From Thermodesulfobacteriota bacterium (GTDB lineage Bacteria > Desulfobacterota_D > UBA1144 > Nemesobacterales > Nemesobacteraceae): a stretch of DNA of 64,000 nucleotides. Under the pieces are notes generated by a model. The model had not been told where the DNA came from. It did not search any database and saw only the letters and a program-made list of their open reading frames with translations. Shown here one piece after another: positions 1 through 64,000 of this stretch (positions within the stretch are counted from its first letter, which is position 1; each line of letters starts with the position of its first letter). The stretch spans positions 1,994,381-2,058,380 of the forward strand of contig OZ251569.1 of NCBI GenBank assembly GCA_965243595.1. Reading direction: 5' to 3'. The position numbers were made by a program, and so were the translations under genes.

Positions 1-636
1 GGAATCGAAGGCTCCAGCGGCGCCGAACTCCACGGCCTTTTCGAGCTTGAATCCGTTCACGTCGGTCGCGAAAACCGCTTCGGCGCCGAGAAACGAAACG
101 TACTGGAGGCAGAGAAGCCCGGTTACGCCGCTTCCGAGGACCAGGACGCTTTCTCCCGGACGGAAACCCGCGGCCCGCACCGCTCTCACCACGCATCCCA
201 GGGGTTCCGCGAAAGACCCGCTCTCGAAGGAGACGCCGTCGGGAAGAAGAAAGGTCCCGCGTTCCACGCTGGGCCGGGCGACGCGAAGATACTGGGAGAA
301 ACCGCCCGGGTCGAAACCCGAGGTCCTTATCGTCGGGCAGTTCGTTTCCCTCTCCATGCGGCAGAGGCGGCACTCGCCGCAGGGAACGTGGTGGGTCGTC
401 GCCACCCTGTCGCCCGCCGCGAAAGCCTCCACCCCTTCGCCCGCCGCGACGATCTCTCCCGCGACCTCGTGACCCAGAACGACGGGCGCCTTCGGAAGGC
501 GGTACCACTCCATGAGATCGCTTCCGCAGATTCCGCTCGCGCGGACCCTGATCAGTATCTCTCCCTCGCCCGGCTCCGGGCGGGGAAACTCCTCGACCCT
601 CACGTCGCTGTTGCTTCGGTAGACGGCGGCAAGCAT
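1..636 (-). CDS. Zn-dependent alcohol dehydrogenase, MDR family (N-terminal part; C-terminus lies beyond window start)
   Basis: Reverse-strand translation from the ATG at 634-636 gives MLAAVYRSNSDVRVEEFPRPEPGEGEILIRVRASGICGSDLMEWY...VLGHEVAGEIVAAGEGV...CGECRLCR...VLVLGSGVTG. It shows the catalytic Zn ligands (C, GHE), the structural-Zn Cys cluster and a Rossmann GxGxxG. It is absent from the ORF track only because it runs off the window edge. Confidence 0.75.
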   Translation of the reverse strand, partial: MLAAVYRSNSDVRVEEFPRPEPGEGEILIRVRASGICGSDLMEWYRLPKAPVVLGHEVAGEIVAAGEGVEAFAAGDRVATTHHVPCGECRLCRMERETNCPTIRTSGFDPGGFSQYLRVARPSVERGTFLLPDGVSFESGSFAEPLGCVVRAVRAAGFRPGESVLVLGSGVTGLLCLQYVSFLGAEAVFATDVNGFKLEKAVEFGAAGAFDS

Positions 637-654
637 GGAAGGTCGCGCCGCCCG

Positions 655-1452
655 TCAGGAATTCCCTCGCACGAGCTCGGTGAAAAGCTCGCGGGCTTGT
701 TTCGGGGTCATGTTCTCGTGGACTATGCCCCGCACGGCCCTTATGATGGCGACGGGGTTGTCGCGCTGCCAGATGTTCCTGCCCATGTCCACCCCGGCCG
801 CGCCCCGCGATATGGCCGCGTGGGTCATTTCGAAAACGTCCGTTTCGGTTTCAAGCTTGGGACCGCCGGCGATCACTACCGGGACGGGACAGCTTTCGGT
901 GACCTTCTCGAAATCCTCGCAGTAGTAGGTCTTCACCACCCGTGCGCCCAGCTCGGCGCATATCCTGCAGCAGAGCGCGAGATACCGCGAATCCCTCTTT
1001 TCGAGCTCCTTGCCCACGGCGGTTATGCCCAGAACGGGTATGCCGTATCTCTCCCCCAGGTTCACGAGCTCGGCAAGGCCCGTGAGGGTCCGCCTTTCGA
1101 ACTCCGTTCCGACGAAGACCGAAAGTCCGACTCCGGCGACGTTGAGCCTTATGGCCTCCTCGAAGTCGGTCGTCACGCTCTCGTCCTCGAGGTGGGGGCC
1201 CACGATGCTCGTTCCCCCCGAGACCCTGAGCACCACGTTGGCCCCGGATTCGGGGTCGACCGAAGTGCGGAGAACTCCCCTCGTGAGCATGATGGTGTCG
1301 GCGTAGGGCAGAAGCGGCGTTATGGTGTCGCGGGGAACCTCGAGACGATGGGTCGGACCCATGAAATAGCCGTGGTCGAGAGCGAGCATGACCGCCCGTC
1401 CGTTTTCCGGCCTTATGATCCTGGCCATCCTGTTTTTCATTCCCCAGCCCAT
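655..1452 (-). CDS. class I aldolase of the DhnA/FbaB family (possibly 2-amino-3,7-dideoxy-D-threo-hept-6-ulosonate synthase, AroA')
   Basis: The 265-aa ORF MGWGMKNRMARIIRPENGRAVMLALDHGYF...VVKTYY...IAGGPK has the length and motif pattern (LALDHG, Schiff-base Lys region VVKTYY) of archaeal-type class I FBP aldolase / ADH synthase. Its stop lies 18 nt upstream of the downstream ADH start on the same strand. Confidence 0.65.
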   Translation of the reverse strand: MGWGMKNRMARIIRPENGRAVMLALDHGYFMGPTHRLEVPRDTITPLLPYADTIMLTRGVLRTSVDPESGANVVLRVSGGTSIVGPHLEDESVTTDFEEAIRLNVAGVGLSVFVGTEFERRTLTGLAELVNLGERYGIPVLGITAVGKELEKRDSRYLALCCRICAELGARVVKTYYCEDFEKVTESCPVPVVIAGGPKLETETDVFEMTHAAISRGAAGVDMGRNIWQRDNPVAIIRAVRGIVHENMTPKQARELFTELVRGNS

Positions 1453-1697
1453 GAGATCACCTCTTCTTTCGCAACGCGGGATGGACTAAACTTTAGAGCA
1501 CTCCCCCCCGAGTGTCAAACCGCGAAGGAGGATGAGCCGTGCCTGAAAAATCACGGCGGCCTGCGCTTTCTTTTCCCGCGAGACCGGGTAATTGTAAGCA
1601 AAGGCTTGAAGGGTAATAGGTCAGAGACAACTTTCATGTCTTGCGGGCATCGGGTGTTATGTCCCGCGTAAAAATATCCCGGAGAGAGGAAATCCCC

Positions 1698-2009
1698 ATG
1701 TCGGAACTGCTGGAACAGAGAATAAGTCATATTGAAAACGACGTAGGCGAGATCAAAGGCACCGTAAAGCAGCTTTCCACCACCGTTGATAGGCTTTCTA
1801 CCACTGTCGACAGGCTTTCCACCACCATCGGGACGCTTTCCACCATCGTCGGGAGAATAGAGACCAAGATAGACGAAAGAGAAAAGGCGATCAAAGACAA
1901 GTTTGAAGACCAGGGAAAAAGAATCGACAGGCTGGGCTTCCGGTTCTGGGCGCTTGTCATCTTAATAATCGGCGGTCTGCTCCCGCTTATCCATAAAGCC
2001 TATTTTTAG
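1698..2009 (+). CDS. small coiled-coil protein with C-terminal transmembrane anchor (haemolysin XhlA-like architecture)
   Basis: ATG at 1698 is preceded by GGAGAGAGGA (Shine-Dalgarno). The product MSELLEQRISHIENDVGEIKGTVKQLSTTVDRLSTTVDRLSTTIGTLSTIVGRIETKI...WALVILIIGGLLPLIHKAYF is a heptad-rich N-terminus plus a single C-terminal TM helix. The longer ORF beginning at 1641 is probably an over-extension. Confidence 0.5.
   Translation: MSELLEQRISHIENDVGEIKGTVKQLSTTVDRLSTTVDRLSTTIGTLSTIVGRIETKIDEREKAIKDKFEDQGKRIDRLGFRFWALVILIIGGLLPLIHKAYF
1773..1856 (+). repeat. four tandem imperfect 21-nt repeats (ctttccaccaccgttgatagg-like) encoding the LSTTVDR/LSTTIGT/LSTIVGR heptads
   Basis: Direct inspection: units at 1773-1793, 1794-1814, 1815-1835 and 1836-1856 share ctttc(c/t)acca(c/t)... 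They lie in frame inside the small coiled-coil gene. Confidence 0.8.
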
Positions 2010-2081
2010 GAAAATTCGCCCGGCGGAACGGAAACGGCGCGAACGGACGCCGGACAAAGAGTTCCCGACACGATTTCCTCC

Positions 2082-3263
2082 CTACATTTCCAGAACCGAT
2101 TTCGCCTCCCCGAAGGCCGAAAGTGCCAGAGACACGTGTTCCTCGGTGTGCGTGGCCATGAGGGAAGCTCTTATCCTGCATTTTCCCTCGGGCACCGAAG
2201 GCGGCCTCACCGCGGGGGTGTACACTCCCTTTTCCCGGAGTTCCGCCGCAAACCGGAGGGTGGATTCCGGTTCTCCCGTAAGCACGGGCACAATCGCCGA
2301 ACTTGAAGGAAGAACGGAGAGTCCCATGCCCCGAAGCCCCGCCTTGAACGACGAAACCATTTTCATGAGATGCCCCCTTCTTTCCGGTTCGCTCTCTATT
2401 ATGCGTATCGCCTCGAGCGAAGCGGCCAGGCAGGCCGGAGGCAGGGACGTGTCGAAGATATAGCTTCTGACCCTGTTTCTTATGAAGTCGACAAGCTTTC
2501 GGCCGCCGGCCACGTATCCGCCGAGCGACCCCACGGCCTTCGACAGCGTGCCCATCACCACGGGAACCCTGCTTTCGACTCCGAAGCTCTCGGTCGCGCC
2601 GCTTCCTTTCGCCCCCAGAACTCCCATGGCGTGGGCCTCGTCTACCATGAGCATGCAACCGTGTCTCTCCGCCACGTCGCAGAGGTCCTCGAGGTTCGCG
2701 AGATCCCCGTCCATGCTGAACACGGTGTCGGTGACTATGAGCTTCTTTCCCCCTCCGCGCGTTCCGGCCGCCATTTCGGAGAGTCTCCCGACGTCCAGGT
2801 GGGGGTAGACCCTCACCGCCGCTCGGGAGAGGCGGCAGCCGTCTATTATGGAAGCGTGGTTGAGCTCGTCGCTGAAAACAGTGTCCCCTTCCCCGACCAG
2901 GGCGGAGATGGTGCCGACGTTGGCGAGGTAGCCGCTCGAAAAAAGAATGGCGGACTCGGTGGACTTGAACTCCGCTATCCTTCGTTCAAGCTCCGCGTGG
3001 AGGTCCGAGTTTCCGCTCACCAGCCTCGACCCCCCGGAACCCGCGCCGTATCTTGCGAGGGCGTTCGAGGCCGCCTCCACCACCCTTGGATCCGTCGCGA
3101 GGCCCAGGTAGCCGTTGGAGGCGAAAAGCAGGTGCTTCCTTCCGTCTATCAGGACTTCCGGATCCTGCCCCGAGGCTATCTCCGTAAGCGTCCTGAAAAG
3201 GTTGCCGTCGCGGATAGCCCTTATCTCGTCGTCTATCCAGGCGAGGGGGTCAGGTCTTTTCAT
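2082..3263 (-). CDS. bioF: 8-amino-7-oxononanoate synthase
   Basis: MKRPDPLAWIDDEIRAIRDGNLFRTL...HASIIDGCRLS...FSMDGD...GTLSKAVGSLGGYV is an AONS-type class II aminotransferase with the PLP-lysine in SKAVG. Its start ATG (3261-3263) overlaps the bioA stop (ATGA). The 662-aa track ORF is an artefactual upstream extension. Confidence 0.85.
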   Translation of the reverse strand: MKRPDPLAWIDDEIRAIRDGNLFRTLTEIASGQDPEVLIDGRKHLLFASNGYLGLATDPRVVEAASNALARYGAGSGGSRLVSGNSDLHAELERRIAEFKSTESAILFSSGYLANVGTISALVGEGDTVFSDELNHASIIDGCRLSRAAVRVYPHLDVGRLSEMAAGTRGGGKKLIVTDTVFSMDGDLANLEDLCDVAERHGCMLMVDEAHAMGVLGAKGSGATESFGVESRVPVVMGTLSKAVGSLGGYVAGGRKLVDFIRNRVRSYIFDTSLPPACLAASLEAIRIIESEPERRGHLMKMVSSFKAGLRGMGLSVLPSSSAIVPVLTGEPESTLRFAAELREKGVYTPAVRPPSVPEGKCRIRASLMATHTEEHVSLALSAFGEAKSVLEM

Positions 3264-4630
3264 CGCTCGTCCTCTGTCCCCGCCGTCACCTCTTTTATGG
3301 AAGCGTACGTGGCCCGCACGAGTTCTCCCAGTTCCTCTTTCGAGATTCCCACCGGAGGCATCAGCACCACCACGTCGCCGAGAGGCCTTATGAGGACCCC
3401 CCGGGAAAGGGCCGCCTCGGCCACCCGCCAGCCGGTTTTTTCCGCCGCGTCGTAGGGCCGGGCGGTCGCCTTGTCCTCGACGAGCTCTATTCCGACCATG
3501 AATCCCTTGTTCCGCACGTTTCCGACGTGGGCGAGCCCCTCGAACTCCCGAAGCTCGTCCTCGAGAAAATCTATTTTTTCCGAAAGGGTTTCCAGGGTGC
3601 TTCTGTTTCGAAAGGCCTCGAGGTTTCCCATCGCCGCCGCGCACGAAAGCGGATTTCCGGCGTAGCTGTGACCGTGAAAGAATGTCTTGTACTCCTCGTG
3701 GTTTCCCAGAAACTCCTCGTATATCTTCTCCGTGGTCACCGTGGCGGAAAGCGGAAGATATCCCCCCGTCATTCCCTTTCCGAGGACCATTATGTCCGGG
3801 GAGACGCCGTCGTGCTCGCAGGCGAACATCTTTCCCGTCCGCCCGAAGCCGGTCGCGACCTCGTCCACTATCATGAGCACATCGTGGCGGTCGCAGTACT
3901 CCCTTATCTTTCGAAGGTACCCGTCGGGAGCGACTATCATTCCCCCCGCGGCCTGAACGCAGGGCTCGAGGATGACGGCCGCTATCTCCGCGCCGTGTTT
4001 CTCGAGCATCTTTCCCGCCTCGTCCGCGCACGCGATTCCGCACCCGGGCCAGGTCTTTCCCAGCGGACACCTGTAGCAGTAGTAGGAAGGAGCCCTGAAG
4101 GTCTTGAAGAGAAGCGGGGAGAACGCCTTGTGGAAAACGTCGATTCCCCCGACTGAAACCGCCCCCAGCGTGTCTCCGTGGTAGCCGTTGTCCAGGCAGA
4201 GAAACGCCTTTTTCCCGTCCCTGCCCTTGTGAGCCCAGTACTGAAAGGCCATCTTGACGGCCACTTCCACGGCGCTGGCCCCGTCGCCCGAGTAAAAGAC
4301 CTTTTTCAGTCCCGGGGGACAGATCTCCGCGATTTCCTTCGCAAGTTCCGCCGCCGGGGGGTTGGTAACTCCGAGCAGGGTGCTGTGGCTCACCAGGTCG
4401 ACCTGCTTTTTTATGGCCTCGTCTATCTCCGCGACGCCGTGGCCGTGCACGTTCACCCAGAGGGAGGAAACGCCGTCTATGTAGCTTCTTCCCTCGGAGT
4501 CTATCAGGCGGCAGCCTTCGGCGCGCTCGATGATTATCGGGTCCTTCTCCTCGTACTCCTTCATCTGGGTGAAGGGGTGCCAGACGAACTCCCTGTCGTA
4601 GGACCCTATCTGTTTCGATCTTTCGGTCAC
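3260..4630 (-). CDS. bioA: adenosylmethionine-8-amino-7-oxononanoate aminotransferase
   Basis: The conserved core EFVWHPFTQMKEY...YSGDGASAVEVAVKMA...DEVATGFGRTGKMFA...HGHSYAGNPL is that of DAPA aminotransferase. The proposed start is GTG at 4628-4630, preceded by GGGAGG about 10 nt upstream. The track ORF extends further into non-coding sequence. Confidence 0.85.
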   Translation of the reverse strand: MTERSKQIGSYDREFVWHPFTQMKEYEEKDPIIIERAEGCRLIDSEGRSYIDGVSSLWVNVHGHGVAEIDEAIKKQVDLVSHSTLLGVTNPPAAELAKEIAEICPPGLKKVFYSGDGASAVEVAVKMAFQYWAHKGRDGKKAFLCLDNGYHGDTLGAVSVGGIDVFHKAFSPLLFKTFRAPSYYCYRCPLGKTWPGCGIACADEAGKMLEKHGAEIAAVILEPCVQAAGGMIVAPDGYLRKIREYCDRHDVLMIVDEVATGFGRTGKMFACEHDGVSPDIMVLGKGMTGGYLPLSATVTTEKIYEEFLGNHEEYKTFFHGHSYAGNPLSCAAAMGNLEAFRNRSTLETLSEKIDFLEDELREFEGLAHVGNVRNKGFMVGIELVEDKATARPYDAAEKTGWRVAEAALSRGVLIRPLGDVVVLMPPVGISKEELGELVRATYASIKEVTAGTEDER

Positions 4631-4633
4631 CGC

Positions 4634-4868
4634 GCCCTGTTCCTCCCGGTCTTCAAACGAGACCGGCCGTGAAAGGATACCTGTATTTGCCGCTTGAACC
4701 TTCGCGCGGGGCCGCAGGCGAGCGCGTCGGAAAAACCGACAAGCGAAATACTTCTTGAAAAAAAACGGCGCTATCCATATACTGTCGTTGTGAATTGTAA
4801 GTGTTGGAATATCGTAAAGCATTAACAACTCACATCAATCCTCATCACATCGTATAAGGAGCGAACAA
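4634..4868. promoter_or_regulatory. divergent AT-rich intergenic region between bioA (-) and the Panacea-domain gene (+); presumably carries promoters for both
   Basis: GC content drops sharply (cttcttgaaaaaaaacggcgctatccatatactgtcgttgtgaattgtaagtgttggaatatcgtaaagcattaac...). A 6-bp-stem hairpin ccggtc-N9-gaccgg abuts the bioA SD. A TGTGA...TCACA pair is present but is not a canonical CRP or BirA site. Confidence 0.3.
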
Positions 4869-5417
4869 GTGTTCAGAGTAGAAACCGCCGGGCAGATGGC
4901 CGCTTGGTTATTGGACAAGCAAGGTGGAAAAATGCCCCACCTGAAACTTATGAAGCTGCTTTATCTGGCTGAAAGAACATATATTCGGAAAAACGGCCAC
5001 CCCTTCTTGGGAGACAAGCTGGTATCAATGGACCACGGTCCTGTCCTGAGCGTTACGCTGAACTACATGCAGGGATACAAAGAACCGGGCAACGGCTGGG
5101 ACAAGTGGGTATCGCCGAAAGAAAATCACGAAGTCTCGCTGGCGAGGCAGTATAACGAGGACGACCTCGGTCTGATGAACGAAGCCATGCTGGAAGTTCT
5201 TGAAGAGATCTGGCGAGAATTCGGTTATATGGACCAATGGAAGATTCGAGATTATACGCACGAATATTGCACGGAGTGGAAAGACCCCAATGGCTCGTCT
5301 AATCCAATCACGTATGAAAATCTCTTAGCCGCGTTGGGGCATGGAGAGATAGAAGCGGCGGAAATGGCGAGGGAGTTCAGGACGCAGCAGGAAGTTACAA
5401 AAGCCCTTTTATCGTGA
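4869..5417 (+). CDS. Panacea (DUF4065) domain protein, SocA/PanA-like putative antitoxin
   Basis: MFRVETAGQMAAWLLDKQGGKMPHLKLMKLLYLAERTYIRKNGHPFLGDKL matches the conserved KLxKLLYxAe N-terminal signature of Panacea-domain proteins. GTG at 4869 is preceded by AAGGAG. The gene is low-GC relative to the flanks. Confidence 0.6.
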   Translation: MFRVETAGQMAAWLLDKQGGKMPHLKLMKLLYLAERTYIRKNGHPFLGDKLVSMDHGPVLSVTLNYMQGYKEPGNGWDKWVSPKENHEVSLARQYNEDDLGLMNEAMLEVLEEIWREFGYMDQWKIRDYTHEYCTEWKDPNGSSNPITYENLLAALGHGEIEAAEMAREFRTQQEVTKALLS

Positions 5418-5441
5418 GTTTTCCGCAAAAAGTTCTCCCGT

Positions 5442-5834
5442 ATGTTTATCCCCGCACCCGGTGTCGCTTTTCTGGCTCCATCCGAACAAGGACCCCATCT
5501 CCATTTCATTCTTACTCCTTCCCTCGACGGGAAAGTTCTGGTGGTTGGTATAACTTCCAGCAGCATTGACCCGGCGTTTACCCTCAACCCGGGCGACCAC
5601 GAATTCATCAGGCACGAAAGTTTCATCAATTACCCGGCCGCGGAGATAATTCCGGTGAAGGAGATTGAAAGAAAGCTGAATTCATCAGACGACCGCGAAA
5701 AATTCATTCCGAAAAAAATGGCGGACGCCGATGTCGTCGAACATCTTCGCCTGGGACTTCTGGAATCCCGATATTCATTGAAAGTCCATAGAGAATTCTA
5801 CAAAAGAGTCCTAAAAGGTCCAAGTTCCAAATAA
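5442..5834 (+). CDS. hypothetical 130-aa protein immediately downstream of the Panacea gene (candidate toxin partner)
   Basis: It lies 25 nt after the Panacea stop on the same strand, in the same low-GC segment, and has no recognisable family (MFIPAPGVAFLAPSEQGPHLHFILTPSLDGKVLVVGITSS...). No obvious SD precedes the ATG, so the start is uncertain. Confidence 0.4.
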   Translation: MFIPAPGVAFLAPSEQGPHLHFILTPSLDGKVLVVGITSSSIDPAFTLNPGDHEFIRHESFINYPAAEIIPVKEIERKLNSSDDREKFIPKKMADADVVEHLRLGLLESRYSLKVHREFYKRVLKGPSSK

Positions 5835-5944
5835 CTCCCGGACAACTTTCAACTTGACGGAAACGCATGAAGGTAAGGTCGCGCGACCCGCAGTGTTGCC
5901 TCTACTTTTGAATCTCCGTCTTGCGGGAGACTGCCGGCGTACCG

Positions 5945-7015
5945 CTAGTTGAGGATTTCCTTCCTGACGGGCATCTCGAGATCGTCGAGCATCCGCAGGT
6001 CTTCCTGCGGCGAGCGTCCGGGCGTCGTGAGGTAGTTTCCGAGAATCATGGCGTTCGCCCCGGCGACAAGACCCATGGCCTGAAGGTCGCGAAGCGTCAC
6101 TTCCCTTCCTCCCGCGGTCATTATTATCTTGTCGGGAAGCACCAGTCTGAAAATCGATATGGTCTTGACCGCCTCGAAGGGCTGTATGGGCGCAAGGTCC
6201 TGAAACGGCGTTCCCGGCCGGGGGTCGAGGAAATTTATCGGCACCCACGTGGGGTCGAGTTCCCTTATCTCGAAGGCGAACTCCATTCTCTGGGCGACGG
6301 TCTCGCCCATGCCAAGTATGCCTCCCGAGCAGAGGTTCATCCCCGTCTCCTTGACGAGGAGAGCGGTCTTGAGCCTGTCGTCGTAGCCGTGCGTTGTGCA
6401 TATGTTCGGAAAATGGCTCCTGCAGGTCTCGACGTTGTGGTTGTATCTCCACACTCCGTGGTCCCGAAGCTCGTATGCCTGCTCCCTGCTGAGGTCGCCC
6501 AGCGAGCAGCCGACCTTGAGGTTCGTCTTCTCGCGCAGAAGGTCCACGGCCTCGAGCACCTTTCCGAATATCCTGGGCGTAGGACCCTTGGCGCTTATCA
6601 CTATGCAGAAGTCCATGGCGCCCATCTTCTCGGCCTGGCGCGCGGCGCCCAGTATCTTCTCCGCCGCCATGAGAGGATGAGCCTCGACCTCGGTGTCGAA
6701 GTGCGCCGACTGGGAGCAGAAGGAGCAGTCCTCGGGGCAGTTGCCAGTCTGGGCGCTTATTATGGAGCGCAGAAACACTCCGTCGCCCTTGTACTTCAGG
6801 GTAACCTTTCTCGCGAGCGATATGAGGTCCGAAACCCTCTCCCTCGGAAGCTCCGTGAGCTCAAGCGCCTCGGGGAAGGTTATGTTCTCCTCTTTTTCGA
6901 GAAGTTTCTCTGAAACTGTGTCTAGAATGTCTATGTCGGGACGCCTCGGAATATCCGGATTCAGGGAAAGGTAAGTTACAGAAACCGAAGGGATTGTCAA
7001 ACGAAACGGCGGCAC
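5945..7015 (-). CDS. bioB: biotin synthase
   Basis: The radical-SAM cluster motif CPEDCSFCSQS, SLGDLSREQAYELRDHG and NLCSGGILGMGE (2Fe-2S region) are typical BioB. The start is uncertain: GTG at 7013-7015 or a TTG a few codons later; the conserved core begins about 30 aa downstream. Confidence 0.85.
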   Translation of the reverse strand: MPPFRLTIPSVSVTYLSLNPDIPRRPDIDILDTVSEKLLEKEENITFPEALELTELPRERVSDLISLARKVTLKYKGDGVFLRSIISAQTGNCPEDCSFCSQSAHFDTEVEAHPLMAAEKILGAARQAEKMGAMDFCIVISAKGPTPRIFGKVLEAVDLLREKTNLKVGCSLGDLSREQAYELRDHGVWRYNHNVETCRSHFPNICTTHGYDDRLKTALLVKETGMNLCSGGILGMGETVAQRMEFAFEIRELDPTWVPINFLDPRPGTPFQDLAPIQPFEAVKTISIFRLVLPDKIIMTAGGREVTLRDLQAMGLVAGANAMILGNYLTTPGRSPQEDLRMLDDLEMPVRKEILN

Positions 7016-7224
7016 CTTGCGGAAAGCGCAAAAGCCGTGCGACAGGGAGTCCTGAAATCCGGTCCCGTCCCGAAACCGGAAGATTTTCCCGCACCCGAAA
7101 ACGCCTTGTCCTCATGCCCGCGAATCAGGTATTTTTCAGGCAACGCGGAATTTTCAAGCGTTGAGACCGGGTCCGCGTTTATTAGGCACTGCGCGCAGCA
7201 ACCAGATTTGGGGGGAAAACCGTT

Positions 7225-8142
7225 ATGAATCGCACTTTGTTCTCAATCGCTTACGACGGGCCGGCGGTTCGCGACGGAGTGATGGAAGTGCGCGACCTGG
7301 CCCCAGCGCTTCTGGCCGTCGGAAAACTCTTTGACGCGGCAAGCAGGGAACTTAACGGCGAAGACATCAAAGTCAACGTCAACGTCAGAGCCACGGAAGC
7401 CGGGTCGTTTGAAGTTCTTCTCGAACTGACCCAGAAACTGGGAGGGCAGCTGGTGGAACTTCTCAGCGGCGACCAGGTTACGGCCGCCGTACAGCTAAGA
7501 GAACTCGCGCTGGGAGGGGCCGCGAGCGCGGCGGGACTCATCTGGCTGATCAAAAAACTCAGGGGACGCAACCCGGACAAGATAGAGAAAACGGACGAAG
7601 GCAGCGTGCGCCTGACAGTCGGCGACGAAAGTTTCGAAGTTCCGACCGAGCTTCTGAGGCTCTACAAAGACATCGCCGTGCGCAAGGCTCTTGAAGAACT
7701 TGTCGAGAAGCCTCTCAAGCGCGACGGCATTGAAAAATTCGAGGTGCGCGGCAAGGACGACCCGTCAAAACCTCCCGAACCGCTGGAAACCGTCTCGAAA
7801 CCGGAATCCGATTACTTCACCATCAGGGAAGGACCCGATGAAAAAGTGCTCGTCGAATCCACAAGGAAAGCCGCCTTTCATATCATTTCGCTCGCATTCA
7901 AAGACGACAACAAGTGGCGACTGACGGACGGCGACGCCCAGATTACCGCGCTCATCACGGATCAGGACTTCCTTCGGCGCGTCAACTCGAACGAGATAGC
8001 GTTTGCCAGAGGGGATGTCCTGATATGCGAGGTGAAGACCATCCAGAAACAGGGAATCGAAGGTCTGAAAACCGAGCATATAGTGCAAAGCGTAAACGAG
8101 CACAAACCCGCGATGCGTCAGCTGGATCTTCCCATCCAGTAA
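7225..8142 (+). CDS. hypothetical protein (305 aa), no recognisable family
   Basis: A clean ORF (MNRTLFSIAYDGPAVRDGVMEVRDLAPALLAVGKLF...) with soluble-protein composition, isolated on the + strand between bioB and a deoxyribosyltransferase-like gene. Confidence 0.55.
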   Translation: MNRTLFSIAYDGPAVRDGVMEVRDLAPALLAVGKLFDAASRELNGEDIKVNVNVRATEAGSFEVLLELTQKLGGQLVELLSGDQVTAAVQLRELALGGAASAAGLIWLIKKLRGRNPDKIEKTDEGSVRLTVGDESFEVPTELLRLYKDIAVRKALEELVEKPLKRDGIEKFEVRGKDDPSKPPEPLETVSKPESDYFTIREGPDEKVLVESTRKAAFHIISLAFKDDNKWRLTDGDAQITALITDQDFLRRVNSNEIAFARGDVLICEVKTIQKQGIEGLKTEHIVQSVNEHKPAMRQLDLPIQ

Positions 8143-8192
8143 CGACCTCCCGAAAACGCCGCGACGGTAGAAAGAAGCAAGGCGGGCGGCCG

Positions 8193-8654
8193 TCAGGTCC
8201 CGAAAATCTCCCCGAGCGCCCCGGGAATCTCCGCCGCGGAGAGAACCACCCTGCCCCCGCTTTTCAATATGAAGTACTCGACCTGGAGATTCACCACGCT
8301 TCCCGGGTTGTCTCCCGTGAGGCGAAAGTCCCCCCTGTAGCCGAGAATCGTCTTTCCCAAGGCGAAGGCATAACCTATTTCTGAAGCCGTTCCGCTGTCG
8401 ACGTCCGTTCCGTCCAGAACGGCCACCACCCCGTCGCAGGAGGCTATGGCGTCGGCGTTCGCCCGTCCCTTGGCCATGTTGAACTCCTCCCAGACCCTCT
8501 TCGGGGAGCCGGCGGCGGGAACCTCGGGGGGAAGGCTCCAGGGGTCAAGCGTCCCGAGACCGCAGCGTCTCAGAAGCGGCAGCAGCTCGCCTTCGTAAAA
8601 ACCGCGGTACGATTCGGAAAACCCCAGGGGGCTCGCCACGTAGACTTTCTTCAT
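8193..8654 (-). CDS. nucleoside 2-deoxyribosyltransferase-like protein
   Basis: MKKVYVASPLGFSESYR...DGVVAVLDGTDVDSGTASEIGYAFALGKTILGYRGD has the Rossmann-like NDT/YtoQ-family pattern: N-terminal (V/I)Y(L/V)A(S/G)P and a conserved E/D in the DSGTASEIG region. Confidence 0.6.
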   Translation of the reverse strand: MKKVYVASPLGFSESYRGFYEGELLPLLRRCGLGTLDPWSLPPEVPAAGSPKRVWEEFNMAKGRANADAIASCDGVVAVLDGTDVDSGTASEIGYAFALGKTILGYRGDFRLTGDNPGSVVNLQVEYFILKSGGRVVLSAAEIPGALGEIFGT

Positions 8655-8692
8655 TTGATTGAGGGGGGCTTTTGGTGGTATAAATATCCAAT

Positions 8693-10165
8693 ATGCCCGA
8701 GACGCCGATAAAGTGCAACCCGTTCATCGACGGAAAGGAGACTCCTCCCGCAGACGGCGGGTACTCGGAGAGGGAAAACCCCGCTACGCAGGAGCCGCTG
8801 GCGCTCGTGGCCAGGGGGGGAGCGAAGGACATGGACGCGGCCGTCGCCGCCGCCGAGAGGGCGTTTCCCGCGTGGTCGGCCGCCCCGGCCTCGAAGCGGG
8901 CGGGACTTCTGCTCCGCATAGCGGAAAAACTCAGGGAAAAAGGCCCCGAGATCGCCCTTCTAAACACCAGGGAGACGGGAAAGCCGCTTCGCGAAAGCCT
9001 CGCGGTCGAAATAGGGGGCTCGGCCAGAACGCTCGAGTACTACTCGGGAGCCCATACGCGTCTGAACGGCGAGACCATCCGGGTGAACGAAAACCAGCTG
9101 TCCCTCACGCTGAGAGAACCCGTGGGGGTAGTCGGACAGATAATCCCGTGGAACTTCCCCCTTCTGCTCTCCTTCTGGAAGATAGCCCCGGCGCTCGCCG
9201 CCGGGTGCACCATAGTGCTCAAGCCCTCGGAACTCACCTCCTGCGCCACGGTCGAGGCGGCGAAGCTCTGCTCCGAGGCGGGACTTCCCGACGGGACGCT
9301 GAACGTCGTCCCGGGAAAGGGGGAGGAAGCGGGGGCGGCGCTCGCCGGACATCCCGGAGTCGCGAAGATCGCGTTTACGGGCTCGACCGGGGTGGGAAAG
9401 ACGGTCATGAGGACCGCCGCGGAGACCGTGAAGAGGGTGTCTCTCGAGCTCGGCGGAAAGGCCCCGTGCCTGGTGTTCGAGGACGCCGACACCGAAGCCG
9501 CCGTGGAGGCGTGCGTCCGCGGAGGCTTTTTCAACCAGGGCGAGAACTGCACCGCGGTGACCAGGCTTCTTCTCCACGAGAAGATATACGACGACTTTCT
9601 CTCCTCCTACCTCGAGAGAATCTCCGGGATAAGAATCGGGAACCCCGAGGACCCGGAGACCGAGTTCGGGGCGGTGATCTCCGGGGAGCACTACGAAAAG
9701 GTGCTGGGCATGGTCGAAAAGGGCGTTTCGGAGGGAGCCGGGGTGGCGGCCGGAGGCGAAAGACCCCCGGGACTCGACAGGGGATACTTCATAGCTCCGA
9801 CCGTGATCGAAAACGCGCGGCCCGGCTCGATTCTCCTGCGCGAGGAGATATTCGGACCGGTGGTCTGCGTCGTGCCCTTCCGCACCGAGGAGCAGGCCGT
9901 CTCGATGGCCAACGACACCGAGTACGGACTCGCGGGCGGGATATGGACGAGGGATATCGACCGCGCGCTTCGGGTCGCGGGAGCCGTCCGCGCGGGCTAC
10001 CTGTGGGTGAACACCTACGGGGGAATAATCCCCGAGACTCCCTACGGGGGCGTCAAGCGGAGCGGCGTGGGAAAGGAGCTGGGGGGAGAGGGAATCGACG
10101 CCTATCTGGAGACGAAGTGCGTGAACGTGTTCACTGGCCGCGGCGCCGGCGGGAGGTCCGGGTGA
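8693..10165 (+). CDS. NAD(P)+-dependent aldehyde dehydrogenase
   Basis: The 490-aa product carries ALDH hallmarks: IIPWNFPLLL, catalytic FFNQGENCTA (Cys), ELGGKAP, and glycine-rich NAD-binding FTGSTGVGK. Confidence 0.9.
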   Translation: MPETPIKCNPFIDGKETPPADGGYSERENPATQEPLALVARGGAKDMDAAVAAAERAFPAWSAAPASKRAGLLLRIAEKLREKGPEIALLNTRETGKPLRESLAVEIGGSARTLEYYSGAHTRLNGETIRVNENQLSLTLREPVGVVGQIIPWNFPLLLSFWKIAPALAAGCTIVLKPSELTSCATVEAAKLCSEAGLPDGTLNVVPGKGEEAGAALAGHPGVAKIAFTGSTGVGKTVMRTAAETVKRVSLELGGKAPCLVFEDADTEAAVEACVRGGFFNQGENCTAVTRLLLHEKIYDDFLSSYLERISGIRIGNPEDPETEFGAVISGEHYEKVLGMVEKGVSEGAGVAAGGERPPGLDRGYFIAPTVIENARPGSILLREEIFGPVVCVVPFRTEEQAVSMANDTEYGLAGGIWTRDIDRALRVAGAVRAGYLWVNTYGGIIPETPYGGVKRSGVGKELGGEGIDAYLETKCVNVFTGRGAGGRSG

Positions 10166-10187
10166 CGGAAGCGCGGACTTCGGATAC

Positions 10188-10265
10188 ATGATCCACGAAA
10201 GGAAGGACGGGGCGGCCTTCGTCACGGTAAACCGCCCCGGGGCGCGAAACGCCTTTCGCGACGTC
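10188..10265 (+). pseudogene. relic N-terminal fragment of an enoyl-CoA hydratase/isomerase (crotonase) gene
   Basis: The first about 25 codons (MIHERKDGAAFVTVNRPGARNAF) reproduce the canonical crotonase N-terminus (..v..itLNRPeklNAl). Similarity then ends and the 75-aa ORF terminates, with a 16-nt perfect palindrome gcgacgggcccgtcgc downstream. Confidence 0.5.
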
Positions 10266-10451
10266 GCGACGCGCGATACGGTCGAGGCGGCGAACGTCGC
10301 GAGGGGAGGAAGGGAACCGATGCCTTTTCGGAGAAAAGACCGCCCGGTTTCCGCTCCGGGGCGAAGCGACGGGCCCGTCGCCGCGTTCTTGAACTATCCG
10401 AATCTTTCCATATAATAGACGGTTTGATAATTTTACGGTTTCCTTGTTCGG

Positions 10452-11393
10452 ATGCAGGACGCGAAGATATTCAGCGGGACTTCGAATCCCCCTCTCGTCG
10501 AGGACGTGTGCTCATACCTCGGGGTCTCCCCGGGGACGATGGAGATAACGCGTTTCAGCGACGGGGAGATCTGCGTCGAGATAGGAGAGAGCGTGAGGGG
10601 GGCGAACGTGTTTCTGGTGCAGTCGACGTGTCCCCCGGTAAACGAGAACCTCATGGAGCTTCTCGTCATAACCGACGCGCTCAAGCGCGCTTCGGCGCGG
10701 GTGATAACGGCCGTGATACCCTACTACGGCTACGCGAGGCAGGACAGGAAGGTCCAGCCCCGGGCGCCCATAAGCGCGAAGCTCGCCGCCGACCTCATAG
10801 TCGTGGCCGGGGCGTCGAAGATAGTGACCATGGACCTCCACGCGGGACAGATACAGGGGTTTTTCGACGTTCCCGTTACCCATCTCTACGCCGTGCCCAC
10901 GATAAGCGACTACCTGCGCAGGAAATACGGCGAGGAGGAGACCGTCATAGTGTCGCCCGACGCGGGAGGGGTGGAGAGGGCCACGGAATTCGCCAACAGG
11001 ACGAACTCCGAGCTCGCCATCTCCTACAAGAGGCGTCCCGCCCCGAACGTGGCGGAGATAAGCAACATAATAGGAGAGGTGGAAGGCAGGCACACGGTGA
11101 TAGTCGACGACCTGGTGGACACCGCGGGAACGGCCACGGCCGCCGCGAAGGTGCTCGTGGAGAGGGGAGCCAGGAGCGTTTCGGTATGCTGCACCCACGG
11201 GGTGCTCTCGGGCCCCGCCATAGACAGGCTCGACGCGTCGGAGATCGACGAAGTGATAGTGACCGACACCATACCCCAGGCCGAAAACGCGAAGCGCACG
11301 GGCAAGATCACGGTGCTCAGCATCGCCGACCTGATCGGAGAAGCCATAAGAAGGACGGCGCGCGGGGAATCCATAAGCGCGCTTTTCAACTGA
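10452..11393 (+). CDS. prs: ribose-phosphate pyrophosphokinase
   Basis: MQDAKIFSGTSNPPLVEDVCSYLGVSPG...RFSDGEICVEI...VIPYYGYARQDRK...DLHAGQIQGFF...VIVDDLVDTAGT shows the PRPP synthetase signature motifs. Confidence 0.95.
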   Translation: MQDAKIFSGTSNPPLVEDVCSYLGVSPGTMEITRFSDGEICVEIGESVRGANVFLVQSTCPPVNENLMELLVITDALKRASARVITAVIPYYGYARQDRKVQPRAPISAKLAADLIVVAGASKIVTMDLHAGQIQGFFDVPVTHLYAVPTISDYLRRKYGEEETVIVSPDAGGVERATEFANRTNSELAISYKRRPAPNVAEISNIIGEVEGRHTVIVDDLVDTAGTATAAAKVLVERGARSVSVCCTHGVLSGPAIDRLDASEIDEVIVTDTIPQAENAKRTGKITVLSIADLIGEAIRRTARGESISALFN

Positions 11394-11412
11394 ACAACCG
11401 GGAGAGAAGAAG

Positions 11413-12042
11413 ATGGTACAGAGCCGACTGAGCGTAAGACCCAGGAAAAGAATAGGAAAAAGCGGGGCGAGGGAAGTGAGGAGAGAAGGAAACATACCCG
11501 CCATACTCTACGGAAGCGGCGTGGAGCCGACGGCCCTTGTGGTGGAGCCCGAGGCGATCAGGCGCGCCCTGTCCAACAGCGCCGGCAGAAACACCGTGCT
11601 CGAGCTCGAGATAGAGGGCGGGGAGAAGCGCTTCTCCATGCTCCGGGAAATCCAGAAGGATCCCCTCGGGGACAGGGTGATCCATCTCGATTTCCTGGCC
11701 ATAGACATGGAAAAGCCCGTGAGGGTCAGCGTTCCCGTGAACACGAACGGAAGGGCGGAAGGAGAGAGAAAGGGCGGGAGGCTCGAAAAGCTCATGAGGA
11801 CGATCGAGATCGAATGCCTGCCCTCGGACATCCCCGACTCGGTGGAAATAGACGTAAGCGGCCTCGACATAGGAGACTCGGTGGACGTGGCCGGCTTGGG
11901 CCTGGCGGAAGGAGCGGCTCCGCTTCGCGGCGGGGACGAGAAGGTCGTGCAGGTGATAGCCGAGAGGGCCGCGGCGGAGGAAGAAGAAGAGACGGAGCAG
12001 GAGGAAGCCGTGGAAGAAGCCGCGGAGGCGGCCGAGGAATAG
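11413..12042 (+). CDS. rplY: 50S ribosomal protein L25 / general stress protein Ctc
   Basis: RKRIGKSGAREVRREGNIPAILYG...VIHLDFLAI...E plus an acidic Glu/Ala-rich C-terminal tail typical of Ctc-type L25, in the conserved prs-ctc-pth arrangement. Confidence 0.9.
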   Translation: MVQSRLSVRPRKRIGKSGAREVRREGNIPAILYGSGVEPTALVVEPEAIRRALSNSAGRNTVLELEIEGGEKRFSMLREIQKDPLGDRVIHLDFLAIDMEKPVRVSVPVNTNGRAEGERKGGRLEKLMRTIEIECLPSDIPDSVEIDVSGLDIGDSVDVAGLGLAEGAAPLRGGDEKVVQVIAERAAAEEEEETEQEEAVEEAAEAAEE

Positions 12043-12055
12043 GGGCGCGGGGTCG

Positions 12056-12625
12056 ATGCGATACCTGGTCGCGGGGCTCGGGAATCCCGGCTCGGCGTAC
12101 GACGGCACGAGGCACAACGTGGGATTCGCGGCGGCGGACCGCGCGGCGGGGCGCCTCGGAGCGGAAATTTCGAGGAGCGGATTCAGGAGCCTGTACGGAG
12201 AGGCGTTTTTTTCCGGCGAAAAACTTCTGATAATGAAGCCCCAGACCTTCATGAACGCGAGCGGCGAGGCTCTAGGCGAGGCGGCGCGGTTCTACGGCAT
12301 ACCGCCGGAGCGCGCGGTGGTCGTGCACGACGAGCTCGACCTTCCCCTCGGAACCCTGAGGATAAGCGAGGGAGGAGGTTCGGCGGGACACAACGGGATA
12401 AGGTCGGTCGCGGCGGCACTGGGTTCGGCGGATTTCGTGAGGGTGAGAATCGGGGTGGGAAAGCCCCTTGGAAAGCGCGACGGGCGGCGCTGGGTGCTGT
12501 CCCGGTTTTCGGAAAAAGAGAGGGACGAGGCGGAAAAAGCGATAGAGAGGGCGGGCGAGGCGGCCCTCGCGGTCGTCGGAGACGGCGTCGCGGCGGCCAT
12601 GAACAGGTTTAACGGAACCGCCTGA
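12056..12625 (+). CDS. pth: peptidyl-tRNA hydrolase
   Basis: [24 protein letters not shown]...MNASGEA...[15 protein letters not shown]...GHNGIRS are canonical Pth motifs. Confidence 0.95.
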
Positions 12626-12662
12626 GAGAAAAGACGGTTACTTACCAGGAGGAACTTCAAAG

Positions 12663-14720
12663 ATGGGTGAACTCATAGCGGGAAAGATAGGAATAGCGGT
12701 CGGCGCGGTCGTTCTTCTGTACGCGTACCTGGTGTACAGGGGAATGAGCGGCCTTCCCGGCGGAAACGACAGGATGAAGGAGATCGCCGCGGCGATTCAC
12801 GAGGGGGCGATGGTGTTTCTCAGAAGGGAATACCAGATAATAGGCGTGTTCGCGGCGGTCGTGTTCGCGCTGCTGTGGGCGTTTCTCGGAGCCGCCACGG
12901 CGGCGGCATACCTCGGCGGAGCGGCCTGTTCGCTCGTGGCGGGGTTCTGCGGCATGAAGGCCGCCACCAAGGCCAACGTGAGGACGGCTCAGGCGGCCGC
13001 TAGCCAGGGGCAGGGACCCGCGCTCGAAACGGCTTTCAAGGGCGGAAACGTCATGGGACTCGCCGTGGCGGGTTTGGGTCTTCTCGGCCTCTCCGTCGTG
13101 TTCTTCGCGGGCATCGGACTCCAGGAAAAGCCCGCCGACGGGGCGCTTCTCACCGACTTTCTCAAAAACTTCGGAGGTATGATAGGCGGGTTCGCCATGG
13201 GGGCCAGCACGGTAGCCCTTTTCGCCAGGATAGGCGGCGGCATATTCACCAAGGCGGCCGACGTGGGAGCCGACCTCGTCGGAAAGGTCGAGGCGGGAAT
13301 TCCCGAGGACGACCCGAGAAACCCGGCCACCATAGCCGACAACGTGGGAGACAACGTGGGAGACGTGGCGGGAATGGGAGCCGACCTCTTCGAGTCCTAC
13401 GTGGGAGCCGTGATCGCGACCATAGTGATCGCGACCAGCATGGCGTCGAACCAGATCGCCATGATGTCCATTCCCGTGATACTGGTCGTCATAGGAAGTC
13501 TCTCCTCGCTCGCGGGCTCGCGGGCCGTGGGGTGGCTCAGGGAGCGCGAGCCGAGCCAGGCCCTCGAAGGGTCCACCATATTCGCCGCGGGGGTCTACTG
13601 CGCGGCATCCCTCGCGGTGCTCTACTATCTGGCGGGCGCCGAGGGTCTCCCCCAGTGGGGCGAGCAGGGATACATGAGCATATGGCTGACATCCATAGCG
13701 GGACTCGCGGCGGGAATCCTCATCGGCAAGGTGACCGAGCATTTCACCTCGGGACCGCCCATACGCAAGATAGCCGACGCGTCGGAGACGGGCGTCGCGA
13801 CCAACATAATCGAGGGGATAGCGGTCGGCATGTACAGCACGGCCTACCCCGTTCTCATAATCGCCGCGGCCATAGTTCTCTCCCACTGGCTCACGGGACT
13901 TTACGGAATAGGAATAGCGGCGGTGAGCATGCTGGCCACGATAGGAATAACCATGTCGGTCGACGCCTACGGTCCGGTGGCCGACAACGCGGGCGGCATA
14001 GCCGAGATGTCCGAGCTCGGGGAGGACGTGAGAAAGATCACCGACAAGCTCGACTCCCTCGGAAACACCACCGCGGCCATCGGCAAGGGATTCGCCATCG
14101 GTTCGGCCGCCCTCTCGGCGCTGGCCCTCTTCGCGGCCTACACCAACGCCGTGGGACTCACGTCCATCGACATCACCCGCCCCGCGGTCGTGGCCGGAAT
14201 GCTCATAGGCGGAGCGATACCGTTTCTGATAGGGTCGCTCACCATGGGGTCGGTGGGACGCTCCGCGCAGAAGATGGTCGAGGAGGTGAGAAGGCAGTTC
14301 CGCGAGATAACGGGGCTTCTGGAAGGAACATCAAGGCCCGACTACTCAAGGTGCGTGAAGATAAGCACCGACGCTTCCCTCAAGGAAATGGTGCTGCCGG
14401 GCGTGACCGCGGTCGTGATACCGCTTCTCATAGGCTTCGCCCTCGGCAAGGAGGCACTCGGAGGATTTCTCGCCGGGGCGGTCGTCGCGGGAGTCATGCT
14501 CGCGCTCATGATGGCCAACTCCGGAGGGGCGTGGGACAACGCCAAGAAATTCATAGAGGAAGGAAACAAGGGAGGAAAGGGATCCGACGCCCACAAGGCG
14601 GCGGTCGTCGGAGACACGATAGGCGACCCGTTCAAGGACACGTCGGGACCGGCCATGAACATCCTGATAAAGCTCATGTCCATAGTGTCGCTCGTCGTGG
14701 CCCCTCTTCTCATCGGCTGA
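12663..14720 (+). CDS. hppA: membrane-bound proton/sodium-translocating pyrophosphatase
   Basis: 685 aa with many TM helices and conserved V-PPase motifs: [77 protein letters not shown]. Confidence 0.95.
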
Positions 14721-14726
14721 CGAGGC

Positions 14727-14772
14727 GCGGAGGAGGGACGCCGCGGGATTGCGTCCCTCCTCCGCGTATTTA
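14727..14772 (+). terminator. probable intrinsic terminator after hppA
   Basis: Perfect 15-bp inverted repeat gcggaggagggacgc (14727-14741) / gcgtccctcctccgc (14751-14765) with a 9-nt loop, 7 nt after the hppA stop and followed by a gtattta U-rich stretch. Confidence 0.55.
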
Positions 14773-14864
14773 CACAGTTCGGGAAAATCGGATATAATGC
14801 GTCTTTTGTCGCTCCGGCGCTTCGGGCTGCCGGGGCCGAAGACCGAGACAGGAGGCTTTCAGCC

Positions 14865-15281
14865 ATGGCCACCGGGCCCAGGAAGTACGAGACTCTTTAC
14901 CTTCTCAGACCCGACATATCCCCCGAGGACGTCTCCACCATCCTGACCAGGATCGAGCAGAGCGTCGAGAACAACAACGGGAAAGTCATAAGGTCGGAGA
15001 AGTGGGCGGAGAGGGACCTCGCCTATCCCATAAACAACTACACCAGGGGGCTGTACCACATAATGGTCTACTCGGCGGAGCCGGGAGCCGTGACGGACAT
15101 AGAGAAGTATTTCACCCTTTCGAAAAACAACGTCCTGCGGTTCATGACCGTGAACTACCTCGAGCCGCGGGAGAGCGGAAGCGGCGGGGCCGACGCGCCC
15201 AGGCCGCCGGAAAATTCGCCGCGGGACGACCAGAGCGGTTTTTCCGCTCCGGCCCCCTCCGACGGAGGTGCGAAGCAATGA
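14865..15281 (+). CDS. rpsF: 30S ribosomal protein S6
   Basis: [69 protein letters not shown], with SD CAGGAGGC upstream and an acidic/Pro-rich C-terminal tail. Confidence 0.9.
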
Positions 15282-15532
15282 GCGCTAGAAGAGCCGGGGG
15301 CGGCGGGAGGAGATTCTACTCGCGGCGCAGGAAACCCAGAAACCTCGCCAAGGAAGGCAAGAGCATAGACTACAAGGACACCGAGCTTCTCTCCCAGTTC
15401 ATAACCGAGAGAAAGAAGATACTGCCCAAGAGAAGCACGGGGCTCTGCAGAAAGGAGCAGAGAAAGGTGGCCATCGCGATAAAGAGGGCCCGCTTCATGG
15501 CCCTTCTGCCCTACACCGTGACTCACAAGTAG
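15278..15532 (+). CDS. rpsR: 30S ribosomal protein S18
   Basis: [79 protein letters not shown]. The ATG overlaps the rpsF stop (ATGA). Confidence 0.9.
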
Positions 15533-15555
15533 CGCGAGGCGCCGGAGGTGAAGAG

Positions 15556-16017
15556 ATGAAAGTGATCCTGATTTCCGACGTCGACAACGTGGGAAGCGTG
15601 GGAGACGTGAAGGAAGTTAAGACGGGGATGGCGAGGAATTTTCTCATTCCCCGCAAGCTGGCCGTCGAGGCGAGCGACGCGAACCTCAGGGCGTGGGAAA
15701 AGAGAATCGAGGCCGCGAGGCTTCGGAGAACGGAAATCCTCGAAAACGCGAGGGCCCTCGGCGAACGCCTCGGGGAAGTCGAGATCTCCATACGGGCCAG
15801 GTCGGGGGAAGGCGACCGGCTGTTCGGGTCCGTGACCTCGCAGAACATCTCCGACGCGCTGGCGGAGAAGGGATTCGAAATCGAGAGAAGGAACATAGGG
15901 CTCGAGGGCACGATAAAGGCTCTCGGAACCTACAAGGTGGCCGTGAAGCTTCACCCCGAAGTGACCGAGCGGATAACCGTGAACGTGGTGGAGGAGAGCG
16001 AACCCGGCGAGGGCTGA
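15556..16017 (+). CDS. rplI: 50S ribosomal protein L9
   Basis: MKVILISDVDNVGSVGDVKEVKTGMARNFLIPRKLAVEAS...KLFGSVTSQNISDALAEKGFEIER is canonical L9. Confidence 0.9.
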   Translation: MKVILISDVDNVGSVGDVKEVKTGMARNFLIPRKLAVEASDANLRAWEKRIEAARLRRTEILENARALGERLGEVEISIRARSGEGDRLFGSVTSQNISDALAEKGFEIERRNIGLEGTIKALGTYKVAVKLHPEVTERITVNVVEESEPGEG

Positions 16018-16053
16018 CCGGCCCCGCGCACATTTTCCGGAGGAAAACCCCGT

Positions 16054-16863
16054 ATGGCAGACAGCATGAAGACCCCGAAGTTCGCTCCCGTGGGAGAAAA
16101 GGAAGTCACGCGAGCGATAGTCGAAGGCTTTTCCGAAGAATTCGGCGAGTACATCACAAGCGACGTCGTGATCGTCGGGGCGGGTCCCAGCGGACTCGTC
16201 GCGGCCAAGGACATAGCCAGGAAGAAGTACAAGGTCCTCCTGGTCGAGAGAATGAACTATCTCGGCGGCGGGTTCTGGATCGGCGGATACCTGATGAACA
16301 AGGTCACCGTGCGCGCCCCGGGCCAGACGGTGCTCGACGAAATCGAGGTGCCCTACGAAGAGGTCTCCGAAGGACTTTTCGTCGCCGACGGCCCCTACGC
16401 GTGCTCGAAGCTCATCGCCACGGCGTGCGAGGCGGGGGCCAAGGTGAGAAACATGACGATGTTCGACGACCTGGTCTACAGGGAGAACGGAAGGGTCGCC
16501 GGAATCGTGATCAACTGGACCCCGATAGCCAACATGCCGAAGGAGATAACGTGCCTGGACCCCGTGGCCATAGAGTCGAAGCTCGTGATAGACGCCACGG
16601 GCCACGACGCCTACTGCGTCTCCAGGCTGTCCCAGCAGGGACTCTACAGGAAGCTTCCCGGCCACGGGTCCATGTGGGTGGAAAAGTCAGAAGAGGCGCT
16701 TGTCGAGTACACAGGAGAAGTGCACCCTGGACTGCTGGCCTGCGGAATGTCGGTCAACACCACCTTCGGACTTCCCAGGATGGGACCCACTTTCGGGGGA
16801 ATGCTGCTTTCCGGCAAAAAGGCGGCGGAAGTGGCCGTGAGCATACTGGACGAAACGGGATAG
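16054..16863 (+). CDS. thi4: thiazole synthase of the Thi4 family (archaeal-type thiamine thiazole biosynthesis enzyme)
   Basis: [22 protein letters not shown] (FAD/NAD dinucleotide fold), [20 protein letters not shown] and [12 protein letters not shown] follow the Thi4/THI1 pattern. Confidence 0.75.
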
Positions 16864-16888
16864 GGCCGGCCGGGCAAGCCCGCCTCGT

Positions 16889-17650
16889 TCACCGGGACCG
16901 CGCTATCGCGGCTATCTCTCCCGCGCACTCCGCGCACGGCTCTCCGCCGTACTGGACGTCGAGAACCTCCCGCTGCCAGTGGGAATTGAAAAGCGCGCAT
17001 CCGCCGTCGGCGCAGAATTCCTTTCCGGCGAGGTTGTGAAGAAGGGGCTGGAGCGCGTAGGAGCAGGCTATTCGGGTGATTCTCCCGTCGTCGCGGGAGA
17101 CGAACTTTCCGCGGTAAATTTCGTCAGCCTCCCCGGGGTCCCCGCCCGCCGCGGCCAGTTCGGCCCTCATGAAATAGTACTCCCTCGGTCTCGCGGGACC
17201 CTCGACTATCCCCGCGGCGGAAACGAAGGACGGAAATCCCGAGAGAACGGTCCTTGCGTGATACCTTCTCCGGCCGAAGGTGCCGAGGAGCCTGCCGGTG
17301 AGAACGACGTGAAACCCGCCTTCGCAAAGAGCGGCGGGAAACCTCCCGAGAAACAGCTTCGCGAATATCCTCTGCGCCCAGAAGCCGTCGTAGAGCTCGG
17401 GTTCGAACGCTCCTTCCGGGACGGGCTCCTGCGCGTCGCGAAGAATCTCCACCGGGGTTTCCACGTCCAGCACCCTGGCGCCCGAGAGAAGGGAATCGAG
17501 CCGCGCGGCGTTTTCCCGCCCCGCGGAAAGGAACCGCAGGAAATCCCCGCGGAACTCGGCGCGAAGTCCGAACCGCCGCAGAAAGTCCGCGACTTTTTCC
17601 GCCGCGAGGCTTGCCGGGAGATCGTCCGAATAGACGGATATGGACGGCAT
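16889..17650 (-). CDS. hypothetical protein (253 aa) with C-terminal Cys-rich motif
   Basis: No family recognised. The C-terminus has CADGGCALFNSHWQ...CAECAG, suggestive of a metal-binding site. Confidence 0.4.
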   Translation of the reverse strand: MPSISVYSDDLPASLAAEKVADFLRRFGLRAEFRGDFLRFLSAGRENAARLDSLLSGARVLDVETPVEILRDAQEPVPEGAFEPELYDGFWAQRIFAKLFLGRFPAALCEGGFHVVLTGRLLGTFGRRRYHARTVLSGFPSFVSAAGIVEGPARPREYYFMRAELAAAGGDPGEADEIYRGKFVSRDDGRITRIACSYALQPLLHNLAGKEFCADGGCALFNSHWQREVLDVQYGGEPCAECAGEIAAIARSR

Positions 17651-17662
17651 GGGCGGGGAACT

Positions 17663-18142
17663 TCAGAAGGAGACGGCCTCGGGAGAAACCTCGGCCACGA
17701 TCTCTATTTCCACCGGGGAGCCCAGCGGAAGTTCGAAGACGCCGACCGCGACCCTCGAGTGCTTTCCGTTTTCAAGGAACGTCCGGGAGAAAAACTCGGA
17801 AGCCCCGTCGACCACCCTGTGCTGCTCGCGGAAACCCGGGGCGCTCGCCACGTAGCCCGTCACCCTGAGAATTCTTCGGAGCCTGTCGAGACCTCCCAGG
17901 ACGTGGTTCATGGCCGAAAGACCGTTGAGGGCCGCGAGTTCCGCGGCCTCGCGTCCCTGCTCCACCGTCAGTTCCGCCCCGACCCTGCCCCTGTAGACAA
18001 GCTCGCCGTCGCGGACCGGCAGCTGGCCGGAAACGAAAACGGGCCTCCCCGAACCCGCCGCGATCGCCGGAACGTAGCCCCCCGCGGGGACCGCGGGCTC
18101 CGGAAGCTCTATTCCCAGCTCCCTGAGTCTCTGCTCTATCAT
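17663..18142 (-). CDS. ridA: RidA/YjgF family reactive-intermediate deaminase
   Basis: MIEQRLRELGIELPEPAVPAGGYVPAIAAGSGRPVFVSGQLP...VEQGREAAELAALNGLSAMNHVLGGL...SRVAVGVFELPLGSPVEIEIVAEV is the YjgF/chorismate-mutase-like fold consensus. The start ATG (18140-18142) abuts the htrA stop. The 366-aa track ORF is an upstream over-extension into htrA. Confidence 0.8.
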   Translation of the reverse strand: MIEQRLRELGIELPEPAVPAGGYVPAIAAGSGRPVFVSGQLPVRDGELVYRGRVGAELTVEQGREAAELAALNGLSAMNHVLGGLDRLRRILRVTGYVASAPGFREQHRVVDGASEFFSRTFLENGKHSRVAVGVFELPLGSPVEIEIVAEVSPEAVSF

Positions 18143-19539
18143 CCTCCGCCACCGCCGTTCCTGATGCCCATGTAGAGGGTTCTGCCTCGCCGCTCCACCA
18201 GGAAAAGCAGGGTCTTTCTCTCCCCCGACCCGGCGAGGATCTTCTTGTAGTCCGAAAGCCCCTTCACGGAATTTCCGTTTATCTCGAGCACGAGGTCGCC
18301 CGCCCGAAGCCCCGCTTCGGACGCGACGCTTCCCGGGGCCACTCCGACGACCACCACGCCCTCGGATCTTTTGATGCCGAGGCGGCTTCTGAGCGTCTGG
18401 GTTATGTCGCTCGCCTCGATCCCGAGTCCCCGCTCGACTCCGCGCGACGCCTCCGCCTCCCCGGACTTCTGGTTGTCGGGATGTTCGACGAGCTTTACGG
18501 AGTAGGTACTCTCTCGGCCGTCCCTCACCACCACGAATTCCGTCGGGACGCCGGGTTCGAGAAGCGCGAGCTTCCTGGCGAGCGCGGAGGCGTCGGCGAT
18601 CTTCTCGCCGTTTACGGAAACCACCACGTCGCCTCTCCTGATGCCCGCCCCGTCGGCCGGACTTCCTTCCCTGACCTCCGATATGAGACCGCCTTCCCTG
18701 CGCTCTATGCCCAGCGCCTCGGAGATTTCGGGAGTTACGTCCTGGATCATCACTCCGAGCCACGCCCTCACCACCCTTCCGTGGGTCTTCAGCTGCTCGA
18801 CCACCATGCTCGCCATGTTGATCGGTATGGCGAAACCGAGTCCCTGCCCCCTGGCGATTATCGCGGTGTTTATCCCCACGACCTCGCCCGCGAAGTTAAA
18901 CAGCGGACCTCCGCTGTTTCCCGGGTTTATCGCCGCGTCGGTCTGGATGAAGTTGTCGTACTGCCCGATGCCCAGAGCCCTGCCCTTGGCGCTCACTATC
19001 CCGGTCGTGACCGTGTGGCCGAGACCGAACGGGTTGCCTATGGCCAGCACCCTGTCGCCTATCTCAAGGGCCGAAGAGTCGCCCATGCGTACGGCGGGAA
19101 GGGGCTTTTCGGCCTCTATCTTGAGAAGCGCGAGATCGGTCTTGGGATCCTTGCCCACTATGCTCGCGCCGTACCTGTCGCCGTTTTGAAGTATCACCTC
19201 TATTTCCTCGGCCCTGCTCACGACGTGGTTGTTGGTGAGTATGTAGCCGTCGGGACTCAGTATGAAGCCCGAGCCCAGTCCTTTCTTGCGAAACTCCCTT
19301 CCGGGAAACTGCTCGCTGAAGAACCTGTCGAAAAACTTCTTGAAGTACTCGTCCTGGTACGGCGAGCCGAACGGCTCGATCCTGGTCACGTTCGTAGTGC
19401 TTATGTTCACGACCGACGGGGAAAGACGCTTCACCATCGGAGAAACGGATCCCGGGTCCTGCGCGCCCGCCCCGGCGGCGAAGACCGAGAGGGCGACCGC
19501 GAAAACGGCCGGGAAAAGAAAACGTCCTGCGGATTTCAT
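18139..19539 (-). CDS. htrA: periplasmic serine endoprotease HtrA/DegP family with two PDZ domains
   Basis: Signal peptide MKSAGRFLFPAVFAVALSVFAAGAGAQ; catalytic triad motifs TNNHVV, DLALLKI and GNSGGPL; two PDZ-like C-terminal segments. Confidence 0.9.
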   Translation of the reverse strand: MKSAGRFLFPAVFAVALSVFAAGAGAQDPGSVSPMVKRLSPSVVNISTTNVTRIEPFGSPYQDEYFKKFFDRFFSEQFPGREFRKKGLGSGFILSPDGYILTNNHVVSRAEEIEVILQNGDRYGASIVGKDPKTDLALLKIEAEKPLPAVRMGDSSALEIGDRVLAIGNPFGLGHTVTTGIVSAKGRALGIGQYDNFIQTDAAINPGNSGGPLFNFAGEVVGINTAIIARGQGLGFAIPINMASMVVEQLKTHGRVVRAWLGVMIQDVTPEISEALGIERREGGLISEVREGSPADGAGIRRGDVVVSVNGEKIADASALARKLALLEPGVPTEFVVVRDGRESTYSVKLVEHPDNQKSGEAEASRGVERGLGIEASDITQTLRSRLGIKRSEGVVVVGVAPGSVASEAGLRAGDLVLEINGNSVKGLSDYKKILAGSGERKTLLFLVERRGRTLYMGIRNGGGGG

Positions 19540-19591
19540 CTGAAAGTCACGCTCCTTGAAAGCAACAATTCTAACGCCGCGCCGGGCTCCG

Positions 19592-20788
19592 TCAAATGGG
19601 ATCCTTGAGCATGTCGTCCCAGTACCTGAAGAAAAGCCGCTCGCCGGAAAATATCTTCATGGCGCGGTTCCGCAGCGCGGAGAGAGCCCCGCTTTCGGTG
19701 TACATGAACTTTCCCACGAGCCTCGACTGGTTCTGCACCTTCTCCACCCTGCTCCTCCTCCGCGACTCGTAGCGCTCGAGCGCCGAGGCGAGATGCGCCG
19801 AATCGGTCCTGCAAAGCTCCTCGGCCAGCACGGCCGCGGACTCCATGGCCATGGACGCTCCCGTCCCCGCGCTGGGCAGCACGGCGTGAGCCGAGTCTCC
19901 GACCAGCACCACCCTGCCCCGCGACCAGCGCTTCATGCGAAGGTCGCTGTACTCGTCGTAGTGGATGTCGCGCGGATCGCCCAGGCCGCGGAGAATGTCG
20001 GGCACCACTCCCCCGAACCCGGCGAAAGCGCGGCGGATGTTCTCCGCCCTCGCCTCGACGCGGTCCCGCGACCCCCGGGCGGTCCTCACGCTCGTAAAAA
20101 CCGCGATACGGCCCCGGGTCGGCCAGATTCCGAGAAACCTGCCCCTTCCCCAGTACTCCGCTATGCCGTCGTCGGTCCCGCAGATGTCGGGACTCACCCA
20201 GAACCCCCACCCGGACATGCCGCTGTAGGCGAGAGGCACCTCTCCGAACGCCGCCCCGCGCACGGCCGACCTTATTCCGTCGCAGCCGACCACCAGGTCG
20301 TACTCCTCCCTGGTCCCGTCGCCGAAAACCGCCGTGACGCCGTCTTCGTCCTGGGCGATCGAGACCACCCGCGTGGCCATCCTGATCGAACCGGGGCTCA
20401 CGGCCTCCTTCAGTATGTTTATGAGGTCCGGCCTGTAGACGCTTATCACGGGACCGTATTTTTCGACCACGGGGTCCACCGAGCAGCGGTTTATTATCTC
20501 TCCGGCCGAATTCGAGATGTTGTAGCTCGTAAAGCAGCGGCCCGCGTCCCGAAGCTTTTCGTAAAGACCGAGACCCTTGAGTATCCTCGAGCCGGACGGC
20601 CAGACGACTATGACGTAGCCCACGCTTCCGAACCCCGGGGCCCTCTCCGCCAGCACGGGCGAAAAGCCCCTGCGCTCGAGAAGCCCGCAGAGAGTGAGCC
20701 CGGCGACCCCGCCGCCCGCTATGAGAATCTTCATGTCCGGACCGTAGCGCACGCGACGCGGCGCGGACGGGCCGCTTCCGTTTTTCAT
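19592..20788 (-). CDS. FAD-dependent monooxygenase (UbiH/salicylate-hydroxylase-like)
   Basis: MKILIAGGGVAGLTLCGLLERRG (GxGxxG FAD fold), DLVVGCDGIRSAVR and GRVVLVGDSAHAVLPSAGTGASMAMESA (FAD-binding GD motif). The start is either ATG 20788 (preceded by GAGGGGAAAAGGGA) or the MKIL ATG at 20734. Confidence 0.8.
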   Translation of the reverse strand: MKNGSGPSAPRRVRYGPDMKILIAGGGVAGLTLCGLLERRGFSPVLAERAPGFGSVGYVIVVWPSGSRILKGLGLYEKLRDAGRCFTSYNISNSAGEIINRCSVDPVVEKYGPVISVYRPDLINILKEAVSPGSIRMATRVVSIAQDEDGVTAVFGDGTREEYDLVVGCDGIRSAVRGAAFGEVPLAYSGMSGWGFWVSPDICGTDDGIAEYWGRGRFLGIWPTRGRIAVFTSVRTARGSRDRVEARAENIRRAFAGFGGVVPDILRGLGDPRDIHYDEYSDLRMKRWSRGRVVLVGDSAHAVLPSAGTGASMAMESAAVLAEELCRTDSAHLASALERYESRRRSRVEKVQNQSRLVGKFMYTESGALSALRNRAMKIFSGERLFFRYWDDMLKDPI

Positions 20789-20833
20789 TCCCTTTTCCCC
20801 TCGCTTGCAAAAAATCCGGGCGTCACGGGTAAA

Positions 20834-22327
20834 TCATAAACCATTTTCGAAAAATTTCCCGACGTTTTTTTTCACGACCTTCCCCATGGAGTTTCTGGGG
20901 AGGGAAGAGACCAGCGCGAACCCGCGCGGAAGCTTGTAGCGCGCGAGCCTTCGCGACGCCCAGTCCCGAAGCTCTCCCGTTTCGAGGGAGCATCCGTCTT
21001 TCGGGACCACGGCGGCGCAGACCCTCTCTCCCCACCGCGGGTCGGAAATCCCCACCACCGCGCATTCGCCGACGGCGGGGTGGCCCAGAAGAGCGGCTTC
21101 GACTTCCAGAGCGGATATCTTGTACCCCCCGGACTTTATTATGTCCACCGAGCGGCGGCCGAGTATCCTGTGGGAACCGTCGGGGTCCCGCACGGCCACG
21201 TCTCCCGTCATGAACCACCCGTCGCGAAAGGCCGCCCGGGTTTCCGCGGGCTTTCCCCAGTACTCGAGAAACACTCCCTCCCCCTTAACCCCTATCTCTC
21301 CCGCGACTCCGTCCGGAGCGGGCGCCCCGTCCCCGCCGAAAATTCCGACCTCGACCCCCGGCATCGGAAACCCCACGCTTCCGGCGACCCTCTCCCCCTC
21401 CAGGGGATTCGAGAGGATCATCCCCGCCTCCGTCATTCCGTACCTCTCGAGAAGCGGACGGCCGCTTATCTCCCTCCACCTCTCGAAAAGGGGAACGGGA
21501 AGAGCCGCGGAGCCGCACACCATGAGGCGAAGTCCGCGCAGGGAGGCGCTCATCCGCCTTCTCCCGCCCTCTCCCGCGCCTTCCCACAAATCCGCGAGCT
21601 TCGAGTAGATCGTCGGAACGCCCATAAAAAGGGTCAGGTCTTTTTTCATGAACCTTCTCCATACCGCCGCCGCGTCGAACCCGTCCATCATTTCGCACCT
21701 GGCCCCAGACCACAGGGAGCAGAGAAGCACGTTGAGTATGCCGTGGAGGTGGTGCAGGGGAAGAACGTTGAGTATGGAATCTTCGCCGCTCCACTTCCAC
21801 GCCCCGGTCATGGACCCTATCTGGGCCTTTACTCCGCGGTGGGTGGAAACGACTCCCTTGGGCTCGGCCGTGGTGCCGCTTGTGTATATGATCATGGCCC
21901 TGGAAGTCTCGCGGACGCTGGGAAGGCGGCCGCGGGTTCCGGCCAGAACCTCGGAGACCGGCGCCAGCCTGACGGAGCCGGAAACCCCTTCGAGCCTGTC
22001 CGAAAAGTCCGGGTGAAAAACGACCGTGTCCGCCCCGCTGTCCCTCACCGCGCGTTCGATCTCCCACGGCGAATGGTCCGGGGAGAGGGGAACGGTCACG
22101 CCCCCGGCCATCCACGTTCCGAGAGTGACGGCCGCGTAGCCGAACCGGGGAGGGAGAAGGAAGGCGACCCTGGCCTCCGACAGGTGTTCCCTTCCCCCGA
22201 GAAGATTGAGCGCGGCGAAACCCGACGAGCGGAAAAGGCGGTCGTAGGTGTAGCTTCCGCCGGGGTCGACGACCGCGGTCCCGTTCCCGAAGCTTCCGAC
22301 CCTTTCCGTGAGTTCCACCCGTTCCAT
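20834..22327 (-). CDS. acyl-CoA synthetase / AMP-dependent ligase
   Basis: AMP-binding motif IIYTSGTTAEPKGVVSTH, plus YGMTE, MTGDVAVRDPDGSHRILGRRSVDIIKSGGYKI and a C-terminal LPRNSMGKVVK. The start is placed at MERVELTER (ATG 22325-22327); the longer track ORF reads through non-coding sequence. Confidence 0.8.
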   Translation of the reverse strand: MERVELTERVGSFGNGTAVVDPGGSYTYDRLFRSSGFAALNLLGGREHLSEARVAFLLPPRFGYAAVTLGTWMAGGVTVPLSPDHSPWEIERAVRDSGADTVVFHPDFSDRLEGVSGSVRLAPVSEVLAGTRGRLPSVRETSRAMIIYTSGTTAEPKGVVSTHRGVKAQIGSMTGAWKWSGEDSILNVLPLHHLHGILNVLLCSLWSGARCEMMDGFDAAAVWRRFMKKDLTLFMGVPTIYSKLADLWEGAGEGGRRRMSASLRGLRLMVCGSAALPVPLFERWREISGRPLLERYGMTEAGMILSNPLEGERVAGSVGFPMPGVEVGIFGGDGAPAPDGVAGEIGVKGEGVFLEYWGKPAETRAAFRDGWFMTGDVAVRDPDGSHRILGRRSVDIIKSGGYKISALEVEAALLGHPAVGECAVVGISDPRWGERVCAAVVPKDGCSLETGELRDWASRRLARYKLPRGFALVSSLPRNSMGKVVKKNVGKFFENGL

Positions 22328-22421
22328 CCGGCTTTCCTGTAATCTCCCCGCGTTTTGTTCTATAATAATAAGCCCCGCGGGAGAAACTCTCAATTCCGGC
22401 GCGGACGCGCGGGGAGAAAAC

Positions 22422-23003
22422 ATGGCCGAAGAACGCGAGATAGCGGAACTTGGAAACCCCGTGCTGAGACGCAGGGCCGCGGAGGTCGAAGACCCGGGCG
22501 AGCCGCGGGTACAGGAGCTCATAGACGACATGATAGCCACGGCCGCGGGGGCGCAGGGAGTCGGAATCGCGGCTCCGCAGGTCTCCGAGCCCCTTCGCGT
22601 CTTCGTGATCGCCGGCGCGGCGAGCGAGCGCTACCCCGGGCAGTCCGAGACGGAGCCTAGGGTCGTGATAAACCCCGAGATAGTGTCGGTGTCGGAAGAG
22701 ACGGAAAAAGGGTGGGAAGGATGTCTCAGCATACCGGGAATCAGGGGACTCGTCCCCAGGCGCGTCTCGCTTCGCGCGGTCTACAGGGACAGGAGCGGAA
22801 ACCCCGTGGAAGAGAGCTTTTCGGGCTTTTCGGCGAGGGTGTTCCAGCACGAGTACGATCACCTAAACGGCGTCGTGTTTCTCGACAGGGTTGAAAGCTC
22901 CGCGGAAATAATCACGGAAAACGAGTACGAAAAGCTCCTGGCCGGGCAGGCCGGAGAGCGCGGCGCCCGACGCGAGGGCCCCGCGGGAGGAGAATCCCCA
23001 TGA
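22422..23003 (+). CDS. def: peptide deformylase
   Basis: MAEEREIAELGNPVLRRRAAEV...GVGIAAPQV, EGCLSIPG and QHEYDHLNG are the three PDF motifs; it is followed by an acidic/Gly-rich tail. Confidence 0.9.
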   Translation: MAEEREIAELGNPVLRRRAAEVEDPGEPRVQELIDDMIATAAGAQGVGIAAPQVSEPLRVFVIAGAASERYPGQSETEPRVVINPEIVSVSEETEKGWEGCLSIPGIRGLVPRRVSLRAVYRDRSGNPVEESFSGFSARVFQHEYDHLNGVVFLDRVESSAEIITENEYEKLLAGQAGERGARREGPAGGESP

Positions 23004-24304
23004 GCGAATATCCCGAAGGACTCGACCTTGCGGTCGAGCACAGTTTCTACGACGCGGTCTTCCAGAGAAGATCCCGGCGCTTCGGCCTCGGAATGGAAAT
23101 AGAGAAGGGACCCCTGGCGTACAAGTCGAGGCACGCTCCGGTGCCTCTCTCGGAACTCGAAGAAGCCATGCTGGTGTGGACGGGTCTGGGGATAAAGAAC
23201 ATAAACCTCTCGGACTTTCCCCCGCACGTGGGACTCGACCTGGAGATGCAGTTCACGAGCAAGACCATTCCCGCCCTGGGCGACGTGCACAGAACGGAGC
23301 TTTTCTACACCAACGACGAAGGTCTCTACATGATAAAGATGCACGACAAGCGTCCGGAGGATTTCGAGGGTCTGGAGAAAATGACCCGCCGGGAGAGAAC
23401 CGACCGCATGCTGGAGCTGTTTCGCGAATCCAGGATCAGGCTTTCCGACGGAAGGGCGGACCTTCCCTCCAAGCCCCCCGGAATCGCCGCCCACAATCTG
23501 TGGAACGTGAACAAGCCGGGAACCACGGTTTTCATGCCCGTGACCGATCTTTCGGCGTGCATAATCAACCTCTACTTCTTCTACATGAGGCCCGACCACA
23601 GGTTCAACTTCGTCGACGAGCTCCACGGCCTGAGGCCGCCGGGAACGGCGGGATGGCTCGAAAAGGGCTTTCTCGACGCCTCGAAAAGAATGCCTCTCGT
23701 GGAGGCGGAGCTTCGGTTCGCCAACGGCTACATAGCCGAGCAGGCGTTCATGGGACAGAACATGGTGCTGGCCCTCCAGACCCTGGGACTCGGCGGGTGG
23801 CTTTTCAGCGGATTCGCCAGCATGTTCATGCTGGGCGGAACCCCGTTTAACAGGGGACTGGGATTCCGGTTCGCCACCCCGAAAATACGGGGCGACGCGG
23901 GAAACCCCAATCCCGTGGCGGTGGGAAGGGACGACCTTTTCCAGGCGTTCTGCCCTCCCTACTACGAGGACATGGGCGAGGCGGTGGAGGCGTTCAACGA
24001 CATGAAATGGACCAACTGGGAGTCGCACAAGCTGCCCTACAAGGACCCGACCGGAGTTCTGGGGGAAATAGAGAGGCCCGGCAGGGACGAAATCCAGGTG
24101 GTGAAAGACATCTGCAACTACGTCTACGACACCTACGGGAGATTCCCCGCCTTTTCCGACCCCATGTTCCTGCGCTTCATGGTCCAGGCCCATCACCTCG
24201 ACCTGGATTTCTACGACAGGTACTACCCGCCCGGGGCGTACACCGAGGCGCACAGAAACCATTTCAAGAACTGGCACCCCGAGATTCCCGATCCTTTCTC
24301 GTGA
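23000..24304 (+). CDS. hypothetical protein (434 aa); N-terminus faintly nitroreductase/SagB-like
   Basis: Its ATG overlaps the def stop (ATGA), implying co-transcription. AVFQRRSRRFGLG...PLSELEEAMLVWTGLG...HRTELFYTNDEGLYMI resembles the RRSxRxF / GlY signature of nitroreductase-fold dehydrogenases, but this is from memory only and unverified. Confidence 0.5.
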   Translation: MSEYPEGLDLAVEHSFYDAVFQRRSRRFGLGMEIEKGPLAYKSRHAPVPLSELEEAMLVWTGLGIKNINLSDFPPHVGLDLEMQFTSKTIPALGDVHRTELFYTNDEGLYMIKMHDKRPEDFEGLEKMTRRERTDRMLELFRESRIRLSDGRADLPSKPPGIAAHNLWNVNKPGTTVFMPVTDLSACIINLYFFYMRPDHRFNFVDELHGLRPPGTAGWLEKGFLDASKRMPLVEAELRFANGYIAEQAFMGQNMVLALQTLGLGGWLFSGFASMFMLGGTPFNRGLGFRFATPKIRGDAGNPNPVAVGRDDLFQAFCPPYYEDMGEAVEAFNDMKWTNWESHKLPYKDPTGVLGEIERPGRDEIQVVKDICNYVYDTYGRFPAFSDPMFLRFMVQAHHLDLDFYDRYYPPGAYTEAHRNHFKNWHPEIPDPFS

Positions 24305-24662
24305 CGGTCCGAGGCGCCCCGCCCGACTACGGTCGGGTCTTCCCCGGACCGCGGGTTCGCGTCCTTCCGGGGTTCAGCCGGCTTTTTTTCCGAAAAGCCG
24401 CCTGAACGGGCAGCCGAGAAGAAAGAAAAGAACCCTGAAGTTCAAAAGCACCCCGGCGAAGCTCACAAGGTCCGACGGCTTCATGTGGATCTTCGAGTCC
24501 CAGACTCCCATCTGTCCGCTTATCACCACGCAGCCGTCTTCGACCGACGATTCCCTGACCGTTATCTCGAAGTCCCCGGCGGGACTGGTCACTTTCATGA
24601 GAAACTCTCCCTGGCGGGTCCTTTAAACCCCCGCAACAGTGTAAACGGAAAATCCCGCCGAG

Positions 24663-25520
24663 TCACCGGGACGAGAGAAGAATATCTCTCATGGCCTCGA
24701 CGGGGGCGTCGCGGCCCGTCCATATCGAAAAGGCGTCCGCTCCCTGGTAAAGGAGCATGCCGAGGCCGGATTCCGCCCGAAGCCCCAGCGCCCGGGCGTC
24801 TCTCACGAGCGGAGTCTCGAGGGGCTCGTACACGAGGTCGTAGACGGCGGAGTCCTTCGAAAGCAGGTCGAGGGAAAGAGCGAGGGGATCGAAATCTCCC
24901 ATTCCGGCGCAGGAGGCGTTTATCACCATGTCGGCCTCCCGGATCATCTCCGCCGTCCGACCGGCGTCGCCCACGGCGGCCGCGGAGAAGCGGACTTCGG
25001 GGAAGCGGGAGGAGAACTCCCCGCAAAGCTCCTCCGCGCGCGCGGGGGTCCTGTTGGCGACGGACACCGCCCGCGCCCCGCCCGAGCACATCCCCGCCGC
25101 GACCGCCCGGGCCGCTCCTCCCGCCCCGACGAGGAAGACGCTTTTTCCCCTGGGGTCGAACCCGAGCTCGGAGGAAAGCACCCGCAGGAGTCCCGAGACG
25201 TCGGTGTTGTGGCCCGTGAGCCTTCCGTCCTCGTTCGCCACTGTGTTGACCGCTCCGGCCAGGGACGCTTCGGGGGAGATTTCGTCCAGGTGAGCCATGA
25301 CCGAGCGCTTGTGAGGGACGGTGACGTTCACGCCGCGGATGCCGAGCGCCCTCACGGAATTCACGGCCGCCCCCACGTCGCGGGGGTCCACGTCGAACGC
25401 CAGGTAGACGCAGTCCATCCCCAGCAGGGAGAACGCCCGGTTATGCATGGCCGGAGAGAGGCTCTGGGACACCGGATGGCCGAAGATGCCGTATATCCCC
25501 GTGGTCGCTTTTATTTCCAA
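24663..25520 (-). CDS. aroE: shikimate dehydrogenase
   Basis: GIYGIFGHPVSQSLSPAMHNRAF...NVTVPHK...LVGAGGAARAVA...NRT is the classic AroE pattern. Confidence 0.9.
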   Translation of the reverse strand: MEIKATTGIYGIFGHPVSQSLSPAMHNRAFSLLGMDCVYLAFDVDPRDVGAAVNSVRALGIRGVNVTVPHKRSVMAHLDEISPEASLAGAVNTVANEDGRLTGHNTDVSGLLRVLSSELGFDPRGKSVFLVGAGGAARAVAAGMCSGGARAVSVANRTPARAEELCGEFSSRFPEVRFSAAAVGDAGRTAEMIREADMVINASCAGMGDFDPLALSLDLLSKDSAVYDLVYEPLETPLVRDARALGLRAESGLGMLLYQGADAFSIWTGRDAPVEAMRDILLSSR

Positions 25521-26452
25521 ATCCGTTCGTCCTTCGGGCGGGAGGAGAGAATCCCGCTCACTTTGCGCACGTCCCGCCCTATCTGCTCCACGAGCCGCTC
25601 CGCGCTTTCGAAACGCCGTTCGTCCCTTATCCTCTCGACGAAGTTCACCCTCACCCGCTCGCCGTAGAGGTCGCCGTCGAAGCCGAACACATGGGTCTCC
25701 ACCACAAGCGCGCTTTCCCCGAAAGTGGGCCGGACCCCTATGTTGGTCACGCTTCCGTGAAAGCCGTCGGCAAGACGGACGTAGGTCGCGTACACTCCCG
25801 GGGCGGGAAGAAGCTCCCAGCCGGTTTCGACGTTGAGCGTCGGAAAGCCTATTTTCCTTCCCCTCCTGCGCCCTTCCACGACGACGCCCCGCAGGTAGTA
25901 GTCGTAGCCCAGAAGACGGCCCGCGCGGCCGACCTCCCCCCGCGCCACGAGATCCCTGACCAGGCTGCTGCTCACGGTCTCGCCGTCCACGCGCGCGGGC
26001 TCGGCCACCACGGTCTCGAACCCGTGAGATGCTCCCATGGAACTTAGAAGATCGGCGTCGCCCTCCCTGCCGCGCCCGAAGAAGAACCCCGGGCCGACGA
26101 CCACCGTCCTCACCCGAAGACGACCGACCAGGACGTCTTTCACGAACCGTTCCGCGCCGACCCGCGAGAGCTCCTCGGTGAAGGTCAGGCGGACGACCGC
26201 GTCCACTCCCGAGGACGCGAGCAGCTCGAGGCGCTCTTCGGCCGGATGGATCAGGGAGAAGCCGCTTTTGCCCAGAACCTTCTGGGGATGGGGGTCGAAG
26301 GTGACGACGCAGGAGCGCGCGGCGTTTTGCTCCGCACGGCGCCTGGCGGCGTCTATTATCTTTCTGTGTCCCAGGTGGAGACCGTCGAAATTTCCGATGC
26401 CGGCCGAGGTCTCGAAATCGAGAGGCCCGGCGGGGTCAGTTATGATCCTCAT
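25511..26452 (-). CDS. ribF: bifunctional riboflavin kinase / FMN adenylyltransferase
   Basis: IGNFDGLHLGHRKII (HxGH nucleotidyltransferase), VVTFDPHP, and a C-terminal riboflavin-kinase region GFPTLNV...G.YATYV; the gene overlaps the aroE start by 10 nt. Confidence 0.9.
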   Translation of the reverse strand: MRIITDPAGPLDFETSAGIGNFDGLHLGHRKIIDAARRRAEQNAARSCVVTFDPHPQKVLGKSGFSLIHPAEERLELLASSGVDAVVRLTFTEELSRVGAERFVKDVLVGRLRVRTVVVGPGFFFGRGREGDADLLSSMGASHGFETVVAEPARVDGETVSSSLVRDLVARGEVGRAGRLLGYDYYLRGVVVEGRRRGRKIGFPTLNVETGWELLPAPGVYATYVRLADGFHGSVTNIGVRPTFGESALVVETHVFGFDGDLYGERVRVNFVERIRDERRFESAERLVEQIGRDVRKVSGILSSRPKDERIWK

Positions 26453-26712
26453 CGTCCGAGAAAACCGCCGCGCGAAACGCCAGCCGGGGGCGAAACGGCG
26501 AAGAGCCGAAACGCCGCGACGGACATACGGTTATCTTACATTCAGTTGGGGGGATTTTCAAAGACTCCTCTCCTCCCCTCCCGCCGGATATTCCGGCAAA
26601 GACGGTAAGGAATTCGAGCCGCCGGGCGGCCGCCCGGGACATGAACGACGACATATCGCGTTTTGGCCGTTCGGATCGAATTCCTCCGGAATTCCCCCGC
26701 AGGAGGACATTT

Positions 26713-27627
26713 TCAACCGCCAAAGTCGGGAACGGCTTTTTTTGCTTCCTGCGTCCATTCGCGAATTTCCAACAGCGGTTTCTCAGGAAGGTCAGAAGAG
26801 TGCTCGACCAGACGGCATCGGTCAAAAAGTATACCCGCAGAAATACCGACATCCTCCCAGCACGCCCTGTTCACAGCTTCGGCGACGCAAAACGCTCTCA
26901 CCGGTTCGACAACAAGATTTCTTTCCATGTATTTGTCCATAAAATTTCGTGGCTGCAGTTCTGAGCAGGAATCAGTCCAATTCGTACCGGTTTTGCATTG
27001 GGCAAAGACGATCAGTTGACCCGGCTGACCGTCCGCAAACGGAATCCAGGCGACCACGTCAAGCTTTCCGTCCCGCGTACGGACGGAAATCCCGCTTTTA
27101 TTCTGAAATCCGGAGCCTTCGCGGAGAGCCAGGCACAATTCTCCGACCTTGTCTTCAAACGAATCTTTGGCGGATGTCCCGAAAACACGGGATTCGGCCT
27201 TCTTCCGCCCGAGATAGCTTCCGATAGCGTGTGCGGAAAGAGGTTCCAAGAGCGTCGCGCCGTCAATCTTCAGATGTCTGCGGGGGTCCGTCATGTTGAG
27301 ACGGGTGGCGAGCAGCAGGTAAAGGTAGACCGCCGACTGCGCTTTTTCGGGTTCGGGTTCGGAACATCTGAGAAAACCTCCATGCGGACCAAGAACAAAC
27401 GGGTAACCCGAACCGCATGCCCGCTCTCTGCGTTCGATCTCCGTCATCACGTCCTCAACCAAGTCGGCGTTTCTGTCTTCGCTGTCATCGCAACCCGCAT
27501 CGTCCTCGTTATCGTCAATTCGTCCAAGATAGCTGAGAATTTGTCCGACGGAAACGCTTCCGCTCTTCCAGCACTTGAGTTCGGCGAAATCCGCCAGTTC
27601 ATTAGTTTCCGCCCTAGGAGACGGCAA
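26713..27627 (-). CDS. hypothetical protein (304 aa) with possible PD-(D/E)xK nuclease-like motif; candidate restriction component
   Basis: It is the last gene of a low-GC three-gene operon (MTase-ParB-this). The segment DGKLDVVAWIPFADGQPGQLIVFAQCKTG fits a D...(E/Q)xK arrangement. Its size is compatible with small type II REases, but no family was recognised with certainty. Confidence 0.4.
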   Translation of the reverse strand: MPSPRAETNELADFAELKCWKSGSVSVGQILSYLGRIDDNEDDAGCDDSEDRNADLVEDVMTEIERRERACGSGYPFVLGPHGGFLRCSEPEPEKAQSAVYLYLLLATRLNMTDPRRHLKIDGATLLEPLSAHAIGSYLGRKKAESRVFGTSAKDSFEDKVGELCLALREGSGFQNKSGISVRTRDGKLDVVAWIPFADGQPGQLIVFAQCKTGTNWTDSCSELQPRNFMDKYMERNLVVEPVRAFCVAEAVNRACWEDVGISAGILFDRCRLVEHSSDLPEKPLLEIREWTQEAKKAVPDFGG

Positions 27628-27648
27628 ATCGGGAAGTTTGAACAGCGC

Positions 27649-28785
27649 TCAACCCTCCGTCCTTCGGTTTCTGCGGGCGGCAGGAGACTTTTTGAGCTCC
27701 ATCTCCCTGTATATGTCATCGGCTAGGTCGGCGATTGTCACAGCCACGCGCAGAAGTTCTTCGGACCCGTCGTATCCCGTCGTCATGTAACCGCGTGCGC
27801 GCTGAAGCTCGTGCTTGGCTTTGTGAAGAGATTCCTGAAGAACCGCCTCGGGAGGACGGCCCAGTTCAAGAGCGAGCGACAGTTCCTTCCCCCCTCGAAG
27901 AGCCGTCACGGCTTCCTTGCTCTTGAGTACTTCGTCGAGCTGGCGGAGGTGAGGATTCTGTTTTTTTACGACGGGGGGAATCTCTCGTTTCTTGTCCCCG
28001 TACAGCCAGACGCACAACTCCCCGAGCTTCTCTATCTTGTCCCCAGGTACGGGTTCTGGATTTTCAGGGTCTACCGATTCCAATGACAAAAATTCTGTTA
28101 CTCCTTCGTACCCCAATCCGGTGTAAAGATGAGAAAAGGAAAACCTCTTGTGGAAACGGTTTTCCCGGTCATAGACTTTTTTCCTTTCAGCCTGCTCAAG
28201 CACAACCAGACCGCGATAGAGACGTTGCACCGTTTTGTGTCCGTCGCCGATCTGGCGGGCGATGTCTTCAAGAGGTATCCCGTATTCCCTATGGACATCG
28301 GCGATGTATTTCGCTTTCGCGTAACTGGTCCATTTGGCGAGGCCGTTAACGTGCTTGAAGCCGAGATAACGCCAGGAAGCCTCCCGACCGGGGGAGATTC
28401 TCGCGGGGAGATTCTTAAGATTCGAAAGAGATTGTTCGTCAAGCTTCGAGACCTTCCAGCCTTTGTCTTTCGAAGATGCCGGACCGAGCAACAGCGCTTT
28501 CACGGCCGCGAGCCTACGGTTCCCCTCTATGACGACCTTTTTCCCGTTCTCTTCTATCACTATCAAGGGTTCGTGCGGAAAATACCCGCTCGAGGTTATG
28601 GACTGCACGAGTTCCTCGATGTCCATCGTGTCCCACAGCAACGAGATGATGTCTTCATCGCTCGAGGTTTCTGCGATTCCGTATTCCGCGAGACGCGGGT
28701 TCCTGCTGTCAAAGTGCAGGTTGTCGGTGGGCAGCAGCTTTATACCTTCGTTTTCAGGCATCCTTGTCCTCCTACGCGGCGACAC
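27649..28785 (-). CDS. ParB/Srx (ParB N-terminal nuclease-like) domain protein
   Basis: The N-terminus IKLLPTDNLHFDSRNPRL...HEPLIVIEENGKKVVIEGNRRLAAVKALLLG carries the ParB-box GxRR motif and the KxxxL..R arrangement of ParB N-domains; the C-terminal about 250 aa is unassigned. It overlaps the MTase gene by 14 nt. Confidence 0.65.
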   Translation of the reverse strand: MSPRRRTRMPENEGIKLLPTDNLHFDSRNPRLAEYGIAETSSDEDIISLLWDTMDIEELVQSITSSGYFPHEPLIVIEENGKKVVIEGNRRLAAVKALLLGPASSKDKGWKVSKLDEQSLSNLKNLPARISPGREASWRYLGFKHVNGLAKWTSYAKAKYIADVHREYGIPLEDIARQIGDGHKTVQRLYRGLVVLEQAERKKVYDRENRFHKRFSFSHLYTGLGYEGVTEFLSLESVDPENPEPVPGDKIEKLGELCVWLYGDKKREIPPVVKKQNPHLRQLDEVLKSKEAVTALRGGKELSLALELGRPPEAVLQESLHKAKHELQRARGYMTTGYDGSEELLRVAVTIADLADDIYREMELKKSPAARRNRRTEG

Positions 28786-29653
28786 TCAAGGGCTTTTCGT
28801 CTCCGGCGACGTCAAACGAAACGGCGACGTTGCCGGGCGAGATGATCAGTTCGCGGGCATCGCGCTTGGTCTGCAGCGTGTAGCGGACGGGCAACAGGTT
28901 CACTTCGCATTCGCCGTAAAGGTCCCTGATGAGTTCGTCGTCGTCGTAAGACATGATCCACGGCAACGACCTCTGGGAAAGAACGTATTTCGCCAGTTCC
29001 ACATGATCCCGCCTTCCGTAAGCATTAAGGTAAAGGCGCTTGCCGTTGTTCACGTAAGGCGGATCGAGATAGACGAAAACATTTTTTCTGCCGCGCCCTC
29101 CGGGCAGACTGTCCTTGAGAAATCTGACCGCATCCTCGTTGAACGCGCGTATCCGCCCGCGCTTTTCGCCGAGTTTGAGAACGCGGCGCGCCAGCGACCC
29201 GCGATTGAAGCGGGCATCCATTTTCCACGAACCTTCCTGCCCGTAGCCGCCGATCGGTCCGGAACCGTCCAGCACTCCGGACCTGTTGCAGCGGTTCATG
29301 TAGAACGCGGCGAATCCTACGTCGAAAATATCGTAACGGTCCGGATTGGAGCAGATTTCCTTCTGTCTTCTCCACTCGCTCACGGTGAGCGGCACTTCCT
29401 CTATGCATTTTGCGAAACGCCTGGAATCATGGAGAACCGCGCGCCAGAACGCGTAGATTCTTTCGTCGGCGTCGTTGATGCGGATGTCGGAAACAACTCC
29501 CGCGTCGAGCAGCTTCAGGGCCGCGCCCGCGCCTCCCGCGTAAGGCTCGAAGTAAACGCATCCCCGTAGACCGTTGAGGTCGATAACCTTCGTAAGAAAC
29601 CCCGAAAGCGACGCCTTGCCTCCCGGGTATCGAAGCGGGCTGGGATGTCTCAT
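28772..29653 (-). CDS. DNA adenine N6-methyltransferase, D12 (Dam-like) class
   Basis: LRYPGGKASL (motif X), FEPYAGGAGAA (motif I, SAM binding), YLDPPYV (motif IV, DPPY) and NDADE form the gamma-class Dam order of motifs. Confidence 0.85.
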   Translation of the reverse strand: MRHPSPLRYPGGKASLSGFLTKVIDLNGLRGCVYFEPYAGGAGAALKLLDAGVVSDIRINDADERIYAFWRAVLHDSRRFAKCIEEVPLTVSEWRRQKEICSNPDRYDIFDVGFAAFYMNRCNRSGVLDGSGPIGGYGQEGSWKMDARFNRGSLARRVLKLGEKRGRIRAFNEDAVRFLKDSLPGGRGRKNVFVYLDPPYVNNGKRLYLNAYGRRDHVELAKYVLSQRSLPWIMSYDDDELIRDLYGECEVNLLPVRYTLQTKRDARELIISPGNVAVSFDVAGDEKPLSVAA

Positions 29654-29828
29654 CTGCAGTCTCCAAACGAATTGCGGAAAGTTAATTTCAAACCCCTTCC
29701 TTGGAAAAAAGATACCGGATTGCAGGATTATTCAAATTCCGCGAAACGCCGCAAGCCCCTGCCCGTAACGCGAATCTCCGCCGGTTCGCGTCGTCTTTCG
29801 ATACTGATATTCCCTCGCGCTCCTTCGC

Positions 29829-31286
29829 CTAGGTCTTCCAGAAAGACGGAGTGAAGAGCACGAGCACCGTGTAGAGCTCGAGCCTCCCTGCTATCATCGC
29901 CGCGGAGAGCACGACCTTGGTCGCCGAACCCAAGGACGCGTAGCTGCTCGCCGGGCCCACCTCGTCGAATCCCGGCCCGACGTTCGTTATCGCCGCCGCG
30001 GCCGCCGAGACCGCCGATTCGAGCGAAAGATCCTCGAGCATGAGCACCGCGAGAGTGAGAAACGCGAAGACGAACACGTAGAGAATGAAAAAGCTCGTGA
30101 CGCCGGAGACCGCCTTTTCGCTCACGGCCTTTCCGTCTATCTTTATGGGGGACACGAGGCTCGGATAGACGAGCCGTCTGAGTTCCCTGTGACCCTTCTT
30201 GAAAAGCACCATGAGCCGCACGGCCTTGACCGACCCGGAAGTGGAGCCGGCGCACGCCCCGAAGAACATGAGCAGAAAAAGTATCCACTTCACAAACGGG
30301 GGCCACGCGTCGAAGTCCGTCGTGGTGAATCCCGTCGTCGTGATGATCGAGACCACCTGGAAGGAGCCGTAGCGAAGCGCCTCGGAGAAGGTTTCGTAGA
30401 CGTCGGTCTGGCGAAGCTCGAGCGCTATGAAAATCGTGGCCGCGAGCGTGAAGAACAGGTAGAAGCGGAACTCGGAGCTTCGAAGAAACATCCTCGGCCG
30501 CCCCGAAAACAGGTGGTAGTGGAGCACGAAGCTCGTTCCCCCGAGAAACATGAAAAGGGTGATCATTCCCTGCACGTAGACGCTGTCGTAGGCCCCGACG
30601 CTCGCGTCCCTGCAGGAAAACCCCCCGGTGGCTATGGTGCTGAACGAGTGAGTGAGGGCGTCGAAGAAGCTCATTCCGCCGAAGAGGAGAAGGACGCAGA
30701 GAATGGCGGTGAGGGCGATGTACATGACCCAGAGCTTTTTCGCTGTCTCGGCGATCTTCGGGGCGAACTTCTCGGTGCTGGGCCCCGGGGCCTCGAGTCC
30801 CACGAGCTGCACCCCGCCCGCGAAAAGTCGCGGAAGTATGGCGACGCCCAGCACTATCATTCCCATGCCCCCGAGCCACTGGGTGAAGTTTCTCCAGAAA
30901 AGCATCCCCTTCGGAAGACCCTCTATGGACGAAAGCGCCGTGGCCCCCGTGGTGGTGAATCCCGCCGTCGATTCGAAGACGGCGTCCACGGGATTTTCGA
31001 AAACGCCGTGGAGAAAGTAGGGAAGAGCGCCGAAGACGCTTGCGAACACCCAGCAGAGGGTGGCTATCAGGAAGCCGTCGCGCCTTCGCATCTCGGCGGG
31101 GGCTTCGGGAACGCGGAACGCAATCGCGAGGGCCGCTCCCGCAAGCGAGGTCGCCGCGGCGGAAACGAGGAAGGCGCGCAGGTCCTCCCCGCCGTAGAGA
31201 ACGGAGCAGAGCGCCGGGGCCAGCATCAGAAGCCCCAGACACACGACGAACTTCCCCGTCACGTGAAAGGAGAACCGGAGATTCAC
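29829..31286 (-). CDS. trkH: Trk-type K+ uptake membrane subunit
   Basis: The 485-aa polytopic protein has repeated pore-loop-like segments (TTTGFTT, ATGGFS, FSTIATGGFS, TTTGFTTTD) characteristic of TrkH/KtrB. Confidence 0.85.
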   Translation of the reverse strand: MNLRFSFHVTGKFVVCLGLLMLAPALCSVLYGGEDLRAFLVSAAATSLAGAALAIAFRVPEAPAEMRRRDGFLIATLCWVFASVFGALPYFLHGVFENPVDAVFESTAGFTTTGATALSSIEGLPKGMLFWRNFTQWLGGMGMIVLGVAILPRLFAGGVQLVGLEAPGPSTEKFAPKIAETAKKLWVMYIALTAILCVLLLFGGMSFFDALTHSFSTIATGGFSCRDASVGAYDSVYVQGMITLFMFLGGTSFVLHYHLFSGRPRMFLRSSEFRFYLFFTLAATIFIALELRQTDVYETFSEALRYGSFQVVSIITTTGFTTTDFDAWPPFVKWILFLLMFFGACAGSTSGSVKAVRLMVLFKKGHRELRRLVYPSLVSPIKIDGKAVSEKAVSGVTSFFILYVFVFAFLTLAVLMLEDLSLESAVSAAAAAITNVGPGFDEVGPASSYASLGSATKVVLSAAMIAGRLELYTVLVLFTPSFWKT

Positions 31287-32617
31287 TAAACCATCATCTC
31301 TTCTACTTTTTTAACCGCCCCCGGAACGGAAAACACCACCAGGCGGTCTCCCGTCTGGGCCACGAAGTCCCCTCTCGGAAAAATCGGCTTCTCGTCCCTC
31401 ACGCAGACCCCTATCACCGAGCCCCGCGGCATCGGGTTCTCGCCGAGGGGCGTTCCCAGTATCCTCGTGCTCTCCCCGACGTCGAACTCGCGCACCTCGC
31501 CCGCGCCCTCGTAGAGAAGCGAGACGTTGGCCTCCCCGCCCAGGTGAAGCGAGCCGAGGATGCCGTTCGCCACGGCCATGCGCACGCTTATGGCCCTGTC
31601 TATTCCTATGGCCTCGAGCACCCCGGCGTAGTCGGGATTGGAGTAAAGAACCATGGAGCGCTCCACTCCGAGGTTCTTTCCCAGAAGGGCGCTGAGCACG
31701 TTGTTCTCGTCGTCTCCCGTAAGGGCGAACAGGTAGTCGCTGCGCTCCACCCCCGCTTCCCGGAGCACGTCGAGATCCGTCCCGTCCCCCTCGAACACCA
31801 TCACGCCCAGAAGCTCCTCGGCGGCCGCCCGGGCCTTTTCGCGGTCGCTCTCCACGAGCCTCACCGAGAGCCCCTTTTCGTGCAGGCTCGAGGCCGTCTG
31901 GCATCCCACCTTCCCGCCGCCCACTATGATGACGGTGTTTATCTTCTCTATCCTGAGGTTGAAGAGGCTCTCTAGCTTCTCGAGGGCGGAATGCATTCCC
32001 AGGGCGAACACGAGATCGCCCTCGCGAAGTTCCGTCTCCCCGTCGGGAATGGTGATCCTGTGGTCTCTCTGCACCCCGACGAATATCCAGTGCCTGAAAG
32101 TATCATCGGCGAGGTTCCTGAGCTTGGTGTTTATGACCGGGGCGCCGCGCTCGACCCGCAGCTTTAGAAGCTCCACCTTTCCGCTGGCGAAAAACTCCAC
32201 CCTGCCCGCGAACGGCGCTCCCACAAGCGCGTTCACATGCTCGGAGATTATCCGCCCGGGGCTGACGACGGTGACGGGAGAGCCGCCCATCATGCCCGCG
32301 TACTCGGCGTAGGAGGGGTCGCGAAGCGTGGTAACTATCTTCTCGACCCCGCAGGAGCGGGCGACCAGGGAGGCGAGAACGTTGGTCTTGTCGTCGCCCG
32401 TCACGGCGACCACGACGTCGGCCTTTTCCACCTGCGCCCGGCGAAGCACCGCGGGTACGGCCCCGCTTCCCTCGAAGACGAGGATGTCCTGCGTCTCCCT
32501 CACCTTGCTTATCAGCTCGGGGTCGCTCTCCACGGCCACGATTTCCTGGCTCCCGCAAAGCTCCCCGGAGAGAAACGCCCCGACCTGCCCGAGACCTATT
32601 ATCAGGATTCTTCGCAT
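31286..32617 (-). CDS. trkA: Trk system NAD-binding subunit (two RCK/KTN domains)
   Basis: MRRILIIGLGQVGAFL and a second VIIVGGGKVGCQTA Rossmann repeat in a 443-aa tandem RCK layout; the stop overlaps the trkH start. Confidence 0.85.
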   Translation of the reverse strand: MRRILIIGLGQVGAFLSGELCGSQEIVAVESDPELISKVRETQDILVFEGSGAVPAVLRRAQVEKADVVVAVTGDDKTNVLASLVARSCGVEKIVTTLRDPSYAEYAGMMGGSPVTVVSPGRIISEHVNALVGAPFAGRVEFFASGKVELLKLRVERGAPVINTKLRNLADDTFRHWIFVGVQRDHRITIPDGETELREGDLVFALGMHSALEKLESLFNLRIEKINTVIIVGGGKVGCQTASSLHEKGLSVRLVESDREKARAAAEELLGVMVFEGDGTDLDVLREAGVERSDYLFALTGDDENNVLSALLGKNLGVERSMVLYSNPDYAGVLEAIGIDRAISVRMAVANGILGSLHLGGEANVSLLYEGAGEVREFDVGESTRILGTPLGENPMPRGSVIGVCVRDEKPIFPRGDFVAQTGDRLVVFSVPGAVKKVEEMMV

Positions 32618-32623
32618 GGGAAG

Positions 32624-33379
32624 CTATCCTCGCGCGCGCGTCCCGCGGGCGGGAAAGCGGGTCCGGAGGAGCATCGCGCCGAAAACCGCGACCAGGACGA
32701 CGCACGCGAGCTGCGCCTGGGAAATCCCCTCGATGAAGCTCGGGGTGGTTTCCCGGAGAAGCTCGGCGGCGAACCTCTGCGTCCCGAGCGCCACGAAGCC
32801 CACCGAGGCGAGCCATCCCGCCGGGGCGGGCCTTTTCCTGATCCTCCAGAGAACGGCGAAGAGCACGGCCATGGAAAGCGTGTCGTAGAGCTGCGAGGGG
32901 TGAACGTTCACGGCCCTCTCGGAGAAGGTGAGGGCCCACGGGAGGTCGCACTCAACGCCGTAGTCGCAGCCGTTCAGGAAGCACCCTATCCTCCCCACCC
33001 CGTAGCCGGCGACCAGCGCCGGGCAGACCACGTCGAGGAGCTGCCCGTAGGCGATTTTCCTCGCCTTGGAGAGCAGGGCCAGGCCCAGGAATATTCCGAA
33101 AATCCCGCCCGCCGAGGAGTATCCCGAAACGAAGTAGCGGGGGGTGTCGGCCAGAAACTCCGCGAGCGTGGCGTTCTGGTAGAGAAAAAGAAGCTTGGCC
33201 CCGATCACGCCTCCGGCGAAGCAGGCGAGCAGAAAAGCGGGTCCGAGCTCGGGGTCCATTTTCCTCCGCCCGATCTCGCTTCGCGCCGCGGCGTAGGCCA
33301 CCAGATAGCCCGCCGCGAAAAACACCGAGTAGGACGTCAGGTAGAAATCCTCTCCGAACCTCAGAAGTACGGGATACAT
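32624..33379 (-). CDS. lgt: prolipoprotein diacylglyceryl transferase
   Basis: Multi-TM protein with the Lgt signature GRIGCFLNGCDYG and conserved Y/G-rich helices. Confidence 0.8.
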   Translation of the reverse strand: MYPVLLRFGEDFYLTSYSVFFAAGYLVAYAAARSEIGRRKMDPELGPAFLLACFAGGVIGAKLLFLYQNATLAEFLADTPRYFVSGYSSAGGIFGIFLGLALLSKARKIAYGQLLDVVCPALVAGYGVGRIGCFLNGCDYGVECDLPWALTFSERAVNVHPSQLYDTLSMAVLFAVLWRIRKRPAPAGWLASVGFVALGTQRFAAELLRETTPSFIEGISQAQLACVVLVAVFGAMLLRTRFPARGTRARG

Positions 33380-33398
33380 GGGCGCGGACCTCCCTGCC

Positions 33399-34286
33399 TC
33401 ACTCCTTGACGAGAGAGTTCACGTCTATGAACGGCACCGCGCCGCCTCCCGAGAACCTGGGAAGCGTGCCGTCCCACTTCTCCGCCACGCGCAGCTGTAT
33501 TATCTGCGGGTTGTTGCGAAGCGCCCGGGCCTCCCTCTCTATGGCGTCGGCCCTGGCCTTGGACGCCACCTCTATCTCGAACGCGCGGGCTCCGGCCGCG
33601 AGCTTTTTCTCCTCGGCGGCGGCTTCCGCCTGCGTCACCCTTCTTATCTTCTCGTTCTTGGCCTGCAGGGCTTCCTGCTCGGCCTTCACCTTGAGCTCGA
33701 TGGCCCTGTTGAACTCCTCGGAGAAGTCGAAGTCGGTTATGGCCACGTTGGCGATCCGAAGCGCGGTGGGAGATATGTCCTTTTCGGCCAGCGTGACGGA
33801 TATGAACTTGTTTATCGCCTCCTGTATCTCGACCTTCACCTCGGCCCTCTTGGTGACGAGCTGCTCGGCGGTGTACTTCGCGGTGATGGCCTTTACCGAC
33901 TCCTGTATCGCGGGCTCTATGAGCGTGAGCGACACGGTGTTTCTCTTTCCTATCTTCTGGAATATGAGCGGGGCGAGATCCCCCGTGATCGAGTACTGGA
34001 GCGTGACCTGGGTCTGCACGGTCTGCAGGTCCTTCGAGGCGGAAACGGCCTTGGCTACGGCGGCGGTGAGACGTATGTCTATCTGCTCGATCTTGTCCAT
34101 GAAGGGCTTTTTGAGATGAAACCCTTCTTGGAGGGCCTTGGGCTGCACGGCCCCGAGCGTCCTCACGACCCCGACGTGCCCGCTCTCCACTATGACGAAA
34201 ACCCCCGTGACGACAAAGAATATGAGAATGAATATCACCGGGTAGAAAATGTTCAGCCTTGGAAGCTGTCTTTTTACTCTCATCAA
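33399..34286 (-). CDS. SPFH/band-7 (prohibitin/HflC-like) membrane protein
   Basis: N-terminal TM (IFYPVIFILIFFVVTGVFVIV), SPFH core ESGHVGVVRTLGAV...QTVQTQVTLQYSI and a long Ala/Glu/Gln coiled-coil tail. Confidence 0.8.
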   Translation of the reverse strand: MMRVKRQLPRLNIFYPVIFILIFFVVTGVFVIVESGHVGVVRTLGAVQPKALQEGFHLKKPFMDKIEQIDIRLTAAVAKAVSASKDLQTVQTQVTLQYSITGDLAPLIFQKIGKRNTVSLTLIEPAIQESVKAITAKYTAEQLVTKRAEVKVEIQEAINKFISVTLAEKDISPTALRIANVAITDFDFSEEFNRAIELKVKAEQEALQAKNEKIRRVTQAEAAAEEKKLAAGARAFEIEVASKARADAIEREARALRNNPQIIQLRVAEKWDGTLPRFSGGGAVPFIDVNSLVKE

Positions 34287-34359
34287 TGTACCTCCGTTAA
34301 GTACTTCCGTTGCGGTGTATTATACTCGGATACCCCGGCAAACATAAGCGCGGCGCGGA

Positions 34360-36069
34360 TCAGGACTCCGCCGCCCTCGCGTCCCGCACGAAAAGCCGGG
34401 TTCTCCTCCTGCCTCTCCATTCCTCGGAGCGCGCGGCGAAAACCATATCCATTTTCGCGGGAAGTTCCACGACCGGGGAGTCGAACCACACGCAGCGAAG
34501 CGAAGCGCCGTCCGCCCCGGCGTCGAAGGAGACGTGGCGCTCCTTCATGACCCTCGCGTTTTCCACCTCGACCGCCCTCGCGAGAAAAAGCGGCTCGGGA
34601 TTTCCCTCTCCGAAAGGAGCGAGCCTCCCGACCTGGGAGACGAGTTCGTCCGTGAGGGAAGAGAGGTCGATTTCGCAGTCCACCTCCAGCGCGGCCTCGG
34701 GTCTCGGGCCGGTCTTGGAAAGCTCCGCGCAGAATCTTTTCCTGAAAGGGTCGACCGAGTCCCCTCCGATCGAGATTCCGGCGGCGAACCTGTGTCCCCC
34801 GAACGCGGACAGCAGTTCCGCGCACTTCGAAAGCGGCGTGAATATGTCCGCTCCCGCGAACGACCTTCCGCTCCCCCTGCCCTCTCCGTTTCCGTCGACC
34901 GATATGAGAAACACGGGTTTTTCGTAGAGCTCGCAGAGAGACGAAGCCACGATTCCCAGAACCCCCCTGTGCCACCCGGGCGAGCAGAGAACCAGCGCGG
35001 GGTCGTCCGCCGGACCCCCGTCGGCCTCGACCATCGAGACGGCCTCTGTGCGTATCCGCTCCTCGATTTCCTTTCTCTTCGAGTTTCGCCGGTCGAGACT
35101 TTCGGCGAGCGAGGCGGCCTCGGCGGGGTCTTCGCAGACCAGAAGCGAGACGGCGTCGGAGGCGGAGCCGAGTCTTCCCGCGGCGTTTATCCTGGGACCG
35201 AGGCGGAAACCGAGGTCGAAGGTCTCCACGGGGGCGCCCACGCCGCTTACCTTCATGAGGGCCGCGAGCCCCGGCCGCTTCGGGGAGGCCATCCTCAGAA
35301 GACCTTCGCGGAGCATCGTCCTGTTCACTCCCGAAAGCGGCACGCAGTCCGAAACCGTTCCGAGCGACACGAGGTCGAGGAAGTCGCCGAGGTTGGGTTC
35401 GCCGCCCCGGAAAAATCCCTCTTCCCTGAGAGTCCTTCTGAGTCCCAGAGCGAGGTTGAAGGCCACTGCGACTCCCGCGACGTTCTTGTCCGGGTAGTTG
35501 CAGCCGGGCCGCTTGGGATTGAGGACGGCCGCGGCTTCGGGAAGTTCGCCGCTGATGCTGTGGTGGTCGGTCACCACGAAATCCATCCCGAGCTCTTTCG
35601 CCTCCCTCACCTCCTCCGCGGCGGTTATGCCGCAGTCGACGGAAACCACAAGCTGCGTCCCGCCTCCGCGGAGCCCGCGGAGGGCGTCCGAATTCACGCC
35701 GTACCCCTCGGAGAACCTGTCGGGGATGTAGTACTCGACGTCGCACCCGAGCGCGGAGAGAAAGCTCCAGAGAAGTGACGTTCCCGCGACGCCGTCCACG
35801 TCGAAGTCCCCGTAGACCGCGATTTTTTCTTTTTCGTAGACGGCTTTTTTGAGCCTCTCCACGGCTTCGTCCATCCCCTTCATGAGAAACGGGGAGGGAA
35901 GGTCGGAGAGCGCCGGGGAGAGAAACGTCTCCGCCTCCTCGACCGTGCGTATTCCCCTGTTTGCCAGCAGCAGGGCCGCGATGGGAAGAATCCCGAGCTT
36001 TTTCGAGATTTTCTCGGCGGGACCCTTGGCCGTCTTCGCCACCTTCCATTTTCTTGCCGGCTTGTTCAC
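34360..36069 (-). CDS. recJ: single-stranded-DNA-specific exonuclease RecJ
   Basis: DHH motifs IAVYGDFDVDGVAGTSLL, TDHH and DCGITA, plus a DHHA1 C-terminal region, in 569 aa. Confidence 0.85.
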   Translation of the reverse strand: MNKPARKWKVAKTAKGPAEKISKKLGILPIAALLLANRGIRTVEEAETFLSPALSDLPSPFLMKGMDEAVERLKKAVYEKEKIAVYGDFDVDGVAGTSLLWSFLSALGCDVEYYIPDRFSEGYGVNSDALRGLRGGGTQLVVSVDCGITAAEEVREAKELGMDFVVTDHHSISGELPEAAAVLNPKRPGCNYPDKNVAGVAVAFNLALGLRRTLREEGFFRGGEPNLGDFLDLVSLGTVSDCVPLSGVNRTMLREGLLRMASPKRPGLAALMKVSGVGAPVETFDLGFRLGPRINAAGRLGSASDAVSLLVCEDPAEAASLAESLDRRNSKRKEIEERIRTEAVSMVEADGGPADDPALVLCSPGWHRGVLGIVASSLCELYEKPVFLISVDGNGEGRGSGRSFAGADIFTPLSKCAELLSAFGGHRFAAGISIGGDSVDPFRKRFCAELSKTGPRPEAALEVDCEIDLSSLTDELVSQVGRLAPFGEGNPEPLFLARAVEVENARVMKERHVSFDAGADGASLRCVWFDSPVVELPAKMDMVFAARSEEWRGRRRTRLFVRDARAAES

Positions 36070-36145
36070 CTGGAAGTCTCCGGAAGTTTCCTGCGCGGGT
36101 CAGAATCCGCCGGCCGCACGGAGCGCAACATCTCCGGCCGCGCCC

Positions 36146-37546
36146 TCATGCTTCCGCACGAAGAGTCTCCGGGGCCACAAGTCCGTTTCCCCTGAAACGC
36201 CGGGAGCGCTCTTTTCCCGATTTTCCTTTCGCGGCTTCGGAAACATTCAGGGTTCCGAAGGGCCGTCTCACCGAAGAAAGGCTTATTCCGTTCTTGATGG
36301 AGTTGAGAACTCCGGCGGCCTCAAGATAGTTCTCCACCCTGACGAACTGCCCCGCGGCCCAGGGAAGCTCGCCCAGGTCGTTTCTCATCAGGTTTCTGTT
36401 TTCCCTCACCGCCACAACCTTGATCCCCTGCTCGAGGGCCGCCAGCGTGGGAAGACCCAGGCAGCCGTCCGGAACGACCAGGCAGGAGACGTCCTTCGCG
36501 GAAATTATGCCGTCGCAATTAAACACTTCGGGATCCGCAACGATCCCGGGACTTCCGTGAAGCCCCTTGAGAACGCAGTGAAAGAAGGTGTTGGAGACGG
36601 CTTCCGCCGACATTCTCGCTTCGACGACTCCGGGGTCCATGTTGGAGATTTCGGGGGATTCGAACATCGGAGAATGGGCGGAAGGAACGTCGAAGCCGTA
36701 GGAAACGGCGTGGGTGAGCATGGCCTCGACCCCTCCCCATGGGTTGACCATCTCTCCCCCGCTGCGGAAGTAGTCAAGATGATAGCTCTCGGGGACCTTT
36801 ATCACGGAGGAGATGGCGACCGCGTCGTAGCTTCCCTCGCGCTCTCTCAGAACGGAGAACAGGTTGTCGACGCCTTCGATGACGCCGACCGCCCTGCTTG
36901 AAGACGAATACTCGGACCTCATGGTTACGGAAGGACTCATCCTCACTATGCCGGAACACTCCATTCCCAGAGTCGCCCGGGCGGCGTTGACGGAATTGAC
37001 GGCGGCGTTCTCAAAGACTTCGTGTTCGTTCTCGTCTATGACGGCCAGAACCCGGTTGGACCTTACGGGCCGCAGTCCCGCCGAGCCCATCATCAGGCGG
37101 CAGATGGCGCTGCCTTCGACGTAAAGACTGTTCTCTGGCATTTCGTTTATGTCCGAGGCGTTGAACACGTTCGGGTGGGTTATGAGATTGTCGCAGCACG
37201 AAGACAGCAGCCTGGCCACGGGGGTGGCGTCTCCGGCGTGGCCGCCTATTTCGCAGCCGATTCCCGTGGGAACCAGGAAAACGACGTTGAACTCCCTGGT
37301 GCTCTCAAACTTGCGCTTCTCGAACCTGAACAGCGCCGCGGGGTCTTCGAGACCGTTTATTCCCGCCCCGCCCAGAACGCCGACTTCGCACCTGTAATCC
37401 GGGCCGGAGCTGTCGGTGACGGCGATTCTCACCGGCAGCAGACCTTCTCCGCCCAGACGGGAGGACACCTGTCTTTCAATGTACGACAGCGGGCTCCCGT
37501 CGCCCCGAATCTTGGGAAAAGACATTTCTTTTTCCGTGAATCTCAT
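36146..37546 (-). CDS. hypothetical protein (466 aa), co-oriented and adjacent (3-nt gap) with the nspC-like decarboxylase
   Basis: Clean ORF with no family recognised (…NVVFLVPTGIGCEIGGHAGDATPVARLLSSCCDNLITHPNVFNASD…). The start may be Met8 (MSFPKI). Confidence 0.5.
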   Translation of the reverse strand: MRFTEKEMSFPKIRGDGSPLSYIERQVSSRLGGEGLLPVRIAVTDSSGPDYRCEVGVLGGAGINGLEDPAALFRFEKRKFESTREFNVVFLVPTGIGCEIGGHAGDATPVARLLSSCCDNLITHPNVFNASDINEMPENSLYVEGSAICRLMMGSAGLRPVRSNRVLAVIDENEHEVFENAAVNSVNAARATLGMECSGIVRMSPSVTMRSEYSSSSRAVGVIEGVDNLFSVLREREGSYDAVAISSVIKVPESYHLDYFRSGGEMVNPWGGVEAMLTHAVSYGFDVPSAHSPMFESPEISNMDPGVVEARMSAEAVSNTFFHCVLKGLHGSPGIVADPEVFNCDGIISAKDVSCLVVPDGCLGLPTLAALEQGIKVVAVRENRNLMRNDLGELPWAAGQFVRVENYLEAAGVLNSIKNGISLSSVRRPFGTLNVSEAAKGKSGKERSRRFRGNGLVAPETLRAEA

Positions 37547-37549
37547 GAT

Positions 37550-38707
37550 TTAACCCCCGTAACGGTTTGCGTATTCTTCAAAGGTGAAGCTTTTCACTTT
37601 TTTCATTTCTCCGCCGTCCTCGACGCAGTAGACGTCGGGAAGATTGATGCCGTTGAACGTGTGCGCCTTGACCAGGGAGTAGCCCCCGACCCTTTCGAAA
37701 AGCACCCTGGAACCCACCCGCAGTTCTTCTCCGAAGCGGTACGCGCCGAAAACATCCCCGGCCAGGCAGCTGCTACCCGCCAGTATGTACTCGTTTTCAC
37801 AAGACGGGTCGTCTCCGAAAACATCGGGCCTGTACTGGTATTCGAAAACTTCGGGGAGATGGTTCACGGTAGTGTCCAGAACGGCTATGTCCTTGCCGTC
37901 CCTTCTGAAAAGGTCGACTACGGAAGAAACCAGGCATCCGCTGTCTCTGACCAGGAAAGCGCCGGGTTCGATCATTATCTCTTCGAAACCGTAATCGTCG
38001 TTGAGTTCGTCCGCGAGCTCGTGGAAAAGAGACAGGTTTTCGGATTCGTCGAAGAAGTAGCCGCCGCCCAGATTGATCCACCTGAACTTCCGGAGTTCGC
38101 CGGAAAGCTCGATCTTCAGTCTGGAGATGGTTTCCGCAAGCTGGGAAAAATCCTTGCTCTCGCAGTTCGTGTGCAGATGTATTCCCTCTATCTTTTCCGA
38201 GAAATCCGGGTCGGAGGAAACTTTGTCCCTGACCTGGTCCGCCGGAACGCCGAGCTTTGAGAACTCGCGGCACGGATTGTACCTGCGGTCCTCGACGAAA
38301 GAAACCCGGGGATTGACTCTTATTCCGTAGCTCTGCTCCCCGAGCCTGGATTCGAAACGGGAAAACTGCTCCAGAGAATTAAACGTCAGGTACTCGACCG
38401 CGCCTGAAATGTCCTCCCATTGCCCGTCCCTGATTCCGGGACTGACGAAGTGAATCTTCTTTCCGCCGCCGCAGGTCTTCTCCGCCAGCCTGGCTTCGAA
38501 AAGAGAGCTTGCGGAAAAACCGTCCAGAGAACCCATCTCCTCGAGAATCCTGCACAGGGGCAACGCCTTTAGCGAATAGAGAACCTTGCAGTTCGACCTG
38601 TCCCTTATCAGGCGAAGGGTCTCCAGTCTTTTTCTTATTTCGCCCAGATTGTAGACGAAGGCGGGCGTTGCGGAAGGCTCGCGATTCAGCGGGAAGGAGC
38701 TTTCCAT
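37550..38707 (-). CDS. nspC: PLP-dependent decarboxylase of the Orn/DAP/Arg decarboxylase fold, carboxynorspermidine-decarboxylase-like
   Basis: 385 aa; PLP-Lys region KVLYSLKALP, GIHLHTNCES (compare HxHT.CE of CANSDC), GGGYFFDE and EPGAFLV. Length and motif order fit NspC better than LysA. The start ATG overlaps the stop of the upstream HNH gene (TGATG). Confidence 0.55.
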   Translation of the reverse strand: MESSFPLNREPSATPAFVYNLGEIRKRLETLRLIRDRSNCKVLYSLKALPLCRILEEMGSLDGFSASSLFEARLAEKTCGGGKKIHFVSPGIRDGQWEDISGAVEYLTFNSLEQFSRFESRLGEQSYGIRVNPRVSFVEDRRYNPCREFSKLGVPADQVRDKVSSDPDFSEKIEGIHLHTNCESKDFSQLAETISRLKIELSGELRKFRWINLGGGYFFDESENLSLFHELADELNDDYGFEEIMIEPGAFLVRDSGCLVSSVVDLFRRDGKDIAVLDTTVNHLPEVFEYQYRPDVFGDDPSCENEYILAGSSCLAGDVFGAYRFGEELRVGSRVLFERVGGYSLVKAHTFNGINLPDVYCVEDGGEMKKVKSFTFEEYANRYGG

Positions 38708-39474
38708 CAGATAAGTCCTTTCTTTCTGAAATAGAATCTGGCGAACCCCGAAAATTCGCTGTGCCGGGAAATGTATTTGCTCAGACGCTTGCTAGCCCTG
38801 CCCTTGTTGTCTTTCAGACCTGCCCAAAGCTCATATTCCTCAAAATTTTCAAGTTTGCTCGCTCTTTCCTGCATCATATATCTATTGTTTATTCCCGTCA
38901 GTTTGCTGACTGTTTTTTGCCCGCGCTCGCATTTTCCAACGGCCTTCACCATCAATTTCTTGGATAGACCGTCTTCTGTACACTCCTCTATATCTTCTTC
39001 AAAAAGATCGTATTCTATAAATTCCTCTGGATTTTCTTCAATAGGGTTGATCAGAATTGGTTTTTCTTTCTCAAGGTCACAATCTTCCGGGTCAAGTCTC
39101 TCTGACCCGGGTTCCAGTGGAAATTTGGCCCCCTTTTTTATGTTGCATGTCTCGCAAGCCAAAAGCAGGTTCTCCCAACTGTAAGCAAGCCACCAGTAAC
39201 CCGGATGGTCTTCGACTTCTTCAACCTTCGTTTTGGGGCGAAAATGCTCTACGTGAGCTTCTCCCATGGGTAATCTCCTCTCGCAGTAACAGCATTTCCC
39301 ATGTTGAGGTTTGTAAAGCAACTCTTTGAACTCCCGCCACAATTTTCCGTTTTTAAAATCATCGGACTTCAATTTTCCACAGCTTGCCAATTCTCTAATT
39401 CTCTGGAGCTCTTTTTTTCTCCTCTCGGCTAAACCGGGATCTTCCGGGATTTCCCTGCACTCAATCTTTATCAT
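38707..39474 (-). CDS. ptuB: HNH endonuclease, Septu PtuB-like (copy 1)
   Basis: 255 aa with a His-Me finger: GKCCYCERRL...AHVEHFRPK...WENLLLACETCNIKKG (CxxC...H-EH...N...CxxC...N). Low GC (about 43%). It sits 3 nt downstream of a P-loop ATPase gene on the same strand. Confidence 0.7.
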   Translation of the reverse strand: MIKIECREIPEDPGLAERRKKELQRIRELASCGKLKSDDFKNGKLWREFKELLYKPQHGKCCYCERRLPMGEAHVEHFRPKTKVEEVEDHPGYWWLAYSWENLLLACETCNIKKGAKFPLEPGSERLDPEDCDLEKEKPILINPIEENPEEFIEYDLFEEDIEECTEDGLSKKLMVKAVGKCERGQKTVSKLTGINNRYMMQERASKLENFEEYELWAGLKDNKGRASKRLSKYISRHSEFSGFARFYFRKKGLI

Positions 39475-39477
39475 AAG

Positions 39478-40764
39478 TTAGGATTCGTCCGTTTGATTCT
39501 TAAGCAGTTCGATTAATTCGGCTCTTTGTATTTTTTCCTGTGCGTTATCCCACATAGGCAGGCCTTTCAGCTCTTCTTCAATTTCCTGGAGAAGTTCCTC
39601 TTCTTCAGGATCTCTTTCGTCCTTTTCCACAAGATATATTTCCGCGTACTCTTCCAGCCTCTTTTCTATGTAGTCGCTCCTTGTATCCGTAAGGCCAAAA
39701 ATCCTTGAGGTTAGTATCTGATCAGACCTGTAGCCTTTAAATTCCTTTCTGATGTCAAATTCCTCGACCTCGCTATGGCCGTTTACATAAGCAACCTTGA
39801 ATAGACGGGATTCGCATTCCACTAGGTCGGTCAGCCCCAAAGCGCATATGGGAGTATGCGTGCTGCATATGAACTGCATTTTCGGAAACTGGTCCGAAAG
39901 AGTTTTTATTATTTTTCTTTGCCACCTCGGGTGAAGATGCTGCTCCAGTTCATCAATGATGAAAATCCCCGAAAGATCCTTCAAGCTGAAATTCTCAAAC
40001 TTATGCACACGATTCCAACCCAGAAAATCCATAACAACAGAGGTCAGCGACTTGTATCCGTCGCTCATTGTGCCGAAGGCACCCTCTCCCCGACTAGTCT
40101 TGAAGTACAGCCCCGTTATTTTCAAAAAAATTTCATCTTCTTCTTCCATCATTAAGATTTTTTTCAAGGCATCCTGAAGGTTTTCCCATTCCTCGCCGGG
40201 GTGGCCTTGAATTCTCCTCGCACACAATTCCGCTTTCTGCAAAGGCCGTTCATATTTAAAAAGCGTGTACAAAGCGTCGACCAAGGTATATTCCTCATGA
40301 GACTCCGTCGTACCCGTCACAGACCTGCCCGCACCGTAAGCCACCGCGAAGATATCCTTTCTTTTCTTGAAATTTTTTATTCTACTCTTACCATTCTTCC
40401 CGTCACATTCACCAACGCAATCACCTTGGAAAACATCCTGATTTGAAATAGATTCTTTGTCGCCCTCCCGTTTTATGCGAGTTCTGATTGTATATTTCTT
40501 GCCGTTGGAATCCCCTAAACAAACCTCAATAGAGCCTTCCTTCTTCTTCCATCTCAAAAATCCATCCAGCTCCGACAGAAGAGAGGCCGCCCAGTCGTCG
40601 TCGCAAAGCCCCATGGCAAGACTTCTGAGAATCGTCGTTTTCCCCTGTCCGTTATCCCCCACAAGAAGAGACCAGTTTCTAGCACCGCCGTCAACAGACT
40701 CGAACGGGATTTCAACTTCCTTGAAACACTTAATGTTTACAAGGCGCAACTTAAGTATTTTCAT
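39478..40764 (-). CDS. ptuA: ABC/RecF-like AAA ATPase (AAA_15/AAA_21-type), Septu PtuA-like (copy 1)
   Basis: Walker A LLVGDNGQGKTTILRSL, Walker B/Q IIDELEQHLHP and H-loop ICSTHTP in a 428-aa protein with a long helical insert. The two-gene ATPase+HNH arrangement matches the Septu (PtuAB) architecture. Confidence 0.7.
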   Translation of the reverse strand: MKILKLRLVNIKCFKEVEIPFESVDGGARNWSLLVGDNGQGKTTILRSLAMGLCDDDWAASLLSELDGFLRWKKKEGSIEVCLGDSNGKKYTIRTRIKREGDKESISNQDVFQGDCVGECDGKNGKSRIKNFKKRKDIFAVAYGAGRSVTGTTESHEEYTLVDALYTLFKYERPLQKAELCARRIQGHPGEEWENLQDALKKILMMEEEDEIFLKITGLYFKTSRGEGAFGTMSDGYKSLTSVVMDFLGWNRVHKFENFSLKDLSGIFIIDELEQHLHPRWQRKIIKTLSDQFPKMQFICSTHTPICALGLTDLVECESRLFKVAYVNGHSEVEEFDIRKEFKGYRSDQILTSRIFGLTDTRSDYIEKRLEEYAEIYLVEKDERDPEEEELLQEIEEELKGLPMWDNAQEKIQRAELIELLKNQTDES

Positions 40765-41250
40765 TATTCGTCAGCCCTCCACCGGCATCACGATCTTTCC
40801 GAAAAACTGAAAAACCAGCAACTCTACTGAAAACCCGCGATGAGAAAAGATAGCAACAACCTCTAGTAACTCCTCGGGAAATTATACAGGAAAAACTCCC
40901 GAGGGCGTAATTCCCCCGCTAGCTTGTCGTCTGGATGTTTCGTCACACAGAAAACAGCATATATGTCGCATCAGGAAGAGAGCTTACCAACAATGATCAC
41001 TTGACTTCCACCTCCAGTCACATGCTTGCTCCACGCAATATTCAAGTCCACGCACTTGCCCTTAATGAAACGAATTTCCGCCTTTCACGTCAGCTTTACA
41101 AGGATGCGGAGTAGAAGTACATTCGCAAGAAACAACGCAACAGAATCTCTACAAGGTCAAAGAATTGAATACGACAATCTCACCCAAATTGTAAACAAAC
41201 GCAGGCAAGACCATAGTTCTCCATCTTAACGAGAAAAAATTTGCCAATTC

Positions 41251-41991
41251 TTAAAAACATCCCATCTTCTTGAAGTAGAATCTCGCGAATCCTGAAAACG
41301 GACTGCAGCTGGAAGTGTATTCATGCAGGCACCTCTCCGCCTCTGCCCTTAATTCATCGCCTTCGCCATTACTCAAGGACAACGCGCACATCCTATAATA
41401 TTTGATTTTCTTTGCCCTCTTGTTCATCACCTGCATGTCGTTTATTCCCGTGAGTTCATCGACCGTTCTTTTGCCTCGCTCGCATTTTCCGACGGCTTTG
41501 CCCATGAACCGCGGATTCTCCGTATCGTAATCTACAAACATCTCAGGGTCTTCTTCCAACGGATTTATCAGAATCGGTTTTTCTTCGTCAAGGGCGGAAT
41601 TTTCCTCGCAAGCTCTTTTCGACCCGGGTTTCAGAGGAAATTTCGATTTCTTGTATTCCTGATTGCATGTCTTGCAGGCTATTAGCAGGTTTTCCCAGCT
41701 ATAGGCAAGCCACCAGTAGCCTGTATGGTCTTCGGCTCCTTCAACTTCGGCCTTGGGTCGAAAATGCTCCACATCGCTTACCCTCTTTTCATCTTGTTTC
41801 CTCTCGCAGTAACAGCACTTGCCGTGTTGGGACCTGTGAAGGAATTTCTTGACCTTACGGTCGGACCATAAGGTCTCAAAGCGGTAAGGCTTCCCCGATT
41901 TTACCGCTTTTCTGATTTTTTGGAGCTCCTTTTCCCTCCTCCCGTCCAGTTTGTTGCCTTTCGGAGGTTTCCCGCGCTCAATCTTTATCAT
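41251..41991 (-). CDS. ptuB: HNH endonuclease, Septu PtuB-like (copy 2, diverged paralogue)
   Basis: 246 aa; GKCCYCERKQ...VEHFRPK...WENLLIACKTCNQEYK, same N- and C-terminal framework (MIKIE..., ...FSGFARFYFKK) as copy 1, but by eye only about 55-60% identical. Confidence 0.7.
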   Translation of the reverse strand: MIKIERGKPPKGNKLDGRREKELQKIRKAVKSGKPYRFETLWSDRKVKKFLHRSQHGKCCYCERKQDEKRVSDVEHFRPKAEVEGAEDHTGYWWLAYSWENLLIACKTCNQEYKKSKFPLKPGSKRACEENSALDEEKPILINPLEEDPEMFVDYDTENPRFMGKAVGKCERGKRTVDELTGINDMQVMNKRAKKIKYYRMCALSLSNGEGDELRAEAERCLHEYTSSCSPFSGFARFYFKKMGCF

Positions 41992-43262
41992 TGATAAGAC
42001 TTCTTCTCCTGCCTCTCAAACAACTCCATCAGCCTGTCCGTCCGTCTTTTGTCTTCTTCGTCATCCCACATAGGCAAGTATTTCAACTCCTCTTCAATTT
42101 CCATGAGACGTCGCTTTTCTTTGGAGTTTCTTTTGTCCTCTTCCTTAAGATATATTTTTCTGTATTCCTTCAGCTTGTCTTGAGCAGAAACGCTTCTCGT
42201 GCTTTCAAGATCAAAGATGTCCGAGGTCAATATCTGGTCGGTTCTGTAACACTTAAATTCCTCTCTCAGGTCAAATTCCTCAACCTCGCTATGATTGTTC
42301 ACATGAGCAACCTTGAAGAGACGGGATTCGCATTCCAGATCGCTGAGGCCCAAGGCGCAGATGGGAGTATGCGTACTGCATATGAACTGCACCTTCGGGA
42401 ACTGGTCCGAAAGGATTTTTACTATCTCTCTTTGCCACTTGGGGTGAAGATGCTGCTCAAGCTCGTCAATAAGGAGAATTCCCGAGATATTCCTCGAACT
42501 GAAATCCTCAAGCCTACGCATCAGATTCCAACACAGGAAGTCCACGACGACAGAGGTCAAGGACTTATATCCGTCGCTCATTGTATCGAAAACACCTTCC
42601 CCGCGACGAGTCTTGAAATACAACCCCGTTATTTCCAGAGAAATTTCATCTTCTTCTTCCATCATCAAGATTTTTTTCAGGGCATTCCACAGGTTTTCCC
42701 GTTCTTCCTCAGAATGGAATTCTATTCTTCTCGCGCCCAGTTCCGCATTCTGCAAGGACTGTTCATATCTAAAAAGAGTGTACAAAGCGTCAACCAGTCT
42801 GTACTCCTCGTAAGATTCCGTGCCCGACACGGACCTGCCCGCACCGTAAGCCACCGCAAAAATCCTGTTCCTCCTAAAATCTTTTGCTTCTTTATGCTTA
42901 CCCTTTTTATTGACGCAATCACCTTGAAAAACATCCTGAGAGATGGATTCGTTGTTGCCCTCCAGTTTTATGCGGGTTCGGACTGTATATTTTTTACCGT
43001 CGGAATCCGCCAGACAGACTTCAATAGACCCCTTGCTCGCACCCCATCCCAAAAATTCTCCGTGCAATTCCGACCGAAGAGCCGCCGCCCAGTCGTCGTC
43101 GCAAAGCCCCATGGCCAAGCTCCTGAGAATCGTCGTTTTCCCCTGTCCGTTATCCCCGACAAAGAGAGACCAGTTTCTGGCACTCCCGTCGACAGACTCA
43201 AATGGAATTTCAATGTCCTTGAAACACTTAATGTTCTCGAGTCTCAGTTTCAGTATCTTCAT
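41988..43262 (-). CDS. ptuA: ABC/RecF-like AAA ATPase, Septu PtuA-like (copy 2)
   Basis: 424 aa. The N-terminal about 70 aa are nearly identical to copy 1 (MKILKLRLENIKCFKDIEIPFESVDGSARNWSLFVGDNGQGKTTILRSLAMGLCDDDWAA). Walker B LIDELEQHLHP and H-loop CSTHTP are present, and the stop overlaps the HNH start (ATGA). Confidence 0.7.
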   Translation of the reverse strand: MKILKLRLENIKCFKDIEIPFESVDGSARNWSLFVGDNGQGKTTILRSLAMGLCDDDWAAALRSELHGEFLGWGASKGSIEVCLADSDGKKYTVRTRIKLEGNNESISQDVFQGDCVNKKGKHKEAKDFRRNRIFAVAYGAGRSVSGTESYEEYRLVDALYTLFRYEQSLQNAELGARRIEFHSEEERENLWNALKKILMMEEEDEISLEITGLYFKTRRGEGVFDTMSDGYKSLTSVVVDFLCWNLMRRLEDFSSRNISGILLIDELEQHLHPKWQREIVKILSDQFPKVQFICSTHTPICALGLSDLECESRLFKVAHVNNHSEVEEFDLREEFKCYRTDQILTSDIFDLESTRSVSAQDKLKEYRKIYLKEEDKRNSKEKRRLMEIEEELKYLPMWDDEEDKRRTDRLMELFERQEKKSYQ

Positions 43263-43582
43263 TTCTCAATCCCCCGCGGTGCCACAACTCACCGCGAACC
43301 GAAAAAATTCCGCATTAATTTTAATCTGGCTACAGAAGTAAAATCGTAAAAATCCCACCCGAGCTAAAGTATACAGAAGCGAAAGAACCGGGCAAGACGC
43401 CGCGGCGGAGACTGCGGATTGAATCGGAAATTTCGGGCACGGTAGCCGGAAATCCATATCGCTGTGGCAATATCGCGCATCAATCGCTTCTCACCGACCG
43501 CCTGTTTGTAGCACGTTGGTTGTCCGGTTTTCGTTCTACCCCCGGCGACCCCGAGGGGCTGCAAACGGAACAAACCGCCGCT

Positions 43583-44155
43583 TCACTCCCCGCGGCCGAC
43601 CTCGAAATCCAGTATCTCGATTTCATACCTGATGCCGAGAATTTTGTTCCCGGACAGGTAAAAAGAGTAGAAGGGAACGGCGTTTCCGGGCTGCACGTCG
43701 AGGTTGGCCGACGCCGGCGCGTCCGCGAAAACCGCCAGGTCGTCCCCGCCCTTCCTTCCGAGTTTTCCTAGCAGGTAATCGACGTCGGCGTTTTTCAGGT
43801 CCCTCGCAGACAGCGTGTTGCCGCAGTAGAGCTCCTGGACTCCCAGACCGCGCCCCGAGACGTGAAAGACGCTTTTCAGCTTCACGTAGCTTACCGGGGC
43901 GTCTCCCTGGTTCATGACCTCGCCTCGCACCAGGAAAAGGTAGCCCTTCTTGGTGCTTATCCACCGGGACTCGGTGTTTCTCACGACAAGCTCGCGGGAA
44001 ACCTCGTCGCTTTTCCAAAACGGCGCGTCCGTGAAAAAGCCGAACCTGAGAAGAACGAAACCGGCCGCGACGACCGCCGCCGCCAAAAACAGCTTGGAGG
44101 GAAACCTTCTCCTTTTCTTCCTGGCTATGCCGTAGAATATCTTTTCCGCGTCCAT
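43583..44155 (-). CDS. hypothetical membrane-anchored protein (N-terminal TM helix plus about 150-aa extracytoplasmic domain; DUF3426-like?)
   Basis: KKRRRFPSKLFLAAAVVAAGFVLLRFGFF forms a signal-anchor followed by a beta-rich domain; the family assignment is tentative and from memory. Confidence 0.45.
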   Translation of the reverse strand: MDAEKIFYGIARKKRRRFPSKLFLAAAVVAAGFVLLRFGFFTDAPFWKSDEVSRELVVRNTESRWISTKKGYLFLVRGEVMNQGDAPVSYVKLKSVFHVSGRGLGVQELYCGNTLSARDLKNADVDYLLGKLGRKGGDDLAVFADAPASANLDVQPGNAVPFYSFYLSGNKILGIRYEIEILDFEVGRGE

Positions 44156-44318
44156 GAAATTTCACCGAAACCCGAAGAAGTCGTGAAAACCGGGATTGTC
44201 CGCCCGCAAACGCGACATCCCCGTTTTCGGACAAGCCGGCCGGTCGGCTGAATTTTACAACGGCGGGCAGTTCCTGTAAATTTATCCAGACGGCGAGAAC
44301 GCCCGAAGGAAAAGTATA

Positions 44319-45155
44319 TTGAAAAGACGGCGGGAAATCATTTCGCGAAGCGTTGTAACGGTTTTTTTCTTCCTCGCGGCCGTGGCGACGGTTCCGGCGT
44401 CCTCGGGCGACGCGCTCGCCCAGAGCGGCCGTTTTTACGTCGGTGCCTCGGCCGATGTCGACTACCTCAGGGTCAAGTACGGAAAAACCGTCGCGAACGC
44501 CGACGTGCCCGCCCTTCCCGAAAGAGGCGAGACGTACCGCGACGGCGACTCCGCGGACAAGGCGGCGTTCGGCGGGGGTCTGCTCGCGGGCTACAGGCTC
44601 GGTTTCGGCGAAGGAGGCGGCTTTTACGTGAGCGCGGAGGTCGACGGGCAGGTCCACGCCCGCTCCGCCAGCGGAGCTTTCGCGGGAAAAGGAGAGTCGC
44701 AGGGACGCAACCAGCTCGGGGAGAGCTGGCCCGACGCGTGGAATCTCAAGAGAAGATACAGCTTCGGGGCGACCGTCAAGCTGGGCGGAGCCGCGGAGTT
44801 TCTGGGTTCCGGTTCCAGCGTCTACGTTCTAGGCGGCGCTCGGCGGCTCAAAACCAGGCTCAGTGTGAACTACTTCGGATGTCTCAATCCTCCGGACACG
44901 AGAGTTCCGTGCCGGACCGATCAGTTCGAGGCGGGCAGCTACTCCCGCGACCGCTCCTTCTGGGGATGGACCGCGGGAGCCGGAATGGAGAAGATGCTCG
45001 CCGACAGGGTCGGAATACGCGGCGAAATTCGCCACACCAGGTACGAGAAGCTGAAACGGACTCCCTTCAGCCTCGTTGACGGAAACCTAAACGTCCGCAC
45101 TTCGCTCGAAGCCAACGAAACCGACTTTTCGCTGAGCGCGGTCGTCTATTTCTAG
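44319..45155 (+). CDS. outer-membrane beta-barrel protein (OMP_b-brl/OmpW-like), copy 1
   Basis: Signal peptide VVTVFFFLAAVATVPASSGDALAQ; alternating amphipathic strands (FYVGASADVDYLRV, GFYVSAEVDG, YSFGATVKLG, VYVLGGARRL, WGWTAGAGME, GIRGEIRHTRYE); terminal beta-signal SAVVYF. Confidence 0.7.
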   Translation: MKRRREIISRSVVTVFFFLAAVATVPASSGDALAQSGRFYVGASADVDYLRVKYGKTVANADVPALPERGETYRDGDSADKAAFGGGLLAGYRLGFGEGGGFYVSAEVDGQVHARSASGAFAGKGESQGRNQLGESWPDAWNLKRRYSFGATVKLGGAAEFLGSGSSVYVLGGARRLKTRLSVNYFGCLNPPDTRVPCRTDQFEAGSYSRDRSFWGWTAGAGMEKMLADRVGIRGEIRHTRYEKLKRTPFSLVDGNLNVRTSLEANETDFSLSAVVYF

Positions 45156-45360
45156 GCCGCTTCGAAAAAACCCGCCGGACGGTCTTTCCCGTCATCTTTC
45201 CCGCGCGGGTCTTTTCGCCTCCGTCTCCTCTGGCCCCGCGTTGAGGGAGACGGAACATTCCGGACAAAAGACGCGGCGATGCCAGACCGCCGAAGTTTAC
45301 AGAGTCCTGCGCGCCGTGTAGATTTGCACGACAGCCGAAAATGCCGGGAGGACGAAAAGC

Positions 45361-46188
45361 ATGAACGAACCGCAGAAACTCATACGCCGAAATCTGAAAA
45401 CGGTTCTTGTATTTTTTCTAGTCGCGGCCGCGGGGCTCGGGTTTGCGACAAGCGACGCATTCGCTCAGGGCGGCGGTTTCTACGTCGGCTTCACGTCCGA
45501 CATCGACTACATCAGAGTCAAGCACAGAAAGTCCACCATAAACAACCCGAACACCGGCGCCCTGCACGAGGGCAAGACCTTCCACGACAGCGATTCGGCA
45601 AGCAGGGTCGCGTTCGGCGGTGGCCTGCTCGCGGGCTACAGGCTGAACCTCGGCGAAACCGGTGCCTTCTACGTGAGCGCGGAGCTCGACGGACAGCTCG
45701 ACGCCCGCTCCGTGAGCGGAACTCTTCCCGGACAGGGAGATACGCCCACCGATCACAGGCAGAGCGGCGCAAGCTGGCCGGACGATTGGAACCTCGAGAG
45801 AAAATACAGCTACGGAGCTACTATCAAGCTGGGCGGCACCGCGGAATTTCTGGGTTCCGGTTCCAGCGTCTACGTTCTAGGCGGCGCGCGCCGGGTCAGA
45901 ACCAGACTCAAGGTGGATTATCTCGGATGCCCCATGTTCGACAAACCGTGCACCAGCAGCGATCAATACAGAGCGGGAAGCTATTCGCAAAACGATTCCC
46001 TGTGGGGATGGACCGCGGGAGCCGGAGTGGAGAAGATGATCGCGGACAGGGTGGGAATACGCGGAGAAATACGCCACACCAGATACGAAAAAGTGAAGCG
46101 GCTCGATGTTCTCAGAACTCTCAGGGTCCCGGCCTCAAACGAGCACAACGAGACAGGCCTTTCGCTGGGTGCAGTGGTATACTTCTGA
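45361..46188 (+). CDS. outer-membrane beta-barrel protein, copy 2 (tandem paralogue)
   Basis: About 65% identical to copy 1 over the full length (…GGGFYVGFTSDIDYIRV…GSGSSVYVLGGARRVRTRL…WGWTAGAGVEKMIADRVGIRGEIRHTRYEK…GAVVYF). Confidence 0.7.
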   Translation: MNEPQKLIRRNLKTVLVFFLVAAAGLGFATSDAFAQGGGFYVGFTSDIDYIRVKHRKSTINNPNTGALHEGKTFHDSDSASRVAFGGGLLAGYRLNLGETGAFYVSAELDGQLDARSVSGTLPGQGDTPTDHRQSGASWPDDWNLERKYSYGATIKLGGTAEFLGSGSSVYVLGGARRVRTRLKVDYLGCPMFDKPCTSSDQYRAGSYSQNDSLWGWTAGAGVEKMIADRVGIRGEIRHTRYEKVKRLDVLRTLRVPASNEHNETGLSLGAVVYF

Positions 46189-46325
46189 GCCGTTCGCAAG
46201 ACCCTTCCCGCAGTTCTTGCAAGGCATCCTTAAATGAAGACGAATAGTTGCGTTCCGCCTGGCGCTTTAGCGAACTGAAAACCTGAATCAGCCCGACAAT
46301 CCGTTGTGAAATCTGTCTTTCTCAA

Positions 46326-46610
46326 TCAGAAGCTGTCCGGCCATCTGCGGGACATGTGCATGACCGCGAGGATCAGCATGCGGTTTCTCCTAACCGTGTA
46401 GGGCAGGATAAAAGGCAGAGCAGAAACCACAAGCTCGCGCGTGTTGGAAACGCGACCTGGCCTTCCGATCGACGGAAAGTCGGCCAAATCACCTGCCGCC
46501 TTCAAAAGAGTACTTCCAACTCTGGCAGCCACTACGGGATTTCGTTCGGCGATATAAAAGCGCACGTGTTCAAGATGCGCCAGAGCACGCCTCGTCCACA
46601 GAACTTTCAT
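46326..46610 (-). CDS. parE: type II toxin, ParE/RelE superfamily
   Basis: MKVLWTRRALAHLEHVRFYIAERNPVVAARVGSTLLKAAGDLADFPSIGRPGRV..RELVV...PYIL.Y.V......ILAVMH is the ParE consensus; it overlaps the upstream antitoxin gene by 4 nt. Confidence 0.8.
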   Translation of the reverse strand: MKVLWTRRALAHLEHVRFYIAERNPVVAARVGSTLLKAAGDLADFPSIGRPGRVSNTRELVVSALPFILPYTVRRNRMLILAVMHMSRRWPDSF

Positions 46611-46870
46611 TCGGGGATTTTGCCTTCGTCACTCGAACCCCACGATTTGAGCCACTCGCCAACATCGTCATGGTCAACCAGCCGTCCGGCTTTGACATCC
46701 TCAAGACCCTTATTGATTTCCTCAATTTGCCAAGCGTGCAGCTCAAGATATTCCCTCACGGCCTCTTTGATGTGCCACGATTTCGGCCTGTCGGTCGCTT
46801 TTGCAAGCTCCCCCAGCCGTCTCTCCATTTCCCTGTCCGTTCGGAACGAGACCATTGCTGAATCTGACAT
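46607..46870 (-). CDS. parD: ParD-type (CC2985-family RHH) antitoxin
   Basis: MSDSAMVSFRTDREMERRLGELAKATDRPKSWHIKEAVREYLELHAWQIEEINKGLEDVKAGRLVDHDDV matches the ParD/CC2985 antitoxin pattern (SFRTD...ATDRPKSW...REYL...W....I..G..D...GR). The start is taken at the internal MSDSAM rather than track ORF Met1. Confidence 0.75.
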   Translation of the reverse strand: MSDSAMVSFRTDREMERRLGELAKATDRPKSWHIKEAVREYLELHAWQIEEINKGLEDVKAGRLVDHDDVGEWLKSWGSSDEGKIPE

Positions 46871-47091
46871 TGAGACCTCGCTTTTTGTATTGCGCAGTAT
46901 GGCAATAGCATACAATATCGAATTTTACAAAACAAGATAAGAAACTAAGGACGAAAAACAGCGATTACGGTCGCCAATCAGCACCGCAAAAAACAGTCTA
47001 CATACAAAGATTCCAAGGACACGAACAGGTACATTGGTCCGAGGATTCCAAGCGGTTTGCGCTGTTATAGCTCACTGAAGTTCCAACAAGT

Positions 47092-47811
47092 TTATCGGTC
47101 TTCGTCCCGAAGAACCTTTGTCAACGCCGCGGCGATGATCCCCGACGGTACTGCCACTATTCCCAGTCCGCAGAGAACGGTAACCGAACTGAAGAGTTTA
47201 CCCCAAGTTGTTTCAGGATGAACATCTCCGTAGCCTACAGTTGTCAATGTGGCAACCGCCCACCATAAACCGTCAAACACCGTTTTAAAATTTCCGTCGG
47301 GGTTCCCTGACTCGAAATAATAGACACCTACTCCTGAAATGCATATAAGCATAAATACCACCATCAGAAAAAGGAGCAGTTCTTCCTTCGTGCTGGAGAT
47401 AGCTTTGCCGAATCTGTCAAGCGCCTTGTTATATCGGCCGACCTTCATAATGCGGAAAATCCGCAGGAACCGAAGAACTCGGATGACGGCGAACTCCGCA
47501 TCCTGCCCCGCACCCGTCCACGGAGAAAGGCAGAACGGCAGTATGGAAAGAAGGTCGACGACGCCGTAAAAACTAAAAACATACTCCGTTTTCCGCTCTG
47601 CCACGACAAAGCGCAGGACGTATTCGACCGTGAACAGAATCACTATGATCACCTGAAATTTGTCAAGCACCTGCGCCGTGGCGGACGACAGTCCGGGCAC
47701 CCCTTCCGCGAAAAGCAGTGCAATGGAAACCAATACAAGAGAAAGCACTACGTAATCAAACGTTCGCCCCGCTCCGGTGTCGGACTTCTGAACTATATCG
47801 CTTATCTTCAT
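47092..47811 (-). CDS. voltage-gated-type K+ channel (6TM, ion_trans family)
   Basis: S4-like RVLRFLRIFRIMKVGR, pore helix plus selectivity filter TLTTVGYGDV, and six predicted TM helices in 239 aa; low GC. Confidence 0.8.
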   Translation of the reverse strand: MKISDIVQKSDTGAGRTFDYVVLSLVLVSIALLFAEGVPGLSSATAQVLDKFQVIIVILFTVEYVLRFVVAERKTEYVFSFYGVVDLLSILPFCLSPWTGAGQDAEFAVIRVLRFLRIFRIMKVGRYNKALDRFGKAISSTKEELLLFLMVVFMLICISGVGVYYFESGNPDGNFKTVFDGLWWAVATLTTVGYGDVHPETTWGKLFSSVTVLCGLGIVAVPSGIIAAALTKVLRDEDR

Positions 47812-48014
47812 TGATGGAGACCCCCTGACTAATCTCTGTTCTGACCGGAAGATTATTCACTATAGGCGATTCGCATTCAATCTCCGGAAGGCGAAGCAAG
47901 ACCGGGGAAAACCCCGCGGGCGGAAGCCGCCCCGGACGCCCGCGTCAACAACGGATTGAAAAAAACATCCGCTTGTGTCATAATAGCAGGCACTGCTTTT
48001 TTCAGGAGTGGAGA

Positions 48015-48971
48015 ATGAATCCCGAAAATCCTTTCGCTTCCCTTAGGGAAGAAATGGACAAGCACGTAGTCGGACACGATGATGTCAAAACCGCTCTTCT
48101 TCTAGGAATAATCTCGAGAGAACACATCTACATAGAAGGACCTCCGGGCACGGCGAAGACCATGCTTTCGGAAATCGTCTCCAAGGCCGCCCAGCTCAAT
48201 TTCTTTTTCTACCAGCTCCACAGGGACACGAGGCTCTCGGAGCTTGTCGGGGACCTCACGATAGTGAAGGAACAGACCGACGCGGGGGAAAGAATAAGAC
48301 AGGACATCGTGAAGGGCGGCATACTGACTTCCGAGATATGCCTTCTAGACGACATATCTCGCGCCCCCGGCGAGTCGCTGAACATCCTCCTCCGGATACT
48401 GAACGAGAGGAAGTTCTTCAACGAACCCATCCCTCTTCTGACGGCGATAGCAACCAGCAACCCCACGGCCGACGAGTACTACAACGAGCCCCTGGACCCC
48501 GCCAACCTCGACAGGTTCGTCCTGCAGGTGAAGGCTCTGGGCATCTCCTACGGAAGAAAATGGGACGAGGCCAGAAAGGTGATCGAGCTTTACTCCGAGA
48601 AGCCGTTTGAGGAGAAGATACCGAAGCGGGTGAGCAAGAAGCTTTTCGACAAAAGCTACAAGCATCTGGAGAAGATCGGGATTCCCTCCGAAGTGCAGGA
48701 CGGTCTCGCGAGTTTCGCGACGATGATGGTCGAAGAGTTCGGGCTCAACGAAACCAACTCGCTTATCTCCGACAGGACGTTTTTCGTGAAAGCTCTCAAG
48801 CTCATCAGGTCCCACGCCCTGCTGAACGAACGCGAGGTCTGCACCAGAGAAGACCTGGAGGTGCTGAGGTACATGACGGCGTTTCGCGTTCCTCCTGATG
48901 TCTACGAACAGATGGACGAGATACTGAGGAAGATCTCCGCGGATAAAAAAAAAAGCCGGAAGATAAGCTGA
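48015..48971 (+). CDS. MoxR-family AAA+ ATPase
   Basis: Walker A IYIEGPPGTAKTMLSE and Walker B ICLLDDISRAPGESLNILLRILNER (the MoxR/AAA_3-5 pattern). The ATG at 48015 follows GGAGTGGAGA; the track ORF starts earlier at 47973. Confidence 0.75.
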   Translation: MNPENPFASLREEMDKHVVGHDDVKTALLLGIISREHIYIEGPPGTAKTMLSEIVSKAAQLNFFFYQLHRDTRLSELVGDLTIVKEQTDAGERIRQDIVKGGILTSEICLLDDISRAPGESLNILLRILNERKFFNEPIPLLTAIATSNPTADEYYNEPLDPANLDRFVLQVKALGISYGRKWDEARKVIELYSEKPFEEKIPKRVSKKLFDKSYKHLEKIGIPSEVQDGLASFATMMVEEFGLNETNSLISDRTFFVKALKLIRSHALLNEREVCTREDLEVLRYMTAFRVPPDVYEQMDEILRKISADKKKSRKIS

Positions 48972-49150
48972 GTCCGAACCCGGACCAGGAACCCCAGTCT
49001 GAATTCGACCAGGACTTTTCCCAAGAACCCAGGGGAGAGATTCCCGACGAGCGGTCCGACAAGGAAACGGAAAATCCCCTGGACGAAGCCAGAAAGACTT
49101 TCTTCGACGCGCTTCGCGACCTGAAGCAGAACCTGAACGACCAGAGCGAA

Positions 49151-50143
49151 ATGGCTCCTCCCGAAGGCCAGGACGTGCCGAACGACCCTACCGGAAACCC
49201 CCAGGACAGCGGAAACACCGAGAGGGAAGACAAGTCCGCTCGGGCTTACATGAGCAGCAAGTCCGACAAGGCCGGCGAAGACGACGAAACGGTGATTCCC
49301 GGCAGGGGAAACAACGAAACCGCGGAGAACATAAAACGCATCATGAAGGTTCTCGAAGGCAACTTCCAGAAAAGCATGGCGAAAAAGGCGGCCCACCCGG
49401 GCGGCTCGCCCAGGAAATGGAAGCGGATGAGCTCCTTCGACGAACTTGAGGACATAGACCCGGTCGAGGCGTTCATCTGGTCGCAGAACGCATCTCCGAG
49501 GCTTCCGCGCGTCCACATGCGCGAAAAGGAAATACTGGGAGGAGAGATAGCGATACTCAGGGACATAAGCACCTCGATGATGGGAAGTTACAGCGAGTGG
49601 TCGTCGTCGGTGGTGAAGGGAGTGATAGAGCTTGCCAGAAGAAAGAGGATGAGAGTCGGCTACCTGGAATTCAACCACAAGTACATAAAGCACCAGAAGA
49701 ATTCGCGGTTTTTCACCAGGGACTACAGGTGGATGGAGAAGCTGGCGGAGAAAACCGACTGCTCGGGCAACACAAACTACGAAGAGGCCCTGAGAGAAGC
49801 CCTCAAGGAGTTTCGGGGAAGGGGTCTTCGAAACAAGCACATACTGTTCATAACCGACGGAATCCCCACCACGGGAGATCCGAAAGTCTCAAACGAAAGG
49901 CTGCGCGCCAAGAGCATAGGAGTGTGCATACACTCCATATTCATCGGAGAGAGAAACTACCCTCATATACTCGACCAGATTTCAAGGGAAACTTCCGGGA
50001 CCCAGTTCAAGGCGTCCCGCGGCCGGGACGAAGTGATAAGAATAGAGAGAAAGGACAAGGCATTTATCGAAGCCGAGAAGGAAAGGCTCGCGAGGTCGCC
50101 GCTTGACGGTTTCGCGAGAGCGTTTGAGAGTTCACGGCCCTAG
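49151..50143 (+). CDS. von Willebrand factor A (VWA) domain protein, MoxR partner
   Basis: IAILRDISTSMMG is the MIDAS DxSxS-like motif (DISTS); the domain sits about 120 aa from the C-terminus, typical of MoxR-coupled VWA proteins. The reading frame is open all the way back to the moxR stop (see findings), so the true start may be upstream of ATG 49151. Confidence 0.65.
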   Translation: MAPPEGQDVPNDPTGNPQDSGNTEREDKSARAYMSSKSDKAGEDDETVIPGRGNNETAENIKRIMKVLEGNFQKSMAKKAAHPGGSPRKWKRMSSFDELEDIDPVEAFIWSQNASPRLPRVHMREKEILGGEIAILRDISTSMMGSYSEWSSSVVKGVIELARRKRMRVGYLEFNHKYIKHQKNSRFFTRDYRWMEKLAEKTDCSGNTNYEEALREALKEFRGRGLRNKHILFITDGIPTTGDPKVSNERLRAKSIGVCIHSIFIGERNYPHILDQISRETSGTQFKASRGRDEVIRIERKDKAFIEAEKERLARSPLDGFARAFESSRP

Positions 50144-50212
50144 TTTCTCCGTTCGGACGACATGTTGAAACGGTTCGCCAAGGGGCGCTCTCCGCATCGA
50201 CAATGAATTTCC

Positions 50213-50509
50213 TCACTCCGGCGGCGGTTCATAGTAGCGATCGACCTTGATCTCGTCCTCGCGTTCTCGAGCCCGCGCTATATCGTAGGCAGTCTGCAAT
50301 TGTATCCAGGTCCTCGCCGTAAAGGCGAAGGCTTTTTCCAAACGAACGGCCATTTCGACGGACATTCGGGACTTGCCGTTGACCAGATTCGAAAGCGCCT
50401 GCCTGCTTACGCCGAGCGCCCTTGCGCCTTCCGCGACGCTGATGCCCAGCGGTTCCAGACAGGACACGCGCACCACTTCGCCGGGATGCGGCGGGTTCTT
50501 CATGCGCAT
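50213..50509 (-). CDS. higA: HigA-family HTH antitoxin (copy without intact toxin)
   Basis: MRMKNPPHPGEVVRVSCLEPLGISVAEGARALGVSRQALSNLVNGKSRMSVEMAVRLEKAF...TWIQLQTAYDIA is the XRE-HTH HigA pattern; it is about 75% identical to the downstream copy. Confidence 0.8.
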   Translation of the reverse strand: MRMKNPPHPGEVVRVSCLEPLGISVAEGARALGVSRQALSNLVNGKSRMSVEMAVRLEKAFAFTARTWIQLQTAYDIARAREREDEIKVDRYYEPPPE

Positions 50510-50529
50510 AACAACCTCCTGTTGCCGTT

Positions 50530-50700
50530 AGCAGTCAATCGCGTTCCTCATAGAACTTCCCCGCCCGCTCTTCTTCCGCCCCGAAACAGTTTCTTAATAA
50601 CCGCATGGCGAAAAATTGATTCGTCAGCTCAAACAGCTTCGCGGCAAGACCCGCCGAGAGTCCATCCGAGTTTCCCCGGTCTCCCGGAAAACCAGTCGCG
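50530..50700 (-). pseudogene. decayed higB-like toxin remnant upstream of the first higA
   Basis: The reverse strand reads ...GLSAGLAAKLFELTNQFF...KFYEERD* ending 23 nt before higA. It preserves the identical caacaggaggttgttatg junction seen at the intact higB-higA pair, but lacks the conserved YKLHxLKGDR...W.ITV core and has in-frame disruption upstream. Confidence 0.4.
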
Positions 50701-50718
50701 GGCATCAATCAAAATTCC

Positions 50719-51012
50719 TCATATCAACCGGGGTCTGTATTTCTCAATCTTGACCTTGTCTTCGAATTCCGCAGACTTCGCGACATCGTAGAGAGCCTGC
50801 AACCGTATCCAGGTTCCCGTGGTGGAACCGAAGGCTTTAGTCAGACGGATCGCCATATCTATGGACATGCCGGCTTTGCCGTTCACCAAGTTTGAAAGCG
50901 CCTGTCTGCTGACCCCCAGAATCTTCGCGCCTTCAGCAACGCTCAGACCGAGCGGCTTCAGGCAAGTCACGCGTACTACTTCTCCAGGATGCATCGGATT
51001 CTTCATGCACAT
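50719..51012 (-). CDS. higA: HigA-family HTH antitoxin
   Basis: MCMKNPMHPGEVVRVTCLKPLGLSVAEGAKILGVSRQALSNLVNGKAGMSIDMAIRLTKAFGSTTGTWIRLQALYDVA. Confidence 0.85.
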   Translation of the reverse strand: MCMKNPMHPGEVVRVTCLKPLGLSVAEGAKILGVSRQALSNLVNGKAGMSIDMAIRLTKAFGSTTGTWIRLQALYDVAKSAEFEDKVKIEKYRPRLI

Positions 51013-51049
51013 AACAACCTCCTGTTGCGGTTACAATTATGCCCGTCAA

Positions 51050-51328
51050 CTAATGGTAGTCAATCATTTCCACATCGTAGGCATTCCCGTTCTCAAAGCG
51101 AAAGATTATGCGCCAGTTTCTGTTCACGGTCACCGACCAGTAATTCTTCCGGTCTCCCTTGAGCCTGTGCAGCTTGTATTTGGCAACGCGCATCCCCTCA
51201 GGAGAGTCCGCGGCATCGAGCAAATTCAGAACAGACCGCGCTTGCTTTTGCAAGTCGGGTCTAATAAGACTCCGGTCGTCGAGCTCGTAAAGACGCTTAA
51301 GCCCCTTGTGTCGAAAACTCTTTATCAT
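51050..51328 (-). CDS. higB: HigB toxin (RelE/ParE superfamily mRNA interferase)
   Basis: MIKSFRHKGLKRLYELDDRS...AKYKLHRLKGDRKNYWSVTVNRNWRIIFRFENGNAYDVEMIDYH closely follows the canonical HigB sequence pattern (MIKSF.HKGL...LKGDR.GYWSI.V..NWRI.F.F..GDAY....DYH). Confidence 0.85.
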   Translation of the reverse strand: MIKSFRHKGLKRLYELDDRSLIRPDLQKQARSVLNLLDAADSPEGMRVAKYKLHRLKGDRKNYWSVTVNRNWRIIFRFENGNAYDVEMIDYH

Positions 51329-51435
51329 TAATTTTTCGAGCAGATCACCCAGACCATGAAAGCCGATCGCAATGCGTCAACCGTTGCTTGTCAAGAAAGC
51401 AGCAAGCGATTTTCTTGAGAAGGCATACGCAAGAC

Positions 51436-52428
51436 CTACTTTTTTCTGATCATCCTGTTCACCGCGTTCACGTGGTCCCTGTACCTGCGCGAGAAAAAGT
51501 GGGAACCGTCTCCCATGGAGACGAAGTAAAGATAGTCCGCGTCGGCGGGACCTATGGCCGCTCGCAGGGAATCGAGTCCCGGGGCGGCTATGGGACCAGG
51601 GGGAAGCCCCTTGGACACGTACGTATTGTAGGGCGAAGGAAAATCAAGGTCCTTTCTGGTCAGGTCTCCCGTGAACTTTTCGCCCAGAGCGTAAATCACG
51701 GTCGGGTCGAATTCAAGCCTCATACCCCTGCGAAGCCTGTTGCGTATCACGGCCGAGATGAGCGGTCTTTCCCCGGGGATGGAGCTTTCCTTCTCTATCA
51801 TCGAGGCGATCGTGACGACTTCCTTCATCCCGAGACCCGATTCCGCCTTTCGAAGGGTTGAATAAGCCTTTCGGAATCTTGAGAGCATCGTTTCTATCGC
51901 TTTTTCCGCCCCGGCGTCTTTTTCGAAAAAATACGTGTCGGGAAACAGAAATCCCTCGAGGCTCGGAACGTCGATTCCCAGTTTCCGGGAGGCGTATCCT
52001 CCGTCGGATGCAAGGCCGAGAAATTCCTCCCGGGAAGCCACCGCGGAAGTTTCGAGAATCTCCGCCATGCGCGAAAGCGCGATCCCCTCGGGAAAGGTGA
52101 CCTTTCTCAGCACTCTCTCTCCCCCGACGAGCTTGCGGCGGACGGAGCCGGGGGTCGCACCCGGGGAAAACCCGTATTCCCCCGACTTGAGCCTCGCCTG
52201 ATCTCCGCCCAGAACCACGAGAAGGGAGAAAATCTCCGCTTTTCTCACCACCCCTTCGTTCTCGAGCTTCCGCGCGATTTCGAAAAGGCCGAGTCCCCTC
52301 GGTATCTCGACCGTCTTCTCCCGCCCGCAGAACCCGTCCAGAAAGAACAGAAACGCGAGCGAACCCGCCGATATGAAAACCAGCATGGCCAGCCAGAGAA
52401 ACGCCTTGAAAAAACCGGAAACTCTCAT
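51436..52428 (-). CDS. mltG: endolytic murein transglycosylase MltG (YceG family)
   Basis: N-terminal TM anchor, then an ...YLYFVSMGDGSHFFSRRYRDHVNAVNRMIRKK C-terminus and central FPEGIALSRMAEI / GLASMIEKES motifs typical of YceG/MltG. Confidence 0.7.
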   Translation of the reverse strand: MRVSGFFKAFLWLAMLVFISAGSLAFLFFLDGFCGREKTVEIPRGLGLFEIARKLENEGVVRKAEIFSLLVVLGGDQARLKSGEYGFSPGATPGSVRRKLVGGERVLRKVTFPEGIALSRMAEILETSAVASREEFLGLASDGGYASRKLGIDVPSLEGFLFPDTYFFEKDAGAEKAIETMLSRFRKAYSTLRKAESGLGMKEVVTIASMIEKESSIPGERPLISAVIRNRLRRGMRLEFDPTVIYALGEKFTGDLTRKDLDFPSPYNTYVSKGLPPGPIAAPGLDSLRAAIGPADADYLYFVSMGDGSHFFSRRYRDHVNAVNRMIRKK

Positions 52429-53606
52429 GCGTCCCTAGAAAGTATCACCATCTCGTTTCTGTGAATGACCTCGTCGCTGTACCTGTACCCCAGTATCTCC
52501 TCTATCTGCGACGACTTTTTCCCGAGGATCTTCCTCACCTCGGAAGAACCGTAGGAACTGAGACCCCTGCATATCTCGACCGAGGAGGGAGAAAAGCAAC
52601 TCACGGGCTCTCCTATCTCGAACTCCCCCTCCACTTCCCTTATGCCGGAAGGAAGCAGGCTTCGCCCTTTCCTGGTCACCGCGTCCGACGCCCCTTCGTC
52701 GAGCAGGAGACGTCCCCTAGGCGTGAGCGTGTAGGCGATCCAGTGCTTTCTGCCCCGAAGCCTTTCCCCGACCGGAAGCACGAGCGTTCCGTACTCCCCG
52801 CCGTCAAAGACTCTTTCCAGGGAATTGCCGTTCTTTCCGTTGGCGATTATAGTGGGCACTCCGAAAGCGGCGGCCGATTTCGCGGCCCATATCTTCGTTC
52901 TCATGCCCCCCGAAGTGGTTTTGCCGAAAGTGTCTCCGGCAAAGGACTCTATTCTCGAATCTATTTCGCCGATCGTGGAAAGCAGCTCCGCGTCGGGATT
53001 TTTCGCCGGGTCCTTGTCGAAAAATCCCTCGACGTCGCTCAGAAGCACCAGCATGTCGGCCTCGACAAGCGAAGTCACGAGCGCCGCCAGGCTGTCGTTG
53101 TCGCCGAACATTATCTCCTCGAACGAAACCGTGTCGTTTTCGTTTATGACGGGAATTATCTCCATCTCGAGAAGCCGCCTTATGGTCTTCCTGGCGTTGA
53201 GAAACCTCTTCCTGTCGGAAAACCCGTCGCGCGTGAGGAGAACCTGGGCCACGCTCATTGCGAACTCCGAGAACGCGTCCTCGTAATACCTGATAAGCTC
53301 CGTCTGGCCGAAAGCGGAAATAGCCTGTCTCACGTCAAGCTCCCTAGGTTTCTCGGAAAGACCGAGCTTCTTCATCCCCGAGGCTATGGCTCCCGAGGAA
53401 ACTATTATGGTCCTCACCCCCCTTCGGACGAGACCGTGAACCTGCTTCGCGATCTCCCTGAAAACGGGTTCGAAGAGACGGCCTTCGCCGTCGGTGAGCA
53501 TGCTGCTTCCTATCTTGACGACGGCCAGCCGCACGCCGCCTATCAGTTCCTTTCTCTCCGCCGCGCCCATGGCGACCGTTATTCTACCCAATAAAAAGTC
53601 CGGCAC
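52425..53606 (-). CDS. proB: glutamate 5-kinase with C-terminal PUA domain
   Basis: LAVVKIGSSMLTDGEGRL, IPVINENDTV, LLSDVEGFFDKDP and a C-terminal PUA-like VSCFSPSSVEICRGLSSYGSSEV. The start may be the internal MGAAERK; the stop overlaps the mltG start. Confidence 0.85.
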   Translation of the reverse strand: MPDFLLGRITVAMGAAERKELIGGVRLAVVKIGSSMLTDGEGRLFEPVFREIAKQVHGLVRRGVRTIIVSSGAIASGMKKLGLSEKPRELDVRQAISAFGQTELIRYYEDAFSEFAMSVAQVLLTRDGFSDRKRFLNARKTIRRLLEMEIIPVINENDTVSFEEIMFGDNDSLAALVTSLVEADMLVLLSDVEGFFDKDPAKNPDAELLSTIGEIDSRIESFAGDTFGKTTSGGMRTKIWAAKSAAAFGVPTIIANGKNGNSLERVFDGGEYGTLVLPVGERLRGRKHWIAYTLTPRGRLLLDEGASDAVTRKGRSLLPSGIREVEGEFEIGEPVSCFSPSSVEICRGLSSYGSSEVRKILGKKSSQIEEILGYRYSDEVIHRNEMVILSRDA

Positions 53607-53656
53607 TATTTGACAACGCCGCCGCGTCTTGATAGCTTTTTGCTTCGCTTGATCTT

Positions 53657-53733
53657 GCGGGAATAGCTCAGTCGGCTAGAGCGTCTCCTTGCCAAGGAGA
53701 AGGTCGCGGGTTCGAATCCCGTTTCCCGCTCCA
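53657..53733 (+). tRNA. tRNA-Gly (anticodon GCC)
   Basis: gcgggaatagctcagtcggctagagcgtctccttgccaaggagaaggtcgcgggttcgaatcccgtttcccgctcca folds with a 7-bp acceptor stem gcgggaa/ttcccgc, D-arm gctc/gagc, anticodon stem tctcc/ggaga with loop ttGCCaa, T-arm gcggg-ttcgaat-cccgt, and an encoded CCA. Confidence 0.9.
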
Positions 53734-53739
53734 GCGGTC

Positions 53740-54477
53740 CTACAGTCCGGTTTTTTCGAAAAACTCCCCGATTTTCCCCCGAACCGCCATGTCCGCCTCG
53801 TCGTCGAAAGGCGTGTCCGCGAGGTTTATTATCACGAGGGCGGCGCCGTTAGAAAGAGCCAGGCGCGGAAGTCCGCTCGCGGGAGCGACGAGGAGCGAGG
53901 AGCCGAGAACCAGAAGAAGGCCGCAGTCCCCGACAAGGTCGACCGCCCTCTCCCACGGCTCCCGCGGAAGCGCTTCTCCGAAAAAGACGGCGTCAGGCTT
54001 GAGTATCCCTCCGCACCCCTCGCAAGGAGGGGGATTCTCGCCTTCCTCCACCCTCTTCATCGTCTCTTCCATGGGATAGACGGCCCGGCACCCGAGACAC
54101 GCGACGCGCCTCGCGCAGCCGTGAAGCTCGCAGACGTTTCGCGAACCCGCCGCCAGGTGAAGTCCGTCCACGTTCTGGGTGACGACCCCCGCGAGACGGC
54201 CGTCTTTTTCCAGACGCGCGAGCGCGAGGTGAGCGGCGTTGGGCCTCGCCGCGACTCTCGCGGGCCAGGTTTCCATGGCGTACGAATAGTAGTTTTGAGG
54301 ATTCTTCATGAACCCCGAGAGGGACACGACCGACTGGTCCATCTTCTCCCACAGGCCCGTCCCGGGAGAGCGGTAGTCGGGTATTCCCGATTCCGTGCTC
54401 ACTCCCGCGCCCGTGAACGCGACGGCGTTTTCCGTTTTTTCCAGAAGCTCGAGAAAAAGCCCGACCCGATCGTCCAT
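53740..54477 (-). CDS. NAD-dependent protein deacylase, Sir2/CobB family
   Basis: AVAFTGAGVSTESGIPDYRS (GAG(I/V)S, GIPDFR), VVTQNVDGLH, and the Zn-ribbon pairs C..C (CLGCRAV) and CEGCGG. Confidence 0.85.
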   Translation of the reverse strand: MDDRVGLFLELLEKTENAVAFTGAGVSTESGIPDYRSPGTGLWEKMDQSVVSLSGFMKNPQNYYSYAMETWPARVAARPNAAHLALARLEKDGRLAGVVTQNVDGLHLAAGSRNVCELHGCARRVACLGCRAVYPMEETMKRVEEGENPPPCEGCGGILKPDAVFFGEALPREPWERAVDLVGDCGLLLVLGSSLLVAPASGLPRLALSNGAALVIINLADTPFDDEADMAVRGKIGEFFEKTGL

Positions 54478-54481
54478 GACG

Positions 54482-55087
54482 CTAGGGCGAAAACGGAAGA
54501 AAGTTCTCCGTGGCCTCGACGGAGGCGCACCATCTTTCGACCGAGGGATAGGGCTCGAGCGAAAAACCCCCTTCCCCGCAGAGCATTACGTAGGGATAGC
54601 AGGCGATGTCGGCTATCGAGTAGTCGCGGCAGAGAAACTCCGTTTCCGAGAGGCGGGCGTCCAGTATCCCGAGCGCCTCGTTTCCCTGGGCGTGGAGTTT
54701 CTCCACTGCCCCCGGCGGCACCTGGTCGGGCGGAAGGAACTTCACGAAGTACCTGGCCAGGGCGAGGTTGGGATCCACGGTCGTCTTTCCGAAGAAGACC
54801 CACTGCGAGACGAGACCGAACCGCTCGGGGCCGTCGGGCAGGTAGGGGTTGGGGGAGAACTTTTTCGCCAGGTAGAACAGGATGGCGTTGGACTCCCACA
54901 TGACGAAATCCCCGTCCTCCAGAACCGGGATCTTGCGGTTGGGATTGAGACGCGAAAACTCCTCCTCCCTGTGCTCCCCCGCGAATATGTCCACCGTCAC
55001 GCTCTCGTACCCGACCGAAAGCTGGTGGAGCAGAAGCCTCGCCTTGTAGGCGTTTCCCGAAAGCGGATGATCGTAGAGTCTTATCAT
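54482..55087 (-). CDS. glutathione S-transferase
   Basis: MIRLYDHPLSGNAYKARLLL...RLNPNRKIPVLEDGDFVMWESNAILFYLAKKF is the thioredoxin-like GST N-domain with a helical C-domain. Confidence 0.8.
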   Translation of the reverse strand: MIRLYDHPLSGNAYKARLLLHQLSVGYESVTVDIFAGEHREEEFSRLNPNRKIPVLEDGDFVMWESNAILFYLAKKFSPNPYLPDGPERFGLVSQWVFFGKTTVDPNLALARYFVKFLPPDQVPPGAVEKLHAQGNEALGILDARLSETEFLCRDYSIADIACYPYVMLCGEGGFSLEPYPSVERWCASVEATENFLPFSP

Positions 55088-55088
55088 T

Positions 55089-55584
55089 TCAGTCTCCCGC
55101 GTACCTGAGGAATTTCTCGCCCAGGCGTTTTTCCCCGAGCACGCCCGCGAGAGTTTTCTTTTTCGGAATGAAATAGGTCACCGCGGCCTTCGTAAGACAT
55201 TCGCCCCCGTCTCCGTTTATCACGGAATCCACGACGACGCGCCGCCCCTCGACGCTTCTCACCCTGGCCCTCACGTCGAGAATCTCTCCGCTGGGCACCT
55301 TCTTCGAGTAGGTGATCTCTATTTTCGCGGTAAGGGCGATCTTTCGGATTTCGTCGAACATGGCCCAGAAGGACACCTCGTCGACGAGAGCGCACTGAAC
55401 TCCCCCGTGGACTATTCCCGGCCAGCCGGAAAAATGCTCCTTCGGCGCGAAGGTGGTGAAGACCTCTCCCGTCTCGTCGTCGGCGAAAAACCGCAGGCGG
55501 AGTCCGTGCTCGTTTCTCGGACCGCACGCGAAGCAGTTGTAGTCCGGAAAATCGGAAAAGACGTTTTCTATCTCCCTCGGCATC
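55089..55584 (-). CDS. hotdog-fold thioesterase (PaaI/YbgC-like)
   Basis: [33 protein letters not shown]...GIVHGGVQCALVDEVSF shows HGG and D..S/T hotdog motifs. The start is taken at MPREIEN (ATG about 55582-55584); the N-terminal 250 aa of the track ORF is an out-of-frame read of gyrA. Confidence 0.7.
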
Positions 55585-58015
55585 AGTCCTTCTCGGCGAT
55601 CCTGGCCACGGCGGCCACGAGTTCGTCCCGCTCGAGGTTTATGACCTTGACGCCCTGGGAGGCGCGCCCGGTACTTCGGATCTGCGAAACGCTCGTTCTT
55701 ATGACTTTCCCACCGAGGTTGCTTATGAGCATTATCTCCGCGTCGTCGGTCACCTGGAAAGCCCCTACCACCTTTCCGTTCTTCTCCGTCACGCTCACCG
55801 TCTTGACCCCCACTCCTCCCCTCTTCGTAAGCCTGTACTCCGAGACCACGGTACGCTTTCCAAAGCCCATCTCCGTCACGGTGAGCACCTGGGCTTCGGG
55901 GTTCTTTATGACCTCGAGGCTGACCACGTAGTCGTCTCCCCGAAGCCTTATGCCCTTCACTCCCATGGACGCCCTGCCGGTGTTTCTCACTTCGTCGCCC
56001 CCGAACCTTATCGCCTGGCCGTTTCTGGACGTGAGAAGCACCTCGTCCTCCGCGGAGGCGAGCGACGCCCCGACGAGTTCGTCCCCTTCGCGTATCCTGA
56101 GCGCTATGATTCCCCCGGTACGCGGGCGGGAATAGGCCGAAAGCTCCGTTTTCTTGACCACTCCCTTTCTCGTGGCCATGACGATGGAGAGATCCTCCTC
56201 GAACTTCTGGACCGGAAGCACCGCGGCCACGCTCTCTCCCTTTTCGAGATTGAGAAGGTTGACCATGGCTTTTCCCCGCGCCGCGGGACCGGCCTCGGGA
56301 ACCTGGTAGACCTTGAGCCAGTAGCATTTGCCGAGGGTCGAGAAAAACAGTATGTGGTTGTGGCGGGACGCTATGAACAGGTCGTTTACGAAATCGGTCT
56401 CCTTGGTGCCCATTCCCCTTCTTCCCTGGCCTCCCCTTCTCTGGTTCCTGTAGACGCTGAGCGGCACGCTCTTTATGTAGCCCTCGTAGGTCGTGGTGAC
56501 CACCATGTCCTCGTCGGTTATGAGGTCCTCGATCGATATCTCCTCCACGTCCTCCACTATCTCGGTTCTTCTCCCGTCCGCGAAGCGCTCCCTGATCTCG
56601 CCGAGCTCCTCGACGGCCAGGTCGAGTATGAGCTTTTCGCTCGAGAGTATCTCCCGAAGCCTCCTCACGGTTTCGAGAAGCTCCCGTCTCTCCTCGAGTA
56701 TCTTGTCCCTCTCGAGCGCCGTGAGCCTCTGGAGGCGCATCTCCAGGATGGCCTGCGCCTGTCTTTCCGAAAGCGAGAACGTCCGCACGAGACCTTCCCT
56801 GGCGGCCGCCGGACTCTCCGACGCCTTTATGAGCTCGACCACTTCGTCGAGGTTGTCGAGGGCTATCTTGAACCCCTCGAGAATGTGGAGGCGCTCCTCG
56901 GCCTTTCGAAGCTCGTACTGGGTCCTCCTGGTGATGACTTCCTTTCTGTGGTCTATGAAGCTTGCGAGAAGCTCCTTGAGGGTGAGAACCCTGGGCTGGT
57001 TTCTCACGAGCGCGAGCATTATGATCCCGAAGGAGGTGTACATCTGCGTGTGCTTGTAGAGCTGGTTGAGCACCACCTGGGCGTGCTCTCCGGCCTTCAC
57101 GTCGATCACGAGCCTGATGCCCTCCCTGTCCGATTCGTCCCTTATGTCCGTTATGCCGGTTATCTTGTCTTCCTTCACAAGCTCGGCGATCTTCTCCGCG
57201 AGCCGCGCCTTGTTCACCTGGTAGGGAAGCTCCGTGACTATGATCACGTCCTTTCCCCCCTTTTTCTGCTTCTCTATCCTGACCCTGGCCCTGACCCTGA
57301 CTATCCCCCTTCCGGTGGCGTAGGCCGATCGGATGTCCCGCCTTCCGCTCACGAACCCCCCGGTGGGAAAATCAGGCCCCGGCAGGCGCTCCATGAGCTC
57401 GTCCACGGTGATGTCGGGGTTTTTTATCTGGGCGACCGCGGCGTCGAGCAGCTCGCCGAGGTTGTGGGGAGGGATGTTGGTCGACATGCCGACCGCTATT
57501 CCCGAGGAGCCGTTCAGAAGCAGGTTCGGCACCTTGGTCGGAAGGACGCTCGGCTCGAGCTCTCCCCCGTCGTAGTTCGGATAGAACTCGACCGTCTCCT
57601 TGTCGAGGTCGTCGAGCATCTCCGAGGAGATCCTGGCGAGCCTGACCTCGGTGTACCTCATGGCCGCCGGGCTGTCCCCGTCGATCGAGCCGAAGTTGCC
57701 CTGACCGTCGACGAGCGGAATTCTCATGGAGAAATCCTGGGCCATCCTCACCAGCGAGTCGTAGATGGCGGAGTCGCCGTGAGGGTGATACTTCCCCATC
57801 ACGTCTCCCACCACTCTCGCGGACTTCTTGTAGGGACGGTTCCACGCGTTGGACGCCTCGTGCATGCCGTAGAGGATCCTCCTGTGGACGGGCTTCAGGC
57901 CGTCGCGCGCGTCGGGAAGCGCCCTTCCCACTATCACGCTCATCGAATAGCTGAGATAGGACTCCTTCATCTCGTCTTCGATGTTGACTGTCTGCACTCT
58001 GGGGGAAACGTCCAT
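55583..58015 (-). CDS. gyrA: DNA gyrase subunit A
   Basis: 810 aa with ...[33 protein letters not shown]..., active-site region AAMRYTE, a GyrA-box-like QRRGGQG motif and C-terminal beta-pinwheel repeats. Confidence 0.95.
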
Positions 58016-58150
58016 CGCTGAAAAGCCCTCCGGTTAAAGGGAACGGTTGCGAAACGAGCCGGTTGGAGGGATAGTTTACCCGAACGGGACGCCGTTTTCC
58101 AGCGCGGCGGGGGCGGGCGGTGGAAAGGCCGCGGGGACCGGGACTTCGAA

Positions 58151-58696
58151 ATGCGCGTGCTTACCGGAGAATCGAAGGGAAAAAGGCTCAGGGTTCCGGG
58201 AGGAGGCGCGAGGCCGACCGCGGGACGGGTGAGGAAGTCGATTTTCGACGCGCTCGGGGCGCGAAGCGAGGGCGCCTCGGTTCTCGATCTTTTTTCGGGC
58301 TCCGGGAGCCTCGGAATCGAGGCCCTCTCCCGCGGGGCGGCCTTCTGCGCGTTTGTCGACGACGACCCCGCCGCGGCCGGGGCGATACGGGCGAATCTCC
58401 GCTTCTGCGGCTACGCGGAGCGGGCGAGAATCCTCAACTTTGATTTCAGAAGGGCATTGAGTATTTTAAGGGCGGAGGGGCTTGCGTTCGACCTGGTCTT
58501 CGCCGACCCTCCTTACGGTTTCTACGACGCGACGCGGCCGGGCGAGCTTGTGCGGAAAATCCGGGACGTTCTGCGCGGGGAAGGAACCGCGATAGTCGAA
58601 CACCCGTCCCGGGACGCCGCGGAGGCGGGCGGGTTCGAAACCAGGACCAGGAAATACGGAGGCACTTCGGTGAGCTTTTTCAGGAGACGCGATTGA
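58151..58696 (+). CDS. rsmD: 16S rRNA (guanine966-N2)-methyltransferase RsmD
   Basis: MRVLTGESKGKRLRVPGGGARPTAGRVRKSIFDAL...VLDLFSGSGSLGIEALSRGA...VFADPPYG is the RsmD pattern with the DPPY catalytic motif. Confidence 0.85.
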   Translation: MRVLTGESKGKRLRVPGGGARPTAGRVRKSIFDALGARSEGASVLDLFSGSGSLGIEALSRGAAFCAFVDDDPAAAGAIRANLRFCGYAERARILNFDFRRALSILRAEGLAFDLVFADPPYGFYDATRPGELVRKIRDVLRGEGTAIVEHPSRDAAEAGGFETRTRKYGGTSVSFFRRRD

Positions 58697-59184
58697 GCTC
58701 GAGGACGGTAATCTATCCAGGGTCTTTCGACCCCTTCACGAACGGACACCTGAACATAATCTCCCGGGCGGCCGGCGTTTTCGACGCGATAGTCGTGGCC
58801 GTGGGGAGAAACGAGTCGAAAAGGACCACCCTTTCCATGGACGAGAGGGTCTCGGTGATCGCCGAGGTGCTGGGGGACTACGAAAACGTCGAGGTGGAAA
58901 GCTTCGGGGGACTGCTGGTGGACCACATGAGAAAACGAAACATAACAACGATGCTTCGCGGAATGAGGACCCATTCCGACTTCGAATACGAACTGCAGAT
59001 GGCGACGGCCAACAGGCTCATGAACGACGAGGTGGAAACGCTTTTCATGGTGACCGACAGCAGGTTCTCCCACATAAGCTCGTCCCTCATAAAGGAGATC
59101 GTCTCCCTGGGGGGCCCGGCCGGGGACCTCGTGCCGCCCGCGGTGGAGAAAAAACTCGCGGAGAAGCTTCTTCCGCGGTCATAA
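58693..59184 (+). CDS. coaD: phosphopantetheine adenylyltransferase
   Basis: VIYPGSFDPFTNGHLNII (T/HxGH), then RGMR....FEYE and ISSSLIKE; the start overlaps the rsmD stop. Confidence 0.9.
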   Translation: MSSRTVIYPGSFDPFTNGHLNIISRAAGVFDAIVVAVGRNESKRTTLSMDERVSVIAEVLGDYENVEVESFGGLLVDHMRKRNITTMLRGMRTHSDFEYELQMATANRLMNDEVETLFMVTDSRFSHISSSLIKEIVSLGGPAGDLVPPAVEKKLAEKLLPRS

Positions 59185-59201
59185 AGAACGGAGGTGACCG
59201 G

Positions 59202-60398
59202 TTGATGAAACTTTCAGGCAGGGTGAGAAACCTCAAGCCCTCGGCGACGCTTTCCATAACGGCCAAGGCCAAGGCGCTTCGCGCGGGCGGAGTGGACGTC
59301 ATAGGCTTCGGGGCGGGAGAGCCCGATTTCGACACTCCCGATAACGCAAAGAAAGGCGGCGTGGAGGCGATCGAAAGCGGCTTCACCAAGTACACGGCCG
59401 TGGGGGGAATCGACGAGCTAAAGGACGCCATCATAGAATCCCTGAAAAAGGACCATTCCCTTGAGTACTCGAGGGACGAGATACTGGTCTCCTGCGGGGC
59501 CAAGCACTCGATATACAACCTGACCCAGGCGCTTTTCGAACCCGGAGACGAAGTCCTGATTCCCGCCCCCTACTGGGTCTCCTACCCGGACCAGGTGGCT
59601 CTCGCGGGAGCGACTCCCGTGACAATGGAGACAGAAGAGCGGGATCTTTTCAAGATAACCCCCCGGGACCTCGAGCGGGCGACAACCGGACGCACGCGCG
59701 CCCTCGTCCTGAACTACCCCTCGAACCCGACGGGAACCACCTACTCGCGGGAGGATCTGGAAAAAATAGTGGAGACCGCCCTGGACGCGGGTCTGGTGAT
59801 AATCTCCGACGAGATATACGAAAAGATAGTCTACGGGGACGCCGAGCACGTTTCGGTGTGCTCCCTTTCGGAGAAGGCGAAGCGTTCCACGATACTCGTA
59901 AACGGGGTCTCGAAGTCCTACTCGATGACCGGATGGCGCATAGGCTACGCCGCGGGCGACAGAAACGTCATAAGCGCGATGTCGAAGCTCCAGGGACAGT
60001 CTACCTCGAACCCCTCTTCCATATCGCAGATGGCCGCCGTGGAGGCGCTTCGCGGTCCCCAGGACGTTCTCGAGAAAAGACGGGGAGAATTCGAGAAAAG
60101 GAAAGACTTCATAGTGAAGAGGCTCAACGAGATTCCCGGAATGACCTGCTTCGACCCCATGGGAGCGTTCTACGTGTTTCCGAGCATAAGCGGGCTTGCG
60201 GGGAAGAAATGGGAACACGGGGAAATAGACGGATCGATCTCGTTCACGGAGTTTCTGCTCGAAGAGGCCAAGGTCGCCGTGGTGCCGGGAATAGCCTTCG
60301 GAAAGGAAAACCATCTCAGGATATCCTACGCCACGTCCATGGAGAACATAGAGGAAGGAATGGACAGGATCGAGCGGGCGGTGGGAACGCTCATTTAG
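59202..60398 (+). CDS. class I/II PLP aminotransferase (aspartate/aromatic aminotransferase-like)
   Basis: GEPDFDTP, NYPSNPTGT, ISDEIYE and the PLP-lysine SKSYSMTGWRIGY. Confidence 0.85.
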   Translation: MMKLSGRVRNLKPSATLSITAKAKALRAGGVDVIGFGAGEPDFDTPDNAKKGGVEAIESGFTKYTAVGGIDELKDAIIESLKKDHSLEYSRDEILVSCGAKHSIYNLTQALFEPGDEVLIPAPYWVSYPDQVALAGATPVTMETEERDLFKITPRDLERATTGRTRALVLNYPSNPTGTTYSREDLEKIVETALDAGLVIISDEIYEKIVYGDAEHVSVCSLSEKAKRSTILVNGVSKSYSMTGWRIGYAAGDRNVISAMSKLQGQSTSNPSSISQMAAVEALRGPQDVLEKRRGEFEKRKDFIVKRLNEIPGMTCFDPMGAFYVFPSISGLAGKKWEHGEIDGSISFTEFLLEEAKVAVVPGIAFGKENHLRISYATSMENIEEGMDRIERAVGTLI

Positions 60399-60465
60399 AC
60401 TTCCGACCCGGTTCCCGAAAACCTTCCGCACCCGCGGGCCCCGTCGCGGACGCTCCGCGGGAACG

Positions 60466-60492
60466 GTTCCGCAACCGGGTTTTTTCTTCGCA
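60466..60492 (+). terminator. possible weak intrinsic terminator after the aminotransferase
   Basis: The short hairpin cggtt-ccgc-aaccg is followed by gggtttttt; the stem is only 5 bp, so this is a weak call. Confidence 0.3.
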
Positions 60493-60560
60493 ACCGGCGT
60501 TGATTAAGCAAGAAAAACATGGTAAATTTCTGACATTCATCGGCAAGACGAGGCGGAGAC

Positions 60561-61196
60561 ATGAGCGGCACGAGCGACAGAATCATAAAAAGGATATCCT
60601 CGAACGACAACGAAAGATGGGTATGCACTCCCAAGGACTTTCTCGACCTGGGAAGCCGCGCGGCCGTCGACCAGTCTCTCTCGCGCCTGGTCAGGTCCGG
60701 CAGGCTGCGCCGGGTCGGCCGGGGTCTGTACGACATCCCCAGGCCCAGCACCATCCTCAAGGGACCCAGGCCGGTCGATATCTACTCGGCCATAGATGCG
60801 GTCGCGAGACGGGACGGCGTGCGGATAATGCCCGACGGCATGGTGCCCGCGAACCGGCTCGGTCTGACGACCGGGGTGCCCGCCCAGGCATGGTACGTGA
60901 CGGACGGCCGTTCGAAAACGGTCGATATCGACGGAATGACCGTCCGGTTCAAGCATGCCGCGCCGAGCGTCATGTGGTGGACGGGACGGCCGGCTGCTCC
61001 CGTGGCCCAGGCTCTGAGGTGGCTCGGTCCGCATCTCGGGACGAAAGCGAAGGAAGAGACGATTTCGATTCTGAGGGACGTTCTCCCGGACTACGTGAAA
61101 CTCGACCTGCTGAAAAACTGCCGGCACCTTCCGGCCTGGGCGATCCCCGTCGCGCGCTGCGTCGCGGACGGCGGGACGGTTGAAGAAAGTGAATAA
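60561..61196 (+). CDS. abiEi: AbiEi-type antitoxin-like transcriptional regulator (type IV TA / abortive infection AbiE)
   Basis: wHTH-like N-terminus followed by ...LSRLVRSGRLRRVGRGLYDIPRPS..., the conserved AbiEi_4 motif (RGxY). It overlaps the downstream AbiEii-like ORF by 17 nt, as usual for abiEi-abiEii. Confidence 0.6.
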   Translation: MSGTSDRIIKRISSNDNERWVCTPKDFLDLGSRAAVDQSLSRLVRSGRLRRVGRGLYDIPRPSTILKGPRPVDIYSAIDAVARRDGVRIMPDGMVPANRLGLTTGVPAQAWYVTDGRSKTVDIDGMTVRFKHAAPSVMWWTGRPAAPVAQALRWLGPHLGTKAKEETISILRDVLPDYVKLDLLKNCRHLPAWAIPVARCVADGGTVEESE

Positions 61197-61605
61197 ATCC
61201 TTTGAATCCTTTCTGGCCCTCCCGGAGGGGGAAAGACGGGACGCGATCGAAGCGGTGGCAATCAGTCTCAGCGCTTTGGCCGTACATGTGGAGAAAGATT
61301 TCTGGGTCTGCCTGGTCCTCGACATGCTCTACAATCGGCTGCCCGGCGGCCATCCGAAGCTTCTCTTCAAGGGCGGAACCCGCCTGTCGAAGGTCTTCGA
61401 ACTCATTCAGCGGTTCTCCGAAGACATCGACATCGTGGTCCACAGAGACGATCTGGGATTCAAAGACGACCGCGACCCGACGGCGACGGACAACCTCTCG
61501 AACAAGAAAATCCTTTTCACGTTGGAAAATTCTTCAACACGGTATTCAGACACTATCTTCACCTGTTTTTCACTCCGATTCGTCAGCTTTCCGATCTGCT
61601 TTTAG
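61180..61605 (+). pseudogene. truncated AbiEii/AbiGii-family nucleotidyltransferase toxin gene
   Basis: The N-terminal 100 aa carry the family signature LLFKGGTRLSKVFELIQRFSEDIDIVV (GG..L......RFSEDID), but the ORF ends at 141 aa (about 280 aa expected). From about 61500 the DNA becomes AT-rich and the translation turns to nonsense (…TIFTCFSLRFVSFPICF*). Confidence 0.55.
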
Positions 61606-62058
61606 TGATTCTTCCATGATTTTTTCCGGGGATTTGCTCTGAATCGAGCACTTTTTCTCAACGGCATTCTGACGTAAAGCCTCGTACTCTCCCTTCATCT
61701 GGGCGTACTCATTGGCTTCCTGTGAATTTTTACCTTCCAAGAAGAGCAGGCTGGGCCAAAATACGAGAAGTCCAAGTATTCCTTGCCACCTGTCGGTATC
61801 GCTTTCGTGTTTCAGGCGCCTGTACAACTCCTGAGTTCTTCTGCCGACATGGTCCATTTCCATCGCGATTTGGTCGCAGTCATGCTTCGCATATTTCAAC
61901 GGAGACACGTAAATTGCTTCTATTTTCTTCGGGGAGACAGCACAGGCTGACAATAGGGAAGACGTAACTACCGTAATTACGAAAAGTTTAAACTTTCTTC
62001 TGGTGATTGAATTCCGACTGCACCTCAAACGAGAAACACGTTCACCCCTCGCCCTCAT
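61570..62058 (-). CDS. hypothetical lipoprotein encoded on an AT-rich insert
   Basis: …RRKFKLFVITVVTSSLLSAC|AVSPKK is a lipobox (LLSAC) after an n-region and h-region; the rest is Lys/Glu-rich. The start is uncertain (ATG at about 62058 or a TTG 9 codons later). GC is about 45%. Confidence 0.45.
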   Translation of the reverse strand: MRARGERVSRLRCSRNSITRRKFKLFVITVVTSSLLSACAVSPKKIEAIYVSPLKYAKHDCDQIAMEMDHVGRRTQELYRRLKHESDTDRWQGILGLLVFWPSLLFLEGKNSQEANEYAQMKGEYEALRQNAVEKKCSIQSKSPEKIMEESLKADRKADESE

Positions 62059-62168
62059 TTTCAAGACGGCTCGCAATAAATGCATCCTAACACCTCCTCC
62101 GTAAATTTCCAACAGACTGGAAAGCATACTTAAAACTGCAACATAACAAAAAACCGCAAGCGGAAAAT

Positions 62169-62624
62169 TCAGGAACTCGTTCCCTCTTTTCTAATGTGTT
62201 CAACCAGCCCCAGAAGCCCCAGGTAGTAGCTCTCCGCCCCGAAACCCGAAACGACCCCGAGCGACACTCCGGAGACGAAAGATTTGTGCCTGAAGTCCTC
62301 CCTGCGGTATATGTTGGAGAGATGAATCTCGACCGCGGGCAGTCCCGTCGAGAGGATGGCGTCCCTTATGGCGACGCTCGTGTGCGTGTAGGCGGCAGGG
62401 TTTATGATAAGCCCGTCGAACTTTCCGCGGGCCTGCTGTATCGCGGTGACTATTTCCCCTTCCGAGTTCGACTGGAAGAAGGAAAGGCTGACGTCGCCGT
62501 CCGCAACCTCGGTTCTGGAAACCAGGAAGGATTCGATCTCCCCGAGCGTGAGGCTTCCGTAGAGCTCGGGCTCCCTTTTGCCGAGCATGTTCAGATTCGG
62601 ACCGTTTACGACGATTATCTTCAT
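62169..62624 (-). CDS. aroQ: type II 3-dehydroquinate dehydratase
   Basis: [23 protein letters not shown]...[11 protein letters not shown]...[17 protein letters not shown]...VEIHLSNI is the canonical AroQ pattern. The real start is the ATG at 62622-62624; the 305-aa track ORF is an over-extension. Confidence 0.9.
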
Positions 62625-62677
62625 GGGCGCGCACCCGCGACGGTAATGATAATTAAACGGCCCGAAAAACCAAGCGG

Positions 62678-63376
62678 TCAGGCGTCCCGCCGGGCGGACA
62701 TGATAGCCCGTATCTCTTCGCGCTTCCGGCGGCAGGAGTCGTTTTCGGGGTCGCGGGCAAGGAGAGTCTCCAGCATCCCGAGAGCGTCCTCGTAGAGTCC
62801 CTGAGACACGTAGAGGTTCAGCATGGCGTCGGTTTCGAAAAGTCCGCCTTTCGGTTTTTTCTCCCTCTCGGCCTCCGCGCGGAGCCGCTCGAGCTCGGAG
62901 ACCTCGGCGGCGGAGACGGCCCTTCCCCCCGAAGCGGAGTGAAGCGCGGACGCGACCTCGTGGGCCCGGTCGAACTTCCCCGCGCTTCTGCATATCCTTA
63001 TAATAAGGAGGGAGGCTTCCTCGTGCCCCGGCTCGAGCTTGAGGGCCTTTTCCAGTTCCTCTTCGGCCGAAACGGTCTTCCAGCACATGAGATGCGCCTT
63101 GGCGAGAACGACTCTCGCCCCCGCGCGGTCTCCCTTCTTCGCGGTGAAATCGCGGACAGCCCGCCTGGCGGACCTCACTTCCCCCGAGGCGAGGAGAACC
63201 TCCGCCAGCAGAAGAAGCGAATCGGAGTCGGGAAACGTTTTCGCCGTGTACTCGTATCTTTCCCGAAGCGCGGCAAGTTGTTCCGAGCTCGGGGGATTTT
63301 TTTTCTTCATCGGAAGTCTCGGCCTTTTTCCTCCGCCGCGTTCATCCAGAATACCGAAAGGACCCTCGGGGAACAA
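62678..63376 (-). CDS. tetratricopeptide-repeat protein
   Basis: Repeated A/L/E-rich 34-residue helical pairs (…[23 protein letters not shown]…, …[25 protein letters not shown]…); the likely start is MKKKNPP (about 63310). Confidence 0.55.
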
Positions 63377-63382
63377 GAGGCG

Positions 63383-64000
63383 TCATCTCTTCCTCCCGCC
63401 GGGGAAGAACACGCGCGTCTCTCCCACTCCCAGCGCCCGGCAGACCGCGAAGTAGAAGGCTACGCCCGAGACGACCGCGGCCGCCATCCACAGTCCCTTG
63501 GAAAGGGAAAGTCCCGTCTCGTTCCAGGAAGAGAACCCCGCCACCCCTGCCGCCAGAAATCCCGTCGCGGCGGAAACCGCGAGAATTTTGAGAAAAAACC
63601 GGAGAACGTCCCGCGAGAGAAACCGCCCCAGCCTGCCGTTCAGGAGATACAGAAGCGCGAGGAAGTTCACGGCCGAGGAAATCGAGCTCGCAAGCGCGAG
63701 GCCGAAGTGGTCGAGGGAGAACGAAAACCCCAGGACGTAACCCAGCGAGGCGTTGAGAACGAAGGCGAAAAACGCGACGACCACCGGGGTCTTCGTGTCC
63801 TGCAGGGCGAAAAATGCGGGCACAGTCACCCTGATTCCCGCGACGGCGAAAAGTCCCGCGCCGTAGCCCAGAAGAGCGTCGGCGGTGTTCACGACCGCCG
63901 CGTAGTCGAATTCGCCGTGCTGGTAGAGAAAGTTGCATATCGGAATCCGAAGCGCCACGAGCCCCGCCATCGCGGGCACGATCACAAACAGCATCCGCCG
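63383..64000 (-). CDS. murJ: lipid II flippase MurJ-like polytopic membrane protein (C-terminal part; N-terminus beyond window end)
   Basis: A series of TM helices with …PAFFALQDTKTPVVVAFFAFVLNASLGYVL… and a C-terminal basic tail, resembling the MurJ/MviN C-terminal lobe; assigned from memory. Confidence 0.5.
   Translation of the reverse strand, partial: RRMLFVIVPAMAGLVALRIPICNFLYQHGEFDYAAVVNTADALLGYGAGLFAVAGIRVTVPAFFALQDTKTPVVVAFFAFVLNASLGYVLGFSFSLDHFGLALASSISSAVNFLALLYLLNGRLGRFLSRDVLRFFLKILAVSAATGFLAAGVAGFSSWNETGLSLSKGLWMAAAVVSGVAFYFAVCRALGVGETRVFFPGGRKR

Follow-up and report, generated by a model that had tools for sequence, protein, structure and literature searches.

A probable PanAT toxin–antitoxin module with a diverged MazF-fold toxin, inserted into the biotin operon of a Thermodesulfobacteriota lineage

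Two adjacent genes situated among the biotin genes of the window (the whole 64,000-nt stretch of DNA that was analysed) encode a Panacea-domain protein, PanA, and a 130-aa partner, PanT, and are best read as a type II PanAT module in which a MazF-fold toxin would block translation and PanA would neutralise it by direct binding, a reading to which we assign a probability of about 85%. PanT, whose sequence has diverged far from MazF, is a predicted MazF-fold toxin of Kurata cluster T6, and the locus shares its toxin family with a PanAT pair that has already been validated, that of Pseudomonas moraviensis BS3668. In a single Thermodesulfobacteriota lineage the pair entered the bio operon between bioB and bioA, splitting bioBAF, and both of its genes are under purifying selection, more relaxed than that acting on their neighbours.

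The two ORFs were confirmed on the forward strand where the preliminary description had placed them (Table 1), with a gap of 24 nt between the panA stop and the panT start. It had also described the pair as AT-rich and as lying on the opposite strand between bioB and bioA-bioF, and both points hold: the neighbouring bio genes are all on the reverse strand, and the pair has ~49% GC against 60–64% in the flanks, the corresponding scan giving 0.47–0.50 over positions ~4650–6000 and 0.58–0.64 on either side. The bioB gene is 97% identical to the copies at loci L011 and L012, and bioF is 90% identical to the copy in relatives (tblastn). The genomes closest to the window are Thermodesulfobacteriota MAG chromosomes of ~2 Mb. 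We note that a PADLOC candidate defence gene, PDC-S42, is present within the window on the far side of bioB.

Table 1. Features of the panA–panT locus, in coordinates of the window
Feature	Coordinates	Strand	Description
bioF (8-amino-7-oxononanoate synthase-like aminotransferase)	~2082..3263	-	Aminotran_1_2 in orthologues; start coordinate approximate
bioA (aminotransferase class III)	3260..4630	-	Aminotran_3 in orthologues; divergent from panA; GTG start at 4630 set by alignment to locus L022
Inserted segment, ~1.3 kb	4631..5944		Between bioA start and bioB stop; GC ~0.49
Sigma-70-like promoter candidate	4755..4783	+	TTGAAA-17 nt-TATACT; 10/12 consensus positions; consensus match only
Shine-Dalgarno AAGGAG	4856..4861	+	7 nt upstream of panA GTG
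panA	4869..5417	+	182 aa; GTG start, AAGGAG upstream; standalone Panacea-domain antitoxin
panT	5442..5834	+	130 aa; ATG start; MazF/Kid fold, Kurata cluster T6 family
bioB (biotin synthase)	5945..~7000	-	Radical_SAM and BATS domains in syntenic orthologues; convergent with panT; start coordinate approximate, from 351-aa calls in relatives

The first gene had been assigned to the Panacea (DUF4065) family by a KLMKLLYLAE signature in its product. The signature is present, and the assignment is borne out by a search with the PF13274 (SocA_Panacea) HMM, which PanA matches over profile positions 1–113 of 113 at 82.5 bits, well above the gathering cutoff of 25.7 (E 5.5e-23); PanA also matches phrog_1281 (E 1e-28). 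The Panacea domain occupies residues 27–138 and is followed by a 44-aa C-terminal tail, and since domains other than Panacea were not found PanA belongs to the 'standalone' type.

The second gene had been said to have no recognisable family. As far as HMM libraries are concerned this statement stands, with no match to the 130-aa product in scans of Pfam, NCBIfam and PADLOC and a weak match to phrog_19071 among the PHROGs; it does not stand for the fold, which is MazF-like, and a family was found by profile search and structure prediction. Ten close relatives were returned when 5.8 billion proteins were searched through a word index. A profile built from these ten, compared without word filtering with 1.84 billion cluster representatives, returned 1056 clusters at E ≤ 1e-3, and the family comprises ~1000 clusters at 50% identity; nearly all of the best 150 of these 1056 matches are 90–160 aa long. 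Pfam domains are absent from the family members apart from one weak match to PF02452 (PemK_toxin) among 70 sequences (E 0.0025), and PanT of the window has no match to this model at E up to 1. The sources name the members 'hypothetical', and a single JGI member carries the independent annotation 'mRNA-degrading endonuclease toxin of MazEF'. Searches of PDB sequences with profiles of eight and of 70 PanT sequences gave nothing significant, and a tblastn search for the family against plasmids gave no match.

Two alignments describe the family, a closer one (A1), with which only four genome loci were found, and a broader one (A2) of 70 sequences. In A2 the residues H19 and H53 are invariant, L20, L48, G51, F55, I56, S60, Y64, G105 and S109 are nearly so, and positions 38 and 39 hold a T/S followed by an S/T, so that the family can be recognised by the motifs HL, (T/S)(S/T), GDHxFI, SYxxY and GxxxS. 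The public gene call in a 99%-identical copy (P0003) is 97 aa long and lacks the conserved N-terminal 33 residues, including the invariant His19.

The suggestion that the 130-aa ORF and the Panacea gene form a cognate pair is upheld by the neighbourhoods of the relatives of the ORF. A Panacea gene is located immediately upstream, on the same strand, of every PanT relative whose neighbourhood was retrieved, in more than 12 independent and unrelated contexts that differ in their flanking genes, and for relatives down to ~30% identity the two genes are either separated by 24–40 nt or overlap by 1–4 nt. Within the Thermodesulfobacteriota the pair lies between bioA and bioB in the window and in loci L011–L014, between an alcohol dehydrogenase gene and a HepT/MNT pair, with a restriction-modification system nearby, in L001–L006, and between an HTH gene and queF in L007–L010. 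More distant copies (~31% identity) in two Acidobacteria loci, L018 and L019, overlap the Panacea gene by 4 nt, and one on a JGI contig (L020) adjoins a type II restriction-modification methylase and a transposase. The same arrangement, with PanT following a Panacea gene directly, recurs in phages or prophages of E. coli, Klebsiella, Yersinia, Vibrio, Pseudomonas and Helicobacter, and on the P. moraviensis chromosome; searches with PanA and with PanT match the same phage records at adjacent coordinates. Of 5426 complete E. coli genomes, 208 carry the pair, which RefSeq names 'Panacea domain-containing protein' and 'hypothetical protein'; the accessions of the prophage-borne E. coli pair, WP_000458584.1 and WP_014640052.1, were not found in Dataset S1 of Kurata. 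In that study PanATs were delimited in silico by a gap of ≤100 nt, presence in ≥2 species, absence of a longer operon, and reciprocity (Kurata 2022, PMC8832971); the pair described here has its 24-nt gap, is co-oriented, is not part of a longer operon, shows reciprocity, and is conserved across Thermodesulfobacteriota, Acidobacteria, Gammaproteobacteria and phages.

The family is tied to an experimentally characterised system through Pseudomonas phage Sirocco, in which a PanT-family member overlaps the end of PanA by 1 nt and PanA begins with MIFSEQKVAQ, the decapeptide by which P. moraviensis PanA was extended N-terminally according to the footnote of Table 1 in Kurata (2022, PMC8832971). The Sirocco toxin used as a query identifies SDU72800.1 of P. 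moraviensis BS3668, whose gene in GCA_900105805.1 is downstream of a 196-aa Panacea gene, with a 1-nt overlap, and the product of this upstream gene has IFSEQKVAQ, nine residues of the decapeptide, at its N-terminus. The T6 row of Dataset S1 (PanA WP_083354365.1, PanT WP_083201923.1) has the same assembly and gene order and a gap of -1 (Kurata 2022, PMC8832971), and we equate SDU72800.1 with the PanT of that study because the assembly is the same, the gap is -1 in both and the upstream PanA carries IFSEQKVAQ. When the 70-sequence family profile, with PanT of the window as its first row, is compared with SDU72800.1 by hhalign, the two are homologous at 99.5% probability along the whole of SDU72800.1 (E 1.1e-22, 118 columns), which places the window toxin in cluster T6; the two PanA proteins share 39% identity from end to end (E 3e-46), the C-terminal tail included.

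The two systems are also alike in having the antitoxin gene first and a standalone Panacea protein, and in toxins that have a MazF-like structure and match nothing in CDD or Pfam. They differ in that the toxins share only ~24% pairwise identity, with ECHPYV in P. moraviensis where the window has GDHEFI, in the spacing of the genes (a 1-nt overlap as against 24 nt), and in host and site, the one being from Pseudomonas and the other from a Thermodesulfobacteriota MAG, inside a bio operon. Membership of Kurata cluster T1 ('mRNase') was considered for the PanT family and rejected: the T1 PanTs, such as orf161 of Salmonella phage vB_SemP_Emek, are likewise small, and their genes follow a Panacea gene directly, but they are not homologous to PanT of the window, and Emek orf161 (its locus recognised by the 62-nt overlap of orf149 and orf161, as in Dataset S1) scores -1.6 with the family HMM.

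The P. moraviensis toxin is toxic and is neutralised by its PanA (Kurata 2022, PNAS 119:e2102212119, PMC8832971), it specifically inhibits 35S-Met incorporation and not that of thymidine, the two proteins form a stable complex in pull-downs, and neutralisation dispenses with ClpXP and Lon (all Kurata 2022, PMC8832971). These results bear on the role of PanA, which might instead be a proteolytic adaptor of the SocA type (type VI) that hands its toxin to ClpXP. PF13274 is named after SocA and is shared with the SocAB system of Caulobacter crescentus, and PanA has a weak match to the NCBIfam SocA_antitoxin model (E 3e-4). However, PanA fails the NCBIfam SocA equivalog NF047745, scoring 20.5 bits where 190 are required, with residues 16–64 alone covered, its partner has a MazF fold and is unrelated to SocB, and the neutralisation in the homologous P. 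moraviensis pair proceeds by direct binding, independently of ClpXP, so that we regard an adaptor role as most improbable.

The fold of PanT could be predicted with high confidence once the broad family alignment was used, AlphaFold2 giving a pLDDT of 95.9 and a pTM of 0.89 with the 70-sequence A2 as against a pLDDT of only 49.6 with a shallow alignment of eight sequences. The model has an N-terminal β-barrel with strands at residues 9–12, 19–23, 31–38 and 60–71 and helices at 72–79, 96–108 and 114–125, of which the last is an extra C-terminal helix, and the barrel is of the SH3-like type found in MazF, Kid and CcdB. Foldseek retrieves MazF structures with a probability of 1.00 and a target-normalised TM-score of ~0.6. 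A fold of this type would also suit a CcdB-like gyrase poison or some other non-nuclease binder, but this we think quite unlikely for PanT, since the MazF and Kid structures rank above CcdB in both fold searches, PanT keeps, as MazF does, the Thr/Ser-Ser motif that follows strand 3, and the P. moraviensis homologue inhibits translation and not DNA replication; CcdAB also has a different antitoxin.

At the sequence level the relationship to MazF is faint. The E. coli MazF, Kid and Bacillus subtilis EndoA sequences (A3), each identical to its PDB chain, align with A2 by hhalign only weakly (E 0.043, probability 1.2%). In E. coli MazF the catalytic residues are R29 and T52. The low-confidence hhalign register places PanT H19, which is conserved in 70 of 70 sequences, over R29, and T38-S39 over T52-T53; at the T52 position a T or S is present in 57 of the 70 sequences, and the next position is S or T in 69. 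The model agrees with this register, in that H19 opens strand 2 and T38-S39 closes strand 3. If the register is right, the canonical catalytic Arg of MazF is absent from PanT and an invariant His takes its place. The second invariant His, H53, is in the GDHxFI loop, which is specific to the family and missing from MazF. The MazEF, Kis-Kid and EndoAI-EndoA systems (PF02452) have no significant sequence similarity to PanT of the window, their toxins have Arg29 where, by this register, PanT has its invariant His and lack both the loop and the extra C-terminal helix, and their antitoxins are AbrB/MazE or RHH proteins, whereas that of the window is Panacea.

The conservation of the two His residues suggests a putative His-based active site, in which H19 would lie where MazF has R29, T38-S39 where T52 sits, and H53 in the family-specific loop. 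We have also considered that the PanT family forms a distinct branch of the MazF fold in which the H19 and H53 pair would take over acid-base chemistry from the canonical Arg, the substrate could then shift from mRNA to tRNA or rRNA, and activation could follow a logic in which Panacea senses a trigger; taken as a whole this proposal is speculative, and we hold it to be rather doubtful.

The proposal that the pair had been inserted into an ancestral bio operon is confirmed by synteny. BioB used as the query in a metagenome scan brought up 79 loci. Both genes are present, with a BioB of 73–91% identity, in 52 of these; in all 52 bioA comes next after bioB in the same orientation, PanA and PanT are absent from the bio locus in all 52, and the gap between the two genes has a median of 75 bp (range -17 to 532 bp); the wider order in such pair-free relatives is NDT-bioB-bioA-bioF-deoC. 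The pair is found at this site only in the window and in L011–L014, whose BioB is 97% identical, with the site and orientation constant. The exact boundaries of the insertion could not be mapped by alignment, the insertion-free intergenic DNA being too diverged, and inverted repeats flanking the inserted segment were not found. The antisense insertion may have altered the regulation of biotin synthesis, with bioB uncoupled from bioAF and panAT convergent with bioB.

Among the carriers, dS is 0.51–0.73 for panA, 0.33–0.63 for panT, 0.34 for bioB and 0.41–0.45 for bioA, and the similarity of the values for the pair and its flanks indicates that the cassette was gained once, before the carrier lineages split, and has been retained. 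The dN/dS values against the syntenic orthologues are 0.14–0.20 for panA, 0.30–0.36 for panT and 0.04–0.05 for bioB. The 130-aa ORF could alternatively be a decaying or non-toxic remnant and the pair a neutral passenger, in keeping with the 97-aa public call, the lack of a clear Shine-Dalgarno before position 5442, the panT dN/dS of ~0.3, and the precedent of several PanTs that are not toxic in E. coli (8 of the 25 assayed; Kurata 2022, PMC8832971). The window and all homologues nevertheless have an unbroken full-length frame, the stretch of 33 N-terminal residues omitted from the public call is conserved, including H19, dN/dS is well below 1 in all comparisons, and the flank-like dS implies long retention since insertion, and decay seems to us an improbable explanation of the pair.

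Signals for expression of the cassette are concentrated upstream of panA. Both hexamers of the promoter candidate are kept in L011, L012 and L014, in which the surrounding intergenic sequence has diverged, and the block AGGAGCGAACAA(A/G)TG at the panA start is invariant in the same three loci. No obvious Shine-Dalgarno precedes the panT ATG, inverted repeats or operators were not found in the two intergenic regions of the cassette, a scan of the locus against Rfam at E up to 1 gave nothing, and a terminator scan gave just a weak hairpin at 5883–5899, no better than in shuffled sequence. We count several of these observations against the PanAT reading, namely that panT is without a Shine-Dalgarno of its own and that there is no operator-like inverted repeat; to them must be added that the sequence similarity to MazF is insignificant, that the canonical Arg is absent, that panT at a dN/dS of ~0.3 is more relaxed than the neighbouring genes, and that PanA has no DNA-binding domain. 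With neither such a domain in PanA nor an operator-like repeat, nothing in the cassette accounts for autoregulation.

Under the PanAT reading the predicted promoter and Shine-Dalgarno would drive a bicistronic panA-panT transcript. PanT, with its predicted MazF/Kid SH3-like barrel and additional C-terminal helix, would arrest growth by a specific block of protein synthesis, as expected from its homology to the P. moraviensis toxin, and PanA would neutralise it through a stable protein–protein complex with no handover to a protease. PanT would most likely be a metal-independent endoribonuclease acting on mRNA, tRNA or rRNA, and we think this activity somewhat better than an even prospect. The module itself is read as a mobile, horizontally acquired cassette that landed in the 75-bp bioB-bioA spacer.

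As to its biological role, the module might serve in addiction or the stress response, or else in abortive infection, PanA sensing infection and releasing or activating PanT as a phage-defence device; these differ in the role and not in the parts. Family members occupy accessory positions in temperate phages and prophages, often beside an integrase, one Thermodesulfobacteriota copy is next to the HepT/MNT pair and restriction-modification system mentioned above, another copy adjoins the type II methylase and transposase, and the PDC-S42 candidate is across bioB in the window, all of which would be in accord with defence. Yet neither PanA nor PanT matches a PADLOC model, and what the window has is one lone cassette within a biosynthetic operon and not a defence island. 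We consider a defence function a serious possibility, although the odds are against it.

The association of PanA with MazF-fold toxins is itself already documented, in clusters T5, T6 and T25 (Kurata 2022, PMC8832971), and MazF/PemK is among the commonest folds in the network (Ernits 2023); the locus described here leaves knowledge of how PanAT systems work unchanged. What is modestly new is an explicit description of the PanT family by size, motifs and high-confidence fold, for which Pfam, NCBIfam and PADLOC hold no model, together with the correction of the gene call from 97 to 130 aa and a well-documented example of a toxin–antitoxin cassette that splits bioBAF. The invariant His pair offers a concrete target for mutagenesis, and a definition of the family would permit automatic annotation of loci that now appear as 'hypothetical protein' in RefSeq. 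The locus also provides a clean and datable case of a toxin–antitoxin cassette splitting a conserved biosynthetic operon.

The panAT pair is not the only insertion beside bioB. Between bioB and a nucleoside 2-deoxyribosyltransferase gene lies a gene for a 305-aa protein. Searched against PADLOC, this protein hits the candidate defence family PDC-S42 with 380.5 bits (E-value 1.6e-114). It also scores 274.6 bits, where the cutoff is 60, on the NCBIfam model LAPAL_fam, whose title is 'LAPAL motif-containing putative phage structural protein'. Among the bioB loci compared that include this interval, the gene is found only in the window and in the syntenic relative L014; it is absent from L011 and L012, which also have panAT at the same site, and from the remaining bioB loci spanning the interval, and in the loci that lack it bioB directly adjoins the nucleoside 2-deoxyribosyltransferase gene. 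The PDC-S42 gene is another small insertion specific to a lineage, the second at this locus, and lies on the flank of bioB opposite panAT.

On the bioA side, the sequence GGTCT(N7)AGACC, approximately 20-35 nt ahead of the bioA start, forms a short hairpin-like element that is conserved: L011, L012 and L014 all have it unchanged, while the sequence farther upstream varies. An Rfam search returned no matching family for this element, which might serve as an operator or as a leader structure for bioA. A second dip in G+C content (about 0.50-0.52) coincides with a 122-aa ORF, which encodes a region of heptad-like repeats (TVDRLSTTVDRLSTT) and, at its C-terminal end, a hydrophobic segment, and for which the only Pfam matches are weak ones of coiled-coil type. 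The same place in L011 and L012 is occupied by a gene of 82-85 aa.

Features near panAT in the window and in the second Thermodesulfobacteriota context
Feature	Position	Strand or location	Basis
PDC-S42/LAPAL_fam gene, 305 aa	window 7225-8142	+	PADLOC and NCBIfam matches
Hairpin-like GGTCT(N7)AGACC	window ~4646-4666	5' region of bioA, - strand	conservation in relatives
122-aa ORF	window 1641-2009	+; between deoC and bioF	
PanAT/HepT-MNT region	L001 about 6431-7200; L002 5180-5918		neighbouring genes

In the second context (loci L001-L006), PanAT is followed directly by a HepT/MNT-type pair (NTase_sub_bind and NTP_transf_2), of which the MNT gene has no gene call in L001 and L003. Since this pair adjoins PanAT and an Eco47II-type restriction-modification system is encoded nearby, the PanAT locus in this context is a small toxin-antitoxin and defence cluster.

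The public call for a 99 %-identical panT copy (P0003, on a 2.27-Mb contig in NCBI/ENA) uses an internal start codon, and the resulting 97-aa product is missing the conserved N-terminal strands and the invariant His19. Many Pseudomonas and Halomonas members of the panT family are likewise shortened in RefSeq, to 103-108 aa. Of 5426 complete E. coli genomes, 208, namely O103 RM8385 (L103) and 207 others, carry a prophage-borne PanA/PanT pair of the same family (WP_000458584.1/WP_014640052.1). This pair is chromosomal in every carrier, and its toxin bears the sole annotation 'hypothetical protein'. This E. coli prophage pair would be suitable as an experimental model.

Follow-up and report, generated by a model that had tools for sequence, protein, structure and literature searches.

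A methylase–ParB–nuclease gene cassette in a Thermodesulfobacteriota genome, apparently an undescribed relative of the PD-lambda-5 defence system

What kind of system is formed by a DNA methylase gene, a gene for a ParB-like protein and a gene for a candidate nuclease when the three are packed into a single operon? The question is raised by a cassette on the minus strand of a Thermodesulfobacteriota genome (contig OZ251569.1 of assembly GCA_965243595.1), in a stretch of 64,000 nucleotides that was analysed as a whole and is referred to below as the window. In a first-pass annotation, the cassette was read as an operon resembling a restriction-modification (RM) system, and this general reading has been borne out. 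The cassette is real and widely conserved, and it looks like an undescribed relative of PD-lambda-5. On the basis of sequence comparisons and predicted folds, it is probably (probability about 0.65) a methylation-based self/non-self defence system of the same superfamily as PD-lambda-5.

Gene organisation and base composition

Three open reading frames had been described on the minus strand, at 28772–29653 (293 aa), 27649–28785 (378 aa) and 26713–27627 (304 aa). All of them are present, and the motifs quoted from them (RYPGGK, FEPYAGGAG, DPPY, GNRRLAAVKAL and D...QCK) are all found in the translations. The cassette is flanked by a TrkH-like ORF (29829–31286) and a RibF-like ORF (25511–26452).

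The starts of the second and third genes require some revision. The 14-nt overlap described between the methylase and ParB genes exists only for the longest ORF, which begins at GTG 28785 and encodes 378 aa, but the start in the homologues and in the gene calls of the relatives is ATG 28761, 6 nt past AGGAGG, which gives a protein of 370 aa (27649–28761, minus strand). At this junction, as read from the sequence (28762–28773, minus strand), AGGAGG (28773–28768) shares bases with TAG, the stop codon of the methylase gene, and is followed by a 6-nt spacer and the ATG. With this start the gap between the two genes is 10 nt, and the gene calls of the relatives share the junction, at 11 nt. The 21-nt gap described between the ParB and nuclease genes holds for a start at TTG 27627 (304 aa), but an in-frame CTG 27645 sits only 3 nt past the ParB stop codon (TGA at 27651–27649) and 7 nt past GGAGGG (27658–27653; junction 27646–27658, minus strand, likewise read from the sequence). 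The CTG start adds LFKLPD to the protein, in agreement with the N-terminus MFKLPxLPSP of the homologues, and the gene (26713–27645, minus strand) probably encodes 310 aa. This arrangement suggests translational coupling at the ParB/nuclease junction. In homologous loci the distance from the ParB stop to the nuclease start is 0–12 nt, and such junctions, with their Shine-Dalgarno sequences, would fit co-translation.

At the upstream edge of the insertion, the end of trkH is separated from the start of the methylase gene by a spacer of 175 nt that is AT-richer (29654–29828, minus strand). It is presumed to be the promoter region of the cassette; a search of it for a consensus sigma-70 promoter gave no match. 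The downstream edge is a 260-nt spacer between the nuclease stop and the ribF start (26453–26712, minus strand), with one weak promoter-like site (26561–26533) that could serve ribF.

The lower GC content claimed for the cassette is real, but its range is 52–58% and not 48–55% (0.52–0.58 in 500-bp windows, against 0.62–0.69 in the flanks). The GC contents of the methylase, ParB and nuclease genes are 0.58, 0.54 and 0.54, respectively, and their GC3 values are 0.71, 0.63 and 0.57, compared with 0.83 and 0.80 in the TrkH and RibF genes. The low GC3 of the cassette points to a horizontal origin.

Each of the three genes has hundreds to thousands of homologues, and the dN/dS values against two relatives are 0.18–0.26 for all three. 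Therefore, the genes are not chance ORFs. In these two relatives the cassette occupies the same trkH–ribF site, and it is thus found there in three related genomes in all.

The ParB fold of the middle protein, together with the ParB–methylase pairings known at phage ParB–terminase loci (PMC4738411), could be taken to mean that the locus is what remains of a partition or packaging module from a plasmid or phage, consisting of a ParB gene and a phage-type methylase gene with no role in defence. However, no ParA, terminase or other mobile-element gene is found at the locus in the window, the unit with its nuclease gene is conserved across phyla under purifying selection, and it is stable between housekeeping genes in the three related genomes. 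Because there is no ParA, because the genes are chromosomal in many phyla and because they are always linked to a nuclease gene, a partition remnant is excluded, and the remnant reading as a whole is extremely improbable.

The three proteins

The methylase (28772–29653, minus strand, 293 aa) is a D12-class N6-adenine DNA methyltransferase of the PD-Lambda-5_B family according to PADLOC and Pfam. It matches PF02086 (2e-13) and the PADLOC profile PDLC04018, PD-Lambda-5_B (1.6e-97; residues 3–278 of 293, profile positions 4–275 of 291), in accordance with the D12 class that had been assigned to it. The motifs are in the alpha-type order (FxGxG ... DPPY), and the catalytic motifs I and IV, which are looked for in type II RM methylases, are present as FEPYAGGAG and DPPY. 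The enzyme shares 39% identity with its counterpart in the complete PD-lambda-5 pair of Marinobacter phage AS1, and its sole sequence relative in the PDB is 7m6b (2.4e-12). It had also been called Dam-like, but it is not a Dam orthologue: TIGR00571 gives 42.3 bits, far below its cutoff of 114.85, and a Dam/DpnM identity is likewise rejected by NF008152 (15.6 against 441). Avoidance of palindromes was examined for hints of the sequence that the system recognises and set aside as not diagnostic, because several 4-mers are mildly depleted in the window (observed/expected ratios of 0.75 for GATC, 0.77 for CCGG and 0.41 for CTAG).

The middle protein has three domains: a ParB/Srx domain at the N-terminus (NPR, EGNRR), then a helical domain that is ParB-like and resembles an HTH, and a C-terminal domain that is also helical. 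The ParB N-domain reported earlier is thus present, with an arginine patch. The GxRR patch is without the Glu and the third Arg of the canonical GERRxRA, and because it is only partly canonical, nucleotide binding is at best possible. The best PADLOC match is PD-Lambda-5_A, over profile positions 16–174 of 473 only. Similarly, in the comparison with AS1 gp27, a true A protein (PDLC04017, 1.4e-42 across positions 4–381 of 473), only residues 16–205 align (E = 9e-21). Pfam searches gave no HEPN match in the ParB-like protein or the nuclease and no HNH or DUF1524 match in any of the cassette proteins. Two other assignments of the ParB-like protein were not supported, namely a degenerate HEPN in its C-domain, where the sole Rx4H-like string (RFSFSH) is not kept in the phage branch (FSILS), and a GmrSD/DUF262 identity, as PF03235 (GmrSD_N) gives 15.4 bits where 33.2 are required and the motif is EGNRR, not DGQQR.

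The third protein, designated NU, is annotated as 'hypothetical protein' in present databases. Its predicted structure comprises a winged helix followed by a restriction-endonuclease-like (PD-(D/E)xK-like) domain. An invariant motif D-X19-QxK (D190-X19-Q210-C-K212) is located on consecutive predicted strands (191–194 and 206–212) and is proposed to be catalytic. The suggestion that the protein is a restriction enzyme of the DpnII/MboI family was not upheld, as NU has no match in Pfam, NCBIfam or PADLOC, even at E values up to 1 in the first two. Nor was any sequence link to solved structures found with the single sequence or a profile, and Foldseek returned nothing from the PDB at E ≤ 0.001. 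The best structural matches of the C-terminal domain are the MspJI/AspBHI-type cleavage domains, the type IIS cleavage domains (FokI, N.BspD6I, PaqCI) and SdaI. The D-X20-QxK motif of MspJI is close to that of NU, and SdaI has the same layout of winged helix and nuclease.

It was also considered whether ParB and NU are a PD-Lambda-5_A protein cut in two. This was rejected, because the hhalign probability between NU and a true A protein is 1.6% and the C-terminal half of the ParB-like protein is also unrelated to A. A ParB–NU fusion would have spoken for a physical complex, but with a concatenated ParB–NU query no fusion was seen among the best 120 matches, all of which are ParB proteins of about 370 aa. 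Likewise, each of the best 150 NU representatives is a protein of its own, with a length of about 300 aa.

The NU family comprises 2,429 clusters at 50% identity (E ≤ 0.001), with relatives in at least 110 species of a species-representative genome collection. Among 5,426 complete E. coli genomes, 36 carry a distant version. Cultured carriers are Pseudomonas yangonensis MY50, Pedobacter glucosidilyticus DSM 23534 (with a composite locus), Sediminibacterium soli WSJ-3 and Microcystis elabens FACHB-917, and the P2-prophage version is present in E. coli O145:H28 RM13514. Programs that search for defence systems would overlook the cassette or give it a wrong label.

Genomic contexts and a possible mechanism

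The survey covered 80 loci, each standing for a species and together spanning more than 10 phyla, and 73 of them have enough upstream DNA to be judged. The ParB gene is directly upstream of the NU gene in all 73. A canonical methylase gene is directly upstream of the pair, giving the order methylase–ParB–NU, in 53 of the 80 loci, and a methylase is linked to the pair in about 62 of the roughly 67 loci that can be assessed in this respect, mostly within one operon and with junctions of about 10 nt. In the other five, the ParB–NU pair is intact, there is no methylase within about 5 kb, and the flanks are housekeeping genes. These five pairs weaken a strict restriction-modification model; a classic restriction enzyme should not survive without its methylase, except where another part of the genome encodes one or where the pair is normally kept inactive. 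Upstream methylase candidates in L029 and L065 were discarded as spurious antisense ORFs of a short-chain dehydrogenase gene.

ParB–NU could also be a self-contained nuclease module that is blind to the mark of the linked methylase, the latter being a separable neighbour. Such a module might serve in abortive infection, as a toxic effector that is set off by the infecting phage, or it might be a type IV-like enzyme that depends on modification. The near-constant linkage of the methylase argues against this reading, as does the fact that the ParB–NU subclades track the methylase family. In three loci an N6_N4 methylase is directly downstream instead, and in three others there is a different D12 methylase; in each case the ParB and NU proteins form a subclade of their own. 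In addition, a type IV-like enzyme would turn against the host itself if its gene lay beside that of an active methylase, and no SRA-like or other modified-base-reading domain is found in NU. A self-contained module is therefore considered unlikely.

A more conventional reading is that of an ordinary type II RM system, in which NU alone is the sequence-specific enzyme, its winged helix reads the site as in SdaI, and the ParB-like protein has only an accessory role, such as that of a transcriptional controller of the KorB/ParB type that stands in for a C protein. Under this reading it is difficult to account for the fact that ParB and NU are inseparable in all assessable loci, methylase-less ones included, that the ParB-like protein is better conserved than NU, and that PD-Lambda-5_A, which has no separate nuclease, contains counterparts of its N-terminal and middle domains. 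Known controller proteins are far smaller than this three-domain protein of 370 aa, and translational coupling would suggest stoichiometric rather than regulatory amounts. The type II reading thus has a low probability, comparable to that of the self-contained module.

Other contexts link the cassette to phages and defence islands and show it to be mobile. A distant P2-like phage version is next to a C5 (cytosine) methylase, and QCG replaces QCK in the P2-phage NU homologue, a point against the favoured reading; the distant P2-like version at L009 is located in a prophage defence hotspot after the portal gene. The cassette is nested in a type I RM locus in L007 and adjoins an integrase in L001 and a NotI-type RM system in L053 and L058. 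Since the nearby methylase in the last two belongs to this separate system, part of the apparent exchange of methylases may reflect a defence-island neighbourhood. In four Bacteroidota loci the ParB–NU pair and a complete PD-lambda-5 A gene are found around one methylase. Therefore, in these composites two effector modules surround a single methylase. The order is PD-Lambda-5_A–methylase–ParB–NU in L084 and L087 and ParB–NU–PD-Lambda-5_A–methylase in L070, and PD-Lambda-5_A adjoins the cassette in L083.

For the favoured reading, a methylation-based system related to PD-lambda-5, the following scheme may be proposed. The D12 methylase would mark the host DNA at a short motif, and methylation would protect it. 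Its TRD is uniformly conserved, and a single motif common to the canonical loci is therefore predicted. The ParB-like protein would be a DNA-engaging sensor or loader. It may form dimers by way of the helical C-domain, and its GxRR patch may be a site of nucleotide binding. As its N-domain and helical middle domain are the only part in common with PD-Lambda-5_A, by parsimony this part would read the DNA and its methylation state. NU would be the effector, made in step with ParB by coupled translation, and would form a complex with it and cut DNA that is without the mark. A trans-acting DNase would here replace the cis-fused HEPN of PD-lambda-5. A bolder version, in which ParB is a CTP- or ATP-switch clamp that loads at unmethylated sites, slides and licenses the nuclease in trans, is tentative and somewhat unlikely. 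If true, it would be an RM mechanism outside types I–IV, in which a ParB-type switch, and not a helicase or AAA+ motor, provides long-range communication along DNA. ParB-CTP clamps are known to act in chromosome segregation and gene silencing; if the ParB domain is a nucleotide switch here, restriction of foreign DNA would be added to these uses.

PD-lambda-5 is a validated, broad-range defence. In the cassette, the methylase and ParB-type module of this system are combined with a predicted DNase that is separate and unannotated. One sensor chassis could thus drive a DNase (as in the cassette), a HEPN (as in PD-lambda-5) or both (as in the Bacteroidota composites). The natural variants are the form with HEPN in cis, that with the nuclease in trans, the loci with both and the methylase-less pairs, and from their comparison it appears that the shared part is probably the sensor and the remaining parts are interchangeable effectors.

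Comparison with known systems

In ParABS systems ParB is accompanied by ParA. In contrast, the neighbours of the cassette are the methylase, NU, TrkH and RibF genes with no ParA, and no ParA adjoins the cassette in the gene tables examined for related loci. The NTP-dependent, multi-subunit type II-like systems LlaJI (with McrBC-like subunits) and CglI/NgoAVII (R+H/N) and the type III enzymes also combine a methylase with a restriction activity that is divided between an NTP-using, DNA-engaging subunit and a nuclease subunit, but there the motor or switch is an ATPase/GTPase of the AAA+ or helicase kind and not a ParB/Srx protein. No relation of the cassette to these systems was found in sequence or fold.

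The type IV enzymes GmrSD and BrxU, of which two-gene versions exist (PMC12373910), resemble the cassette in coupling a ParB/Srx-superfamily domain, in their case a ParB-like NTPase of the DUF262 family, to a DNA nuclease in defence. They differ in attacking modified DNA, in having no cognate methylase and in their DGQQR motif and DUF1524/HNH nuclease, whereas the cassette has EGNRR, a PD-(D/E)xK-like nuclease and a linked methylase.

The first-pass annotation knew of no established type II system with a ParB-domain middle gene, but two pairings of a methylase with a ParB protein had been described before, namely PD-lambda-5 (PMC9519451) and the HEPN–ParB–methylase operons (PMC3710099). The latter are operons of HEPN (MAE_28990 family), ParB and DNA methylase genes, predicted together with ParB–HEPN fusions (Saro_3948) by Anantharaman 2013. 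They share with the cassette the combination of methylase, ParB and a separate effector among RM-like systems; their effector is a HEPN domain, whereas that of the cassette is, according to its predicted structure, a restriction-endonuclease-fold protein. In the literature searched for a methylase–ParB–nuclease system, only the PD-lambda-5 census papers and this 2013 HEPN survey were found, with no description of a separate winged-helix/nuclease third gene or of the three-gene order, and with no paper on the mechanism of PD-lambda-5.

PD-lambda-5 is the closest known system. It was annotated as 'ParB/HEPN, methyltransferase' by its discoverers (Vassallo 2022, PMC9519451) and is an experimentally validated defence. 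Its cloning needed an mrr-deleted host (PMC9519451), a requirement that suggests in vivo activity of its methylase. Its methylase is of the same family as that of the cassette over the full length, and the ParB N-domain and the following helical region are homologous. Both systems are found on prophages and islands, and in some loci one methylase is common to both. In contrast, PD-lambda-5 has two genes in the order A–B, and the cassette has three in the order methylase–ParB–NU. PD-Lambda-5_A is a ParB/HEPN protein of about 430–520 aa, while the ParB-like protein of the cassette has a different C-terminal half and no HEPN. The effector, fused as HEPN to the A protein in PD-lambda-5, would in the cassette be a separate winged-helix/PD-(D/E)xK protein.

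Composition, gene starts and lineage of the cassette

The cassette is on the minus strand, with a TrkH-like gene (29829-31286) on one side and a RibF-like gene (25511-26452) on the other, as the first-pass annotation had reported, and only small corrections of its coordinates are needed. It comprises the genes for a methylase (28772-29653, 293 aa), a ParB-like protein (longest ORF, 27649-28785) and the third protein, NU (26713-27627, 304 aa as called). Its GC content (0.52-0.58) is indeed below that of the flanks (0.62-0.69), and its GC3 is 0.57-0.71 versus 0.80-0.83 in the flanking genes, values that are consistent with horizontal acquisition. The start of the ParB gene is most likely the ATG at 28761, giving a 370-aa protein, because it is preceded by AGGAGG and because the homologues and the gene calls of the relatives begin there. 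With this start, the 14-nt overlap originally seen between the methylase and ParB genes becomes a gap of 10 nt. The NU gene probably starts at the CTG at 27645, which lies 3 nt past the ParB stop and 7 nt past GGAGGG, and gives back the conserved N-terminus of the MFKLPxLPSP type. Over the whole window (1-64000), the 4-bp palindromes CTAG (0.41), TATA (0.49), GATC (0.75) and CCGG (0.77) are below Markov expectation, and none of these depletions is attributable to the cassette.

The trkH-ribF site is also occupied by the cassette in two related metagenomic contigs (L093 and L094), whose NU proteins share 76% and 83% identity with that of the window. Between the window and these relatives, dN/dS is 0.18-0.26 for all three cassette genes, and dS is higher in the cassette (0.19-0.56) than in TrkH and RibF (0.10-0.16). 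NU (26713-27627 compared with L093:7001-7915 and L094:7001-7915) is the fastest diverging, with a dS of 0.44-0.56 and an identity of 76-83%, versus 0.19-0.27 and 90-93% for its operon partners. The changes are mostly in the nuclease half, the winged helix being almost identical; allelic recombination or arms-race pressure could underlie this fast divergence. A 434-aa ORF near the cassette (23000-24304, plus strand) is conserved in L093 (10425-11729), where no Pfam domain is recorded for it.

The three proteins

The methylase is of the D12 class, with motif I (FEPYAGGAG) ahead of motif IV (DPPY), and is matched over its full length by the PADLOC profile PD-Lambda-5_B (1.6e-97). It is uniformly conserved among the canonical loci, target-recognition region included, and one recognition motif is probably common to these systems. 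Identity as a Dam orthologue was rejected and the former Dam-type label dropped, since the methylase scores far under the Dam cutoffs.

The AlphaFold2 model of the ParB-like protein is confident (pLDDT 87), and its EGNRRLAA, a motif that is canonical in part only, is aligned to the AGERRLRA box of Spo0J. The RM-like, ParB-containing arrangement recognised at the outset is supported. Residues ~205-370 are helical in the model and have no specific match, and the PADLOC PD-Lambda-5_A profiles cover the N-terminal ~160 residues only. Across 54 canonical loci, the best-conserved part is the N-domain together with the helical middle domain (0.83-0.89 at residues 141-200).

NU has no matches in Pfam, NCBIfam or PADLOC, and its family, labelled only 'hypothetical protein', is large, with over 960 clusters at the 90% identity level and 2,429 representatives at 50%. 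The predicted structure (pLDDT 85, pTM 0.87) has a winged helix at the N-terminus. D186, D190, D199, Q210 and K212 are invariant among 36 homologues, and D190 and Q210-C-K212 are on consecutive predicted strands, which is where a PD-(D/E)xK motif classically sits. The motif of MspJI, D-X20-QxK, is similar. Neither Foldseek nor sequence profiles gave a significant match in the PDB, and the nuclease fold is assigned with moderate confidence. The suggestion that the third protein is a nuclease stands on the predicted fold and the invariant D...QxK. It is not of the DpnII/MboI type, having no match in Pfam or NCBIfam.

Distribution, linkage and mobile contexts

A pattern scan for NU relatives, with one genome per species, returned at least 110 species, and 80 loci were read. 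These span the Thermodesulfobacteriota, Gamma- and Alphaproteobacteria, Planctomycetota, Nitrospirota, Verrucomicrobiota, Bacteroidota, Chloroflexota, Cyanobacteria, Spirochaetes and others. The canonical order methylase - ParB - NU is found in 53 of the 80 loci. ParB-NU has a different methylase arrangement nearby in nine, no methylase within ~5 kb in five, and upstream DNA too short for a methylase call in six; in seven, the upstream DNA is too short to see ParB or NU is truncated. Wherever the upstream DNA suffices, a ParB homologue is directly upstream of NU (73/73 loci), usually at a spacing of 0-12 nt. This strict coupling, together with the homology of ParB to PD-Lambda-5_A, makes it improbable that the cassette is a classical type II RM system with ParB as its regulator.

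The nine different arrangements include a second D12 family (five loci), an N6_N4 methylase directly downstream on the same strand (two loci, and also L075, a locus with short upstream DNA), a canonical methylase relocated downstream (L070) and a decayed copy (L052). The N6_N4 loci have their own ParB and NU subclade and three second-D12 loci have another, which indicates that the restriction pair co-diverges with the methylase type. In L072 (7117-9324), the N6_N4 methylase downstream of ParB-NU is interrupted by an IS element (DDE_3 transposase, 7602-8645), the pair being apparently intact.

The five loci lacking a methylase, and also L036, favour a nuclease pair that acts independently of the methylase or in a type IV-like manner; considering that ~92% of assessable loci have an operonic methylase and that the pair co-diverges with the methylase type, this reading is unlikely. 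The five pairs are intact, with housekeeping genes on their flanks, and are accounted for by no explanation so far. A caveat applies to the loci with a different methylase nearby: in two Gammaproteobacteria/Pseudomonadales MAGs (L053:7301-9125; L058:7018-8922), a NotI-family endonuclease and a D12 methylase are tail-to-tail with methylase-less ParB-NU; being paired with that endonuclease, the methylase is part of a neighbouring type II RM system. In L036 (3920-4831, Chthoniobacter MAG), ParB and NU share 91% and 97% identity with their counterparts in the canonical locus L037, and the methylase slot holds an unrelated 303-aa ORF, whose sole match is a sub-threshold one to the HaeII endonuclease family.

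In the P2-like phage vB_EcoM-12474III, three genes occupy the variable slot past the portal gene, namely a ParB homologue (31% identity over 89% of the query), a NU homologue (23% identity, E 3e-9) and a C5 cytosine methylase on the opposite strand. PHROG profiles (phrog_3694; phrog_3984 and phrog_14650), all of 'unknown function', confirm the ParB and NU homologies. The intact trio recurs in 36 out of 5,426 complete E. coli genomes. The P2-like phage NU has QCG at the family's invariant QCK (L009:5100-6092; L010:207-1199). Yersinia phage L-413C has at the equivalent site only a C-terminally divergent ParB-like gene, NU and methylase being absent, and phages Wphi and P2 give partial ParB matches only (65% of the query). 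In a Gammaproteobacteria MAG (L007:2735-14559, same contig as L016), the cassette is within a type I RM system, between hsdM/hsdS and hsdR, and is followed by an unannotated 555-aa gene. In Pseudomonas yangonensis (L001:4763-8927), a phage-type integrase directly precedes the cassette and TrbL/NikA-like conjugation genes follow it, which indicates that it is borne on an integrative mobile element. Genomic context rules out a partition or packaging remnant, a reading that is exceedingly implausible.

Proposed mechanism and relation to PD-lambda-5

The part common to the cassette and PD-Lambda-5_A, a one-protein sensor-effector, is the ParB N-domain with the helical middle domain. It is proposed that these domains would bind DNA and sense the presence or absence of the methylase's mark, that the ParB C-domain may serve in dimerisation or in contact with NU, and that NU would be the DNase effector in HEPN's place. 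The general model of methylation-based discrimination, with ParB as sensor or loader and NU as DNase, is given a probability of 0.65. The ParB domain may bind or hydrolyse a nucleotide, its motif being canonical in part only; a specific nucleotide-switch clamp mechanism is rather doubtful.

The initial view that a ParB protein in such a system is without precedent has to be given up in the light of PD-lambda-5 and of the HEPN-ParB-DNA methylase operons of Anantharaman et al. (PMC3710099), from which systems of methylase, ParB and effector are already known in kind. No description of a system whose effector is a separate winged-helix/nuclease protein was found in the searched literature. The cassette is widespread, unannotated and tractable by experiment, and may give mechanistic clues to PD-lambda-5.

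PD-lambda-5 was validated by Vassallo et al. (entry 'ParB/HEPN, methyltransferase'), required an mrr-deleted host, and was characterised as a compacted prophage 'RM+Abi' system (PMC9519451). In four Bacteroidota loci, a full-length PD-Lambda-5_A module and a ParB-NU module are arranged around a single PD-Lambda-5_B methylase: L084:2626-6903 (Sphingobacteriaceae MAG) and L087:2269-6909 (Pedobacter glucosidilyticus DSM 23534), both ordered PD-Lambda-5_A - methylase - ParB - NU; L070:4861-9197 (Sediminibacterium soli WSJ-3), ordered ParB - NU - PD-Lambda-5_A - methylase; and L083:3951-8549 (Mucilaginibacter litoreus), with PD-Lambda-5_A adjoining on the opposite strand. These loci are a natural double-effector arrangement. 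The complete pair of Marinobacter phage AS1 was taken as the PD-lambda-5 reference; its A protein (486 aa) matches the A profile over most of its length, and its B protein matches at 4e-103. The window ParB aligns to the AS1 A protein over residues 16-205 only (E 9e-21), whereas NU has no alignment to it.

Follow-up and report, generated by a model that had tools for sequence, protein, structure and literature searches.

The window, that is, the whole 64,000-nt stretch of DNA that was analysed, carries what its sequence identifies as a paralogous pair of intact type-I Septu modules, each composed of a PtuA (ABC-type ATPase scaffold) and a PtuB (HNH nuclease). The best explanation of the whole, to which we assign a probability of about 0.7, is that the two modules arose by duplication within a four-gene operon, the last two genes of which most likely encode amine-making enzymes. 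A Septu lineage joined in an operon to a polyamine-like module across many phyla was unexpected. No report of a linkage between PtuAB and a decarboxylase or DUF3326 gene was found in the literature, and the four-gene arrangement is probably an undescribed Septu operon variant. The features of the locus are listed below in gene order.

43368..43395, minus strand: promoter-like element P1 (promoter scan; TTGCCC, 16 nt, TATACT), with a leader of ~105 nt to ptuA-1
41988..43262, minus strand: ptuA-1, Septu PtuA ABC/SMC-like ATPase, 424 aa (PADLOC, Pfam, PDB, motifs)
41251..41991, minus strand: ptuB-1, Septu PtuB HNH (His-Me finger) nuclease, 246 aa (PADLOC, TIGR02646, motifs)
41149..41250, minus strand: decayed 5′ stub of an nspC-like gene, immediately following the stop of ptuB-1 (translation match to the nspC-like N-terminus)
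40881..40918, minus strand: terminator-like hairpin and promoter-like element P2 (terminator scan, block conservation)
39478..40764, minus strand: ptuA-2, paralogous Septu PtuA ATPase, 428 aa (PADLOC, motifs)
38707..39474, minus strand: ptuB-2, paralogous Septu PtuB HNH nuclease, 255 aa (PADLOC, Pfam HNH, motifs)
37550..38707, minus strand: NspC-like PLP-dependent decarboxylase with alanine-racemase fold, 385 aa (Pfam, TIGR01047)
36146..37546, minus strand: DUF3326 protein, 466 aa (PF11805)

The four co-oriented ptu reading frames lie exactly where an initial annotation had placed them, and the spacer between the pairs, given there as 485 bp, is 486 nt. The ptuA-1 stop overlaps the ptuB-1 start (ATGA), while ptuA-2 and ptuB-2 are separated by 3 nt. 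Between the pairs, the hairpin with its T-run (40918-40891) overlaps P2, which consists of TTACGC (40910-40905), 18 nt and TATAAT (40886-40881) and has a leader of ~115 nt to ptuA-2.

PADLOC Septu models match all four proteins from end to end (E 1e-42 to 1e-62). PtuA-1 matches PtuA1 PDLC00304 (E 1.6e-62, residues 3-414), PtuA-2 matches PtuA1 PDLC00292 (E 2.5e-60), PtuB-1 matches PtuB1 PDLC00339 (E 6.8e-54, residues 1-242) and PtuB-2 matches PtuB1 (E 3.3e-42). PtuA-1 also hits Pfam AAA_15, AAA_21 and AAA_23, PtuB-2 hits Pfam HNH (23.5 bits, above the cut-off of 21.4) and PtuB-1 hits TIGR02646 (54.5 bits, above the cut-off of 52.15). The top PDB match for PtuA-1 is the Septu PtuA 8ee4 (E 5e-17), with which it can be aligned only across the core motifs; PtuB-1 has no PDB match at E 1e-3. 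For the pairs, Pfam gives AAA_15/AAA_21 together with HNH. These matches support the Septu type first proposed from motifs, and the OLD/TOPRIM partner that would have spoken for another family was looked for and not found. Both ATPases contain Walker A GDNGQGKTT, the signature MSDGYK, Walker B (L/F)(L/I)IDELE followed by QHLHP, and the H-loop CSTHTP. The His-Me finger expected in the small proteins is present in both, as CCYC...VEHFRPK...W(E)NLL(I/L)AC(K/E)TCN; HVEHFRPK, initially read in both, is exact only in PtuB-2 (CCYC/HVEHFRPK/WENLLLACETCN), PtuB-1 having CCYC/DVEHFRPK/WENLLIACKTCN. The catalytic motifs are intact in all four proteins, including every one of those of PtuB-1, and none of the ptu genes in the window is a pseudogene. 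PtuB-2 is only 54-58% identical to any other PtuB examined. No Rfam family reached its gathering score within 36-46 kb, where a retron partner RNA was looked for and the sole match below E 1 was RMST_1 (E 0.14), and the Pfam annotation of the syntenic locus L163 shows no RT. Both pairs are ordinary members of the Septu family.

PtuA-1 and PtuA-2 are 71% identical (E = 0) and PtuB-1 and PtuB-2 50% identical (E = 1e-76). Families of direct repeats tile both pairs with a period of 2,495-2,523 nt and a nucleotide identity of 74-89%, far beyond chance. The frame-0 translation of the stub, ...FFSL...LPAFVYNLGEI..., aligns to the N-terminus of the NspC-like protein, MESSFPL...TPAFVYNLGEI, and shares its lineage-specific NLGEI, for which the L004 group has NLSEV. 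The stub is kept in the related genomes L001 and L002 and, going by this alignment, is a scar of tandem duplication. P1 is present in L001, L002 and L003, and its region shares homology with the sequence upstream of ptuA in the single-pair loci L004, L007 and L016, which lie in other genomic contexts; similarity to L001 ends just upstream of P1. P1 and its leader are taken to be the ancestral promoter and leader of the module, marking its upstream boundary. The leaders of P1 and P2 show weak similarity to each other (z ~5-6), and the window, L001 and L002 share an identical block, TTACGCCCTCGGGAGTTTTTCCTGTATA, in the hairpin/P2 region. The ancestral unit is taken to be a four-gene operon of promoter, ptuA, ptuB, NspC-like decarboxylase and DUF3326 genes. 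In the ancestor of the lineage, ~2.5 kb from the promoter to ~100 nt inside the decarboxylase gene was duplicated in situ, giving the tandem pairs. Separate acquisition of the two pairs was rejected, because the stub and the diverged promoter/leader copy show a single segmental duplication. Three related genomes from metagenomes (L001, L002 and L163) have this tandem as well; a 22-kb contig carries members of the PtuA-1 and PtuA-2 clusters, and a 31-kb contig members of the PtuA-1 and PtuB-1 clusters. As the initial annotation supposed, the literature that was searched yielded no account of Septu pairs in tandem.

The two genes after pair 2, initially taken as flank, form one operon with it that is conserved across phyla. 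Pair 2 is translationally coupled to them: the ptuB-2 stop and the nspC-like start overlap by 1 nt (TGATG), and the DUF3326 gene follows the decarboxylase gene after 3 nt. Our samples were the best 80 matches each to PtuA and to DUF3326, and their loci are phylogenetically non-independent. Among the PtuA-seeded loci, at least 12 phyla show the gene order ptuA, ptuB, decarboxylase, DUF3326, and the flanks of this module are unrelated. An NspC-like gene directly follows PtuB and fills the decarboxylase slot in 19/80, a SpeD-like gene fills it in 21/80, and DUF3326 is present in 40/80. PtuAB lies upstream in ~21 of ~44 informative DUF3326-seeded loci, so that linkage is facultative both ways: roughly one in two members of this PtuA clade has no DUF3326, and roughly one in two DUF3326 loci has no PtuAB. 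Genomes of a single phylum can already differ in where the module lies (following sucC, between a 190-aa gene and recJ, and elsewhere). In distant phyla the ptuB-decarboxylase junction is a stop/start overlap or a gap no longer than 33 nt. Distances in PtuA correlate with those in DUF3326 (r = 0.62 overall; NspC type, 0.95; 0/2,000 permutations as high), which could partly stem from shared vertical descent. The link between PtuAB and the enzyme pair is real in operon structure and inheritance.

The NspC-like protein matches Pfam Orn_Arg_deC_N and Orn_DAP_Arg_deC and scores 273.7 bits against TIGR01047 nspC, below the equivalog cut-off of 409. The DUF3326 protein matches PF11805 (E 2.2e-91) and has at least 6,790 homologues; its AF2 model (pLDDT 80.8) gave no informative solved structural relative. 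PavB, a DUF3326 protein, is needed together with a decarboxylase-domain protein for a triamine intermediate, and the most likely product of the present pair is an amine of the polyamine type.

GC content is 43-49% at 38.5-43.3 kb and 53-66% in the flanks, so the drop noticed at first is real while the uniform 65% flank is not. Across modules, PtuA, PtuB and decarboxylase genes lie on average ~7 GC points under their flanks (42/42, 41/42 and 38/42 modules), and the four-gene module as a whole is below the flanks in most genomes. In the window and L001, however, low GC is confined to the ptu genes, the nspC-like and DUF3326 genes matching the host (GC3 in the window 0.49-0.51 for ptu and 0.70-0.73 for enzyme genes), which weakens the picture of a single mobile cassette for this lineage. 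Nor does low GC indicate the horizontal acquisition first proposed, at least as a simple recent import, since related genomes share the tandem and low GC is general to these genes. Between the window and L001, dS is 0.34 for flanking genes, 0.52-0.64 for ptuA-1, ptuB-1 and ptuA-2 and 1.24 for ptuB-2, indicating allele replacement of the last; against L002 it is 0.36 for ptuB-1 and 1.42 for ptuA-1. The ptu alleles have been replaced gene by gene in a mosaic pattern.

Tentatively, the decarboxylase and DUF3326 genes could be a self-sufficient polyamine operon, with Septu upstream by hitch-hiking or as in a defence 'sink' and no functional interaction. The facultative association is consistent with this, as are the split in GC3 and the other cargo found in the upstream slot, among it a pair of unknown genes in L114, L129 and L133. 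The ptu genes also evolve faster (mean distance 0.54-0.61 vs 0.39-0.40) and undergo replacement of single alleles, in contrast to the stable enzyme genes. However, no integrase, tRNA gene or repeat was found to define a hotspot, translational coupling at the junction is seen in many phyla, contexts differ inside one phylum, and in most genomes decarboxylase GC is as low as that of the ptu genes.

We consider it rather unlikely that PtuA, PtuB, decarboxylase and DUF3326 protein, joined in some genomes by an MfnB-like enzyme, work as a single functional system, whose enzyme arm would be common to both duplicated pairs. The amine might silence the PtuAB nuclease as a metabolic 'antitoxin', by analogy with ATP for Septu or msDNA for retron-Septu, or might be a second, chemical effector. 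The tight junctions in distant phyla, the low GC throughout modules with unrelated flanks and the co-varying distances favour such a system. Furthermore, two non-homologous decarboxylases, PLP-dependent NspC-like and pyruvoyl SpeD-like (PF02675), fill one slot, which suggests that selection acted on the activity and not on one given neighbour. On the DUF3326 tree the state of linkage is inherited (0.84 observed vs 0.58 permuted), the enzyme pairs of L005 and L062 are flanked by independent, distant Septu pairs, and an MfnB-like gene adjoins 11/44 linked but 0/24 unlinked modules (p = 0.006). Yet each half stands alone about half the time, and without PtuAB the enzyme pair adjoins GSP_synth/PspA or transporter genes, as in ordinary-looking polyamine metabolism. 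Neither enzyme is represented among the PADLOC models, pair 1, with a promoter and terminator to itself, contains no enzyme genes, and the literature gave no biochemical link between polyamines and PtuAB.

That pair 1 is a surplus copy without distinct function, now being lost, is improbable. In the sister population L163 (93% nucleotide identity) PtuB-1 is a pseudogene, with the catalytic His lost (DVELFQPK), a frameshift from a 2-nt insertion and ω of 0.32 ahead of it, so at least one population can do without pair 1; among relatives (L003, L006, L009 and L015), decayed modules and PtuA orphans are likewise common. However, all four ptu genes are under purifying selection, with ω (dN/dS) of 0.11-0.28 overall and 0.13-0.24 between paralogues; against orthologues it is 0.11-0.15 for PtuA-1, and it is 0.17-0.28 for PtuB-1 and 0.12-0.20 for PtuA-2. 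Pair-1 genes are intact in the window, L001 and L002 despite a paralogue dS of 0.55-2.0, at which a copy without selection would not have stayed open, and even in L163 PtuA-1 remains under purifying selection (ω 0.15).

The PtuA paralogues are 87-97% identical in the N-terminal 60 residues and ATPase core. In all three genomes, the paralogues drop to 47-57% identity over PtuA residues 346-424 and to 18-43% over PtuB residues 181-225. In Ec78 PtuB's C-terminal region is predicted to bind the C-terminal helices of the PtuA dimer, so the divergence is focused on the predicted A-B interface. The single heteromeric system offered in the initial annotation is, in its obligate form, with one mixed complex of four proteins and each pair inactive alone, very improbable: the conserved core makes mixed PtuA oligomers conceivable and L163 retains PtuA-1, but single pairs are the rule among at least 150 related loci, promoter-like elements are separate with a terminator-like site between the pairs, the divergent interface points to pair insulation and PtuB-1 is lost in L163.

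Under the preferred reading of two duplicated modules, function can be proposed by analogy with characterised Septu and retron-Septu. Septu needs Walker A/B and HNH and cleaves tRNA-Tyr in its variable loop (PMC13096335), and its quiescent state is hexameric and ATP/ADP-inhibited (PMC12819146, PMC13376987). Each PtuA oligomer would likewise keep its PtuB quiescent in an ATP-bound state; phage infection would free PtuB, tRNA and/or DNA would be cut and the infected cell would stop growing. The two pairs would work independently, with different triggers or targets, in a PtuAB clade that is distant from the characterised Septu systems.

The four co-oriented genes of the initial annotation were recovered as minus-strand ORFs with exactly the coordinates it gave.

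41988-43262, minus strand: PtuA-1, 424 aa
41251-41991, minus strand: PtuB-1, 246 aa
39478-40764, minus strand: PtuA-2, 428 aa
38707-39474, minus strand: PtuB-2, 255 aa

In each pair ptuB comes directly after ptuA in the same orientation: in pair 1 stop and start overlap (ATGA), in pair 2 they are 3 nt apart. A spacer of 486 nt separates the pairs. GC content is 43-49% at ~38.5-43.3 kb versus 53-66% on either side. Walker A, signature, Walker B and H-loop are present in both PtuA, and both PtuB have the CxxC...H...N...CxxC His-Me finger with two CxxC pairs. The motifs quoted in the initial annotation are real, but HVEHFRPK, which had been ascribed to both nucleases, occurs in PtuB-2 while PtuB-1 has DVEHFRPK. 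The Septu-type assignment was borne out for both pairs by PADLOC, Pfam and NCBIfam profiles. Full-length matches were obtained to the PADLOC models PtuA1 (E 1.6e-62 for PtuA-1 and 2.5e-60 for PtuA-2) and PtuB1 (E 6.8e-54 for PtuB-1 and 3.3e-42 for PtuB-2). Pfam AAA_15 (E 4.9e-18 and 7.1e-19), AAA_21 (E 6.7e-15 and 3.8e-14) and AAA_23 were found in both PtuA. With TIGR02646 (cut-off 52.15), PtuB-1 scored 54.5 bits and PtuB-2 50.5 bits, just under; with Pfam HNH (cut-off 21.4), PtuB-2 scored 23.5 bits and PtuB-1 20.5 bits. The closest solved structure to PtuA-1 was Septu PtuA 8ee4 (E 5e-17, core motifs only), with retron PtuAs next; a sequence search of the PDB with PtuB-1 gave no match.

A retron type I-A identity was rejected. 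The retron I-A models (ATPase_I-A and HNH_I-A of PADLOC, PtuA and PtuB of NCBIfam) matched the window proteins more weakly, and scores against the NCBIfam retron Ec78 equivalogs were far under the cut-offs (114-115 bits against 500 for NF041760, 50-55 bits against 150 for NF041761). No RVT family was found among the Pfam-annotated genes within ±8 kb of L163, the syntenic locus of a sister population with 93% nucleotide identity to the window at 33-49 kb, and no msr/msd was seen. Rfam gave nothing at gathering score at 36-46 kb, its single sub-threshold match being a spurious lncRNA (RMST_1, E 0.14), and RNAalifold predicted no base pairs in 12 leader sequences; a retron or other ncRNA in the spacer or leaders was discarded on both results. 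The profile matches, taken with the lack of a retron partner, indicate that both pairs are predicted type-I Septu of a clade remote from characterised Septu, and every type-I feature that can be read from a sequence was found in both.

It is a conserved four-gene operon, not the duplication flagged at first, that carries most of the interest of this locus. Two genes that would pass for flank are predicted members of the pair 2 operon.

Minus strand, 3′ of ptuB-2: NspC-like PLP decarboxylase, 385 aa, its start overlapping the ptuB-2 stop by 1 nt
Minus strand, 3 nt after the decarboxylase gene: DUF3326 protein (PF11805), 466 aa

Along the module in the window, ptuA and ptuB are separated by 3 nt, ptuB and the decarboxylase gene overlap by 1 nt, and another 3 nt lie before DUF3326. 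The decarboxylase contains Pfam Orn_Arg_deC_N and Orn_DAP_Arg_deC. Its best NCBIfam match, the nspC equivalog TIGR01047, reached 273.7 bits, under the cut-off of 409, and we therefore call it NspC-like. The DUF3326 protein matched PF11805 over residues 88-426 with 306.8 bits (cut-off 25; E 2.2e-91). PADLOC holds no models for either enzyme. Many long ORFs on both strands at 33378-38330, which run over recJ, DUF3326 and the nspC-like gene in different frames (e.g. 34283-36049, 588 aa, Arg/Gly-rich), were rejected as high-GC artefacts.

Related loci were collected with PtuA alone and with DUF3326 alone as seed, the best 80 being kept each time; both samples are phylogenetically non-independent, every relative is a MAG or a metagenome contig, and gene calls in them are ORF-based. 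PtuA and PtuB are followed by a same-strand DUF3326 gene in 40 of the 80 PtuA-seeded loci. The slot between PtuB and DUF3326 is filled by an NspC-like gene in 19 loci and by a SpeD/AdoMetDC-like gene (~125 aa, pyruvoyl, PF02675) in 21. Flanks of the module are unrelated between phyla, which by uncurated bin labels include Thermodesulfobacteriota/Dadabacteria, Rhodothermales, Bdellovibrionales, Verrucomicrobia, Bacteroidota, Actinomycetes, Marinimicrobia, Zixibacteria, Planctomycetota, Acidobacteriota, Armatimonadota and Proteobacteria; even among Dadabacteria-like genomes its position varies. GC content lies below that of the flanks, by 7 points on average, for PtuA in 42/42 modules, PtuB in 41/42 and the decarboxylase in 38/42; the window and its tandem-bearing relative L001 depart from this, low GC being confined to their ptu genes. 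A tblastn search of PLSDB with DUF3326 found no match on plasmids.

Several of the collected loci depart from this layout. At L109:1651-7384 the order is PtuA, PtuB, DUF3326, SpeD-like, DUF3326, so that the duplication in this contig affects DUF3326 and not the Septu pair. A second, distant PtuA/PtuB pair (~36% identical) lies directly 3′ of DUF3326 at L005:14578-16587 and L062:11567-13758, in L062 after an MfnB-like gene, and the enzyme pair of decarboxylase and DUF3326 is thus bracketed by two different Septu systems. In three loci (L114:2710-4951, L129:4463-6616, L133:2016-4184) the PtuAB slot is occupied by a co-oriented pair of ~205-229 and ~507-513 aa which ends a few bases 5′ of the SpeD-like/DUF3326 pair; its proteins have no Pfam or PADLOC match, and they may form an alternative cargo or a defence pair that has yet to be described. 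Apparent second copies of ptuA at L018:8920-10001 and L031:11017-12168 proved to be single genes split at residues ~218 and ~303 by ~1.1 kb insertions with an opposite-strand ORF, possibly an IS element or some other insertion directed at ptuA. Intact orphan ptuA genes with no ptuB occur at L003:10001-11534 and at ~10001-11290 of L006, L009 and L015. After the one in L003 comes a 58-aa remnant of DUF3326's C-terminus, which indicates that the remaining module was deleted, and the one in L006 sits after sucC, in the place of the full module in relatives.

DUF3326 has at least 6,790 homologues, and the present loci provide a first genomic context for this large uncharacterised family. An AF2 model of the protein (pLDDT 80.8) showed no informative solved relative. 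In the pavettamine cluster of P. caledonica, the symmetric triamine intermediate of this hydroxylated polyamine requires both PavA, whose decarboxylase domain has the alanine-racemase fold, and the DUF3326 protein PavB. Often in loci without PtuAB (L088, L091, L094, L102, L159), genes for a glutathionylspermidine-synthase-like protein (PF03738, 8e-131) and PspA/IM30 precede the decarboxylase, as would fit a function in polyamine metabolism. Given the PavA/PavB precedent and these polyamine-type neighbours, the enzyme pair most likely makes a polyamine-type amine. A gene for an MfnB-like 4-HFC-P synthase (PF04476, 1e-37) adjoins 11 of 44 modules linked to PtuAB and none of 24 that lack the link (Fisher p = 0.006); it lies by ptuA in L028, L034, L043, L049, L053, L085, L086, L089, L108 and L135 and after DUF3326 in L062. 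Its presence in linked modules hints that some versions make a product of greater complexity than an ordinary polyamine.

Septu ranks with the most widespread defence systems, and the control of its nuclease is still debated: proposals name ATP level, the phage tail fibre and, for retrons, msDNA. In homologues distant from the window proteins it requires the Walker motifs of PtuA and the HNH motif of PtuB and halts phage growth by cutting tRNA-Tyr in its variable loop (PMC13096335). PtuA oligomers (hexamers) bind PtuB, and the quiescent state is favoured by ATP/ADP (PMC12819146, PMC13376987). By analogy, each pair of the window would act like characterised Septu, and the two pairs may answer different cues.

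In the DUF3326-seeded loci the decarboxylase is almost always 5′ of DUF3326. PtuAB lies upstream in ~21 of ~44 informative loci, and ~23 loci with enough upstream sequence have no PtuAB. Beside this last figure stands the reading that PtuAB and the enzyme pair share a neighbourhood only and are functionally separate, in which case an ordinary duplicated Septu locus remains; we hold it to be possible but somewhat doubtful. PtuA and DUF3326 distances are correlated (overall r = 0.62; NspC-type subset, r = 0.95; none of 2,000 permutations as high), and loci of like linkage state group together on the DUF3326 tree. Beside these figures, and the ~23 loci, stands functional coupling of PtuAB and the enzyme pair, which we would call rather unlikely. 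The form of coupling that we put forward, with a probability of about one in four, is a metabolite-coupled Septu: the enzyme pair, sometimes with the MfnB-like enzyme, would make a polyamine-type molecule that gates PtuAB or serves as a chemical effector, and the sensor/nuclease half alone would have been duplicated, giving two specificities on one metabolic arm. If metabolite coupling is true, the locus would represent a new Septu subtype and a first function of DUF3326 outside toxin biosynthesis. A literature search found nothing linking Septu to polyamines or to DUF3326, and no match for PF11805. A Septu clade translationally coupled to small-molecule enzymes in a dozen phyla offers a testable lead to a new control or effector logic.

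The tandem itself is the duplication of a known system and has a clear origin. Families of direct repeats with a period of 2,495-2,523 nt and 74-89% nucleotide identity tile both pairs, and the paralogues are 71% (PtuA) and 50% (PtuB) identical. Right after the ptuB-1 stop, the spacer encodes ...FFSL...LPAFVYNLGEI, a decayed counterpart of the N-terminus of the nspC-like gene that follows ptuB-2 (MESSFPL...TPAFVYNLGEI). This stub is kept in the tandem-bearing relatives L001 and L002. It has the lineage's own NLGEI, where single-pair relatives have NLSEV, indicating a scar of local duplication rather than import; a low-GC donor as the source of pair 1 was rejected on this ground and because the AT-rich third positions of the stub are as expected of a decaying pseudogene. 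The spacer's small ORFs were likewise rejected as genes, being the nspC stub or noise. A promoter scan found the following element 5′ of ptuA-1.

43395-43368, minus strand: promoter-like element P1 with leader, TTGCCC, 16 nt, TATACT

P1 and its leader are homologous to those of single-pair relatives located in other genomic contexts, and the ptuA-2 leader has weak similarity to P1-type leaders. A spacer block identical in three genomes holds both a terminator-like hairpin with a T-run (40918-40891) and an element of TTACGC, 18 nt and TATAAT. In the simplest history, a tandem duplication of ~2.5 kb would have copied promoter, ptuA, ptuB and the first ~100 nt of the next gene, leaving two transcription units. 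Mobile-element hallmarks were rejected, as no flanking direct repeats beyond chance were found around the locus, the single tRNA gene is 10 kb away and the syntenic annotated locus L163 has no integrase.

The double pair was found in the same synteny in L001 (138-kb contig), L002 and L163, and members of the PtuA-1 cluster occur on a 22-kb contig with PtuA-2 and on a 31-kb contig with PtuB-1. Catalytic motifs are all intact in the window, L001 and L002. Among these three, ω (dN/dS) is 0.11-0.28 for every ptu gene; between paralogues it is 0.13-0.24, and the paralogue dS of 0.55-2.0 indicates that both copies have long been kept open. Between the window and L001, dS is 0.34 for flanking genes, 0.52-0.64 for ptuA-1, ptuB-1 and ptuA-2, and 1.24 for ptuB-2; between the window and L002 it is 0.36 for ptuB-1 and 1.42 for ptuA-1. 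Window PtuB-2 is 54-58% identical to each other PtuB compared, and together with the mosaic dS this points to gene-by-gene allele replacement. In L163 the ptuB-1 gene (L163:6767-7509) is a pseudogene, with DVELFQPK (catalytic His to Leu) and a 2-nt insertion frameshift; the other three genes are intact (ω 0.12-0.27), with purifying selection on PtuA-1.

Identity between the paralogues is 87-97% in the N-terminus and core of PtuA; in three genomes it is 47-57% at PtuA residues 346-424 and 18-43% at PtuB residues 181-225. In retron Ec78 PtuB's C-terminal region is predicted to dock on C-terminal helices of a PtuA dimer. By this analogy the pairs would be most diverged at the cognate A-B interface, which favours two insulated systems; the single heteromeric ATPase/nuclease system that had been offered as an alternative is disfavoured. 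With its duplication scar, interface divergence, allele replacement and occasional copy loss, the tandem is a clean natural example of defence-module diversification, and our literature search agreed with the initial annotation in finding no description of tandem Septu.

Other features lie close to the pairs. A ParE toxin (94 aa) and RHH antitoxin (102 aa) are encoded with a 4-nt overlap at 46326-46915 on the minus strand, ~3 kb upstream of the Septu pairs; in L163 the ParE gene beside the RHH antitoxin appears absent. Tandem paralogous outer-membrane beta-barrel genes (PF13505) at 44319-45155 and 45361-46188, plus strand, are both present in L163. In L001 the region upstream of the double Septu contains AbiEi/AbiEii genes (L001:4944-8148), and an insertion with a ResIII/DEAD helicase and a DprA-like gene separates DUF3326 from recJ (L001:17119-20572).

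Among known systems, Gabija, OLD/PARIS and Lamassu share with the window pairs the logic of an ABC/SMC-like ATPase with a nuclease effector, but the window has no TOPRIM and the partner is a TIGR02646-type HNH protein. The OLD/TOPRIM alternative raised initially fails: Septu models of PADLOC beat those of all these systems by tens of orders of magnitude. The PtuA-1 N-terminus is weakly similar to the OLD-family ATPase 6p74 (E 6e-8, PDB search). On the metabolic side, the pavettamine cluster shares the pairing of alanine-racemase-fold decarboxylase and DUF3326, whereas its Rieske and JmjC partners are lacking in the window; the NspC pathway differs in that the window decarboxylase falls below the nspC equivalog cut-off and many relatives use the SpeD/AdoMetDC-like pyruvoyl enzyme instead. 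Type-I Septu (Doron 2018; 8ee4; E. coli Septu Ec-B88) has in common with the window pairs the two-gene layout, gene order, ABC-type ATPase motifs, His-Me finger and absence of an RT. The signature motif of the window PtuA (MSDGYK), like that of stand-alone Septu, is without the Gln of retron PtuA, a Leu variant being reported in the literature. Unlike that system, the window has two complete diverged pairs in tandem, its downstream pair shares an operon with a decarboxylase and DUF3326, and its sequences are remote, PtuA aligning to 8ee4 in the core motifs only. Retron type I-A, or Septu type II (Ec78/Eco7, Ec83; RT, ncRNA and PtuAB), also joins a PtuAB effector to an extra module, which restrains and senses in retrons and consists of two metabolic enzymes in the window. 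In retron-Septu msDNA gates PtuAB, and under metabolite coupling a small molecule would gate it likewise.
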